Source: Heteronotia binoei (taxonomy: Eukaryota). From it: a stretch of DNA of 64,000 nucleotides. How positions within the stretch are numbered: the stretch's first letter is position 1; each line of letters begins with the position of its first letter. The stretch spans positions 91,884,001 through 91,948,000 of the forward strand of contig NC_083228.1 of NCBI RefSeq assembly GCF_032191835.1. Direction: 5' to 3'. The notes under the pieces are model-generated. The model had not been told where the DNA came from and did no database searches. It saw nothing but the letters and a program-made list of their open reading frames with translations. Shown here piece by piece: positions 1 through 64,000 of the stretch. The position numbers were made by a program, and so were the translations under genes.

Positions 1-841
1 TTTATCCTGAGAAACACAGTGTGAAGTAGGTTGAGTGTGGCTTTGAACCCAGTCTGATATTTTAACCACTACATCAGACTGGATAGGACTGGGCTACAGA
101 AATACCAAGCTATCAAAAAATCTTTTCCAACACAAAGCCTGTTTGCCTTGTAATTAAGTTTTCCCAAGTGATCTATATAAACCATGACAAAGTGAAATAC
201 TAAACAAAATTTTTGAAAAATATACCTGTTTCTATAGTTTTATGGTGTTTTAAACCAAACAATTTTATACACACGATTAAAAGCTGCTCTGGTCTCCTAG
301 ATTCGGAACAAATATTATATTAAAGTATTAATTGCAGCAAGACGTCTAATTGAGAATCCTTTCGCTCACTTAATTCTAAATATGACCTACATACTATTTA
401 CAAAAGTAATGCCATGCACCCAAGAACTTCTTGAAGGCACAATTTTTTTTAACAACATAAGAAATTATAAAACGTCGAGGCTAACAACGTTTCACTTTAC
501 AACTGGGACATGCCCTTGTATAACCATCAGTCTATATGCTTGTTATCAAACACACAGCTAATCTCAGTTATATCACCACACCATTCCAGGCCATTCTAAT
601 TCTAATGGAGGGTGGTGGGGGGTGGTTTGGAATTAATAAAACATACAACTAACTAAAAGGGAAAGCAGCTACACATCTTGGATCTAAAGATGCTGGATCT
701 CTGCAAATGCAAGGACAGCACTAAGTGTAAACAACCGGTTTACAAATGGTTATTCTATCTGGTCTCCTAAAACCAAGCTCAAAGGATTAGAGCAAGCCAC
801 CTGGCCAATGCAGCACAGCCTGCCTAGGAACTCTCACTCAC

Positions 842-950
842 CCCTCAGTAAAATGGATACAGCATCTGTGATGGGTGAAAGGGCTCCTATAATTTTGGTC
901 ACTGTAGCCAGTTTGAGGGTCACACGGAAGCTTCTCGCTTGACCACTAAC
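842..950 (-). other. Putative internal exon of the same minus-strand transcript
   Basis: Acceptor ttcattgtactcag and donor GAGGG|GTGAGT. 109 nt, no recognisable protein. Confidence 0.35.
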
Positions 951-1371
951 CTGAGTACAATGAATTTTTAATGTGCATGTGCGCACACACACAAAAATAC
1001 ACAAGCCAGTCACCGGACTGCTCTGACAGTGGCTAGGTACCGATTTCCTATGTTCTGCAGAGGCTGGCCCTGCCACTGGACAAACTTGGCAGTTGCCTAG
1101 GGCACCAGCCTTCTAGGGGTGTTGTTCGGGTGCCTCCCACATGACTCAGTTACCTGGGTTATCCAGGTCAGGGAGCAATTTCAAGTTTTGTGCCTTTCAT
1201 TTCCCCCCCAATTCATCTGTTTTTGAAAACTGGTTATCAGTGCGGGGAGGGGGGGAGGTGCCAGAAGTTTGCCTTGCCTAGGGTGCCAGATAGTCTAGAA
1301 CTGGCCCTGCCCACGCTCCCTTAACCTATTTAGATGGCCTTTCGCACGCCACCTTTACATGGCAAAAGAGG

Positions 1372-1455
1372 AGTACCGGGCCACCTTAAAGACTAACAAC
1401 TTGCACTCCAGCATCAGCTTTCGGACATGAGTCAGAACTCACTTCATGAGACACA
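1372..1455. mobile_element. Penelope-like element terminal remnant (similar remnants near 13005-13080, 35545-35670, 51925-52030)
   Basis: GCACCTTAAAGACTAACAA...GCTTTCG..AGTC...CTCACTTC motif typical of reptile Penelope ends. Confidence 0.6.
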
Positions 1456-1921
1456 ATGGAGCGCGCCATGCATTAGAGCCGTGATTTGACATTCACGAGA
1501 GAAAGGTGAATGGTGGGAGTCGGGAGACTGGCGACAAAGCCAGGCCGTGTTAGAACAAGAGCTGACCCAGAGAGAGTGACCAGCCCACCCGCAGCATCTT
1601 TGCCCTTAATGCCTCACCTCCGGAATCTATACGCCGCTTAGCAATAACCATGACTGTACTCGTCAACTGGGTCAGCAAATTTTTACCATCACTGCCGGGA
1701 TGGCGACGAGTCATCAAATGATTTAATCGTGGTTCAAAACATGCTCTTCCATCCCGGTGGCCATTACACCGCCTATCCACCCATCCCAGGCACAAAGGTC
1801 CCTTCACTACGAGAGCAGCGGGTCCCCCACGCCGATCCACTTGACAGCAGCCTACACAAGCACCCAGAAGGCGCCTCCACTTCCACCGCCCCCCGCTCCC
1901 TCGCCCCGTTCACCCACTCAC

Positions 1922-2060
1922 CCCGGCAGGCACCCTGCTGCGTCCAATACCGCCGTTGACGGCGACTACAGAAAGAGCCAAGAGCGACTGTCCCGCTCCT
2001 TGGATGCCGCATGTTATACAAAGGTTCCGCTGATCCACCACAGATGCTGGGGAGAGGGAA
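1922..2060 (-). other. Putative first exon (5' UTR or lncRNA) of a minus-strand transcript leaving the window to the left
   Basis: Ends at CGGGG|GTGAGT inside the CpG island. The start position is approximate. Confidence 0.45.
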
Positions 2061-2349
2061 AGCGGAGGCGTCACGGCAGATCTTCCAGCTGGCAGTCGCC
2101 CCCCACCCTTCTTCTCGCCACCGCCCCTTAAGAGCGCCCCCTTCCCTTCCAATCCCCGCAGCTCTGCTAACTCAAGACTTCATACCGTCGGAAACGTGAT
2201 CGGCCCGGAGGAACCCCCTTTCTCCAGCGTCGATTGGGCGACAGAAAGCCTTATCTGCATACAGAATAGATGGAGCAAGGCTCTGGAGGCCTCCATTGGT
2301 CGCTCTGGACGTCACTCAAGTTGTATAAGCTTCACGTGTGACTCCATGT

Positions 2350-2553
2350 TTCCTTCACTGCTCGGGTTTGCGCTCTCGTAGTAGCAGGGCTCTCCTTTAT
2401 TTTTTGGTGGTGTGTCAGCTCGAGCCTTCCCAGTGAGTTTAGGGGTGTGAAGAAAGTGGCGACCTCCCTATAGAGTCCTGCGTCACTAAGCCGTGAAAGA
2501 GGCCAGGGAAGGCAAGACTTTCTCCTTTTGAAACACACACGAGGCTTTAGGAG
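2350..2553 (+). ncRNA. Putative first exon of a plus-strand, apparently non-coding transcript
   Basis: Pyrimidine-rich start (TTTCCTTCAC) about 25 nt after TATAA; ends at GAG|GTGAGT. No ATG-initiated ORF. Confidence 0.45.
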
Positions 2554-3092
2554 GTGAGTGTCCCCGCGGGGCACGTTCCTTGTGAGAAGAGGGGCTGGCT
2601 GAATTTATTCGATGTAGTGAAAAGAAGAGACCAAATTAAGGATGTTCCAGCTCTGAATTCTCTAGCCTAGTAACACCATTTTTTAGAGTGTAGGTTGAAA
2701 GAATAGAACTATAAATATTTCCTATGAATGTGCACTCCATTTGCATCTGATGAAGTGAGTCCGTGGTGTATTCTAGGGGTCAGCCTTGACACAGTCCCAT
2801 CTCAGGGTGCATACATCTTAGTCACCTCATAATATAATAATATTTTAGAAACCCCAGGAGTCCTTTTGCTATGGTTGTTTGTGGCAACCATGGGGCTTTA
2901 ACGACTTGCACAAATATGGTAAACACAAGAAAAATAATGACTGAAGAGGATTTCGTTTTGGACTGGATGAGGACGCAGAAGGAGCAAACTTCCAACTGCG
3001 TAATGAGCTGTTGTTCACATACATACACATGAAATATCCCATTGGGGGGAACTACTGGCCAAAGTACTGTTTGTATTGGGAAAGGTAGTGAG

Positions 3093-3295
3093 CAGTGTTT
3101 CCTCTAAGCTGAGTTAGTGTGAGCTAGCTCACGGGGAGGGGGGGGGGTTAGGCCTTGGCTCACACATTTTTGTCTTGGCACAGGAAAAACGGACCCAGAG
3201 CAAACTAATTTATGCAGTAGCTCACAATTTTAAAGCCAGTAGCTCACAACGTAGAATTTTTGCTCACAAGGTTCCACAGCTTAGAAGGCGTATTG
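3093..3295. mobile_element. Non-autonomous hAT element (MITE)
   Basis: Perfect 8-bp TSD GTAGTGAG (3085-3092, 3296-3303) and imperfect TIRs. Confidence 0.8.
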
Positions 3296-5966
3296 GTAGT
3301 GAGAGGTGAGGATGTCTGAATTTGTGTTGAGTCTTCTGATGGTTTATAATAAAGGCACTACTTCATTTTGTTCATATAGAGAGGACAAGGCAGTCCCTAG
3401 CAAGCATTTTGAACAGTGGCACAGCAGGCTGCCTGGCTCAGCACACAGGGATGGCTCTCCCAAGGAACCGTATGGGGGCACCATAGCTAAAGCTCTACTT
3501 GCTTTGTATTTTCGGTCATGCTCTATTATTTTTTGAAAAGAGAAAGTGGCTGCTGACTTATTGATTACTGGTTGTGTTTTTATGTAACACTGCTTTTGAC
3601 CCCAGGGGTCTGTTTTGGGATGAGAAGGGTTTTTTTTTTTAAATCAATAACTCTGATTATTAATGGGATCTGTTATTTTGAACCTTGAAGAAGCATTGCT
3701 TAAGACTGACTGACTCAATCACAAGTACATGGAACTTTACAATGAAACATAAAAAGCATGGGTCTTTGATTCCAAGAGCAGACAGTCAATGCTTTGACAG
3801 TGAGGGAGAGACAATGTTAAAAAAACTGATGTATTTGATGTCTATATCTCCTCCCCACTCTCCATATCATCACGTGCATGATAGTACTTTGTTGTCTTAC
3901 ACCCATGTACTATTTTTCATCTCTCTTATTTCCTCTAACCTTTTCTTTGTTTTTTGTTAAAGTATTAATTTATTCTCTCATATTTTGAAGTTTTATTGTA
4001 TATATATCACATCAACCACATGTTATAGAGCCATCCAGAGAAAACTGTTGATCTTCTGCCTTTTGCTTCCTTCACATACCTTTCTTGCCTCTAGCTATGG
4101 AAGATGCTTTCATCAGTCCTCAGTGAAGAAGGAAGAATAACCTGACCTCCTTACATAATTACTGGTCTCTTGAGAAGAGAAAGAAGATTGTGACACAGTT
4201 TGAGCCAGTTATACAGAAAATATTAGTATGGTCACTTAATGTATATCACAAAGGTACTACTGTTTTTAAATTGTGTTTAAATCACCAGGCTTTTATAGAT
4301 TGTAAAAATTATTTATCTAGCAACATTCTAAATCAGCATGTCTTGGAATTTTGTTGGGAGATAAAATTGTGATTAGAATTCCAGCTTTCATTTCCAGTTT
4401 GACTGAATTGGAGCATGTTCAGTTTCCCAAGGATATGAAAATACTTTAAAGTTAATGTCTCCTAATCACATTTGGAGTACATATAGACATATCTGTAATC
4501 CACTTTTTCCTCAGTGGGGACCCAAAGTGGCTTGCAACATCATTTTCAAGACAATCCAGTGAAACAGGCTAAACTGAGACAGATTGACTAGTCCAAGGGC
4601 ACCTGAAGAGTGGTGATTTAAACCTGGGTGACCTAGTGCCAGTCCTGTGCTCTTATCACTGCACAATACTGGTTCACAGTGGTCAAAAGGGTGAGAGCGA
4701 GAAAAATAGCACCACACCCATTACATTTGCTGAGGAAATAGCTGCTCCAAAGAGAACTGACCCTCAGTTGGTGTCAGGCAATCATCCAGTGCCTCTCAAT
4801 AAATAAATAAATAAATTGCTATAATCCACCAAAAGAATCCTAAAATGTTAACGTTTTGCCAGGAAAAAACTATACTATGTTGTGAGTTTGACATGTTGTA
4901 ACCCGCCTGGAGCCTGTGTGTGGGAAGGGTGAGATAGAAATAAAATAAATATTCCAAGCCTTGGAAGAAAAAAAATTCTTTTATTCTTGATATGTGCCTC
5001 TTGCCAAAAATTTGGAGCTGTAATCTTTTCCCAAACTGAAATAGCTCCTATTGAGGGATTTTACTGCTCTTAGGTGAGTCATGGGGTGTCCAGTTTGATA
5101 TATGTAATATGTCTGCACTGTTATTTCTCCTGGATTACTTCTGGATTGATTAAAAAGACCATGGAAGAGGTTTCTGCTGCCTGGTCTCTCTCACACATAT
5201 GCATACATGTGTCAATTGGAGAATTAAGGCTATAATTCTAAGAATACTTATGCTGGAGTAAAGCCCATTGGATAAAATGGGGTTTACTTCTGAGTAGATC
5301 TCTTTAGGATTGCTTTCTAAGAAACTCAGAGTAGCACAACTTCGTGAAGAGACAAAGCAGCTACAGAATAATATGGCCTCTAGTAGATTCCAAATGGCAT
5401 AATTTATGTTGATATAATATGCATTGGGCTCCAAGTAAGAAAAATGTTTGAGAATGACTAGAATGTCCATTTAAGAACTGGTGGTGTATATTGACTAGGA
5501 TAATCATATGAAAGGCCAAGTTAATACGAGTACCTCAAATTGAACACAGAAACAAATTTGCAACCAGTGTGGCTGTCTTAAAATTGGAATAATGTGTTCA
5601 GAATCCTTAGACACTGTCAACAATTTAGGTGCCATTTTCTGCACCAATTGTAGCTTCTGAGGGGTCTTCACGTGCAATTCCATGTGCAGCATGTTGCAGT
5701 AGTCCAGTTTTGAGGATTACCATAGCATGGCTTAGCATTGCTAGGCTATCAGAGTCTAAAACGTCAAACTGTTTCTGTTAGTGGTAATGTCATACCATCT
5801 AAGGTGGAAAACATAGCTGCTTTCAGAATCTCAGCCTTTTCAGCATCACCTACATCTCATCAGGGTTAAACTTCAGCATGTTTTTTTTAAATAACACATC
5901 AACATAACTCAACAATGAGAGAGTTAAAATTACTACAGAACTAAAATTACCATTATCTTATTTTTA

Positions 5967-6261
5967 AAAGGTAAAGGTAGTTCCCTGTGCAAGCACCAGT
6001 AGTTTCTGACTCTGGGGTGATGTCGCATCATGACATTTTCACAGCAGATTTTTAATGGGGTGGTTTGCCATTGCCTTCCCCAGTCATCTACACTTTCCCC
6101 CCAGCAAACTGGGTACTCATTTGACCAACCTTGGAAGGATGGAAGGCTGAGTCAACCTTGAGCCAGCCACCTGAACCCAGCTTCTACTGGGATTGAACTC
6201 AGGTCGTGAGCAGAGCTTGGACTGCAGTACTGCAGCTTACCACTCTGCACCACAGGGCTTC
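5967..6261 (-). mobile_element. Sauria SINE
   Basis: tRNA-like head, central AGGTTGACTCAGCCTTCCATCCTTCC domain, RTE/BovB-like tail GGCAATGGCAAACCAC and a simple-repeat end. Confidence 0.9.
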
Positions 6262-7418
6262 TATCTTATACAGATCTTAACTATTACATTACCAAAATAA
6301 ATTTAAAATATCAATGATTACTTAAAAGAATATGGAGAATCTACATTATTTAAAAGTTTTTCCAGAACTGGGTACCACTTACTCAGAAAGTTTGACTTAG
6401 ACATAGGATATTCATTTAACCTCTTAATATATGCTATTTTGTCAAAAATTATATAATCCAACAAACGCATATACTACTCCTTTACTTCAGGCAGCTGGGA
6501 AGCCTTCCAATGCGAGGCAATTACTTTATTGGCTACATGTAATAATGTTTCAATTAATTTTTTTTTGTATGTCAGGAATATCTAAGTCAGGCCAAACATT
6601 CAACAATATTGATTGTATCGTATCATGTTCTTCCTCAGCTACTTGACTTCCGGGGTCTCTCCTGTCCAACATTCTGATTGATGTTCTGGCTCTCTATAGC
6701 ACCTGTTGGTATCTTGGCAGCATGTCAGCAATGCATATGTGAATGAAGTGGACAAAGAATGGAAGCAAATCTGACATAAATAAAAGGAAATAAATATCGC
6801 TCATATATAATTAGTGATAATCATTTCTGCTCATGATGTTTTGTGTAGGAAAAATAACCCAAAAGGAACAGATAAGTAGTGCTATGAAAACAATTTCTGA
6901 ATGACCTTCCAATGGAAAAGAACTATTAAGGCCACAGCATGTTTCCCTCTTGTGCGGAAATTTACCATGATTATTCTGTGTTCCCAGCTGTGTGCTGCCA
7001 CAGTATGTTGTTAGCTACCTTTTGTTGTTTAAATTGCTAATATCTGCTGTGACTTCATTCAGAAAACAGCCTCACTTGAAAAAGCTGATTATTTTGTATA
7101 CGTGGTTCCTTCCGAGTCTTTGTGAAATAAAGACTGCGAGACAAACAATTACCTGAATCTTTGTAACATCAGGCAGAAAGCATGGCAGGTTTACCCCTTC
7201 CAAAGTGACCCTTTGCTCTTATTAAATGTGCTAAGTTCTTTTGCAGGCTTTGGTTTATTTGCACTGCACACTTCACATGGCTTTAACTACAAAACCTCTT
7301 TGATGGTTATACTGATAATATAAAGAATGCTGGTGTGAAATAATGGTGATTAATCCTATCTCTTGCATTGGTGTGTGTTTTGGACAACAGAGAAGGATAT
7401 GTCAGTCTTGAGTGTGAT

Positions 7419-7567
7419 CAAGCCTTGAATTCAGCAGGAGCACAGCTCCTGAACCTTTCTGACGGTTTCGCCTCCTCCTCCCCACTTTGACCATTGAATA
7501 ATGGGTGCAGCTGTATAACAATCCCTGGATGAGCTCGACCACCTATTTTTCTACAAAACAACCCCTG
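7419..7567. mobile_element. Non-autonomous hAT MITE (same family as 40328-40475, opposite orientation)
   Basis: Perfect 8-bp TSD AGTGTGAT (7411-7418, 7568-7575). Shares GAATTCAGCAGGAG..CAGCTCCTGAACCTTTCTGA with the 40.3 kb copy. Confidence 0.8.
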
Positions 7568-8353
7568 AGTGTGATACGTAATAGCTACAGCTGGAAGTGT
7601 GGTTCAGTGTCATAAACAGAGTAATGGCAGGCAGGTTGGGCTAGCAGTGACCCTATTTAGTGGGTAACTGCAGCATGGTGGAACTGAGCTTTTATTTTAG
7701 TGGAGAATGCATGAAGACCTGCACGGGAGGGATTTGCTATCTCTCATTAGCTTTTCTTACTTGCCCTCAGATCTCTCACTGCTGTTGGTTTCTCCTTCAC
7801 ATCATCTCCCTCCTCCTGACCTACTGCTGTTTTGTCATTCCATCACTCCCATCCCTGCTTTCCCTTCCCCCATGCCTTCCTATTATTGGGTTAAATGTAA
7901 AAATGAAATAATTTGCCTTGGAAGTGCAGAAGCTTTATGCAGTATCCCTGATCCTGCATGCTTCCCACTTAAGGGGAATATGCTGTTCAAACAAATTACA
8001 AAGATGATATACCTCCAGTGGTAGCAGGAGAAAGGAATTTTTTCTTATAAAAATAGAAGCACAGCTTACATGACATATTCATGTAGATACATTTAACTTA
8101 TTGTAAACAGGTTAGATTCAGAAAGGTTAACTTGCTACAGCTCCAAGCCCAGGTAAGAAAGAGTGGTCCTATATAAGATGGAACAGCAGAAGGCAATCAA
8201 TGGCCAAAAAGGCTCAACATCTAAACAATGAGAGGGTGGGGTCAACTGCCAAGTGTACCTGAGTGAGAGAATGCTCTTAACGCTTTCCTTCCCAGATCCT
8301 CTTGCATGCGGAGTTACAATATCCAACACCTTGAACATTCCATATGGGTTGGT

Positions 8354-10340
8354 AGGCAAGTTGACCTTCAGGAAGACCAACTGCTCAACTGTCCAGGGTT
8401 GCAGGCGATTGTGATGTGGGCAGACAATGTTGCCCATATGCGAAAAGACGCACTCGCTCTGCACGCTCGTCAGTGGGCATGAGAGGAACGCCTTAGCCAT
8501 GGAGGAGAGGGCCAGCCAGACCCCTCTCCTCCTCAGCTACCGGCACTGGGTCCTCCCTGACTCTTCTGGGAGAGAGTGTCTCGCCAGCAATCGAGCTTGT
8601 TGGCCTGCTTGCGATGATGCCCTTAAGGCGCGGGTCTAACATGCTCGCCATCATGTAGACCATATCCTGGGTGAAAGTCTGAAAGCAGGCCTCAAGCCCT
8701 TCATGCAGCTTAACAACCAGGGCACGCACTGCTGGAAGAACATCTGCACGGCCTTGAGCTGGCACTAGAAATGAGGCCAGGTCCTCATGGGCCATGTGGA
8801 CCATGGGGACGACCAGTGCAATGCTCACTGTGTCAGATGAGAGCATTTCTATGTGGGTATTGAAGGGCCCAAGAACCTCCACAGACTGAGAAATGACCAC
8901 CCAATCCTCTTGGGTGAGACGGTTCTCATCCCGAAATACCCTTGTCTCAGTGACCAAGGCATCCAGGGCTGCTCTCTGCTCCACCATGCACTCCAGCATG
9001 GCACAGGTGGAGTTCTAGCATGTGCTGACTTCACCGATCAGGCAGAGCCCTGGCATGCCTGTCAGTATCTGTTTCTCACGCAGCAGATATGAGTCCGTAT
9101 TGCTGTGTGAGAAGTGACCCGTGATGTGCCGACACTTCTGGAGCAGAAGTCGGTACTCATAGGTCGCGGCTACATACCGACGACCCTGGCTTTTCGTCTG
9201 GCCCAACATGTCCTTAACCACGAGGTGGAGAAGGTGAGTCACGCAAGGAAGGCGTTTTAGGCCCTGATGCTGGACAGCTGCCTTGATGTTGGAGCCACCG
9301 TCAGTCACCACGAAGCCCGTGGAGACGTCCCTGCAGCCTACCCAGCCCTCTAACTGCCGTGAGAGGATGGCTCCGAGAGTGTCTGCCGTGTGCGGCACGT
9401 CAACTGCTTCGGTGTGCAGCAAGGCCCAACAATAACCGGCCTGCCCTGACCCTGCCTGCCGCTACTGCCACCCCCACCACCCCCATCCTGCAGCTCACTG
9501 GGTTGCCACCAATGCGCAGTCACAGAGAAATACCCCTCGAACGCATGTTGAGAGCTCCAGATATCTAAGGTGAAATGAACAGTCCCCCCAACAGCACGGG
9601 ACAAATGCTCCGTCACCACAGATCTGGTCACCCTGAAAACAGATGGCACAATGGTCCTGCTAGTGGTGGTTTTAGCAGGAACTTTGTACTGGGATGCCAG
9701 GTACTCGAGCAACCCTAGCACCCCAGGATTCTTGACCATTAAAAATGGAAGCCCATGAACGACCAACCTGGCAAGGTTCCACGTGATCACCCTTCTGCCA
9801 TACCTGATTCCCCCTCTTGGCACACAGTGCTACCCCCAGCAAACATCTCAGGCAGAGATGGCTGACGTCCCTGCCCTGTCACGGAACTCTCCTGGAGACC
9901 TCTGGAGGTAGTCACGATGGGATGGACCTCCTGGCTGGGTGGTGTTGGCCGCTTGGGCACCCCAGCACCAGCCTGCTTCTCCCCCTTAAGAAGCACCGCC
10001 TGGTGGTGCTTCTGCAGGTAGTTCCGCATCCCCCCCGGAGTCAGGCAGGCAGGATCCCACTCACAACTGATCCGGGACCTGCACAGCTGGCACTGTGCAT
10101 AGCGTGGATCCTCCATAAGTCAGAAATGCTTCCAGACTTTGGAGGTGTACGAATGCCCAAGCTGACTGGCAGCTTGGGTGTCCAGAGCCATCTCCTGTGA
10201 GGTGCTTGGGGCAGACACATCATGTCTTGGGGTGGCAGGAGGGGCTGGCCGCTGGGGGGAAGTGGGCGAAGATGGAGGCACCTCGTGTGTGCCTATTTCT
10301 TCCCCCTCCACCCCATGTGACCTCCCCTCCATTAGTTGGC
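8354..10340 (-). pseudogene. Degraded hAT (ZBED-like) transposase
   Basis: Fragments in successive frames: BED finger (SKVWKHF...AQCQLC...LQKHH), FTLDIWS (first catalytic D), VVTDGGSN (second D), CVTH (CxxH), a RWNS motif broken by a stop, ASMLDPRLK, and a dimerisation domain FLSCPLTSVQSECVFS...LVFLKVNLP. Several stops and frameshifts. Confidence 0.93.
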
Positions 10341-10519
10341 CAGCCTGTTTAGCGGCCCTAGCGAAACCGAAAACACCCTCAGATTCCAAAAATAACTCTA
10401 TAAAAACATGAAAGTGACCCACCCCACACAGCCCACACACCAACCCCCACACCAACCAGAGGTAATTTTAAAAAACCAAAACGTAACAGAAAGAAACTTA
10501 ACTTTTAACCCACCCACCC

Positions 10520-11040
10520 CAAAACCAGAACCAGGAAAAGGGACAACAGGACAGGATGCAAAACCAACAACAACAGATCCAAATAGATCACTGAGAAAAG
10601 GCCAAGAAACTCAACTGTTAAAAAATGACCTTTTAAACAATAAAAAAACCTCAGGCCAAATCAGTCAACAACACCCCTTCCCCCCCAAAAAACACCAGAA
10701 CCAGGAAAAGGAACAACAGGACAGGATGCAAAACCAACAACAACAGATCCAAACAAATCACTGAGAAAAGGCCAAGAAACTCAACTGCTAAAAAAGTGAC
10801 CTTTTCAACAATAAAAAACCTCAGGCCAAATCAGTCAACAACACCCCCCCTCCCAAAACCAAAACCAGGAAAAGGGACAACAGGATAGGATGCAAAACCA
10901 ACAACAACAGATCCAAATCACTGAGAAAAGGCCAACAAACTCAACTGTTAAAAAAGTGACCTTTTTAATGAAAATTAGGCCAAACAGCCCCCCCCCCCCA
11001 AGAACCAGAACCAGAAGAGAAAAGGAACAACAGCAGCACA
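10520..11040. repeat. Tandem array of about 3 copies of a 164-170 bp unit inside the hAT element
   Basis: The anchor (C/T)AGGATGCAAAACCAACAA recurs at 10552, 10722 and 10886, with a partial fourth unit near 11000. Confidence 0.9.
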
Positions 11041-13422
11041 ACACAGCAGCAACAAATCAAACACAGAATCCTTTTAAAACAGTAAAAAAACCCTTGACTT
11101 TTAACAATACAGGAACTTTACCAACCCCTCTCCCTAAAAAAAAAACCTTCACCCTAATCCCAAGAAATCCAAGCCACCCAAATCAGGGAAAGTAAAAGGA
11201 CACTGCACTTTTAAAAATCCTCTCAGTAAAGTAAGATATAGGCAAATTGGCAACCCCCCCACCACAGGCCCCTACCCCCAGCAGAACCCCCTAACCCTAA
11301 ATAAGCTACCCAGTACCCACCCACCCAAACCTGGATAAGTAAAGGGACTCTGAGTCTTAAAAAGTCCTTTTACTAACTAAAATAAAAACAAGAACCCCAA
11401 GACTGTCTTACCTTGGATGTCTTCTCTTCTCCAGGCAAGGTTGAGAGAGAGCAGCAGCAGCTGAGGCTAAGGGCCAGCGCAGCATAATTTCTCTCTCACA
11501 CCAACACCAACACAGCAGCAATGGAATGGAATCCAGCCAGGCAGACTCCTTAAAAAGGTTCTCTGGCCCTACACAGAGCAGTTTCAAAAAATACCACTGC
11601 TCTGTGATTGGCCAGAGAACAGTGTTTACTTGGACACCCAAGTAAACAAAAGAACAACAATGTTGCTAATGGCTGGAGAATTAACCCAGCCATCAATTAC
11701 ACAACAGCCCTGCGGAGCATGCATTTGCAATGCATTTTGCAAATGCATGCTTTGGATTGGCTGCTGGGGCTCCTCTCCCCCTCCTCCTCTCTCCCTGATC
11801 CCAGGGAGGCTATGGGAGAGGTGGGAAAGGGCTTCCAAAGGTGGGAAAGGAGGCAAGCAGCTCCCCTGAGGCTTCAGAAGCTCCTTTCCCGCCTTTTCTA
11901 TAGACTTCCGTATACTTCCGAATATTGATTCGGAAGAATACGGGGAGCCGTATATGGCTTCCGTATAATGGCTTCCAACAGAATATATGGGATGGTTTAA
12001 TAGAATATATGGGATGGTTCTCTTCATCTCCTGTATACAATTTTAGTGGTGAGCTGAATCTGCTGTGGAAGCACATCAACTGTATGCTGGGCAGATGCAC
12101 AATCTTTAGTCCCAGCCTGAGCCCAAGGGAAACCTGTACTTGGGGTTTCTAGCCAAAGGAGCCGAGTACACTGCTCTTGGGCTGATCGTGCCAATCAAGA
12201 AGTTATTGCCCACCTCCCTTGCCTTGAATCAGCTTTTCGATTTAAACAAAACTGATCTCTTCAAAAATGGTTGAAGCGCAAAACAAATATTTGATCCTAT
12301 AAATGAACAAGATATTGGACAAAGTGGACAATATGCATAATCTATAGAGAGATTAGCAAAGAGCAGTGGCATTCAGTTCAGATGCTGTTGATATATTGTT
12401 TGAGGAAGGAAAGCGGAAAAACTTGACACCTACCCATATTTGTAGGTGTTATCAGTAAGCAGTCTATATCTGCCTTACCAACATGAAGCCAAAGCTGGAC
12501 AGAAAAATTTAAAACCCCTCACTACTGATTTTTCTTCTCTTAATGCAAGCTTCATTTGTTTTTATTAAATGTTTTATACAGTGTTGTCTGATTGATTTTA
12601 TAATTGATTCATGTTTGTTTTATTGTTCTTGATTTTGCTGGAATCTGCCTTGTGGATTAATTATGGATTAAGAATAGGAGATACAAATTCACTTCATAAA
12701 TTCCTGGTAGTGACATTGCAAGCTATAATTAATGCCTTTTAAAGAATGTAGCCTTTCTTACTTACTGCATTTGTTACATTTCTTAAAATTATATAGACTT
12801 TGTTACCTTTGATGTGCTATTGTGCTAATTTTGTATACTTCTACTTTGATGTGTCTATTGTGCTAATTTTGTATACTTCTTAGTTTTGTATATCTGTGTG
12901 AGTATATGTCACATAGGATACTGTCAGCATTTTATAGCCTTTTACCCCCATGATTCACCACTTCCTCCCTTCTCATTGTGTATTCATCTATTCTAGCTAA
13001 CAAAACATGCTCCAATTACGGTACTTTGTTAATTCTTTGAAGTGCCACTAGACTCATTTTATTTGTTTGCAGCAACAAATAAATTAACTGGGCTAGCCAT
13101 TGGAAGCATTAGTTGTGAGTGAATTTCCCCCCAGAAGCTATTTATTTAAAATAGTTATATTTATATGGCTTTCTCCTAACCAAATTGCAACCCAGGGCAG
13201 GCAACTGCAAATTAGAATACAATAAAACTATACAAAATCACACAGTCACTTAAACAATAGATAAAGTATATTAAAGCTATATATGTATTTTAAAACTGTT
13301 CCCTTGTGGCTCAGACTTGGATTGTCTCAGATGTTCTGCAGAGTGGGTCTGCTTTACAGCCTTTTTAAAAGCCAGAAGGATAGAACCTTCCTGCCTTTTC
13401 CCAGGAGGCTATTCCACTGGTA

Positions 13423-13705
13423 AGAGCCCTGTTGCGCAGAGTGGTAAAACTGCAGTACTGAGTCGGAGCTCTCTGCTCACGACCTGAGTTCAATCCCAGT
13501 GGAAGCTGGTTTAGGTAGCCAGCTCCAGGTTCACTCAGCCTTCCATCCTTCTGAGGTTGGTAAAATGAGGACCCAGCTTGCTGGAGGGAAAGTGTAGACA
13601 ACTGGGGAAGGCAATGGCAAACCACCCTGTAAAAAGTCTGCCATGAAAATGTTGTGAAAGCAACGTCATCCCAGAGTCAAAAACGACTGGTGCTTGCACA
13701 GGGGG
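13423..13705 (+). mobile_element. Sauria SINE
   Basis: Same structure as the reverse complement of 5967-6261. Confidence 0.9.
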
Positions 13706-13906
13706 GTTATGTGACAGCCACTTGAAAAGCCTAAACTTAAACTGTTACATAGAGCACCACAAGTAGCCAATAGGTGCTACAAGGAAGAGGGAAGATAATA
13801 CAAACATGCAGCAAGAGGCGGTCCTTCCAGGGCATTTTTCTTCCTCTGAAGAATTTCAGTAAAATAGCTCTAATTTTATTTGTTTACTTCATTTATGGCC
13901 TCCATT

Positions 13907-14258
13907 CAGGGCCGGATTAAACTCTGTGGAGGCCCCTAGGCTGTCAAAATCTTGGGAGCCCCTCACAAATTATCTCAGAGTTGGAGTGCCACCCCACTGA
14001 TGCAGCTTGCAGATACCTTCTCAAAAGTCCCTTTGGCAAAGCTGCAGGGGTGAGACAGAGAAGCAAACTTGGCAACAATGTCAGCAGCAGCCACACCAGG
14101 CAAGTCAGGCAAAGGACAGCTCAGTTGCTGGCTGCATGTGCAGGCTGGGAGGGCTGTAAGCAGAGGGGAAACTGGGGAGGAAAGCCGGCCTGGGGCCACT
14201 AAAGGCATGGTGGCCTATAGGCCACTGCCTACTTGGCCTAATTGTTAATCCAGCTCTG
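13907..14258. mobile_element. Non-autonomous hAT element (CAGGGCCGG terminus)
   Basis: Perfect 8-bp TSD CCTCCATT (13899-13906, 14259-14266). TIR CAGGGCCGGATTAA / TTAATCCAGCTCTG. Confidence 0.85.
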
Positions 14259-14385
14259 CCTCCATTTCTTATGGAGATTTAAGATAAATTATAAAAAACA
14301 ATTCATTCCAACAGTATAAAACATAATAAACAATGTGCTCGGATTACAGAATTAGAAAGCAATGCAAACAGAACACAGTTTAAGG

Positions 14386-15576
14386 CAGGGGTGGACAAAC
14401 TTGCTTAATGTAAGAGTCACATAGAATAAACATCATAATATTTTATTTTTTATTTTTTTATTTTAATCTCAGACATTTGAGAGCTGCGTTTTTATTAAAA
14501 CTCTCTAAGTTAAACAATTTTATTTGGTAATATATGGTAATCATATCCAATACTAATAAAATATTAATAAACACTTACTGCCTTCCCCATACATTACACT
14601 TTCCCCACTTCCCCTCCCCCCAAATCTTGACTTCCACCTGTGCCAATTACCTAAAATTCTAATATCAAAAGGTATCTTTAACTTTAAAAGAATCTTAATT
14701 AAAAAAAGAAATATATATATATAATTTTGCTGAGAAATAAATAAACACATTTCTTATACTTTATAAAGTCCCACCCAGTTATTATAGTTCATCTTCTTTC
14801 TTCTCCTAAAAATCTAGGTGGTATTCTCAAAAACCACCCAATGTCCATTTACTTTCCACCCAATGTCCATTTACTTTCCATTCTTTTTCTATATATCTTC
14901 TGAATTTATCCCAGTCCCTTTTAAATCCCTCTAAATCATAGTCTTTCAAGATTCTTGTAAGTTTATCCATTTCACTCCATGACATGACTTTTACAATCCA
15001 GTCCCATTTTTCTGGTATTTTATCTTGTTTCCATAACTGCGCATATAATGTCCTAGCAGCTGAAAGCAAATGCCAAATTACAGTTCTATCTTCTTTTGGA
15101 AATTTCTCCATTTGTAATCCCATTAGGAAAGTCTCTGGAGTTCTCTTAAGTTCATATCCCAAAGTTTTAGAGACTTCTTGTTGGATCATTTGCCAAAACT
15201 GTTTCGCTCTTTTTTATTAAAACTCTTAATACTGGACTCAGCAGTGCACACAGCTGGATTCAGTAGCTTCCCCCCCCACATGCTCACTTTTCTCCCTCAG
15301 CTCTTGCACTCTCTTTCCCCATTCTAGGTGTCTGTGTGACCACTGTGGTGGATGAGAAGAGCTTGCTAGCCTGCCTATTTTCCTCTCCTTCCCCACTTTG
15401 CACACAGTGGAAAGAGTTGCCTACCTATGGGTCAGTGCCCAGAGACTGAGGTCCTGATGCTAAGCATGCTTACTTGAGAGTAAGCTTGCATTAAATTCCT
15501 CCTTGACCTTTGGGAGCCACACAACATGTGTTAAAGAGCCACATGTGGCTCTCTAGCTGTGGTTTGGCCACCCCTG
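14386..15576. mobile_element. hAT-Charlie-type MITE interrupted by an L1 insertion
   Basis: TIR CAGGGGTGG..AAAC / GTTTGGCCACCCCTG. TSD GTTTAAGG / GTTTATGG. Confidence 0.8.
14505..15210 (-). mobile_element. L1/Tx1-clade LINE, 5'-truncated (ORF2 C-terminus plus 3' UTR)
   Basis: ORF 14827-15189 (WHLLSAARTLYAQLWKQDKIP...WDKFRRYI) resembles the L1 ORF2 end. 16-bp TSD TTTTTATTAAAACTCT (14489-14504, 15211-15226). Confidence 0.85.
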
Positions 15577-16385
15577 GTTTATGGCATGAGTTGCCATAAT
15601 GCAGAAATTGGATTACAAAGTTAGAAGACAATGCACTAAAAGGTGATAATACAAGAAATATTGCAATAGATTACAGTCTTATCAATATAGCTTATCCTTA
15701 ACATGGCCTCATCTGTGCATACAAATCCATAGATCAAGACCATGTAGAGGCACAAAGGACTTTTCTGCTGACATTGGGACCCCCAAGGTTTACAGAAAAA
15801 TGAAAATACCTGCCAAAATTTCAGGGGGGTTTAAAAATCCCCCAAACAAGAATGTTGCCAATACAAGCAGGGACAAGGTACACTAGATAGCATGGAAAGT
15901 GTGAGGAGCCAGCCAGGTGGATAGAGTGCCTAGATGCCACCTCTGATGCCAACTATTGCCTCTTATCTGGCAGGCAGTAGGATTTCTAACCTTCAGGTGG
16001 GGCCTGAAGAACTCTTGGAATTAAAACTAATCTCTAGGCTACAACTATCAATTCCCTTTGTAAAAATAACCACTTTGGAGGGTGGACTGTATGGCATTCA
16101 CCCTGTAAGGTCCATCCTTTCCCCAAATTCCATCCTCTCCAGGAATTTCTTAACTTGGAGTTGGCAACCCTTGTGGGCAGGCTGGGGCGGGGAACTGGGA
16201 GCTACCACTGTGCCCATCATTGCTGCCTCTGCTCTGTGGGTGGGAGAGGAGGACTGGAAGGCACCCCATTCCCTGACACCCCTTTCACTGTCAAGGCAAC
16301 AGTGATGTAGGAGGGTGGAGGAGGAGTGAGAAATGCCGTTGCTCACACACTTTGTATCAGCTGAGGAGGGGAATGTGTGGGCAAC

Positions 16386-17600
16386 TGTGTTAGCCCTGGA
16401 CCCCGATTAAGGACTATGATTCCCCTGGCTCTGATGCCAGGCTCACCTGGACTCTTAGGTATTATGGACTTTAGTTTCTTAAACTCACATGCCTACTGCT
16501 TTATGGACATTCTTGTTGGACTACAAACATTTGGCTTTTGTGCCAACCTCAGTATGGATATTTGTCCTGTTTGGATCATACAGCAGTGTTCCAGCCAAGC
16601 TACAGCCAGCTTCCTGCTTGTGTCTGGGGCTATGTGACTGTTATGTCTGCCCAGTCAAAAGGACTCCAGTTTGTGCTTCCCAGATGAGCTGCCCAGCCCT
16701 ACAGACAGCAACTGCATTTCTGTCATTCAGACAACAGTGCCAGAAGCAGCCCCTGACAGAAGCCATGTTTCTGAGATGTCCCAAAACAACAACAGTCATT
16801 CCTGCAGACCTCCATAACAGGGAGATTTCCACACATATCACATCCCAGAGGCCAGTCATGCTTTGGAGAGGTTAATGAAGAATCAAATGGATAGCAATAG
16901 GATTGCTGAAATGTCTTCCCACCTAACAAAAGACTCTTCCTGCCAAGTATCCAGGCAAGCATCTGACACAATGGAACATCCTGGAAGATTATTGTTGTCA
17001 ATGACTTAATCCTGTCATGTAGACCGCTCCCATTGTGTTAGTTATGGTGTCACAATAGTAAACAATTTGGCGCTAGATTGCCCACTTAATTTTCATTGTT
17101 TTACCGATGGTTTGCACTATGTAAAGCCATCACCACCTATTAATCCTTTTCTCAAAAACCCTGGAAACCATTTCTGGGGTGATATCAGGCATCACCCGAC
17201 ATTACCTTAGGACACAAATTTGGCTATAAGAAGGCTGGGTTTGGGCCAGCCCGGTGTGTCTCTTACAGTATCCCTACCTTTGCTGTTTGAGCCACCCCCA
17301 ATTACCTGATCAGTATTGGCCTGTTTCTTGCTTCCCCTTCTCTTATTGTCTTCATTATTAGATAGTTCTTCTGGATTCTTCAAGATTGGTAAAGTATAGC
17401 CCCATCTGTGTTTTATCCCTTATATGTTTCTCTATCCAATTTCCCCCTCTTTATTTTCCTAATACTGTGTGATTGTTGTGTGATTTATTTTTCTTGTATG
17501 CTTGCTAATTTATTTTTCTTGTATGCTTGCTAATTTTTCTTAATAATCTCATTATTTCAAGAAGGGGTCTTGGGTAGCCTGAATACATAGGTTATTGACT
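16386..17600 (+). mobile_element. Possible solo LTR, degraded
   Basis: Starts with TG, has a TATA-like GCTATAAG near 17223 and a T-rich U5-like end, and no ORF. No convincing TSD; boundaries are approximate. Confidence 0.35.
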
Positions 17601-18189
17601 GCACACATTTGCCATCTTTGCTCACCTAAATAAATCCCCCCTATACCTCATTCAAGGGCAGTTTGGCTAACAACTGGACATTCAGAATAGTGAGGAGGGG
17701 AAGGGGCAGCTAGCCAGAGCAGTAGAGACAGTGGGGTGGTATCAGAGAAGACTTTCTTCCCCAGCAGTGGATCCCTGGGTTTGAGGGAGGATGGAACTCT
17801 GAGAACAGACAGGATAGCATGTGGAGGGAGAGAGGAGGACAGGATTCCTCCACTGCAAGTCTTGCAGGTCCCTGCTTGTTCCCTAATGAAAACATCCTTC
17901 TGTGTTCTAATTGCTTTATAAGAATGCCTTCCTGGAGATTTCAGTTGTGAAATGCTGTGAAATGACAGAAGTGTGGAGGTGTTCCTTTTTTTCAGGCAGT
18001 CCATTCTACAAGGTGGGAGACAACACAGAAAATGTGCATTGCTGATTTTATCCATTTGCAGTGTTCCATCTCAAAAGACTTTGCTCAGATGAGTGAAGTG
18101 CACATGGTTTAAAACTAGACCAATATGGCTAGCTTTGTTTATCTGTAGTTGAACCACAACACATGTGAGAAGCATAACATCATTTACAA

Positions 18190-18934
18190 CAGGGATGTCA
18201 AATATGTGGCCCGGGGGGCCAAATCAGGCCCTCAGAGGGCTCCTATCAGCCCCCTCCCCCCTGCAACTGGCTGTCATCTGCTTCCTTCCTTCTGCATCAC
18301 AGCCTGCTTTGCAGGGCTTGCTCAATTGCTTAGGAGCTACAGAGCAAATGGCTCTATTGGCTGAGGCTCCTGAGGATGAGGAGGGAGGGAAACAGGCAGA
18401 CCTTCCTCTGCCCAGCTCTTGAGGATGAGGAGGGAGAGAAACAGTCAGACCTTCCTTTGCCCAGTTCCCTTGATCACACAGGAGAGATACAAAATCTTTA
18501 ATTGTGTTTGTCTATGTCCTTTATAAAGAAGAAGACTGTAGATTTATGCCCCGCCCTTCTCTCTGAATCAGAGACTCAGAGCGGTTTACAATCTCCTATA
18601 TCTTCTTCCCCCACAATAGACACCCTGTGAGGTGAGTGAGGCTGAGATGGCTCTCACAGCAGCTGCCCTTTCAAGGACAACTCCTGCGATAGCTATGGCT
18701 AACCCAAGGCCATTCCAGCAGGTGCAAGTGGAGGAGTGGGGAATCAAACCTGGATTTTCCAGACAAAAGTCCGCACACTTAACCACTACACCAAACTGGC
18801 TCTCAAAGTTTATTATATTTCTGCTACCTAATCTTAAATAGGTACGCACATGGCCCAGCCTGACATGGCCTGGCCCAGCAAGGTCTTGTTTAGGTCAGAT
18901 CCAGCCCTCATAATGAATGAGTTCGACACCCCTG
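18190..18934. mobile_element. hAT-Charlie-type MITE with nested SINE
   Basis: TIR CAGGGATGTCAAA / TTCGACACCCCTG. TSD ATTTACAA / ATTTAAGA. Confidence 0.75.
18526..18803 (-). mobile_element. tRNA-derived SINE (gecko-type, CTT-repeat tail)
   Basis: Minus-strand head AGCCAGTTTGGTGTAGTGGTTAAG (A-box-like). Near-identical copies at 40812-41088 and 55775-56050. Confidence 0.85.
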
Positions 18935-21366
18935 ATTTAAGACCTCAGTCTTCCCAACCAGCATCACTTCCATCTTGTCAGGATTCAGTTTCATTTTGTT
19001 CACCTTTTGCCATTTAACCACAGGAGTCAGGCAGCAACTTCTTAGAAGGGTTTCTGTTAGTTCCTCTAATTTCCAGGAAGGATTTCTCAGATTCCTAGTA
19101 ATGACCATTTTGTAAACTTTAGATGCATTAGATTTACTTATAAATGCTGAGTCTTCATACACACACACACACAGTCTTGCAGATACACTAGAAGTAAATG
19201 AAACTTGCTTTCATTGTGCCATTTCACTTTCCCTCCCTTCTAGGTTAATACCACAGTTGTTAGCAGAAGAGCATTCTGAACCCTTAAGAGGATGAAAAAT
19301 GTAAGGCTTCTCTTTCAAATCTCATTACATTAAACTAACATTTCCTTCTTGTTTTAGGTCAGGTTGTGGGATGAGCCTGTCCCTTGTGGTGGAAGATTTA
19401 AGCCCTTCTGGGCCATAAGCAGGCAGAATGATCCACCCCTGTTATACAGACCTGGTCTGCCTTACACCAGTAGAAAATATAGTCCATAATAATGCCTTTT
19501 ATGCTTGTGAACATTTCAAAAACAAATCAGAGAGAGAGATTTAGGTTTTTCTCCAGGCATCCATTCCTAGGAGTTCTAGGGAATTCTGAATATGCCCTGC
19601 AAAGTGAGAAGTAAATTAACGTCGCTAAAAATAAAAAAAGCTTTTTTCCATCTTCATTGAACCCAGATGGCGGCTCCCTACCTAGATTTAGCCCAATTCT
19701 ATGCACAACTAGCTGGGAGTAATTCCTATTGAACTCAGTGGGATTTGCTTGGATTGCTCCCATCATAGTTCAATTCTGTTTAAAATGAGATAAAGATGGA
19801 TAGCCATGTTAGTGTGTCTGTAGCTGAACCCCAACAAATGTGAGAAGCATAACATCCTTTAAGACCTCATGCCATGCTAGTATGCTTTGATATGTTATGC
19901 GTCATCATGATGGACTGCAATATATAGAATGCTTTTATGCTACTGCTTGGATTTTTATGCTGCAAGAAGATATGCCATCTAAATATCAGGTATTCAGTGT
20001 GTTTGATAGAACAGTTAGCTTCTTTATGCATAGTGAAATATTTTAAAATCCATAAATAAACCTTTATATAATTTTATAGGTCTACTTTATTTGTGTGCAT
20101 CTGAATCAAGGATCCACAGAACTGGGTCTTGCTTAAGAGACAAGGAGCAATAACCCTGGGGGACCCAGGCTTGGGTCTCTGATGGATGCCTTCTGGTCCC
20201 ATTGCAAAATTTCAATAATGCATACTGTTTTCTTACATTTTTGAAGTCAGTTTAAATCAGAGACCCAATTTAGGTATCACTGACAGTCATGTTAATGGAC
20301 AATCCTTGAATAAACTATCAGAAATGTGGAATGAAATGAGAATGTGTTAGTTGTAGAACTGAAGACATTTACAAGAGCACCATCTAGCAGTACAATTGAT
20401 CTTACTTGTTTCAGATATCCATATGCTACTACCAAAAATTCATTATTTTTGGCTAGTGTAATATGTGCATGTGGGATAGGGGACTTCTTAGACCTTGGAG
20501 AGTCTCGGAAAATGTCATTCTGAATATTCTTTCTCATAATATTTCGCATAATATTGAAGTGCAAGAAGCACCACTGGAAGGGAAAACTGGCTCATAAACA
20601 CAAAGGGTGGGTATGGTTGTGAGCCATAGTTGAAGAACATAAGTTTGAAGATGTTAAGCCCAACTTGAAAAAGAACTAGTGCTTTTGGGATTGCTTGAGG
20701 CTGCTACATTCTGTTTTTGATTGTTCTCCTTCATTTAGTGGGGTTGACTGCATACATAGGAGGTTGTCAGCTCTTGGTAAAGAGTCTTCTCGAAATGGTC
20801 AGTATCAAATGATCACCAGGATTCATCCATCTGATGACAAGGTCATGAATGAAGTCCTTACTGATTATACCACAGGTGGATTTCCCAGACAAGTTTAAGT
20901 GCTCTGTGCACTGGACTTCTGCAGAATTCAATTTAGGTGGTGTCTACTTTGACACAGACTTGATATGACATATCTGGAATATTTTGTTTGATATAAAGTA
21001 TGTCTAACAAATGTATTTGGAAACTGCATGTTATGTAATTCTGATACTGTTTTGTACTAGAGAATAGAACAGGAATTGACTCACAGTGTGTTGCATTACA
21101 TTAAAATATTGTTATATTATAATATGGAAATATTTGTCTTATTAATGGTTGCATTATTGTTGTTTTGCATAGTTGGCACTCCAGCGGAAGAAACTGGGGG
21201 ATAAAAAAAGATCTTTGACATCATGTCAACATGCAGCATCACATACAGTGTGAAAACAGAAATGTTGTTATCACATCAGGGTGATACTCTAGGGGTCACC
21301 TCAAATTCTGTGCTTAAACCATAGAATTTGGGATGGATCTTAGACAGTCATCTTGACTTGATTATA

Positions 21367-21586
21367 GGGGAGGGACGGTGGCTCAGTGGTAAAGCATCTG
21401 CTTGGGAAGCAGAAGGTCCCAGGTTCAATCACTGGCATCTCCAAAAAAGGGTCCAGGCAAATAGGTGTGAAAAACCTCAGTTTGAGACCCTGGAGAGCCG
21501 CTGCCAGTCTGAGAAGACAATACTGACTTTGATGGACCAAGGGTCTGATTCAGTATAAGGCAGCTTCATATGTTCATATGTTCATA
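21367..21586 (+). mobile_element. tRNA-derived SINE with (ATATGTTC)n tail
   Basis: A box GGTGGCTCAGTGG and B box GGTTCAATC. A second copy lies at 59764-59975. Confidence 0.85.
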
Positions 21587-22742
21587 TCACTTCTGGTTTC
21601 ATGGAAGTGACATTGTGTGTTGATGCAACAGCAAATTGCCCCCATCCTGTTAAGTGCCAGCGGGGAATGGAGATCCACACCAGAATGTTTCCTTACATTT
21701 TTAAGTCAGTTTAAATCAGAGACCCTTCTATAGCAGGAGACCTGGCCCCCCCAGGTGGATCCAGATTAAACTGGCATTCGCAGCAATTCCCAATTCTCTC
21801 TTCAGATCGTCCCTCATGCTGTTCCTGGGGATCCCCTATACTCCAGGAGTAGCATTCTGGAGATCAATGGGCTGCAGTGGAAGGCAGAAATTTCCATTCT
21901 GCCATTTGAAAATTTAGTCTGGATCCAACTCAAATTCTGGTGCATGCATATATGGAAAATAGTTTGGATGGTAGAATGGACTAAATAGTGGAGCAGGACT
22001 TTATAACTGTATATACAGTTAACTAAATAGTGGAACTGGACTATATAGTTGTATATAACTGTGTATATATTTACTATATAACTATACTAAATAGTTTACT
22101 GCAGCTTTTCACCCTGACAGAGTAAAAAATTAAACTCTCAGTTATGGATAACAATTTAATTAAACTCTCAGTTATGGATAACAGTTTGTTTGACAAACAC
22201 TGTAAATTAAAGTCAAATCTAAATAAATCAAAGTCAATTATAATCACCTTCTTAAAGAAAATTTTATTGGCACAAACATCCACATTACAGATGTATACAA
22301 TAGCCTCGAAAAATGTACTGCCACTTTCAAAAGCCACTCTTCACATAAAGTACAATAATATCAATTTTTTAAAAACATTGCCACTAGTTTTCACTTCAAA
22401 AATATTGAATGAAATCCTTTGCATGCAGAATTTCACTATAGAATTTTTTTTTTTGCTGACCTTCTTGAGCAAAATTATTGGTCTGGCAGTTTTTCAGTGG
22501 CTTCGTTAAGACACAATGGCTGGAATGTTTTGTAGAAGCATAACAATCATCATAGTTTCTCCTGCATAAAACTGTACAAAATGAGAGGTGCCTTTTTTGT
22601 GTGAAGATGGTTTAGAAAAAGACAGTACCAAATCGATGACAAACACTGGCTATTAATATTGGGTACAATCCAATGCATGTTCAAGTTCCATTGATTTCAC
22701 TAGGATTTTAAAGTGCTCAGCTTGTGACAAACATTGGCCACT

Positions 22743-23103
22743 ATGCCTGGAGCATATGTCCCTGTTCAGTGGATGGAGATTAAACCAGCTCTACAGGTAA
22801 GGATCAGGGCTTTTTGCCTAGGGGAATGCAGCAGAACAGAGTTCCGGAACATCTTTGTGGGGAAAAGTTCATGTGGGGCACCCATGTGTTTCTTCTTCAT
22901 TTCTTTCTTGAGAGTTCCGGCACCTCTTTTTCCAGAAAAAAAGCCCTGGTAAGAATTGATCACAAGCAAGCAGAAAACTGTTTTTGACATTTCTGTTTCA
23001 ACTGTGTTTAACAACTGTGTTTAATATCTGCCTACAGATTATTAAAGAATTGCTGAGTTACTGCAAGACACTTGAAGAGAAAAAGGGAAAGCTTCATAGC
23101 TGA
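22743..23103 (+). CDS. Hypothetical spliced small ORF, 39 aa (22743-22796 + 23038-23103): MPGAYVPVQWMEIKPALQIIKELLSYCKTLEEKKGKLHS
   Basis: GCCACTATG Kozak context, CAG|GTAAGG donor, CTACAG acceptor, phase-0 join and AATAAA about 50 nt after the stop. No homology recognised. Confidence 0.25.
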
Positions 23104-24449
23104 CTTCTGTATTGCAACATCAGCTTCTCTCCTCTAAAACGTTTGTTACATTTAATAAATTTACAGTCATCCTGAGTCTATTCTGGCAAACTAAAGGGGA
23201 GAATAACCACTGATTTCACAACTGGTTTCACGGAGCAGAAAAGTCAAACTCTACCTGCATAACCAGAAAGAAAGAAAGAGACAAGGAGAAGGTTCCTCTC
23301 CATTTGTGACTGGATTCAGAGCTCAAAAAGAAAGCTTATATGCCAAAATCAATATCAGTGTGCCTCTGTGTGTACCAATCTAACACTGGTTTACTAATAC
23401 ATTGGAAAAAACAGTTTCCTATACTGCACCTTCCCATCTTTGTATAGGCCTAGACCAAAAAACACCTGGACCAGCCAGATCAGAACAAGGACAGCCAGTT
23501 CCACAGCGTGCCTGGAGTTCAGTCAACTGACTCATCCATGACATTTCAACACAAAAGATAACTTTGCCTCTTTCACTGCACTAATACAGGGAAGGAGGGA
23601 TGAGTTGAGTTGATGTGACAGGTGTGCATTTGTTTTGGAAAGAATCACACTCTGAAACAAATCAACCTGCTTTAGACCCCCAACAAAATAGGTTCTGTTC
23701 AAAGTACTCTAAACCATCAGCACGACTTTGAGATATCTCAGATGGCTGGTTGCTCCATTTGGTGCCACCCTGTCTTCCCCTTTTGTCCTTCTAATTGCCT
23801 TTCCCTTCAAAGGTGTCTTCCAATAAATTAGGCAGAGGTCAAAATATATGACTAACAGCTCTGAGATGCCTGTCAGGCACATAACAAATTAATGAAGTTT
23901 ATTAAGTAGTACTTTCTTAGATAATTCTTTTGATCACTATGATTCTTGGGAGGAAGAGCTGTCTAGGTATTGTGCTATCACCACAATAATAACATCCTAC
24001 ATCTGAGTTTTCCCATTATGGCCACAAAACAATATTGACTAATGGAAAATTAATAGTTTTTCTTTCAGTCAGTATTACCACTGTTAATAGCTAAAGAAAC
24101 CCAGCAGTGATGTCTTGTGATGCTGTAAATTAATACATTCATTACCTTTGCCGTCTCAAACACTGATCTTCTGGAAAACAACAACTGTGTTGTTTTATGG
24201 CCTCAAAATCTAGCTTGAAGGAAATAATACTCTTAAGACTTTCAAGCTCTTTATGCAATACCCTCTTGAAATCCTTTTGAATACTGCATGTGAAGGTGAT
24301 TGTTTAATAGGCTGCTGCTTTGGTGTGTTGTACGCATGTGCTCTTTCTTTCTCTTGGAGATAAGAATATCTGAAAAAAGGCACTATTGTAGTTTCTTTGC
24401 CATTGCCACTAGAGTATATTTAACTTGCAAGGCTCAGGTTTGACTATTG

Positions 24450-24584
24450 CAGGAGTGGCGAACGGTAGCTCTCCAGATGTTTTTTGCCTACAACTCCCAT
24501 CAGCCCCAGCCATTGGACATGCTGTCTGGGGCTGATGGGAGTTGTAGGCAAAAAACTTCTGGAGAGCTACTGTTGGCCACCTCG
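24450..24584. mobile_element. Palindromic hAT MITE
   Basis: Long inverted arms (GTAGCTCTCCAGA...CCTACAACTCCCATCAGCCCCAG). Perfect TSD GACTATTG (24442-24449, 24585-24592). Confidence 0.88.
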
Positions 24585-27500
24585 GACTATTGCAATTGCC
24601 AGTGCAATCACAGGTAGAGTTACATCCTTCTGTTGAAGCTGAGAGACTCAGAAGGTGTAACTCTGCTTAGAGCAGCATCATAACTCTTATTCTCTCTGAA
24701 AGATTGCTGTGTGCTCTGAATGAAAGGTATCAACTACTGACCTCATGCATCTTTTTTTTTTAAAGAAATAGTAGAAGTGTACCATATACATCTTTTCATA
24801 GTACTGCAATAACTGGACTCTACATTCTTTGTCTGAATTTATCTGCCTGTTCTGAACAGACTCTCGAAATGAAGCCAGTTGAGTGAGGAAGGGCAAGTGC
24901 TGTAAGCAACCACTGTGCCAGAAGTAATCACATGCTGACTTAATTCTTGCCCAAAGAACTGTTAAGATTATTCATGGGCTTGGGGCGGGGTGATGTTTTA
25001 TAAAAAGTGAGGGTATAATATGTCCCACCCATGTTGCCAAGTTATGTCTTCCCTTGAATCTGCTTCAATTTCACCAGTGTATATCATTCCTGTCAGAGAC
25101 AATTGTGAAATGAAACCTTACTGTTCCAAGATAGAATACCATACATACTAGATGCTGGAGACAAACAACATGGAAGGGGGTTCGCTTCATACCCTGCCTG
25201 CAGATTTCCTGAAGACATGTGGCTAGCTACTGGCACTAGCCTGGAAGGAGACATGAGTATCAAACAAGTACAAGGCAGAGGTGGGGGATGGAGTCTTAAG
25301 CCGCATAGTCCAAACCCTAACTTTTCCTTCCATTAATTTACTCCCAAAATTATTTTACATTTTGGACTCTCTCCCATTTCAATTCCCCTTCAGTTTATTT
25401 AGCTCAAAGCACAAATTTCCCTTTAAAAACAAACAGAAGATGCATGTTGGCCTCTCACCTATGTTCACTCAGAGCTTTCCTTTAATGTAGCCCAGTCCTA
25501 ACAGGAGCCCAAGCCTTTATACCCTGACCTCAGTTTGAAGGAATTGAGACTTGGAGAACAAACAACAACAAGTGTAGACTGTCTACAGTAGATGTATGAC
25601 AGTTGTGTTTGTTGTTTGCTGACCAATCAAGCAGCCAGCCACTTGACATTCCACTGAAGCCATTCTGCCTCCCCTACTCAACCTGTCCAGTCTTCTCTGC
25701 CTAACATTTGCACAGTTGCCAGCAGTTTTCCATGGTGGGAGCAGCCAAAGAGACTGTCTTTGGTTTTAAAGCCCTGGAGTCATTAAGAACTCCAAATTGG
25801 CCGGGGGGGGGGGAATAGAAAGATGGTGGTTGATCGAATCTCCTTCCCCTTACAGTGGTAGTCCCATATTAAACTACAGTAAAGATGAGCCACTTTGAAT
25901 CCATTAGTATGAACTCTAGTATATATTTTGATAACTGACATAACCACTCCTTACAGAATCTCTTGTTTGAGCCAACTGAACACTCCAAAGGCTTTTATTA
26001 TCTTGCAAAGTCAGTATTCCTTAAGGAGATAGTTCAAAGCTCAAAGTTCTTCATTTTTCACTAAATGGGTATTAGGATTGCACTGAAAAGGTTGACTCAT
26101 GAAATAAACATTGTTTCTGTGTTTACGTGTATACCTCTCACCTTCTCTAGCATGCAGAGCTTGATTGAACACCTCTGTGTGGAATCCTAGCTTGTGTGGT
26201 GTTGTAAATAAATCTCTGTGTGCCAAGGAGCCTGCATCCAGGTAACATGATGAATTGGAGCTTCACCAAGCCAAGAATTTTTGCATCAAGCTTTGAGCAC
26301 CTAGGGAGGCAGGAGGAGCAAGGGCTGGCACAAGCACAGCAAGAAATCACTGTATGCCTAGCTTGGGAGTTTCACTGCATCTTGTCATTATCTGAATGTG
26401 GTTTCAGGGTGGATCCAAAGCAACATGAGCAGAAGAGAAATAATGGCTAGTGCACATCCTCATCTGCAAGAGCTTGGTTTGAAAGTCTATGGATAAATGA
26501 TAAGGAAGCCAATAAAAAAGTTCTAATTTCTTTCTAGCAAAGAAAGGGGTTAAAGATGAATTCTCTCATGCTCTCCTCTTTGTCCCCCCCCTTTATTAAT
26601 AGTAATCTTTCCCCCCCTTATTCTTCATCCTTAGCATTTATATATTCTCCCTTTAAAGAAATAAAATAGAAAATTGACATAAGGTTGTTTTTGGAATGAG
26701 ATTGGAGAAGAGAGAGGAAGATTACATATTTATACCAGGTCTGGGAAATTGACACTTGAGCTTGCTAGGTGATAACTGCAAATCATATTCATGTTTTATG
26801 CAGCATCCTGTTCCCTTTCCGGAAGGCTGTGCAGATCTAATTGCCTCAGAGATCTCCCTGCTTTATTTTACCAGCAACATATGCATAGCTGTTAATAATG
26901 GCTCTTCTCTCAGCCAAGCCACCTTCCAGGTACTACACTCCACACTTACTATTATCTGGAGAACTGGTACATGTTAAAATTCATGACAGAATGAGGTTAC
27001 CAAATGACTCACAGCCACATAACTAGGTGTTTACACTCACAAAGCTGCATGTAATTGGGCTGTCACAGTTCTGCCTTTTCATTCACAGATGTAGCTTTTA
27101 AAATGTCATCTCAATGGGAAGCTGTAACCACCTTGAGTGACTTGGGTCCCTTTTGTATGTGCATGCTGGTGATTATTATCCTGGTCACAAAAGGAAAATA
27201 AAGGCCCTGAGATCAGCAGCACTGAGGTGCTGTAATGAATGGCAGGAGGGAAATTTACTGAAGAAAACCTCTCAATGGAAAAGGAAGAGGGGAAAAATAA
27301 GGAAAAGACATCTGGAGGGAAGTGAAAGCTGGTGGAAGAGCCTGGGAGCATCCTGAACTGGGTTTTATGCTGCGTCCAATAGTAATATCTGAAGATCTTG
27401 TTCTGTTAAAATACAAGCATCTTGACTTCTTATCTTTAAATTTGGGGGGTCTCAGGGTTGAGTTGTTGAATTGGTAACATAATCACGGTGAGACAACTGG

Positions 27501-29499
27501 GGGAGGTGTATCTTCCCTGAGCACTGTCTGGACTGGCCCACAAAATAAGCATCAAACAAAAAAAGCAGCGTGATGCCATATAGTGGTTTGAGAGTCACAT
27601 TAGAACTCAGGAAATCTGAGTTCAAATTCACACTCAGCCACAAAGTTTATTATTTGACCATGGGCCAGCCACTCAATCTCAGTTTAAGAAGGTGTGCCTT
27701 GACTATGCTGTCCTGAGTTTCCTGGATGAATGGTGGGATAAAAATATAATGTTTGAAAGACCACATTAGAGATTTCCAAAAGTAAAAAGAATTCCCTCTT
27801 TTTCAGAGTAACCAATAGCAATATGAATGAATACTATTTGTTCCATTAATTTCACTGGTGTCTAGCAGTCTGGTATAGAAAGTTCAAGGAGGTTACAGGG
27901 ACACATTATTAATACTGACAGAAGTGTAGTTACAGGCTTTGGCCTGCTGTCTTTCTTCTTGGGGATGCCAAATACTCCTTCCCCCCCACAGCCTTAACAG
28001 GCTTATTAGCAATCTCACAGTATCAGATTACTCCAACCAGAATTTAAAGTCTTCATACAATTAACCATAATGTAGACATCAAACACTGCCTATTTATTTA
28101 TAACCATATATCTTTATATTTTTCCTTCTGCTAATTTTTCCTTTAAAAGATCATAGGAATTAACACCCACCCATTTAATGATAATCATATAACTAACTTT
28201 CTATATATATATTGCAGCATCTATTTTTAAAATGTATGAATTATTTAATTTAAGTGCTACCTCCTTTATTAGCACTGATTTCTGGGCTGGTTTTGCTGCT
28301 CTACTGAAAATTTTGCAGAATGATATTAACATAAAGAAATTTCTCATGAGGCTTGAAATTTAATTTGGAGAGCGCTATTTTCTAAGATAGTTTCAGAGGG
28401 TAGCTCACATTAACTCTGCTTAGAGGGAACACTGCCCCAGGCCCCTGCCATCAGAGCTGTGGTGGGTGGCAACCAGAGACAGGCCTTTCCCTCAAGGCTC
28501 ACTTGGCATCTTTGCTATTCTCTTTCAGGTGGGAGGCCAAAAATATTTCCTTTTACCCAGGATTTTAATTAAGGGTTTGATCTTTTAACCTCAGTTTTAT
28601 AGTCTGCTTTTAGACTGAGAACTGAGAACATTTTAAGCTACTGATATTTTGTATTTTTTATACTCTTCTGCTTTCACTGCTTGCACTTCAGTGGTTTTCA
28701 GTGAACCTTTGCTAGTATAAGAGGAAGTGAGTTCATGTGGCAGTGACGGTCTAGCAAGTATGGAACATGTTAATAGGATCCAATCCTGTATATTTATATT
28801 CTTTCTGTCTTATATTCAGGACATTTCAGGATAACTTCTTAACTAAGGAGGGCATTACGTGATTCTGTGGATGGGAATGATTTAATTTTAAAAAATTAGT
28901 TCAGTAACCTTGAAATTCATTTTTATATTTGTATACCAGGTAGACAAGCCCAATGTTCCATGTGTTACTAACTGGAAAGGGCATGAGGTTTATCCTGCAT
29001 GGCACGGACAGAACTTTTCTGCATCACATATGATTACATTACTAAAGGTTTCTAAAAATGAGAAGTGTTTGTGCAGTGGTACATATGCTCTTTTGCTTTT
29101 CATCTGAAGAACAGGGCAGCTCATTAAATACAGTATAATAATCCCAGCTTGCAGAATGACCTTTGAGTCTCATTAAGACTCTAGGTATCTGCAGCTTTTT
29201 GTATTAAACAGTACATGAAAATACAGGCAGCAGAGCACACACACATTACCAGAGCTTTTCATGTGCATATATTGTAACCCCCTTGCTTATATCATTGTGT
29301 AAATTTCTAATTAACATACCTGTTTGTATACCTATTTTTTGTTTCTCATCAAGACTTGTTCTAATGCAATTTGAGGGTGGTATGTATGTATTAGGGTGCA
29401 GTAATATAGTGTTGAGCTTTTACTAGAGATGCCGAGTTTATGTCCCCATTCACCTATATAATCACTGCGTGACCTTTGGAGAACAGAGCTCAAATGGAG

Positions 29500-30735
29500 A
29501 GTCTCCTTGCAGTGATTCAATTGGGAGAGAGCTGTCCCGGAGGCACCCACTAGTGTGTGGGGTGCCACAAGGTACAGTTCTCTCTCCGATGTTATTTAAA
29601 TCTACATGCGCCCCCTTGCCCAGATTGCCCGGAGGTTTGGGCTTGGGTGCCACCAATATGCAGATGACACCCAGCTCTATCTACTAATGGACGGCCGACC
29701 TGACTGCGTCCCAGAAAACCTGGACCTAGCATTGCAAGCCATGGCAGGTTGGCTTAGGCTAAGTGGGCTGAAGTTGAATCCAATGAAGACAGAGGTCCTT
29801 TGCTTGGGCCGCGGTGCCCTGGGAAGGGAAATCCCCCTTCCGGCTTTTGACGGTGTGCTGCTGAAAGCAGCCCATAGGGTCAAGAGCCTGGGGGTTCTTC
29901 TGGAGCCTTCATTATCAATGGAGGCGCAGATAGCAGCCATTGCCAAGTCCGCGTTCTTTCATCTTTGACGGGTGAAGCAGTTGGCCCCCTTCCTAGAGCG
30001 CCGGGACCTAGCAACGGTGATCCATGCTACGGTCACCTCGAGACTGGATTACTGTAACGCCCTCTACATGGGGCTGCCCTTGTGCCGAACTCTGTGGCTG
30101 CAGTTGGTGCAGAACGCGGTGGCTAGGCTGCTGTTGGGGCTCCCGAGATGGGAGCACATACGGCCGGGTCTGTACGGGCTGCACTGGCTGCCAGTGGTGT
30201 ACTGAGTCTGTTACAAAGTGCTGGTTATTACCTTTAAAGCCCTATATGGCCGAGGACCTGCCTACTTGAGGGACTGTCTTTCCCCATATGAACCCCAGAG
30301 AGCACTGAGGTCAGCTGGAAAGAACCAGCTGAATATCCCTGGGCCAAGGGAGGCCAGATTGAAGACCATCCAGGATCAGGCCTTCTCCATTGTAGCCCCA
30401 CTGCTGTGGAATCAACTTCCGGAGGAGGTACGGGCCCTGCAATGTTTAGATCAATTTCGCAGGGCCTGTAAGACCTACCTCTTCAAAATAGCCTTCACCT
30501 AATACCGAGCTAAGAAAGCTTCACTGGACATGTTTTAGCCATTGAATTTTATTAAGATTTAAGTTATAGCACCACAATGTTAGTTTTAATACAGTTGTTA
30601 ATGGTTTAATTATGATTTTATTATTGTAACTGTAATTACTATGTATGTTTTATTGTATATTACATGTTGTGAGCTGCCCTGAGCCTGCCCTGGCGGGGAG
30701 GGCAGGATATAAATAAAAAGTATTATTATTATTTT
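29500..30735 (+). mobile_element. L2-clade LINE, 5'-truncated, RT C-terminal half plus 3' UTR, disabled
   Basis: GVPQGTVLSPMLF, YADDTQLY, LKLNPMKTEVL, RLDYCNALYMGLP, LQLVQNAVARLL across ORFs 29469-30502. Internal stops and frameshifts. ATAAATAAA/TAT-repeat tail. Confidence 0.93.
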
Positions 30736-31818
30736 CATTATTTACAATATGCTTTGTTGGTCACTGTAACAACGGATCCTTGCTAGCAGGTCAGGGCTGT
30801 AGTGTATGGTGGTAGTGGTGGGGCAACCTGAACTAACAAAGCAGAGGTAACTCTTAAACCCACGTTCCTGATCCACAATCCCAGTCTAAATCAGGGTTCC
30901 ATGACCAGCTGTGTGTGTGGGGGGGGGACTCACTTAGAAACTCATACACAGAATTTACAGTATCTCTCCTTAGTTTGTCTTCAGTCAAGCCACTCAAACT
31001 TCTGAGTGAATGGATCTCCAGCACATTTTTTAAATTGTTACCTAGAAACCACCAGGACTGGTGGAAGTGAGTGTGTGTTCAGATTGGGACCCTTCTGAAT
31101 CTTCCCTTCCTCATCTGTTTTCCACTTCACCTTCCCAGCTGCTACTTGTCTCTTCAGGTGAAACAAGCAGGCACCGCTCCCCTCATACCACTCTAACCCA
31201 GCCCAATCTGAGGTGACTTGCTCAGTTGTATGAACCCTTGGGGGACCAGGACCGAGAAAAATTTTCTGCTTTCTTGGCTGCTATTTAGTAATAAAAAATC
31301 TGCTGGAGATTACCTTTATTACAGAAAATAAGTTGCAGCTTGTTCCCCTTCCCCCTCAGTATCATAATAGCATTCCCTTTCTTTATTCAAACACCAGTTT
31401 AATGCAGAAGCTCACTCATACAAATTTCACAACAAAAAAATTCCAGCGTGAATCATCCAAACTCCAGGGTATGTTTTTCATACTAAGACATTGCATGGAT
31501 TACAGCTTTAAATTAAGCAAGAGTTTTACCTCAATGGAATTTCAGCACTTTAAAAAATTGCATCTTTCCCCTCTACTATAGCCTATCATTGCATAAGGAA
31601 TGTAGTAGGATTTGTTTTAATACAGAGGTTTTCTTCTTCTTTGGTCATATATGGTCATTGTTTTCTTACCTTTACAGACCATCACTAAGCAGGCCTACTT
31701 GAAAGTAAGTCCCATTTTAGTCAATGGGGCTTACTCCCAGCAAAGTGTTTTTAGAATTGCAGCCCTGGTTTATGCATCCCTTCTTAAAAATGAATGTTTC
31801 CAGTGTTAATGATGTAAC

Positions 31819-32006
31819 CAGGGCTTTTTTTGTAGAAAATGCCCAGCAGGAACTTATTTGCATCTTAGGACACACACCCTGATGTCACCCTTGCTTCACG
31901 CTGGGCTTTTTTGTAGAAAAAAATTGTTTGCATATTAGACCACACCCCCTGATGCCGAGTCAGCCAGAACTGCATTCCTGTGCATTCCTGCTCAAAAAAA
32001 GCTCTG
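31819..32006. mobile_element. hAT MITE of the CAGGGCTTTTTTTG family (octamer-bearing), within the probable VAMP 3' UTR
   Basis: Perfect TSD GATGTAAC (31811-31818, 32007-32014). TIR CAGGGCTTTTTTTG / CAAAAAAAGCTCTG. Confidence 0.85.
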
Positions 32007-32542
32007 GATGTAACTGTTTTGTAGGTTGTGGATATAAAAGTGGACTCGCTTACAGAACGTCTGATAGTCCTGCAAGTCCTGTGACCTTCCTGTGCTTAGT
32101 GGAAACTCAGCTTTCTTGAAGCTCACCCTCTAATTGATACAGGTAGATTTTGTGACCTAAGTACAGGATTCTACAGTTGAAGATTATGGCCTCTTAATTG
32201 TCTGCTGAAGCCTATCTGATGTTCCCTTGAAACACGAGTTCTATACAACTTAGAAAATTTCAAGATGGTTGTTTTTCAAAAATGACAGTTTTTGAAGGTC
32301 AGCATGGGCACATTTTAAGACACAGTGATAGACTAACATGTGGAACTAGTTGGCAGTATTCATCTGGCCCAGTTTCTTATAGAAACAACATAATACCAAA
32401 ATACACTACATGGAATTCTTACATACGGTTGCAGGCTCACAGCCCTCAAGATATGAGGAATTAAAAAGCAAGTTTCATTGGGAAAGATTATCAGAAAACA
32501 GGTCACTTGAACAAAGACACAAAACCTTTTGTCCTCAGTGGT

Positions 32543-32559
32543 TCAGGTGCAGAAATAAA
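32543..32559 (-). CDS. VAMP exon 5 coding part (IYFCT-stop), followed by 3' UTR
   Basis: Strong polypyrimidine acceptor ctgtcttttccttctttcttccag, then TT TAT TTC TGC ACC TGA. Matches the VAMP2 VYFST / VAMP1 IYFFT endings. First AATAAA hexamers noted downstream are near 31387 and 31320. Confidence 0.9.
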
Positions 32560-35500
32560 CTGGAAGAAAGAAGGAAAAGACAGTTGACAGTCTATATTGC
32601 AGCCAGAGGAATCAGCAGGTTTCCAAATACATCCACACCTTGGTTACATTGCATCAACAAGTACTTGAGCAAAAGACTCAAGAAGACTCTTGGGAGTCTG
32701 AAGAGTCATTTACACCAAGTCCTGTAGGATAACTAAATTGTCTCCACCAGAATCCTACCAGAGTTTCCTTTTAAAATTTCTCAGGCAAAGCAACATTTTT
32801 GCTAGGCAATTTTGCTCCCATCACCAAACAGGCCTTAGAATTAAAAAAATCTTACAAATATTTAACATGTCTGTAAAACCCATTTTTTTTTTTTTTATCT
32901 AACTCTGTAGTACCAAAACCTCAATATTTTACAGTCTACTAGAAAAGTGGGGGGAAGTGTTCCCTCTAAGCTGTGCACATGAGTGGCCACTCATTCACCC
33001 AGGAAGCCCATCTCAGCAGCAATCTGAAGCTGTGCGGTTCTCCCCTATTACAAAACAACTTCTCCCACACCTTCCCTTGGCTCCACCCAAACCTCTTCCA
33101 TTTCAACCATGCAGGGCTCTTTTTCTAGCAGGAGCTCGTCTGCATATTAGGCCACGCCCCCCGATGTAGCCAATCCTCCAAGAGCTTAGAGGGCTCTTAG
33201 TATAGGGCCTACTGTGAACTCCAGGAGGATTGGCTACATCAGTGGGGTGTGGCCTAATATGCAAAGGAGCTCCTACTAGAAAAAGAGCCATGCGAGTCCT
33301 TTGCCAATGGAAGCCTCTCCTATCAGCCTTGATAGTTAAATGTGAACCTTCAAGTTCAGAGGCAGTACATCTCAGATACAAAAGACAAATCACGGGTTCA
33401 TGGGTTTAGGTAAGTTTTCATCTTACTGTTCTGAATGTAAAAGACATTTTGTTGTTTACTTTTGGAAATAGAAAGAATGTTGGACTCCTTGGACACTTGC
33501 CTCAAAACATGGAGAATAAGACAGAGTCTGAGCCTAAAATAGTAAATCCTGAAAATAACTTCCCCTTCAATCGATTTATCCCAAAGCATCCAGTTGCTCC
33601 AAAAGTAATACCTCATCAATGAATTTACTTCAAGAAACGCATTTTCTAGCCAGATTTCCAGTGCTTCCCAAAGTTTCACCATGTTCCCCTGCCCCATCAA
33701 GAAAACTTTTCCTAATATTTCTCAATTATCATTTGATAGCAACCAAACCACCTAAGACAGCTTTGTCTCCTCTTGAGTCATGAAGCTCTGTCACAGGTAT
33801 TGTTGTTGACTGTGTTCTCCTGGGTCTTCACATCCAGTAAAAAGAGGCAAGAGAACACAATTATTTTTTTTAAAAAAATTGACAGTTGCCAATCAGCAGC
33901 TAGACTGCCACCCTAGGCCAGATCCACACCTTCTCCACAAAGTGTGCCTCCCAAACACCAATGTCTGCTGGGGGCAAGCATGGAGCTTGTACACTATAAT
34001 CCCTATTGGCTCAAAGACTGTGAAGCATCAGAACACACACCTCAACCATTACTTAAAGCAAATAACAAAAAAAGAAAGAAATTATTTTAACAGGCCCACT
34101 AATAGAAAAGGCACTCAAGTCTCAAGTGATAGATGGCTCCCATAAACAAACTGTTATTGGTTTATCCAGTAATCATATACAATATATGTGCCTGTCAGTT
34201 CCCTATGTTCCTCTCAGTATTTTGGAATTGCCCAAATGGACTTTGCCATGGGCTCTGAAATACTTGTAGGAAGGACCCCAAGAACTTCACTGCGGCTGTC
34301 CTCAGGCTGTGGAACTGTCTTCTCTTTGTTTGGTTTCCTGAAGATCCTGACAATTAATTCTCTCCTTGATTTTTCAGCTTTTAAAATAGTTATTATTTTA
34401 TTGTTAGCTTTTGGCTAACTGGTTTTTTAGCTTTCATGTTTTATGTGTTGTAAGCAGGGCTTTTTTGTAGAAAAAACTCTGCAGGAACTTATTTGCATAT
34501 TAGGCTACACCCGCTGACATCACCATCATTTGATACAGGGCTTTTTGTAGAAAAAGCCCAGTGGGAGCTCATTTGCATATTAGGCCACGCTCCCTGATGC
34601 CAAGACAGCTGGAACTGCGTTCCTGTGTGTTCCTGCTAAAAAAAAAAAAGCCCTGGTTGTGAGCCAATATGGTCAAGCTTGGCACAGAACAGCAGAATAT
34701 AAATGACCTAAATAAACAATACAGGTACATAAATGCATGAGAAACTTTAGTGTGAGCTGTCCATTTATGCAAGAATAGCCATTACATTTCTGAGATCATG
34801 AGTGCTCTTATTGAAAGCACTGTGCATACTAAAATGGCCACATGTAAGCAGATGGTCAAGATCCAGCCGGGACTAGATCCAGACTCATCAGTGCAAAACA
34901 CTGTCCAAAACCTTTCAAGTTCTGCCATAGGTTTATGAAGTTATAACTATATGCCACCCAGACACAGCTTTCATATGGTGGTCTATCTAGGGTATTTTAG
35001 AGTGACTATAGCATCCTTGGCTGACATATCCCTGTTGAATTGCTGATAGTGTTGACTTCTTGAACCAAGCCCTGATTATCAATAATATGCCACCTTCAAT
35101 GTACAAGGTGCGCTTCATCAATTAAATCTGTACCCAGTGCCATAGTTGCACTATGTCAGCCTCCTGTCTTACTGTACATGTTACATACATATTTTCAGAT
35201 CCTAAGATCAACATTTGCTTGCTTGTATGTGAATAGTTCTTGTTGTTATGGTGAAAACACAACATACCTTGTACTTCTTGATTAGATACCACATCAGCTG
35301 TTTTGCCCGGGACATCAGAAAGGCTTTATTCACGAGCTGATTTAATGAATGACTGTGCTGTCAGAAGGACTTTTGTTGTTGATTTCAACAAGACCAAGAT
35401 TAGACCCTGGTCATTGAGAAAGCATTTTGCTCAGTCGTGAAAAGGAGCCTCTTTACTATTCAGAAAATCTAGCCATTAAACCCCATCCCCCAAAACCTGT

Positions 35501-38500
35501 TGTTCCTCAACCCTGAAGATGGCATTATTTATTCATGTCTCCCTACAGAAGACCAAAACAAAAACTCAGTGGCATCTTAAAGTCTAACAACTAAATTCTC
35601 TTAATCTTTAAAGTGCTATTTTAAGGTGCCACTGGACTTTCATTTTATTTTGCTACAACAGGCTAACACAGCTACCCCTTTGCAATCCCTAGAAGCAACT
35701 TAGAAAAAAAGGATTTACAATACTGGACTCTTGGTAAACATTTGGCCATTATTTCATTCAGCTCACTGAAAGTCCTGAAATTAAGGAAAGACTGAGTTAA
35801 AATGAAAATGCATGTTACTCACTTATAATTATGATAAAAATGACCGCACATACTACACCCAGGATGATCATCATCTGAAAAGAGAATTGCGAAAAAAATG
35901 GAGAAGTGTTACTCTTGTCTGGGTGGTTTGAGAGGCAGCTGACATTCTTCCAAGTGTAGACATGTAAGTTTTCCAGAACACACAAACAAAGTATACTTGA
36001 AAGGCACGTGGGTACCTTCCACCATTCACTACTGTGCCACAGTCATGATCTGTTCATTCTCAGACCTGGACTTCCTTTTGGTATGCATTTATTTATCATT
36101 AAGGATATTTTGTAATTTTTCAAAGGCAGTCAGGGCCTGGATGAGTTGTAGCTGCTACACCAGAAGTCTTTCTACTGATTACATTTTTATCCAATTTTTT
36201 AGTTCAAGGAACTCAAGATGGCTTACATAGCATCCACCTCATAACAAACCTGCAAGGTAAGTTAGACGGAGAGATAGTAAATGGCCCAAGGCCACAAAAA
36301 TGAGCAGCAGCAGCTTGAATCCAAGTCCCAACAATCCCATCCTCTTAATAATTACACCTCAACCTCAGTGGAAATCAAGTAATCCTCAACCTTGGGGTCC
36401 TATTGCTGTTGGAGCTGAAACCTGAAGTGTAGCAGGCAGAATATATTGACTAAGGAAAGAGCAAGAAGTCTTGGTTTCTAGTATTTATATAGGGTTGCCA
36501 AGTCCAATTTAAGAAATATCTGGGGACTTTGGGGGTGGAGCCAGGAGACATTAGGGGTGGAGCCAAGATCAAGGCTGTGACAAGCATAATTGAACTCCAA
36601 AGGGAGTTCTGGCCATCACATTTAAAGGGACAGCATACCTTTTTAAATGCCTTCCTTCCATAAGAAATAATGAAGGATAGGGGCACCTTCTTTTGGGGCT
36701 CATAGAATTGGACCCCCTGGTCCAATCTTTTTGAAACTTTGGGGGGGGCATTTTGGGGAGAGGCACTAGATGCTATACTGAAAATGTGGTGCCTCTACCC
36801 CCAAAAAACAGCCCCCCCAGAGCCCTAGATACCCGTGGATCAATTCTCCATGATTTTCTATGGGAATAAATCTCCATAGGAAATAACAGAGTTCCCAGCA
36901 GACATTTCCCTCCCCTCTCCCCGCTTTCTGACGACCCTGAAGCGGGGGGGGGGGGGGGGCTCCAACCCGGGGGATCCCCTGCCCCCACCTGGGGATTGGC
37001 AACCCTATATTTATACCAGCCTAGGCCAGTCCAGTGGCTTTATATAGCCTTCCAATGGCAGGAACGAATTTTGCATAAAGCTCTTCCTTGCCTGAAAAGG
37101 ACTCTGAAACTACACCCAGTCAATAGTAGATCACTAGGTTATATTCCAGCCTTGGGCTGTGCAATTTCCTGACAGTGACCTACATACGTCAAGTTAGAAT
37201 TTTCACTATAGCTGACTCATACACAGCAATTTTTGCACTTGCATGCCAAGTTGGGTTAAGAAACAGGAGCTGATTTTCTCTCACAATAGCAAGTCTTACC
37301 TTACAGTTTTTCCACCAGTATTTCCTCTTCAGCTTGGCTGCACTAGTTTCAAATTGTGAGGCACCAGCTTGCAATGCATCTGCCCGATTATCAAGCTCTG
37401 AAAGTTTCTGGTCTCTTTCTAGTACTTTATCCACATTGACCCGCATTATGTCCACCACCTGGAATGAATGTGCCAAAAAATTAGAGGCTCTGTTTGTAAA
37501 ACAATGAAAAGTACAAGGATTATCATTAAGACATGAAACAAATGCATAAATGGGAAAAATGACTGCACAGATAATTTTTGTGTAAGAAGCCAGAGTTTCA
37601 CATTTATTTGTGCTGAACTCAATTTTCTTACCTACCAATAAGAGAAAGTACCTATACAAGAGAGCAGAGGATTGAGTGTTTACATGGTAGGATGCATTCC
37701 TAAGCACACTTAATGGCTAATAACTCTTGATGGAACTTCATTCTGAGAAAAAGATGCAAAAACATTGGTTCACGATGCCTTAAGTAACAGAACACAAACG
37801 TTCTGACCATGTATTAAAAACATTGTGAAAGTTCAGTGGAGCATCCAGAATTTCAAACTTTTACATCTGTTTTATTTTGTTTTTTCTTTTAATATCCCCT
37901 CTTCTGTCACTTGACATCATTTCTGATTATCTTTTGCTACATGATCCAAGTCAATAAGAGATCATGTAATCACAGACCATGTAGCCAGTTTGGTTTGGCT
38001 ACATGATGACCTCAGTGAGGACAAATGACCTCACTGAGACAGAAAGGCATATGTTCCCATTACTGAGGTAATCAGGCTGTATTGTCCTTCCTTTCTTAAA
38101 GAGAATAAAATTTTGCCAGGCTAGCCTGATCTCATCAGATCTTGGAAACGAAGCAGAGTCAGTCCTGGCTAGTATTTGGATGGGAGACTACTCTGGAATA
38201 CCAGGGTCATGACACAGAAACAGACAACGGCAAACCACCTCTGAATGTTCTTTGCCTTGGAAAACTTTTGGGGTTGCCATAAGTCAGCTGTGACAGCAAA
38301 AAACATGTTTTTTCAACTACTGGTATGATAATTGAGATAATCACACTGAAAGACTCAGATAAACACTGAAGTTATCATATTTGATTCAGCAGTCTGCGTT
38401 TTTTCCAACTACAGGTCAAATGTTCTTAGACAATGAAATACTTAACATATGTCTTTCTGTGAAGGAAAGGTCAGAGGTTTGGCATACCAGCTTCGGCCTG

Positions 38501-41500
38501 AATTCATCTATAGACTTAGAAGGCAGTCTTAAGACTTTGTGTATTTTGCCCTTATGCAAGAGTGCTGATGCTCTTAGAATGTTACCTTTCACCTCCTTCC
38601 TGGAATACACATTTGTGGTAGAGCTAAGGTAAACATCGGTCTCTGTGTTCTGCTTGCTTTTAGTAAATGATTGTGTAAAGAAAAGTGTATAAAAATAAAC
38701 GACCACTGTCAGACAGACAGACAGACCGGTACGTAGAGCCTCAACCCTGTGTTGTGATTCCTTCCTGTAATTCCTGTAATTTCCTCTCTCCTTAAGAACC
38801 AGTTATTTCTCATTATTGTAATAAACTGACTGACATGAGGACTTCTGAAGGACTGCCTTGTTTCCAGTTATTTGAAATACAACAGTGTAATGGATGAATA
38901 TTTATAGACAAAATCATGTTTTTGCAGCTGAGTTTGAAATAAGAATTCTTGGTCATGGCATTAGACTCTTGTAAAAGGCACCAGGCTATATGGTTCCCAT
39001 GACACCTTCCTGTCTAAGCCATAGTTAGGAGGGCTCCAATGAATATTCACATATGAGAGCCTTAATACAAAAGTAGCACTTTTGGGAGACACTGAACATT
39101 TCCTCCCAAAAAAAAAGTTTTTCAGGGAAGCAAAAATGAAATCACCAAAACTACCTTCCTCCTTTGGTTCAGCTCCATTTATTATACTGTAATGACAACA
39201 ATAAGTCCTGCGGCACATTAACAATTTTATTGTTGCACATTTTTTTTTAATTGGTGTCACAGTCTTGTTGCTTTTGTTACAATAGGCTAACAAAATGGCT
39301 AAGCCTCTGGACTTTATTCACAGTAGTGGGCTTTTATGGTGTTTGGTGCCACCTAAAGGGTATGTTTAGTATGGCATTGCATTATAACAGTCTTTCTAGA
39401 TGGATCTTGTTTCCTCTGATACATATTTACTGCACAGGAACCAGACGCACTCCTGCAAAAACACTGTTTCTGTTGCTAGCATATTACATTTCCCCAGCAT
39501 TTGTTGTATGACTGAGAGATTTGTAAATGTTGCTTCATTTTGACCTGTGCCACCCTGTGAAGCAGCAGCAGAAAGGAAGTGCTAGGTCACCACCTGGTGT
39601 TGCCAGCTAATCATACAATAAAAAACCAAAAACAAGCCCAGCCTTTTTTCCTGGTCAGCTTCTTGCCAAACATGAAAGAAAAAAAACTCATTTCCCCTTC
39701 TCCATCAATTCCCTCACCTTCATAAATTTATTTTACTAACACAATATAAACAGATATATGGGGAAGCAGCAGGTTGTATGTTCTGCTCTCCTGTGACTTT
39801 CAGGCTGTCCTCAACCTCCTTTGAGCTCTATACTGAGAGTGATGGGGGTTTGGTAACACTCTGGTCCTTCTCCTCTCCCCAGCATCTTTCCTCAGCCTAG
39901 GGGAGAGTTAATGGTATCGCTTCATTGGCTGCTTTCCACCTTCTTTTAAGGCAGCCCTGCAGGCTGCACATGCTCTGTAGCGTCTCCTGTCCCCCAAATG
40001 ACATCCTGGTATGTGGGTACAACTTCTCCATCACCTGTCATTGAGTATCTTTGTCCTGCCTCCCTCCATTCTGGACTGACTGATAGACAGAGAGTGATCC
40101 CCATGATCCCTTGTAGCTCTTTCCTGTCACCTCATTTGCCACCCAGCTGAGAAGTGGGTGAGGTTTTACTGAACATGAGGTCAGGCATATTTGTGTAGCC
40201 TCCCCCCCCCCCACACACACCATGGGTCATGAGGGGCTGGGAAGCTGCATACTACCCCCTGCCTGCATCAGGACACAGTCCAGCCCAAATGCAGCAGGCC
40301 TGTGTCTCTCTGAGGATTGGGGCTACTCAGTGGTCATTTTGTAGAAAAATAGGTGGTGGAGCTCATCCAGGAATTGTTATGCAGCTGCACATACTATTCA
40401 ATGGACAAGGAGGTGGAACTCTCAGAAAGGTTCAGGTGCTGTGCTCCTGTGAGTTCCCACTGAATCTGAGTCCTGGGGCTACTCCCTGCCCTCCTCCAAG
40501 CTCTCTTCGAGCTGGAGTGTGGGACATCAATGGATCCAATTGTCTCACATGGTTCCCTCCTGCAACAGCAGCCAGTTAGGAAGGGTGCTGCATGGACCAC
40601 CCAGCAATATATATTTGTATTGTGCATGTATGCATTGCACGTGCATGTTCACTGGGCTGGAGGAGACCAGTGGAAACTGATTCTTGTGCACATGTGCAAA
40701 ATGTATAGTGGCTGTCACTCTCTCTTCCTTGCCTCTGAATGAAACCTGAAGTTGGCAAGGCAAACAGCTTCCTTGAACAACCGTATCATGTCTAAACCAA
40801 GTCTCATTTATGAAGAAAAAGACTGCAGATTTATACCCCACCCTTCTCTCTGAATCAGAGTCTCAGAGTGGCTTACAATCTCCTATATCTTCTTCCCCCA
40901 CAACAGACACCCTGTTAGGTAGGTGGGGCTGAGAGAGCTCTGCCAGAAGTTGCCTTTCAAGGACAACTCTTGTGAGAGCTATGACTGACCCAAGGCCATT
41001 CCAGCAGCTGCAAGTGGAAGAGTGGGGAATCACCCAGTTCTTCCAGATAAGAGTCCACACACTTAACCATCACACCAAACTGGCTCTCTTTACATTGTGT
41101 TGCAACCCATGCAAAGCAATGGCATATGCTCAGTATGCTCTCCAAAGAACCGTAGCTTTTGTGGATACTGTGCTGGCATACTGCCTAAGCACACATAGCC
41201 CCTTTGAATCTTTAGAAACCCACACAGGGAAACTCTTAGGTATACCTCTATCATGCTTAAATCTGGCCTCAGAGTATGGCAAGGAGGTGGTACAACAGCA
41301 GGAAGACAACACTGAAGAGGAGGAGAAGGAGAAAATGGGGGAGGAGTCATTGCTACATTCAGGGCTTTTTTGGTAGGAAAAACCCAGCAGGAACTCATTT
41401 GCTGGGTTTAGGCCATATTAGGCCATACCCCCTGACATCACTGGAAGTGACATCACCTGTTCAGTAGGTTACTTTCTACATATTGATACAGAAGAGTATA

Positions 41501-42770
41501 GTGCCATCAGCTGCCTGCATTTCATGGATGTGTGTTCTCACACATCCCAATGAGAGATCTTGTTTGCCCCCCCCAAAAAACACACACACACACACACCCA
41601 GAGAGAAAGAGCCATGTGCAGCAAAGTGGACAGTGGCAGGCCCAGCTTCTGGAAGATGGTACTCATGGGCGGCTCTGTGTATCTTGCTCTCTTCACAAGC
41701 CCATTGGAGGCTGGAGGTGGCAGAGAGGATGGAACGCATAGTCTGGGAGCATGTGGCTACCTAGTGTTTTCCCTCTGCTGGAGACCGTTTTTTGAGCCAG
41801 AGCCCTGTCCAAGCCAGCTGAAACTGGATTCCTGTGTGTTGCTGCTATAAAAAAAGCCCTGGCTACATTGGCTGTCTCACTTGCACCCATTTCTCTGAGT
41901 GATGGTGGTGGTGAGTGAGCGGCAATGAGGAGGAGGTTGGTGAAGCGAACAGAAGGCAGTGAACAGCAAAGATGCAGTGGGTGAACCTTGGGCTCGGGTT
42001 TTGCAAGTGGTGGTCCCACTGCTGCCTGTCTGGCAGGCTTTTTGGAGCAGGAACTCTTTTGCATATTAGGCCACACACCCCTGATGTAACCAGTCCACCA
42101 AGAGCTTACAGGGCTCTTATTTCATCGGGGTTTGTGGCCTAATATGCAAAGGAGTTCCTGCTACAAAAAAAGTCCTGCCGTTTGGTATGTTCTAAGATTA
42201 GTCAGGGAGTCTGTCCATTCTTTCCTCCCCCAGTGTACGCAAAAGAACTCTCTCTCTCTCTCATGGTTTCATATTTTTTGTGTTTGTATTACATATGTGA
42301 TTTTTCCAGAAAATTTTAAACTACTAGGGAAAATGTAGTTTTGTCCAGAAAAAATGCTTTTGGGAAAAACTGAAACAGGTACAAGAATTTTCTTTTTGAA
42401 CATAAATTTATTTTAATTGATTTAGGTCTTATGATTGAGGTGAGTTTCCCATAAACTTTTGCCTGTCACTTTTTGCACTGTGGGAGCTCAGTATAAAATG
42501 TTAGTGGTATTGCTTGATGGCAAGGGCATGCAATAGTGAAACACAGAGTACTCTGCTCAGGCGAGTACCCTACAAGTGGCATTTAACAGACTATTTAAAT
42601 AATAATCTTGTAATCCCCAAACATGGTCAAGTCTGTCAGAACTTACCTCATTCACTTGGGCTTGTGTCTGCTGAAGCCTTCGATTGCTAGTCACATTGGT
42701 CTGGAGAGGGGCTCCTCCGGCGCCAGGACCAGGGGCACCACTGCCACCCAGGGAAGGAGTTGGTGCTGAC
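32543..42770 (-). CDS. VAMP2: Vesicle-associated membrane protein (synaptobrevin, VAMP2-like; VAMP1/2/3 family), spliced CDS exons 2-5. Predicted (M)[116 protein letters not shown], 117 aa
   Basis: Four exons with GT-AG boundaries, in-frame joins and sizes (124, 159, 52, 17 nt coding) matching the conserved VAMP1/2 exon architecture. R-SNARE motif, WWKN juxtamembrane segment and C-terminal TM helix are present. Family assignment is certain; the symbol is only the closest label and orthology to mammalian VAMP2 is uncertain (see findings). Confidence 0.9.
33112..33292. mobile_element. Palindromic MITE related to the CAGGGCTTTT family
   Basis: Inverted arms of about 70 bp containing TGCATATTAGGCCAC...GATGTAGCCAATCCTCC. 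TSD not recognisable. Confidence 0.8.
34455..34655. mobile_element. hAT MITE, CAGGGCTTTT family
   Basis: TSD GTTGTAAG / GTTGTGAG. Internally duplicated ATTTGCATATTAGG module. Confidence 0.85.
35823..35874 (-). CDS. VAMP exon 4 (transmembrane helix [17 protein letters not shown])
   Basis: 52 nt. Acceptor ttctcttttcag and donor GTGAGT (35822-35817). Size and phase match VAMP exon 4. Confidence 0.95.
36490..37007. mobile_element. Non-autonomous hAT element (TAGGGTTGCC termini), apparently young
   Basis: Intact TIR TAGGGTTGCCAA / TTGGCAACCCTA and perfect TSD TATTTATA (36482-36489, 37008-37015). Older relatives lie near 15950, 48360, 51590, 60690 and 61300. Confidence 0.9.
37300..37458 (-). CDS. 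VAMP exon 3 (SNARE core [53 protein letters not shown])
   Basis: 159 nt, identical in size to the mammalian VAMP1/2/3 exon. AG at 37460-37459, GTAAG donor at 37299-37295. Embedded in ORF 37189-37707. Confidence 0.98.
38114..38300 (+). mobile_element. 5S rRNA-derived SINE with RTE/BovB-type tail (5S-Sauria-like)
   Basis: The 5' part parallels 5S rRNA (CCTGATCTCATCAGATCTTGGAA..AAGCAG...TAGTATTTGGATGGGAGAC). It continues into GGCAAACCACCTCTGAA, which resembles the Sauria-SINE/RTE tail. Too diverged and chimeric to be a 5S gene. Confidence 0.8.
40328..40475. mobile_element. hAT MITE
   Basis: Perfect TSD GGGCTACT (40320-40327, 40476-40483). Confidence 0.82.
40812..41088 (-). mobile_element. tRNA-derived SINE, same family as 18526-18803
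   Basis: High similarity over its whole length to the other copies in the window. Confidence 0.85.
41360..41861. mobile_element. Longer non-autonomous hAT element, CAGGGCTTTT family
   Basis: Perfect TSD GCTACATT (41352-41359, 41862-41869). TIR CAGGGCTTTTTT / AAAAAAGCCCTG. Confidence 0.85.
42034..42177. mobile_element. Palindromic MITE, same family as 33112-33292
   Basis: Inverted arms GCAGGAACTC(T)TTTGCATATTAGGCCAC. Degenerate TSD CTGTCTGG / CCGTTTGG. Confidence 0.8.
42647..42770 (-). CDS. VAMP exon 2 (Pro/Gly-rich N-terminus plus start of SNARE motif: SAPTPSLGG...[15 protein letters not shown])
   Basis: Acceptor AG at 42772-42771 and donor GTAAGT at 42646-42641. 124 nt beginning with the G of a split AT|G start codon, as in VAMP1/2/3. 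Not in the ORF track. Confidence 0.93.
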
Positions 42771-44234
42771 CTAGTTTAGAAACGCAGCAGTATTACAGAC
42801 TCTTTTTGCATATGCCTTCCATTGTTGCTACAGAAGTCCACATCCATCAAGAACAGAGTTGCAACTATGCCATTTAATAATGCCATCTCTCTAGAAGTCT
42901 CTGTCCACTTCTTCCTGATCTGCTTTACTAGAGTAGACATGAGAAGTATTGTAAAAACTGAGAGAAAGGAAAAGGCAACGGTCTAAGCTTGAAGAGTAAC
43001 CTGTTAACTGGGAAAGGTTCTCAGCACTCTCTAATTCCTTTTCCCCAGGAAATACCACTGCTTGTCCCTGTTTTCAGTAACTTCTCTACTTCCCCTGCCT
43101 AACCACTGATCTTCCACAAGTGTGGCTTCTGGGGTACAAGGGACTGCCAGGAAAAGCATGAGATGTGAGTTGGAGGTTTGCAGAAAGAAAGAGGGAATTG
43201 ACAAAAATTATTTGCAGACATTTTTGTCAGGATCCACCCTTTGTCAGATATATTGGCTAGCATACAAAATATCCAAGTGCTAGTTTGGTTGGTGTTTCAG
43301 CTATGCAAAACTATAGAGGATGAACTGCCTTCTCACACACAGCATATGCCTTCCATATCCTGTCTAGGTTGGTGGTCTAGTGATCCCTAAGACCAATTCA
43401 TCTCCTAGCATTTTCCTCTTATATCTATGTTAGGATGTAATCAACCTGGACTAAATATAATTTGCACACAAACACTCAAATCTTCTTTTCATTTACTTTT
43501 ATATCCATGCGTGCTTCATTTTGCTCCATTTCTACTTTTGTAATTGAAGCCCAAAACAGTGAACTAATGCAACTGCTTGCTTTAGCAGGAATTCTCTCTT
43601 CTATATACCATTCACTTGGCTTGTTCTGCAGCACATATATGGGCAACATGATTGCTCTTCTTGTAGTTCTGGGTGCAACAGTCCTCCTCATGCACATGAA
43701 AATACTCGGAATTACTTCTTGCCATCTGCTTGAGCTAAGTAAAAGCAATTTATCCTTACTTTTCCTTTCCACGAGTGCAAGAGATAGCACAAGGTATTTC
43801 TTCTGATATAATTTTAGAACTAAATTAAATTATAGCATGTGAAATATCTATTGTACATTCTGCTGCTCCATATTCACATTGCTATCTTGTTAAAATTATA
43901 TTCATTCATTTTATTTTATTTATAACATTTGTATACTACTTTTCCACCCAACTTAGGCTCCCCAAGTTGGTGTAAACTCAAAACATGTGTTTAAAATAAA
44001 GTGTTTAAAATAACAGTGTTTAAAATAAAGATAAAGTAATATAAAATGTTTTTTAAAAGTAAGACATACAAGTGCCTAAACACAGTGACACACAGACTGG
44101 AAGGAAGGCCAGGAGGAGTTAGTGAAGGAATGTGAAATACAACACAAATGTTTCCCCCAGCCAATGAAAGACAACGAGAGAGAGAGAGAGAGACAGAGAC
44201 AGAGAGAAATCTCCCTGGGGAGGGAGTTCCAGAG

Positions 44235-44850
44235 TTTTGGTGCTTTGACTGAGAAGGCCCTTTCTCAGGTTGTACCTGACTAGCCTCAGATGGTAGGGGT
44301 ATCTGAAGCAGGGTGTCGGATGAGTGGAGTAGTTCTGTAGGTTTTTATGGGAGCCGGTGGCTTTTAAATTAGGCTGGCCCCCCACTATATAAGCTTAAAA
44401 GCTGAATTAGTCCTGGCAGCAAATTGAGAGCCATTGTAGGTAGAATAAGACAAATGATATGGTCCCTCTGACCCACTTCAGTTAACATTCTGGCTGCAGC
44501 ATTCTGTACCAACTGTAGCTTTTGGATACTCTTCAATGTCAGCCCCATGTAGAATACATTGCAGCGGCCTAATCTAAACGTTACTAGGGCATGCATCACA
44601 ATGGAAAGCTGAAACTGGTGAAAGGCAGCCCTGGCCACTGCTTCTACCAGTTTATCCAACAGGAAGCCAGGGTCTGGCAGCAACTCCAAGCTATGAACCT
44701 GCTTCTTTAGGGGGAGTCCAACTCTATCCAGAACAGGAGACATCTCAGTACCTTGGTCAAACCTTCCTCCCTCTCCAGTAGAGCCTCTGTTTTGTTGATA
44801 TTCAGCTTTGGAAGCCTCATCCATCCCAAAACTGCCTCCAGATACCTGTT
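44235..44850 (-). mobile_element. Old L2 LINE relic
   Basis: ORF 44369-44824 contains CNVFYMGLTLKSIQKLQLVQNAAARML. Confidence 0.8.
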
Positions 44851-47800
44851 CAGAGTTTCCATAGCCTCCCTGGGATCTGCTGTGTTGCTGCAGCCATTGT
44901 GCTGTGTGATGGACAGGCTAGGTTAAGCCTCTCCCTAAGAGCAGCCCATGAGAGTTGACGGAATGTTGAGAGCTAAGAGACTTGGAAAGAGCAGTTGAAA
45001 GGAGGGCAAGTAGGGGGTTAGCAGCAGACAAGAGGAGGACAGCTTGAGCGCTGAGGTGAAAAGAGGATTTTCTGGCTGAGGGGAACTTTATAGAAGAGCT
45101 GCTTAGAACAGACTGAAAAAAGTAAATTTGGAACTAAAGGGTCCCAGTTGTAGATACAGGACCTTAGTTCAAAAGTTCAATGGAAGTGAAAGGTTGTTTC
45201 TTAGACTTTACTTTCATCAGTGTTTTGTTCTTATAAACAAAAGTGTATTGTTTTGATTAACCCTGTAGGATGTATGTCTAAGGAAAAAATACACACACAT
45301 AATGTAATATCTCAGCCTATACACATGAATACACAGGATAAGAATGAATAGTGGTAGGGAGTGATTGGTTAGTCTGACAGGCAGCAACTTTCCAGGGTCT
45401 CAGGCAGAGGTCTTTAATGCCTCTGATCCTTTAAACTGGAGATATTGGGGATTGAACCTGGGACATTCTACATACAAAGCAGATATTATATCATTTAGCC
45501 CCTCCCCAACACCCAGGTCTCATGCAAATCCAGTGCTTCAACTGCTAAACGATTCTCTCTCTCTCTCTCAAACATGTAAATTTGGTAAATTCTCTAAACA
45601 ATTTATCACATATTTGTTTCCATTCTAAAACATGAAACAAGTCTTTGCCTGCCACAAACTTGTTTTTATACAAACATCACCTCAGAGAACTCTGACAGAT
45701 CCAATCAGTCCTAGTGGCTGAACATGGGCCAGTTAGTCTTCCTGACACCCACTGGTCTGATGGTTCCTAATGATTCCTCACTCCCACGCTGCTGTGACTC
45801 ACTGTCTTTTCTGAACCATCCCTTACAAATTCCTCCTGCAGAGGGGCATAAAGTACTGCCTAGACCTGTTAAGGAAATCCCTGTGCCTCAACAGAACAGA
45901 AACAAAAACCCTTCCTCCACACAAATCCTCTTCCTACAGGGCAGATATCTCCCCCACAATGACAGACCAAGAAAACACCATCTATGTGAATCATTCTTCT
46001 CCACAGCATCAGATCACAGATAAATAGTGATAAAATAGTGCAGCCAAAATATCATCAAAACAGCTTATGTTTTAGAAAGATAAAATCGTTTCAGGTGAGT
46101 TCTACCCCTTTCCCCATCTCTCTCCCTGTAATATGAAGTTGTTGGCAAAAATCATATGCCCAAATCCAACAGGCTCTCAATATGTACATGTTTTTTTCAG
46201 TCTCTCCAGTAGATCACCCATTTGTTTGGGAGTGGTGACAATTTCTTTATTAAGTTTCTGTTCAAACTTTAATCACAGATAAACAGCATGTCTATCAAAA
46301 CTCCCTTGGAAGCTTGAAAAGGGAAATATTATGATCTCATTCCTGCTAAAGTAAATGCAGAAAATGTTCTGGACCATCTTTGGTATAGCCAAAAACACTT
46401 GATAAACATATAGGGGATTAATTTGTCCATTCCTCCCCTCTTCTGTCAGAAACAAGAAGCTGAGCTATATTCACTGTTTTCAGATGGAGCTGACTAGCCC
46501 ACTACTCTCCTTCCTTCCTCCTTCCAGAATCTGGTTCAGGAAACCATACACTTTAATCTTTTTTTTCTTCTGCCAACAGGAAGGGCAGAGACTGAATGCT
46601 GGAAGTGATCTTCATCCACCAGGGCTACTTTATGCTCCCTGCAGCAATCACCATCCTTGCTTTCCTCCAGTGGCTTCTCTGGCTTCAAATCCTGACCCCA
46701 CAGCCTGGTGGTTGTGGCCAAGGCTAAGGAGAAGTCATCAAAGGAGCAGAAGGGAGTAGAATGGGAATCCAGTCAGTGCTCTGTGAGATGACTGGAAGAT
46801 GAAGAGTTTCCAGCACTTTTATCCCCTGCACTCCTACTTGCAGGAAAACAACCAACCTTGGTTGGCAGAAGAAATGAGCCTCCCCATGACCTTTACTAAA
46901 TGGCCCCAATGGGCTACATGTAATATCTTGACTTAAAACCCATCTAATTTTTTGCTCCCAGGCCTGATTTAATTTATCTTTTAGAATTGTATGGCATCCA
47001 GCCTGAAGACAGAGGGACTCCTAGTGTAGAAGATACACTGGTGTGTTCTGGAGGACCAAAATAAAATAAAATAAAATCTTGAATCAGCTTTTAATAAAAT
47101 GTAATTAAACCAATTGTATGAGAAATAAAGAGATGTGTGAGAATAGCAAAATATATAATGGTTAAAGATTAAAAAACTGTTTTGCAAAGGTAAGAAAGGC
47201 TGGTGATGCATCTAATAGTAACAACAGTATGCAACACTCCTTATAAAAATCTAGTTCACTAGGATTGTGACACACAGAGAAATGAAAAAACAGGGAAGAA
47301 AAAGATTTCCAAGAAGGTTCTTCGTCCCATTCCTGGGTTGAAAACTATATTGCTAGGTGGAGCCCCAGCAGCAACTGCTGGTGCCTTTCTGAGATGCTTC
47401 ACCTTCTATTTTGAGAAATAAAGAAGCAAAGCCAGACCAGTCACTAGGAGATCACCAAGATTCGTTCAGCATACAGATTATCAGTCTCTGTTTTGTGTCT
47501 ATATGCCACTGTAATGAAAATCTATTCTTTAACTGCAGGTTGATTATTCTTCTGGATGCCTGCCTGCAACTTATTACTGAGGGTGATTGCCATCTGCGTA
47601 GTATGGAGTATATCAACTGGCTGCCAGGACTGCAATAATTCTGCATTGAGCATACAGTGACTGTAGTAAGACCAAATGCTAACAAACACATGTTGGTGTG
47701 CTGTGAGAAAAGCAGCTTACAAGAGGATTTACACGTTGCTTCATAAATAAACTGAGATACTTCTTCATGACTGTCATCCCCCACCCCATCAGCAGGGATG

Positions 47801-50800
47801 AATTTTCCTATGCTAGGTGGGATTTACCTCTTGTTCAGTAGTAAAGCTTACTCCAAACAACAGGATACTATTCAACTATAGAACTGTATCTGTGCCATCT
47901 GTGTCAAATCCTCTTTTTAATCACATGCAATGCTCCCAAAGGTTGCATTTCAGCAGAATAGTTATCTTATGAGCAAGTAACAGCTACTGCTTTTGAATTT
48001 ATCAAGAATAAAGAGATAGACAAGTACTTCAACATAAAAGACTCAACAACCAATAATATTTTTTGAAAAGATCTCAGCAAAATGGCATTTTTTCTGGGAG
48101 CATGGGTACCAGCCCTGCTTGTGTTCATCATCAATCAAAGAATTAGTCCTGGACAGGTATGGTATGGCACTGAAGCTGACAGCTCCATTAACTCAAATAA
48201 AAGGGGGAAGCCTGGTAACAACGGAGGGTGTTGTGTCCTTGTCATAATGATGTCCCAAGAGCAATCTAAATGGTGCCTGCAACCCATGCACAACCACATT
48301 GGACATGGAAATCACAACAGCTTTAATTTCTCATTATATTTCAGTCCTGAGTAGAGATACCAACCTTCAAATGGAACCTGGGGATCCCCTGGAATTACAG
48401 TTTATCTCCAGACTACAGAGATCAATTCCCCTGAGGAAAAGGGATGCTTTGGAGGGTGGAGACTCTCAGGCATTGCACCCCACTGAGATCCCTGTCCTCC
48501 CCAGGCTCCATCCCCAAATCTCCAGGAAATTCCTGGCCTGCATCTAGCAGCTCTTCCCCCATCCTCTGCCAGTGGCCAAGGGGGATCTGGAAACCCTAAT
48601 CCAGAATCACCTGTTCCAGTCTAGGCCACTTTTGGTTAATTTATTTACTTCATTTATAGTCTAATTGAAACTCAAGGTCTATTATGTGGTAGAATTCAAC
48701 ACAATCAACAGGATGAGAAATCTAGCAAGCAAGGCAATAGCATTAGGATAACCAAAATTTTAAACAAGGCAAACAGTATTAGACTTGACAGCTAGGTCCA
48801 GATGGCCAGTTAGAACCGACACAGGGATAACCCCCAGACAGATTAAAAATCAAAGTTCAGATGCGCACATCTGTCAAGCGTCCCACTCCCATACTCACCT
48901 CATCCCCCAGCATCTCTAGAGTGGCATAAAAATCTCCCAAGCTCTTCCCTGCAGTCTTTCCCGGCTGTCTGAACAGCCAGGGAGCACCTGGGAAGTGCCT
49001 CTCAAGTGCTTGAGCAGTCTGACCACTCCTCCAGAGTGTACATAACCCTTTCCTCTCCCAACAGCGGGGTGCACACTGCCTGACCACCCCAGGATCGCTT
49101 TCTACTGTACTGGCTTTCTTCTGAAAGACAGCAGAGCACAGAAGCCTGGAACAGATAAACCCAAAATGTATACATACTCCACAGTATTAATTTTATTTAA
49201 TGTGTTGACCTGGTTCTGTTGGAGACAACATATACTACATCAAGTGATTTTGACTGAATCCAGTTCTGAAGTTTAACCTCAGTTTTTTTGCTTGTCTGTT
49301 CAAACTCAAATTCAACAGAGACTTCCAGAAGAAGGTCAAGATTCCATTCCAGTTCAGGAGAAAATAAAAGTTCAGTTTGATCCCCTAATTACAATTCTTG
49401 CTTAATTATCCTAGAATCTTAATGAATATGCTCATCTATGGAAGTTTTGTCCATAGGTTCAAATTAATGTGCAATTAACCAATAGTCTACCTATTCCACA
49501 TTACTTATGAAATTTCTCACCAAAGCTGACATTTGGATGTGTAACAGTGAAAGCAATACATTTTGGAATCTAGTTACCAAGGTAACAGGGAGGTTTTTTT
49601 AAAGGGGGAAGCCACCCTGCATCAGTAAAGAAGGAAGGTTAGTATTTATTCTTTCATTGTGGTCACAATCTTTACCACATTGTGTTGCCCTAAAAAAGCC
49701 CCACTAAAGAAAGGCAGCAGTGGCATCAATTTGTTTTCCTTTTCAATCTTTTCAAGTAATGACCCATTTGTCTTTCTTTGATCTGTTTCTCTCTTTGTCC
49801 TGCTCTTCTTTTCTTTCCATAGCACTACAGATACCTCTTGCATCAAGGGAAAAGAGGAATTTCTTTTCAGACACCTGAGGATCAGAGTGGCAGAATAAAG
49901 GCTATAAACTGACAAACTAAACTGCCCTATTACCATCCTAACAGATAACTGATACAACTTTAATTGAGTCCATAATATGTAATTATGCAGGCACAGTGAA
50001 AAAGATACAATGCACCCAAAAGAGAGACTTTTCAAGTGTATTGAAACATTCTGCATAAAACTACAGTTTATGTATTTGTGCCAGTTTGAATCCAGACAGG
50101 TTAAGCCAACTTCACATATTATAACTGTTGTGTGAAACATCAGTGTTTCCCCAAAATGAACATATAATATGTGGATATCATACACATGTAAAAGCATCTT
50201 TTAATAGCTATATACTTTAATTTAATAAGGCTGTGGCTCCTGGTCATGTGAGGATGGGGGCTTATGGATGCATGCACAATCATCCTTGTCACCCACATGT
50301 TGTGTTTTCTGCAAGGAGCACTTGGGTAACATGGGTATGTGCCACAGCCACTATAATGGGTGGTTCTGCTTACACTTCAGAAACACCCAGGGTTGCAATT
50401 CCTGTTAATTAAACATCTATGATATTCAAAATGACTATCTTAGGTAGAAGCATCTAATGTGAAATGTTGTCCAATTCTACCTCCGATGAGCACAGACATC
50501 ACAAAAAGCAGTCTGTGTCACTGCCAAGGTGGCTGTACCTTCACAAAAATATCATGCTTTTTGCTTTTCTGTGCAGACATATTTTTGATGGTGTTTGTTG
50601 TTTACATTTTTAACTGCTCTGTATCCTGTTGACTTAAAAATACCTCAAACATTTTTGGGAAAATTAATGAAAGTCAGGTGGCTTTGGTAATAGGCTCATG
50701 TATGCAAATTTCAGGGCATTAATAAAGATTAGATCCACATGTTACTTGTTAGACCAAAGTGGAAAAGTACCCAAGCTTTAAAGGACAAACTTACCCATAG

Positions 50801-52041
50801 CCATCATCAGCTGTGAACAATACCAGTGTTTCTAAATGTTGTTTTCCCCACTGTAAACTTTGTCCCCAGCAGTGGCCAGGGATAATAATCAGGTTCATGC
50901 TTCTATGTCTGCAGCATGAAATACTCTGTTTAGATATGTAAGTTATATGTGAGCTGCTGTAAGTCATATGTGAACTGCCACACAGTCTTTACTAAGGTTT
51001 TTGTCTATCTATAAAAACAAGTGTCCTGACAGATCATAAACACCCAGCCCAAATCCCTGGACCTAGAAACCCAAAACTCGGGGAATGCATTCCTTCCATG
51101 ACATCAATACCCACTAAGAAGGGATTTTTAGAAATTCAACCCCTAAGCGGGTAAAAAGGGGTAAAATATGTTTTCCCAATGAGGTAAAGCTTTGCTATAT
51201 GCCTAGCAGCCTGCTGCCTGCTTCTACCCCGCCCCCACCCTGATTCGTTAGGTGTGGAGCTCTATGTTTATTTTATTTTATTTTATTTTATTTTATTTTA
51301 TTTTGTTTTATTTTATTCAATTGTTAGCCCACCCTTCCTCTAGCACTGGCTTAGGTGTTTTGAGGTGGCAATCAGTTAATGGAGATTGCAGTCAGCTGAA
51401 GTATCCCCCTCTCTCAGATTGGTCAGGTGTGGAGCTCTGTGTTATGAGGTAAAAATCAGTTAATGGAGACTGCAGACAGTTGAACAGGTGTCCTAACTGA
51501 TTCATCAATGTCCAGCCCAAACCTCTGGACCTGTGTAATAGCATTGCTAATGCTGCTACTGCTACTGAGAAGGACATAGGGTTGCCAACTCCATGTTGAA
51601 AAATTCCTGGAGATTTGATGGGTGGAGCATGGAAAAGGTGGGGTTTGAAGAGGGGTGGGACCTCAGAGAGATACAATGACATAGACTTCACCCTCCAGAC
51701 CAGCCACTTCCTCCTGGGGAATCACTGTTGCTGATCTTCAGGTGAGGGATGGAGATCACTCAGAATTACAAATATGTCAGAATCGGAGACTGATGTTTAT
51801 TAATTCTAAAGAGTCATAATTTAGAGTCTGTTGTCATGTTCCACTGGTCTCCTCTCAAGCTGGGCTTAAACAAACATATTTTTCTTAGAAGTGTTCTGTC
51901 AGAGAAATCTAATCTAATATGTTGCATAGTATTATGGTCCCACATGAAAGCTCATGCTCTGAATAAAACTTTGTTGGTCTTAAAAATGCCACTGGACTCT
52001 AACTTTGTTCTGTTGCTTCAGACCAACATGGATCTCTCTGA

Positions 52042-52153
52042 GGGTGTGTTCACACTACACTAAATAATGCATTTTGCAACTGGATTTTTGCTGTTCTTAC
52101 ACAGTAAAAATCCAATTCCAAAATGCATTATTTAGTGTAGTATGAACACACCC
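52042..52153. mobile_element. Palindromic MITE, PIF/Harbinger-like
   Basis: Inverted arms of about 35 bp (GGGTGTGTTCACACTACACTAAATAATGCATTTTG) and a 3-bp TSD TGA. Confidence 0.7.
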
Positions 52154-55100
52154 TGAATGTGTTATGTTTAAACTCTGAGTTACCTGGGTAGGTTTTGAAT
52201 TGGGGAAGGGGAACGAAGGGTACATAGAGCAGAGGACGGAGAGGATGCTTAAACTTTCCCTGTTTCAACTCCAATCATCCTTCCTAAGTGATATTTCTCT
52301 GGAAAGGAGATAGTCTAGGATCACTGTAGCTGTCCTATAGGCCTCTTCTAACACTTGAGAAAACAGTTTGGGTACTGGAACTGAAATATGAGCAGAATGT
52401 TAAGAAGCCCTTCTCTTCTGTTGAGACCACATGGTCTCAGAGTTGCTTTGTTAATAAATAATTATTGAAGAAGGAAACCCAGAGTTCCACATAAGTCTGA
52501 GCCTTGAGCTGAATGATATAATAAAAGGTGAGAAATTCCTGGATAATAACTGCATCCTTCCTGCTCTTTGATTGGGGGCTTTCTTTCCTTATGTATTTTT
52601 AAAAGGTGTGTAGAAATAGATCTAGTATATCTCAACATACCATCAGCCTTCAGTGTATGGGATGCATGAAAATATTCCTCATCTCCTTTGCTATGCAAAG
52701 GACCAACTTCCATGATGCCTCAGACCTCCTATAGAAAGTCAGAAAAATAAAACACTTCCTGTAAACATACAGACTTGCAATGGATGCAACATCTCCACAG
52801 GCTAACATTTGCCACAGAGGAGAAATTGCAGCCTGTCGGAATGCCTTCAGCAATGGACAATGACTAAGATCCAGACCAGCATTTTCTTGGGCACAGGGAT
52901 TTCTGCCCAGAGAACAGGACTTTGGGGGTGTCTGAGGCTCCTTCAGTAGGAGGGAGGCAAGAAAACTGAGCTCCATGGGTAGAAATCCTTGCACCTATAG
53001 AAACATAAGTCTGGATGCCAGATAATATTCAGCAGAACCCACTGTGGGCATATTGCAAGAGTCATAAACTTCATCTTTGCCTACTTGATTTTCAATGACA
53101 GGCTGCCATACTGATCCAGTGTGGGAAAGGCAATGGCAAACCACCCTATAACAAAAAGTCTGCTAAGAAAACATCATGATGTGATGTCACCCCATGGGTC
53201 AGAAATAACTCCCTGCTTGCACAGTCACCTTTACCCTCTTCATTTGGGCAAGGAATCACACATGCAACAAAATTAATCAACCAGGGTTGCTTACTCTTTT
53301 TAAAAATAAAAACATACAGTCCATTCATTCAGTTCCACTCTCTCTTTCACACAGGACAAACCACTAGTTATTGCCCTCTCTCTCCCCAACCCATATCGCT
53401 CTATGGCAGCTTCTCCATGGCCATCATTCCCCTAGAGGTATGTCTGAATCCAATTACAGATTATCATGACAGTAGTTTTTGCAGATGTGTTCCAGTAATG
53501 CAGAACTTTTATTCCTCAAGAACTTGCCAACTAATTTGGCTTGCATATTGGCATAACCATGGAAGAAGATTTGCCCCATCTAAAATTTACAGCACACAAA
53601 GTTTTTGTCTTCTTGCAGCAAGAATGCACTACAGCTTCCTTGCCTGAGTCATCTAGGGTGATCTGGCAGGTGTTATCTTTCTGCCACTTCTGGGATCCCA
53701 TCAGCCAGATCTTTCTGAAAGGTGGACTGAGTCAGAAGATGCAATCGGCTCATCTCAAGTTGATGCTAGTGTGCCTACGCTGGGCTCTGGGCCAGCAACA
53801 AGATGAGTCAGAATTAGCAGGATGACAAAAAGAGCTATAACAGAAAGAGGCAGCCACTATGTACCAATCACAAAATGTTTTTTAAAAGGAACCTTTTACT
53901 GGTGGTAGAATAAACTTGTTCATAACATGGGGACATGCCAGCAGCTGGCCTGACTCCAGCTCTTACTTTACTTAGCAAAATGAACATTTAGTTTGGTGTT
54001 ACAAGGAGGTAGCTGATTGTGAAACTAACTGTCCTGTGCTGCATTTTCTGATTTTCTGTTTGAAGAAAAATTGAAGATAAATTCCTATAGCACCTAGATT
54101 ACTAACAGCAGCAACCTGTGAAAACAGTGAATCGTCTTATATATAATTTACATAAGCTACATGGCTAAAAGCAGGAGGAGAAGGTGAGAGAACATCAACC
54201 TTGCCTGTGGAGTGTAAATTGCCTAGTTCAATGTGAGGAAAGCCAGCTTGAGAAGAAGGAATCTTGGCAAAACTTAAATAATCTAAGCTATGCTATTTTA
54301 GGAAATGTGGTTACATGTTCATCCTTCTCCAGAAGAACTTGAGTCTTTGCTATTTGTGCCATGTACTACTTGTGCTTTTCTTTCCTTTTCTGTACCGCCC
54401 ACCTACTAATACAATTTTAAAATCTATATTCTTCCCCAGTCCCCCACCCAATCCAAAGGATGTCCATTGTAGGAATATGCATGAGTGCTAAACTACCATT
54501 GTGAGTAAATTAATGGATAAAAAAAAGGTAGTCCCCTGTGCAAATTGTTTCCAACTCTGGGGTGACGTCGCATCATGATGACATTTCTTTCCAGATCCAG
54601 GTCATATTCCAGAGCCAATTAATGAACACTTTCTGTGCCCTAAACTCTGTAGATAATGAAATTATAATAGGGTCATTTTCTGTTCTGAGAAAGTGAATTC
54701 AAGAGAGGAGTTTGCAGTGTGACAACTGCAGCTTCTCATGTCCCTGCGTTTTTAGTAGTTTCTGTGTAGAGTTCAGATCTCCAAAATTTATAACAAAGTT
54801 GAATATAGCAATCAAGTTTATTCTTCAGTAGCACACAAACCCAGTTTTGACTGCCTTATTTTATCAATGTATGATTCTTTCTTTCTAAATTTTTTCCCAA
54901 TACTAGGAAAGGTTAAATAGCTGTTTGTGAAAGTATTTACAAATGGAGATTCGTGAGGGTTATTTCCCTGGTTTTCCCCTCCACTACCCCTTGTTTCCTA
55001 TGCTTGACACTGATGTTTAAAGATTTTTTTTGCCAAACCAGATGGACGAAGTCAGTCAAGCTGGGAGGAAAATACTGAAACCAACTGAGTGTGGGAAGGT

Positions 55101-55662
55101 AAGGAGAGGGTGGCAGCAGCAAGAGCTTAGCTTCCATTTTGTTCAAACTAGAAGTGTTCAATAGTATATCAATGTTTGGTTAAAGTATGGTAGCCATGTA
55201 ATGACTAAGAGACTGATAGAAACATTTGCCTAGTTGTTCTGGCCTGTGATCATGGCTCACAACCGCAGAAATGCACTAAGCTACATTTAAAAACAGAAAA
55301 GTGGAGAGAATGCATTCCACTGTACACATACAGAGAACCTAAAATAATCTGTGCCTTTACATAATCAAGATGGAAAGGAAGAGAAATGCCTCTGTAAAAT
55401 CAAGATTCCAAGGTACAAATGACCCAATCTAGCAAGTCTGTCATCGTTAAATCCCAATCATATCAAGAATACTTAAGTTGCTCATGACTAAGTTCCTAAT
55501 CAAAGCAAATAGAATAAGATAAATTGAGAAGCTCTCAAGGAGATGGGTATCACTGGGAGTTGGGAGAAGTAATATTTTACTTCCAAAGAACTTTGAACAT
55601 GAGCTATAAATACATGGCAAAATCTCTTCTATTTCACAATGTTCTTGGTTTATTCTCTAGAG

Positions 55663-56169
55663 CAGGGGTCCCCAACCCCCGGTCCGTGGACCGGTCCTAA
55701 TCTGTGGTCTGTTAGCAACTAGGCCATGAGTTGTCTAATTATTTCATTATATATTATAATGTAATAATAATGATGATGATGATAATGCACTGGATTTATA
55801 TCCTGCCTTCCACTCTGAATTTCAGAGTCTCAGAGTGGCTCACAATCTCCTTTATCTTCTTTCCCACACAACAGACACCCTGTGAGGTGGGTGGGGCTGA
55901 GAGTTCTTACAGCAGCTGCCCTTTCAAGGACAACTCTGCGAGAGCTATGGCTGACCCAAGGCTATTTCAGCAGCTGCAAATGGAGGAGTGGGGAATCAAA
56001 CCCGGTTCTCCCAGACAAGAGTCCACACACTTAACCACCACACCAAACTAATAGAAATAAAGTAGTGTACAATTGTATCATCCCCAAACCATTCCCTCAC
56101 CCCCAGTTCCCTGGAAAAATTGTCTTCCACAAAATCGGTCCCTGGTGCCAAAAAGGTTGGGGACTGTTG
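55663..56169. mobile_element. hAT-Charlie non-autonomous element resembling MER1/Charlie3, interrupted by a SINE
   Basis: Termini CAGGGGTCCCCAACC and GGTCCCTGGTGCCAAAAAGGTTGGGGACTGTTG. Perfect TSD CTCTAGAG (55655-55662, 56170-56177). Confidence 0.88.
55775..56050 (-). mobile_element. tRNA-derived SINE nested in a Charlie-type element
   Basis: Same family as 18526-18803, with a (CAT/TAT)n tail. Confidence 0.85.
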
Positions 56170-58489
56170 CTCTAGAGCATGCCCCAGCACTCAGAATCAT
56201 CACTGAATGCAAATTCTTCAGAACATAAATTCTTGGATGTCAGAAGACATTTTAGCATGGCATGCCAATGCTTGTATATCCCTGCTTCTTTGTGTCTGCA
56301 TGCACCCTTCCCCCTGGAAATCTGCACCAACATTAAGGCATCCTGTTCTGTGAAACAAAAGTGTGGATATAAGCAGTGAATGTGTTTTCACCAAGAGAAG
56401 TCACACATTTTATATTGCACAGGAAAACTTTTATATCTCATAATATTCACTAGCTGATTTTTTCTCTTAGAATTTTAAATTTACCCTTAACTTTTTTGCC
56501 TGCCCAGACCACATTAACAAAGTTAGAAGCTTTCAAGCAGGATTAGTTTTCTTCTTGGTTATTATAATACCTTTATATATATTTTCTCTCCTTCATAGCC
56601 TACCTTTGAAACAAGTAATAAGGTGGAAAGCATAGTATGGAGTTCATGGGACTGTAGACAAATGTTGTTTGCAAAAAGAATTATACGAATATGAGACTTG
56701 ATTGTTCATTCACACTGCAGTATGAATTTCAGAGTTTAAAACTGGACAGACAATCTGTCTTTCTCATACACATGTTAATTTCAAATGGGCTTTGGAAATG
56801 GAAACTGACATCCCTTTCCAGTTTGCAGAAGTTACCGGAGAGGGAGGGAGAAGGAATCTTCTTCCCAGCCCTCTTGTTTTTGTGAAATGAGTGATGTGTT
56901 GCTAACCTTTATCATCCACTTCTAGCCCATCCTTAAAAAAAAGTTTGTAGGTGCTTGGGGCCAGTTTAATCCCCACAATAGCCCTGTAAAGTGGGCCAGG
57001 CTGAAAAATAAAGATAGGTCCAATGTCCCCCATGCAAACTTTATGGACGAGTTGGATCTAGAACCTGGGTCTGCCCAGTCCTAATCCAACAGCCTAAACA
57101 TTATGGCACACTTGCTTCATGTTTGCTATCTTGTAGCCTTCCTTAATCAAAATTCAGGAATGACAGAATAGCAGGCAAAAAATGCCTTACCCATTCATTA
57201 CAGGTGTCTAGAAAGAAAAACAGAAGTTCTTGCTTTTTGGAGGGGGAGAAAAAACAATAGCAAAAGAGTGCTTCATTGTATCTTTGAGCAGTCATAGAAA
57301 TCTGCAGCAGGAGATACCTTCAGGCAGCCTGCAGAAGTAGAGGACCCATAAATAGAGGACACCACCACCACTGAAGTCCTGAACAAGATTACATTGCTAT
57401 CTAGCAGTTGTGCTGGAAGCTAGTTGATGACATGCACATTGTCAGAGTGACAGAAGGCCGAGAGGCCAGTGATGGAAGGTCATATTCAATCAGTGACTCA
57501 CTCCCTGGGAAGAACATCAGGCAGAGATATGGTTACATGGCTATGGCCGGTGATGCTGTCAAGTGAGATGAGGGACTGGAGTGACGCACTGAGTCAGGTG
57601 CCAGAACACCCATCAGAGACACCCACTCACCCAAGACATTCGCAATATAGTCCTCTGACGTTAACATGCCTCGCTGTTGTCTGCTTTTCCAGAGTCCCAA
57701 AGGTAACTTGATTGTTTCTTTGCTGGATTTGAAAAGGTCGCAAACATTTTTTACTGTTATCAAGACATTTGATGATGCAGTAGGTGCCCTTTTGTGCTTA
57801 GCACCCCAATAAGCAATATCCATGGAGGCAGTCCTCCCATAACTGAAGGCTGCATCTTAAGCAGGCACCAGTATGTGACATCATTGCCCCCAGACTTTAA
57901 ATCTTTTCATAGCTTTATGAGCAATAATGTCCAAGAGATTGGTTTCTACAAGCCACTTTTTCTTGGTGATGACTAGAGAGAGTGGTGTAGTGGCTAGAGT
58001 GCCAGACTCAGATCTGGGGGAGCTGAATCTGAACCTCCCTCCCCTTCTGTGGAACCTTTCTGGGTTGACCACTCACACACTCTCAGCCTGACCTACCTAA
58101 TAGGATTGTTGTGAGGATAAAATGGAGGAAAGGAGAACAATGCAAGCCATTTTTGGGTCCCACTGAGGAAAATAACAGGGTATGCATGAAGTAATAAAAT
58201 AAAATTACGGAACTGATTTCAAACGAAAAACATCCAACAGTATAAACTCCTGTTGTAGTATTTAGATTTCCAAGGCTTTAAACAAATTCAATTCCCTGTA
58301 CAACTCAAAAATTAAGGCTGTAATGCTGTGTGTGCTTATTTGACAGCCCCACTGATCTCAGTGGGACTTCTGAAAACCAATGCATATGACTGGGCAAGCC
58401 CTCACTTCAAAAATGGCAGAGGTGACATCTCAAAGGGTTGGTGTGACATTAAAGAGAAGCAGGAAGAAATGCACACTGGCAGTCTTAGC

Positions 58490-58688
58490 TGGGATTTTTT
58501 TTAGTAGAGAAAGCCCAGCAGTAACTAATTTGCATATTAGGCCACACCCCTGCCATCACCACTATTTTGCACAGGACTTTTTTTGTAGAAAAAGACCATC
58601 AGAAACTCATTTGCATATTAGGCCACACCCCTGATGCCAAGCCAGCTGGAAATGCGTTCATGTGCATTCCTGCTCAAAAAAAGCCCTG
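58490..58688. mobile_element. hAT MITE, CAGGGCTTTT family
   Basis: Perfect TSD GTCTTAGC (58482-58489, 58689-58696). Two ATTTGCATATTAGGCCACACCCC modules. Confidence 0.85.
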
Positions 58689-59763
58689 GTCTTAGCTATG
58701 GGGCAATTGGAGCAGTCGCCCTGGGCACTGCTGAACACCAGCATCATGCTGGTGTTCAGCCCTGGGTTGCTGCTGCCCTTTCTGATACAACTCCAGGCAC
58801 AGTGAGGGACAGAGACTAGGGGTGGGCTCAGCTGTCTCTGCCTGCCCCCAGAGTGCCTAAACAGCCAGCCAGCTTTGCACACCATGCTGCGGCTGCATGC
58901 TAGGAAGTCAACATATATATCCTTCCCTGTGCATATTGTATGACACTGGGCTCATGGATTTCATTTGGAAGGGTCTGTGTGGCATAGGTCCCAAGTTTGG
59001 TTCATGGCGTCTGCAGTTAGATGATCTCAGGGAGCAGGTGGTAGCAAAGACCTTTCTCTGCCCAGTACAGTGGAGAATTGTTGCCTGCCAGAGCAGACAT
59101 CAGTAAGCTAGATGGACTAAACATCTGACTCAGTAGAAGTCAGTTTCAGATTTGCCAAGGAGGTCTTTTTATTGCTGGATCTCTACCTGTCCTTTGTCTC
59201 ACACACATGAAAGCACAATGGCTCAACCCCCAAGTTCTATTGCTATGCAATAGAAATTAAAGAAACTGGTAGCAATTCCCTCTGTCTGGTCACAAACTGC
59301 CACAAGCTTTGATCTCATTTATCATCTGCATAAAATTAAATTTCAATAACGTCCATGAAAATAAAGCCAGATCTTCGGTCCACTGTTGCCACTTTCTGTT
59401 GCCAGTTGCATTCCAGAACACTGTTATACTTACACATTACATTTATTTAAATGGTTGTATATTTTATTATGTTTATATCTTGCCTTTCTTTGTTGATGGA
59501 AGTTGAGATGGCTTAAATGGGATTTCTCAAATGTCTTCTTCTCCAGGCACTGACCAGACCCACAACTCTTTAGCTTCAGCAAGGTGGCTGCAAAATTGCC
59601 CCTTCAATTATTCTTTAAGATTACAAAATACTTGGCTTTTTAATTTCACTTATGCTAAGTGCTCAGAGTCTTTCAGAAACATTGCACCACTCGGCAAACA
59701 TACAACTGCAGATCAGCCTGACCTACTTTACACGCATGTTGTGGGGATGAAATGAAGGAGAAT

Positions 59764-59975
59764 GGGGAGGGACAGTGGCTCAGTGGTAGAGCATCTGCTT
59801 GGTAAGCAGAAGGTCCCAGGTTCTATCCCCAGCATCTCCAACTAAAAGGGTCCAGGCAAATAGATGTGAAAAACCTCAGCTTGAGACCCTGGAGAGCCGC
59901 TGCCAGTCTGAGTAGACAATACTGACTTTGATGGACTGAGGGTCTGATTCAGTATAAGGCAGCTCCATATGTTCA
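59764..59975 (+). mobile_element. tRNA-derived SINE, same family as 21367-21586
   Basis: Near-identical sequence to 21367-21586. Confidence 0.85.
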
Positions 59976-60688
59976 ATTATATATGCCATTTGAGTGCCTA
60001 TTGGGGAGAAAGGCAGGCTATACATGAAGTAAAATAATAATAATCCTTTCTTCCATGGAAGATAGTGGTATTGGCAAAAAGAGCTCTCCCATTGGCTGCA
60101 CTCCATTAACCACTGACCTGTCAACCACCAATTGCCCCACTGAGATCACAAAAGTGTGTGCTTGCAAACAGTGTTTATGTTGGCTGCTTTGTGACAGTGC
60201 ATTTGCTTGTGTGTTCACTTTCAGCCAGCTGATGGGGGATGAGGAAATGAAGTGAAATGAAGCTTGTGTGTTCACTTTGCAGCCAGCTGATGGGGGATGA
60301 GGAAATGAAGACTGTATTTGGGGGAACTGCACTGCTGTGTTTTTATTTTTTTTTGGGGGGGGGGGGAGGAATGGGAGAATCTCCTGGCTCCACACCCAAA
60401 GTCTCCCAGCTCCAGCCCTTAGTTCCCCAGGTATTTTCTGAGTTGGACCTGGAAACCCTACAACCAAGTTTGATTCTGTTGGTGAAAGGCAGAAGAAGAA
60501 GAAGAAGATGACATTGGATTTATATTCCACCCTCCACTCAGAGTCTCAGAGCGGCTCTCTTCACTACACCAAATTTCTGCACTACACCAAGCTGGCTCTC
60601 TTCTCTCCACTACACAAAACTGGCTCAGGTGGAGAAGGCCAAGACTATTTTGGCCTCTGAGGGAGACCTCCTTGTGCCCAGTCCTTAC

Positions 60689-61805
60689 TAGGGTTGCCAG
60701 CTCCAGGTTGGGAAATTGTGGTGGAGTCTACAGAAGCTAGACTTTCAGGAGCGGAGAGGTCCCAGTTGAATATAATGTGTTAGAGTCTACCCTCCAAGGC
60801 AGTTATTTTCTCTATGGGAAAATAGCTCTGTTGTTTGGAGTTCAATTGTGATACCAGGAGATCTTCAGGCTCCACCTGGAAGTTTCCTACCCTAGGCATG
60901 GCAGCACCCTCTGGTGACTTGATGCCATCTGACTGGCATGACTTAACTAGGTCTAGCTGCTTGCTCCTGTTCAGCATCAACTCCCCCCCCCCCCCATGCC
61001 AGTCACTGTGATGTGGCAGTCAGTGTTTCAGAGCAGGGTCTGCCAGACCAGATTTCTACTGTGGAAGCTGACCAGGTGTTTTAGGATGACCTACATACAT
61101 TCAGCCTAACCTAACTCACAGGGTTGTTGTTTGAATAAAAAGGGGGAGAGGAAAATGATGTACGTTGCTTTGGTCCCCACTATGGGGAAAGACTGTCCCC
61201 TTTTCCTAGATAGAGGTTGCAGAGAGGGGAGAGAAAATGGAAAGCTGAAATCAGAGGAGCAAATAAAGGTAGACTGATGGTTGGCTGGGAAGGAGAGAGG
61301 GTTGCTAACTCTAGGTTGGGAAATACCTGGAGATTTGAGGAGAGGAGTCTGGAGATGGTGGCTTTGAGGAGTAGGAACTCAGACAGGTACAATGCCATAG
61401 ACTCCACCCTCCAAACCAGCCATTTCCATATGCCAATCTCCGGGTGAGGCTTGGAGATCACTCAGAACTACAACTGTTCTCCAGATAGGCAGATATCAGT
61501 TTCTCTGGAGAAAATGGTATGCTCTGAGTCATTATACCCTGCTGAGGTCACTCCCCATGACAACCATGTGACGTGGCAGTTGGCACTTCAGAGCAGGGTC
61601 TGCCAGACCCAGGTTCTTGCTGTGGAAGCCAACCGGGTGATTTTGGACCAGTCACAGATTTCAGCCTAACCTGCTTAGCAAGGTTGTTGTGCAGATCAAA
61701 AAGGGGAGAGGAGAATGATGTAAGCTGCTTTGATCGCCACTGTGGAGAAAGACTGTACTTTCCCTAGGTAGAGGCTGCAGAGAGGATGGAGGAGATGGAA
61801 AGCAT
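60689..61805. repeat. Old local tandem duplication (period about 560-610 bp) of an hAT relic plus SINE plus flank
   Basis: CAGAGCAGGGTCTGCCAGACC... and the post-SINE flank GACTGT..TTT.CTAG.TAGAGG.TGCAGAGAGG...ATGGAAAGC occur twice, each preceded by a GGTTGC hAT relic. Confidence 0.65.
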
Positions 61806-64000
61806 CTCTTCTCTTTTGCCCCCATCTTTCTCAATCTACCCTCCTTCTCTGATAACCTACCTCACTTTCTTCATTTCCCTTCCCAACTGCTGCCTGCTTG
61901 ACATACCTTGCCTCACCCTATCTTTCCCTTCCCTCCTCAACTCCTACTTGCCAAGGCCATGACACTCCCCCACAACAAATTTCTAGTGTCTGTTGTATTT
62001 CTCTCCCCAAGGGGCCTTATTACTAGTATAGAATAAAATCAATTGTACCTGAATGCTCGGACTGATTTGGCTCATCTAGGCTCCAGGCAGAGGGCTCTCC
62101 CATCTCTGCTGCCTGAGAGACTTTCCCCTGAAGATACTGGACATTTAACATGGAACTTTCTGTGCATACTGAGCAATTGTCCATCCCAACAATAATAATT
62201 TTGCTATTCAAAAAATGGTATTAAAGAATCCACAAATACCACATCAATTCACCTAGAAGTGATACACAGTCACATAGTTCTAAACAGCTTTACTTTAAAT
62301 CTTATTTACAGGACACTTGTATACTCTGAAGCCAATTAAATTAGTGGCTATTTAACTATTTTTCAGAAAGCTCAGAAGCTGAGTTAATTGCAATGCCCCT
62401 TCCATAGGATCAGGTGAAAATAAAGAATGCATGGCACAAAAATAAATCTCCATGCTAATACTCTCAGAATGACCCTTATGCTTACAAGGGGCTTTGGGGG
62501 GGGGGGGTGGTCAATAACAACTTGCTTGGAAAAGCTCAGTATGGCAGCACTAGAATGCACATAGAGTAAGATAAATATAGCTGAATTGCTGAGTCTTGTT
62601 AGTACAGTTTATGTAACTGCAGCAGGAAACTGTTGCATTCATCACCAAAGAACAGCTCATACAAATAAAGGTATTTGACGTCATCCTGTCTACTTACATA
62701 CATACAACTAGGCAACAGCATCAATAGCAGGAGCTGCAGAGCAAGTTCATAAATGCTAGGGAAGAACAGAGACCACATTCAAACCAAGGAATGCCTAGTA
62801 AAGAAGATATATGCCCATAGGACTTGTTCAAAGGCCTAAACAAGAAGAAGAATTTTAACTTGGGCTACTGGACCTTTTGCCATTCAGATGACAATTTCAA
62901 TAAAGATACTAAAAGAATTTTTTTTAAATGGTGCAGCCACTGGGGTCACAACACAATTGGGCAAGAAACTTTGCTCAGACTCTGCAGAAACAAAACAGTT
63001 GTTCAGATTACGTTCTACACTGATAATTGCTTTGTCCTTTGATCTGAACAAGATGCAGGAGTAAACTGCACGAAATGTAGATGATTAGCAGTGCAATCCT
63101 AAACAGAGTTACATCCTTCTGAGCCTATTGACCAAAACAGGCTTTGTTTAGAAAGCCTTTATGTTTAAATAACTGGAAGCTACAACAGACTCTGCTGCAA
63201 GAACTTCTTTTTAACTGGTTCCTCAGTACTATGATCCTCTTTAAATTGCTACCTCTCTGAAGTTTGTCCCACTTGGGAAAAATATAGAGTACTTGTCTTC
63301 TTCAGTGGTTAGGCTGTGGAAATCTGAACTCTAGTTCCTGCCCTGCCATAAGAACCTAATTGGGTGTCTTTGTGCCAGTTACTACAATCAATCACCCTAA
63401 CCCACTTAACAGGATTGTTGTGAGAGTACAGTGGAGGAGGAAAGAGCCCACTAAACATAACTCCTTAGAGGAAGCATTGGATAATATGTAGGTAGAGAAG
63501 GCTGTAGGGCTTCCGTAAAAAAGAAGTAGAAACTTTAGAATATCTAACCATGGAGTTTCTTTATTTTATGCACTTTGTTCCATAGGTAAAATTTGCTTTT
63601 TCAGAATTGACCATAATGTCCATGGGCAACATCCTGAATTTCTAATGCTGTGTAATAACAAGGAAATATGGAGTATAAATAAATAAATAAAATAAAATTC
63701 ATTAAGGCTAAAACAATCAATGACATTTCAGGATCTCCTGAACTTCAAACAAATATTTGCTTTCAGGCTGTATACTGAAAAAAACTCTCTAATAAAATAA
63801 ATTGGGGGGAAGAATCCTAGATTGCAAAAAAATATGTGTAAGATCAGTTTGCTTGGTAAAGATTATGGTGAGAGATAGCTCAGCTACTGTCCCAAATACT
63901 GTACTCACTTGACTGTCAGCTACCTGTCAAGTAACTGCTTTGGATGATCTGTACCCTAAGTGGTGTGATATGGTAACACCATTCTCATGCGTGCCATCTT

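Follow-up and report, generated by a model that had tools for sequence, protein, structure and literature searches.

VAMP1, VAMP2 and VAMP3, the textbook exocytic synaptobrevins, represent the therian set. In the present study, a synaptobrevin gene of the gecko Heteronotia binoei, named VAMPx here, was analysed in a 64,000-nucleotide stretch of contig NC_083228.1 (the window) and compared with each of them. VAMP2 shares with VAMPx the Synaptobrevin domain (PF00957), a near-identical SNARE core, a long Pro-rich N-terminus, the MMIILG..C start of the transmembrane helix, and an arrangement of five exons in which the start codon is split. However, VAMP2 has KNLK, ELDD, and VYFST where VAMPx has KNCK, ELDN, and IYFCT, and in turtles and birds it lies on a different chromosome from VAMPx. 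The coding region of VAMPx covers at least 33 kb. VAMP1 resembles VAMPx in the MSAP start, the long N-terminus, KNCK, and the ..YF.T C-terminus, but has FESS, EEVVDI, an MMIM helix, and MRPL51 and NCAPD2 as neighbours, whereas gecko VAMPx has FETS and MMII. VAMP1A and VAMP1B have alternative C-terminal endings. VAMP3 has QFETS and WWKNCK in common with VAMPx, and the region around VAMP3 (PIK3CD/PER3) is paralogous to the PIK3CB region, where VAMPx is found in the frog Spea. Nevertheless, VAMP3 has a short N-terminus, an MWAI-type helix, and, in the hoatzin, CAMTA1 and PER3 as neighbours, and gecko VAMPx is without these protein features.

The same pair of paralogous segments as for VAMPx and VAMP3 has been described for a different gene family, FOXL2/FOXL2L (PMC10606028). 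The pik3cb/rbp2/nmnat3/clstn2/hes6 and pik3cd/rbp7/nmnat1/clstn1/hes4 (per3) regions are paralogues derived from whole-genome duplication (WGD), and the origin of foxl2 and foxl2l, located in the pik3cb-type and pik3cd/per3-type regions, has been traced to the first two rounds of whole-genome duplication (PMC10606028). In contrast to that case, it is the copy of the PIK3CB-type segment that therians seem to miss for VAMPx.

Structure and constraint of the gecko gene

Four coding exons of VAMPx were located in the window, all on the minus strand (Table 1). As exon 1 sits past the window end, the 21 kb preceding exon 2, which the original prediction had taken to be devoid of genes, is intron 1 rather than intergenic DNA, and the coding region is 33.4 kb long, not 10 kb. 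The first base of exon 2, G, finishes the ATG opened in exon 1; the exon encodes the Pro/Gly/Ala-rich N-terminus and the beginning of the SNARE motif, with 100% identity to the database protein P0001 across 41 residues. Exon 3 encodes Arg57 of the zero layer, Asn66 (within ELDN), which is specific to the clade, and the juxtamembrane motif WWKNCK. It can be aligned with rat VAMP2 (PDB 2kog) and shows 85–87% DNA identity to bird loci with a single amino-acid change. Read-through of the exon 4 donor gives the alternative end ..ISE, with a stop at 35815–35817 (ORF 35815–35985), which can be likened to the endings of VAMP1A/B; SE/SK endings of this kind are also present in the database models P0002, P0007, P0012, P0013, and P0074. 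Direct reading of the exons recovered all of the motifs named beforehand, MSAP, QFETS, WWKNCK, MMIILG, and IYFCT.

Table 1 Features of VAMPx in window coordinates
Feature	Position	Strand	Remarks
Exon 1 (..AT|gtaagt)	65953-65954	-	1.95 kb past window end; gives only "AT" of start codon
Exon 2, coding	42647..42770	-	124 nt; acceptor ..ctag|G, donor GAG|gtaagt; read and translated
Exon 3, coding	37300..37458	-	159 nt, 53 codons; SNARE core
Exon 4, coding	35823..35874	-	52 nt; transmembrane anchor
Exon 5, coding part	32543..32559	-	Finishes Ile codon, then YFCT and stop (..TGC ACC TGA); agrees with P0001 C-terminus
3′UTR block directly past stop codon	32267..32469	-	blastn; 75–79% identity, gecko vs six birds
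Intron 1 non-coding block	62616..62718	-	78–81% identity to six birds; holds full TGACGTCA site
Non-coding block 5.4 kb downstream of stop codon	26981..27160	.	Gecko–bird identity 70–73%
Non-coding block 10 kb downstream of stop codon	22242..22364	.	Gecko–bird identity 73–76%

The protein consists of 117 aa and is identical to the database entry "VAMP2-like [Heteronotia binoei]" (P0001). A Pfam scan gave Synaptobrevin at 119 bits (cut-off 26.4), covering residues 30–116, and detected neither a longin domain nor any other domain. The alignment with the rat VAMP2 structure 2kog (182.7 bits) extended across the SNARE motif and the transmembrane region, with Arg57 (..VLERDQK..) placed on the matching Arg and the single C-terminal hydrophobic stretch (residues 96–114), which follows the basic/aromatic juxtamembrane segment, placed on the VAMP2 helix. 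VAMPx thus begins with a variable N-terminus rich in Pro and Gly, followed by a SNARE motif near-identical to that of VAMP2, WWKNCK, and a VAMP2-like transmembrane helix. As read from its sequence, the locus is an intact, functional gene for a tail-anchored brevin-type R-SNARE. Considering the near-identity of its SNARE core to that of VAMP2, VAMPx would zipper with syntaxin and SNAP-25-type Q-SNAREs, driving exocytic vesicle fusion. The 54 other window ORFs of at least 90 aa that were scanned showed no match to any cellular family; the only matches were a single hAT fragment and a single reverse-transcriptase fragment.

Comparison of exons 3 and 4 between the gecko and six birds gave pS of 0.56–0.63, pN of 0.010, and dN/dS of 0.007–0.010. 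VAMPx is under very strong purifying selection, with synonymous sites near saturation between gecko and birds. The promoter is also conserved between gecko and birds, along with the non-coding blocks of Table 1. The intron 1 block may serve as an enhancer or as an alternative promoter; no counterpart turned up when the frog and chimaera loci and those of VAMP1/2/3 were examined.

Distribution and chromosomal neighbourhood of VAMPx

Among the best 120 of 3063 matches to gecko VAMPx, orthologues were found in squamates, turtles, crocodilians, tuatara, birds, frogs, and monotremes. The presence of VAMPx in platypus and echidna (P0059, P0051) contradicts the predicted absence from mammals as a whole, but therians do seem to be without it: no therian and no ray-finned fish VAMPx was included in these 120 matches, suggesting that the gene appears to have been lost in placentals and marsupials. 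As had been expected for sauropsids, database labels are inconsistent, orthologues being named VAMP2-like, VAMP1-like, VAMP3-like, or plain VAMP2.

Newts and cartilaginous fishes probably have VAMPx as well. The closest sequences to the newt member are turtle VAMPx and a chimaera gene, the latter sharing with it the MMIILGAICA helix and TQPPNT at the N-terminal end. Three distinct synaptobrevin genes are listed for the chimaera (P0064, P0065, P0113); in the similarity comparison, P0064 and shark genes resemble VAMPx most, the shark sequences shifting position between trees. No flanking genes were found when the flanks of the shark and chimaera VAMPx-like genes were examined, and the 10 kb around the chimaera gene contained no CAMTA1 or PER3 exons.

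Species with VAMPx also hold true VAMP1, VAMP2, or VAMP3 at other loci, as expected if VAMPx is none of these. The hoatzin has VAMPx on a contig of 96 Mb and true VAMP3 on another of 22 Mb, between CAMTA1 and PER3. One penguin assembly has VAMPx on OZ281876.1 and VAMP1, adjoining MRPL51 and NCAPD2, on OZ281871.1. A KNLK-type VAMP2 exists besides VAMPx in each of Mauremys, Caretta, zebra finch, and pigeon, the two genes lying on different chromosomes in Mauremys and pigeon. Furthermore, a separate KNLK/VYFST-type VAMP2 was found in the lizard Anolis (P0115), snakes (P0116), turtles (P0095, P0098, P0106, P0121), and birds (P0101, P0104, P0111).

In Spea (locus L009), the end of a PI3K catalytic gene is located 8.8 kb upstream of VAMPx, and one of the C-terminal exons of this gene scored 78.7 bits against p110-beta, 48.7 against delta, and 38.8 against alpha, identifying the gene as PIK3CB. 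This adjacency comes from Spea only, PIK3CB being absent within 10–15.6 kb of VAMPx in the gecko, the frog Nanorana, and a penguin. In Spea, PIK3CB and VAMPx are separated by a C17orf50-like (DUF4637) gene, which in Nanorana and six birds is likewise found upstream of VAMPx. The Spea locus is thus tied to those of birds through the common DUF4637 neighbour, and to that of the gecko through clade membership and the conserved non-coding blocks. In the frog, VAMPx is located beside PIK3CB, in a segment of FOXL2/HES6 (human 3q22/2q37) type, and by these ties the gecko gene would have the same location; this segment and the one with PIK3CD/PER3/VAMP3 would be sisters from 2R. The predicted placement of a fourth 2R paralogue in a 3q-type segment thus gains support from the PIK3CB neighbour in Spea, though the 2R origin itself is unproven by the trees.

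Phylogenetic position and alternative explanations

Gecko VAMPx grouped with sauropsid and frog sequences in both trees, with monotremes included in the core tree (94/77) and outside in the full-length tree (92/77). Neither the VAMP3 clade (100/100) nor the VAMP2 clade (99/88 in the core tree; 90/91 in the full-length tree) included this group. The trees rest on 92–114 alignment columns, so the backbone of the synaptobrevin phylogeny is unsettled, and monotreme, newt, and shark sequences changed position between the two. ELDN, KNCK, and MMIILG mark the VAMPx group; ELDN occurred in 118 proteins of the comparison set, every one in the VAMPx group, and in none of VAMP1/2/3. By these sequence comparisons, VAMPx is a separate orthology group and not the orthologue of VAMP1, VAMP2, or VAMP3. 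The original prediction that the protein fits none of the three was upheld by both trees and by the AU tests below, with nesting in tetrapod VAMP2 only disfavoured.

It is extremely improbable that VAMPx is a VAMP3 or VAMP1 orthologue, or a tandem copy of VAMP1 in lizards, as the WWKNCK common to VAMP1 and VAMP3 and the VAMP1-like or VAMP3-like names of some orthologues might suggest. AU tests rejected nesting in VAMP3 (p = 0.0001) and in VAMP1 (p = 0.016), and the true genes, VAMP3 with its MWAI-type helix and VAMP1 with FESS and MMIM, have their own neighbours; tree tests and separate loci thus contradict such orthology. The names "VAMP2-like" and "VAMP2" and the best solved-structure match, VAMP2, would be consistent with the gecko's VAMP2 orthologue carrying lineage-specific substitutions. 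This is highly improbable, because lizards, snakes, turtles, and birds hold a separate KNLK/VYFST-type VAMP2, and VAMP2 orthology is contradicted by KNCK..IYFCT in place of KNLK..VYFST and by the position of the gecko protein outside the VAMP2 clade. Surroundings that are repeat-rich and gene-poor might point to a decaying or non-functional copy (pseudogene or retrocopy), the probability of which is close to nil: the gene retains four introns, its splice sites follow the consensus, its reading frame is open, conservation extends to its promoter and UTR blocks, and the constraint measures (dN/dS of about 0.01 against birds, at near-saturated synonymous sites) contradict the idea.

A duplicate of VAMP2 that arose later, on the tetrapod or sarcopterygian stem, and became fixed beside PIK3CB is unlikely but deserves more weight; the KNCK-type genes of shark and chimaera would then be something else, for example VAMP3. 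The core tree, in which the VAMPx group is sister to VAMP2 (98/85), is consistent with such an event, as are the weak grouping of the chimaera sequence with VAMP3 (99/73 in the core tree; 90/45 in the full-length tree) and the lack of a ray-finned fish member among the best matches. Nesting of VAMPx in tetrapod VAMP2 was disfavoured but fell short of formal rejection (p = 0.074), the constrained tree being worse by 27.9 lnL units. However, a later duplicate would need to have inserted, by coincidence, into the exact WGD paralogue of the VAMP3/PIK3CD region. Furthermore, the newt member is closest to turtle VAMPx and the chimaera gene, monophyly of VAMPx including sharks was not rejected (p = 0.33), and the 10 kb around the chimaera gene held neither CAMTA1 nor PER3 exons. 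We thus infer from synteny, the trees giving no proof, that VAMPx originated in 2R and not through a later VAMP2 duplication.

Considering the results of the present study, VAMPx is probably a functional fourth brevin-type R-SNARE with its own orthology group that was lost in therians; since it adjoins PIK3CB in Spea, in the 2R sister of the VAMP3 segment, it is most likely the fourth 2R synaptobrevin ohnologue. We lean slightly towards a wider scenario, in which the jawed-vertebrate ancestor had four synaptobrevins, the fourth, adjoining PIK3CB in the FOXL2/HES6-PER2 segment, was kept under extreme constraint from cartilaginous fishes to monotremes and lost in therians and ray-finned fishes, and the "VAMP2" records of chicken (UniProt A0A8V0ZWA0), zebra finch, penguin, and platypus are VAMPx and not VAMP2.

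Implications for the synaptobrevin family

Most tetrapods other than therians (chicken, zebra finch, frogs, and lizards among them) appear to hold a near-invariant fourth member, which alters the reading of SNARE redundancy, knock-outs, and expression data in VAMPx-bearing animals. The orthology labels VAMP2, VAMP2-like, VAMP1-like, and VAMP3-like are corrected to one gene. VAMPx provides a clean marker for the PIK3CB/FOXL2/HES6 versus the PIK3CD/PER3 paralogon, and an apparent gene loss that can be dated to after the monotreme split and before the therian ancestor. If the "VAMP2" records of chicken, zebra finch, penguin, and platypus are indeed VAMPx, work on non-mammalian "VAMP2" may concern the wrong paralogue.

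Sequence type and phylogenetic position

The synaptobrevin of Heteronotia binoei belongs to VAMPx, which is very probably a distinct, fourth orthology group alongside VAMP1, VAMP2 and VAMP3. A full-length search with P0001, the 117-aa database protein "VAMP2-like [Heteronotia binoei]", and a second search, with exon 3 and restricted by length, collected 241 proteins, which fell into four sequence types. The VAMP2 type carries KNLK and VYFST, the VAMP1 type FESS, EEVVDI and an MMIM helix, the VAMP3 type a short N-terminus and a MWAI helix, and the VAMPx type ELDN replacing ELDD, KNCK, an MMIILG helix and an IYF[CS]T end. ELDN was present in 118 of the collected proteins, every one of the VAMPx type, and in none of the other three types. 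Among the matches listed, VAMPx ranged over squamates, turtles, crocodilians, tuatara, birds, frogs, echidna and platypus. Furthermore, one newt protein and several from sharks and chimaera had the VAMPx-type helix and KNCK, yet retained ELDD. The gene had been proposed to be absent from mammals; in the sequence comparisons, made without human sequences, no therian VAMPx-type protein was among the best 120 of 3063 matches, but platypus and echidna carry VAMPx, and the proposal thus stands, within those matches, for therians and not for monotremes.

Two maximum-likelihood trees of 68 rows were built, one from 92 core columns and one from 114 full-length columns. The original prediction that the gecko protein fits none of VAMP1, VAMP2 or VAMP3 was borne out in both trees, in which it lay outside all three groups. 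The VAMP3 clade was supported at 100/100 in both trees and the VAMP2 clade at 99/88 in the core tree and 90/91 in the full-length tree, and the gecko protein fell within a sauropsid and frog group, supported at 94/77 with monotremes (core tree) and at 92/77 without them (full-length tree). Because the columns are so few, the backbone is weakly settled, and monotreme, newt and shark rows shift between the trees. The frog VAMPx proteins (P0158, P0160, P0161, P0163, P0240 and P0241), of only 99–100 aa, sit on a long branch because only about ten residues remain of their Pro/Gly-rich N-terminus and their membrane helix has diverged.

Alternative placements were compared by the AU test. Placing VAMPx inside tetrapod VAMP3 gave p = 0.0001 and inside tetrapod VAMP1 p = 0.016, and its placement inside tetrapod VAMP2 gave a delta lnL of 27.9 and p = 0.074. 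Neither a single clade of tetrapod VAMPx and newt (p = 0.27) nor one of all VAMPx and sharks (p = 0.33) was rejected. In pairwise scores, turtle VAMPx and the chimaera protein came closest to the newt protein, and the chimaera protein, outside cartilaginous fishes, matched newt and turtle VAMPx best.

Structure and constraint of the gecko gene

Exon-by-exon translation of the gecko gene gave 117 residues, in which all the motifs named in the original prediction were recovered. The complete sequence of P0001 is this translation, and the exon 2 frame matched P0001 at 100% identity in a word search that scored only 41 exon residues. Searches were run with exons singly and with P0001 as a proxy for the whole gecko protein, without a joined spliced model. 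P0001 scored 119 bits on Pfam Synaptobrevin (cut-off 26.4) and 182.7 bits against rat VAMP2 (PDB 2kog), the latter alignment covering both SNARE motif and membrane helix.

Features of the gecko gene and its surroundings (window positions unless a locus is named)
Feature	Position	Strand	Remarks
Exon 2, coding	42647-42770	minus	124 nt, consensus splice sites
Exon 3, coding	37300-37458	minus	159 nt, consensus splice sites
Exon 4, coding	35823-35874	minus	52 nt, consensus splice sites
Exon 5, coding start	32543-32559	minus	terminates in stop codon
Exon 4 with donor read-through	35815-35874		..IIIISE ending; stop 35815-35817
Gecko-bird conserved block	promoter and exon 1		
Gecko-bird conserved block, intron 1	62616-62718		full palindromic TGACGTCA site
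Gecko-bird conserved block, 3'UTR	32267-32469		
Gecko-bird conserved blocks	5 and 10 kb 3' of stop codon		
Rfam tRNA match	21372-21443		41.8 bits
Rfam tRNA match	59769-59840		44.2 bits
SINE copies	21367-21576; about 59764-59975		93% identical
A/C-rich tandem repeat	10508-10965		170-nt unit, 2.8 copies
C17orf50-like gene or exon, two frogs and six birds	L009 (Spea locus) 4907-5997; L011 4402-6546; L001-L006 at about 2.0-2.3 kb; L012 12292-12498		head-to-head with VAMPx

According to the public record, the gene is on the 150.6-Mb sequence CM063330.1 and its coding span is 33.4 kb. Window positions 22543-64000 correspond, reversed, to the fetched gecko locus L007, in which exon 1 ends with ..AT at 10001-10002, 1.95 kb past the window end, and is followed by gtaagt. 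The 21 kb 5' of exon 2, described in the original prediction as holding no recognisable gene, is thus intron 1 rather than DNA between genes. No other cellular gene was apparent in the window, in which Pfam matches among 54 ORFs of at least 90 aa were limited to two fragments, one of hAT and one of reverse transcriptase. The two tRNA matches each form the head of a SINE, both from a single family, and the tandem repeat lies within a block at 8–12 kb of the window in which GC content is raised and AT skew is strong.

A huge intron 1 makes VAMPx genes long (loci L001-L008, L010 and L014, and database records), the coding span being 33 kb in the gecko, 25 kb in the chimaera, 105–115 kb in sharks, 220 kb in platypus and 45–49 kb in birds, compared with 3.8 kb for bird VAMP3 and 2.6 kb for bird VAMP1. 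At the other end of the gecko gene, read-through of the exon 4 donor yields an alternative terminus, and such an SE/SK ending recurs in predicted database models of geckos, skinks, tegu, tuatara, turtles and birds; it may represent a genuine second isoform or may simply result from the donor consensus.

Comparison of gecko exons 3 and 4 with six bird loci gave a pS of 0.56–0.63, at which synonymous sites are near saturation, a pN of 0.010 and a dN/dS of 0.007–0.010, and the gecko gene is, judged by its sequence, a maintained one. That it could be a relic was ruled out by this dN/dS and by the non-coding blocks common to gecko and birds, which were not detected at frog, chimaera or paralogue loci. 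The intron 1 block with the TGACGTCA site is a candidate activity-regulated enhancer or alternative promoter.

Genomic setting and origin

In Spea bombifrons, a spadefoot toad, a gene ending 8.8 kb 5' of VAMPx, on the same strand, encodes a class I PI3K catalytic subunit. Against solved structures, one of its C-terminal exons scored 78.7 bits with p110-beta, 48.7 with delta and 38.8 with alpha; we take its last exon to encode a p110-beta-type C-terminus, and by its sequence the gene is identifiable as PIK3CB. Direct adjacency of PIK3CB and VAMPx was seen in this one species only. Between the two lies, on the opposite strand, a small C17orf50-like gene (Pfam DUF4637) with a zinc-binding C-terminus. 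A DUF4637 exon lies upstream of VAMPx in Nanorana and six birds in the same position and orientation, indicating that frog and bird VAMPx are orthologues; a complete DUF4637 gene was called in none of the bird loci, and an upstream 46-aa piece in two. Since we know of no C17orf50-like counterpart beside PIK3CB in therians, this gene may have been lost there along with VAMPx.

The original prediction placed the gene in the fourth related segment (HES6-PER2, 2q37/3q-type). In human maps, PIK3CB and FOXL2 lie at 3q22.3 and HES6/PER2 at 2q37. The Spea adjacency agrees with such a home, but PIK3CB was not found nearby in three other species: the 10-kb flanks of the gecko gene contained no called gene and no PIK3CB or DUF4637 exon, and PIK3CB was not within 10 kb of VAMPx in Nanorana or within 15.6 kb upstream of it in penguin, the DUF4637 neighbour being present in both. 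The flanks of the chimaera VAMPx-like gene were empty of CAMTA1, PER3, PIK3CB and DUF4637 exons. A synteny study of foxl2 describes the foxl2 region (pik3cb, rbp2, nmnat3, clstn2, hes6) and the foxl2l region (pik3cd, rbp7, nmnat1, clstn1, hes4, with per3) as paralogues dating from the early whole-genome duplications (PMC10606028). VAMP3 is in the foxl2l-type region and VAMPx, judged by the Spea locus, in the foxl2-type region. Considering the Spea adjacency, the frog-bird-gecko orthology chain and the improbability of a late VAMP2 copy landing there, we hold it more likely than not that VAMPx originated in 2R.

VAMPx also occupies loci separate from those of its paralogues. Hoatzin has two proteins named "VAMP3": P0062, which is VAMPx, on a 96-Mb contig, and P0223, on a 22-Mb contig with a CAMTA1-type gene to one side and PER3 to the other, the canonical VAMP3 setting. 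One penguin assembly has VAMPx on OZ281876.1 and VAMP1 on OZ281871.1, where VAMP1 adjoins MRPL51 and NCAPD2, its canonical setting. A KNLK-type VAMP2 exists besides VAMPx in Mauremys, Caretta, zebra finch and pigeon, on a different chromosome in Mauremys and pigeon; the neighbourhood of pigeon VAMP2 showed a single deaminase-domain match in very GC-rich DNA. Platypus VAMPx (P0059, named "VAMP2") and VAMP3 (P0198) are likewise on different chromosomes.

Predicted function and database names

VAMPx resembles VAMP2 in its near-identical SNARE core, zero-layer Arg57, WW juxtamembrane pair and Gly/Cys-containing helix. Because of the near-identity of the core, VAMPx should be a vesicle R-SNARE, with syntaxin and SNAP-25-type proteins as its predicted partners in exocytosis, whether regulated or constitutive. 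It differs from VAMP2 in three features fixed in amniotes and frogs, namely Asn66 within the acidic stretch that reads ELDD in VAMP2, Cys94 where VAMP2 has Leu, and the C-terminal tail.

Within an incomplete coverage of the literature, no account of a fourth synaptobrevin paralogue was found. VAMPx is already in databases under "-like" names, and naming is inconsistent (P0062/P0223, P0058, P0039, P0045, P0059 and P0200); in UniProt, a VAMP3 sequence from sheep bears the name "Period circadian regulator 3". The "VAMP2" entries of chicken (UniProt A0A8V0ZWA0, here P0058), zebra finch, penguin and platypus are VAMPx. In practice, several bird and monotreme "VAMP2" records thus belong to VAMPx.
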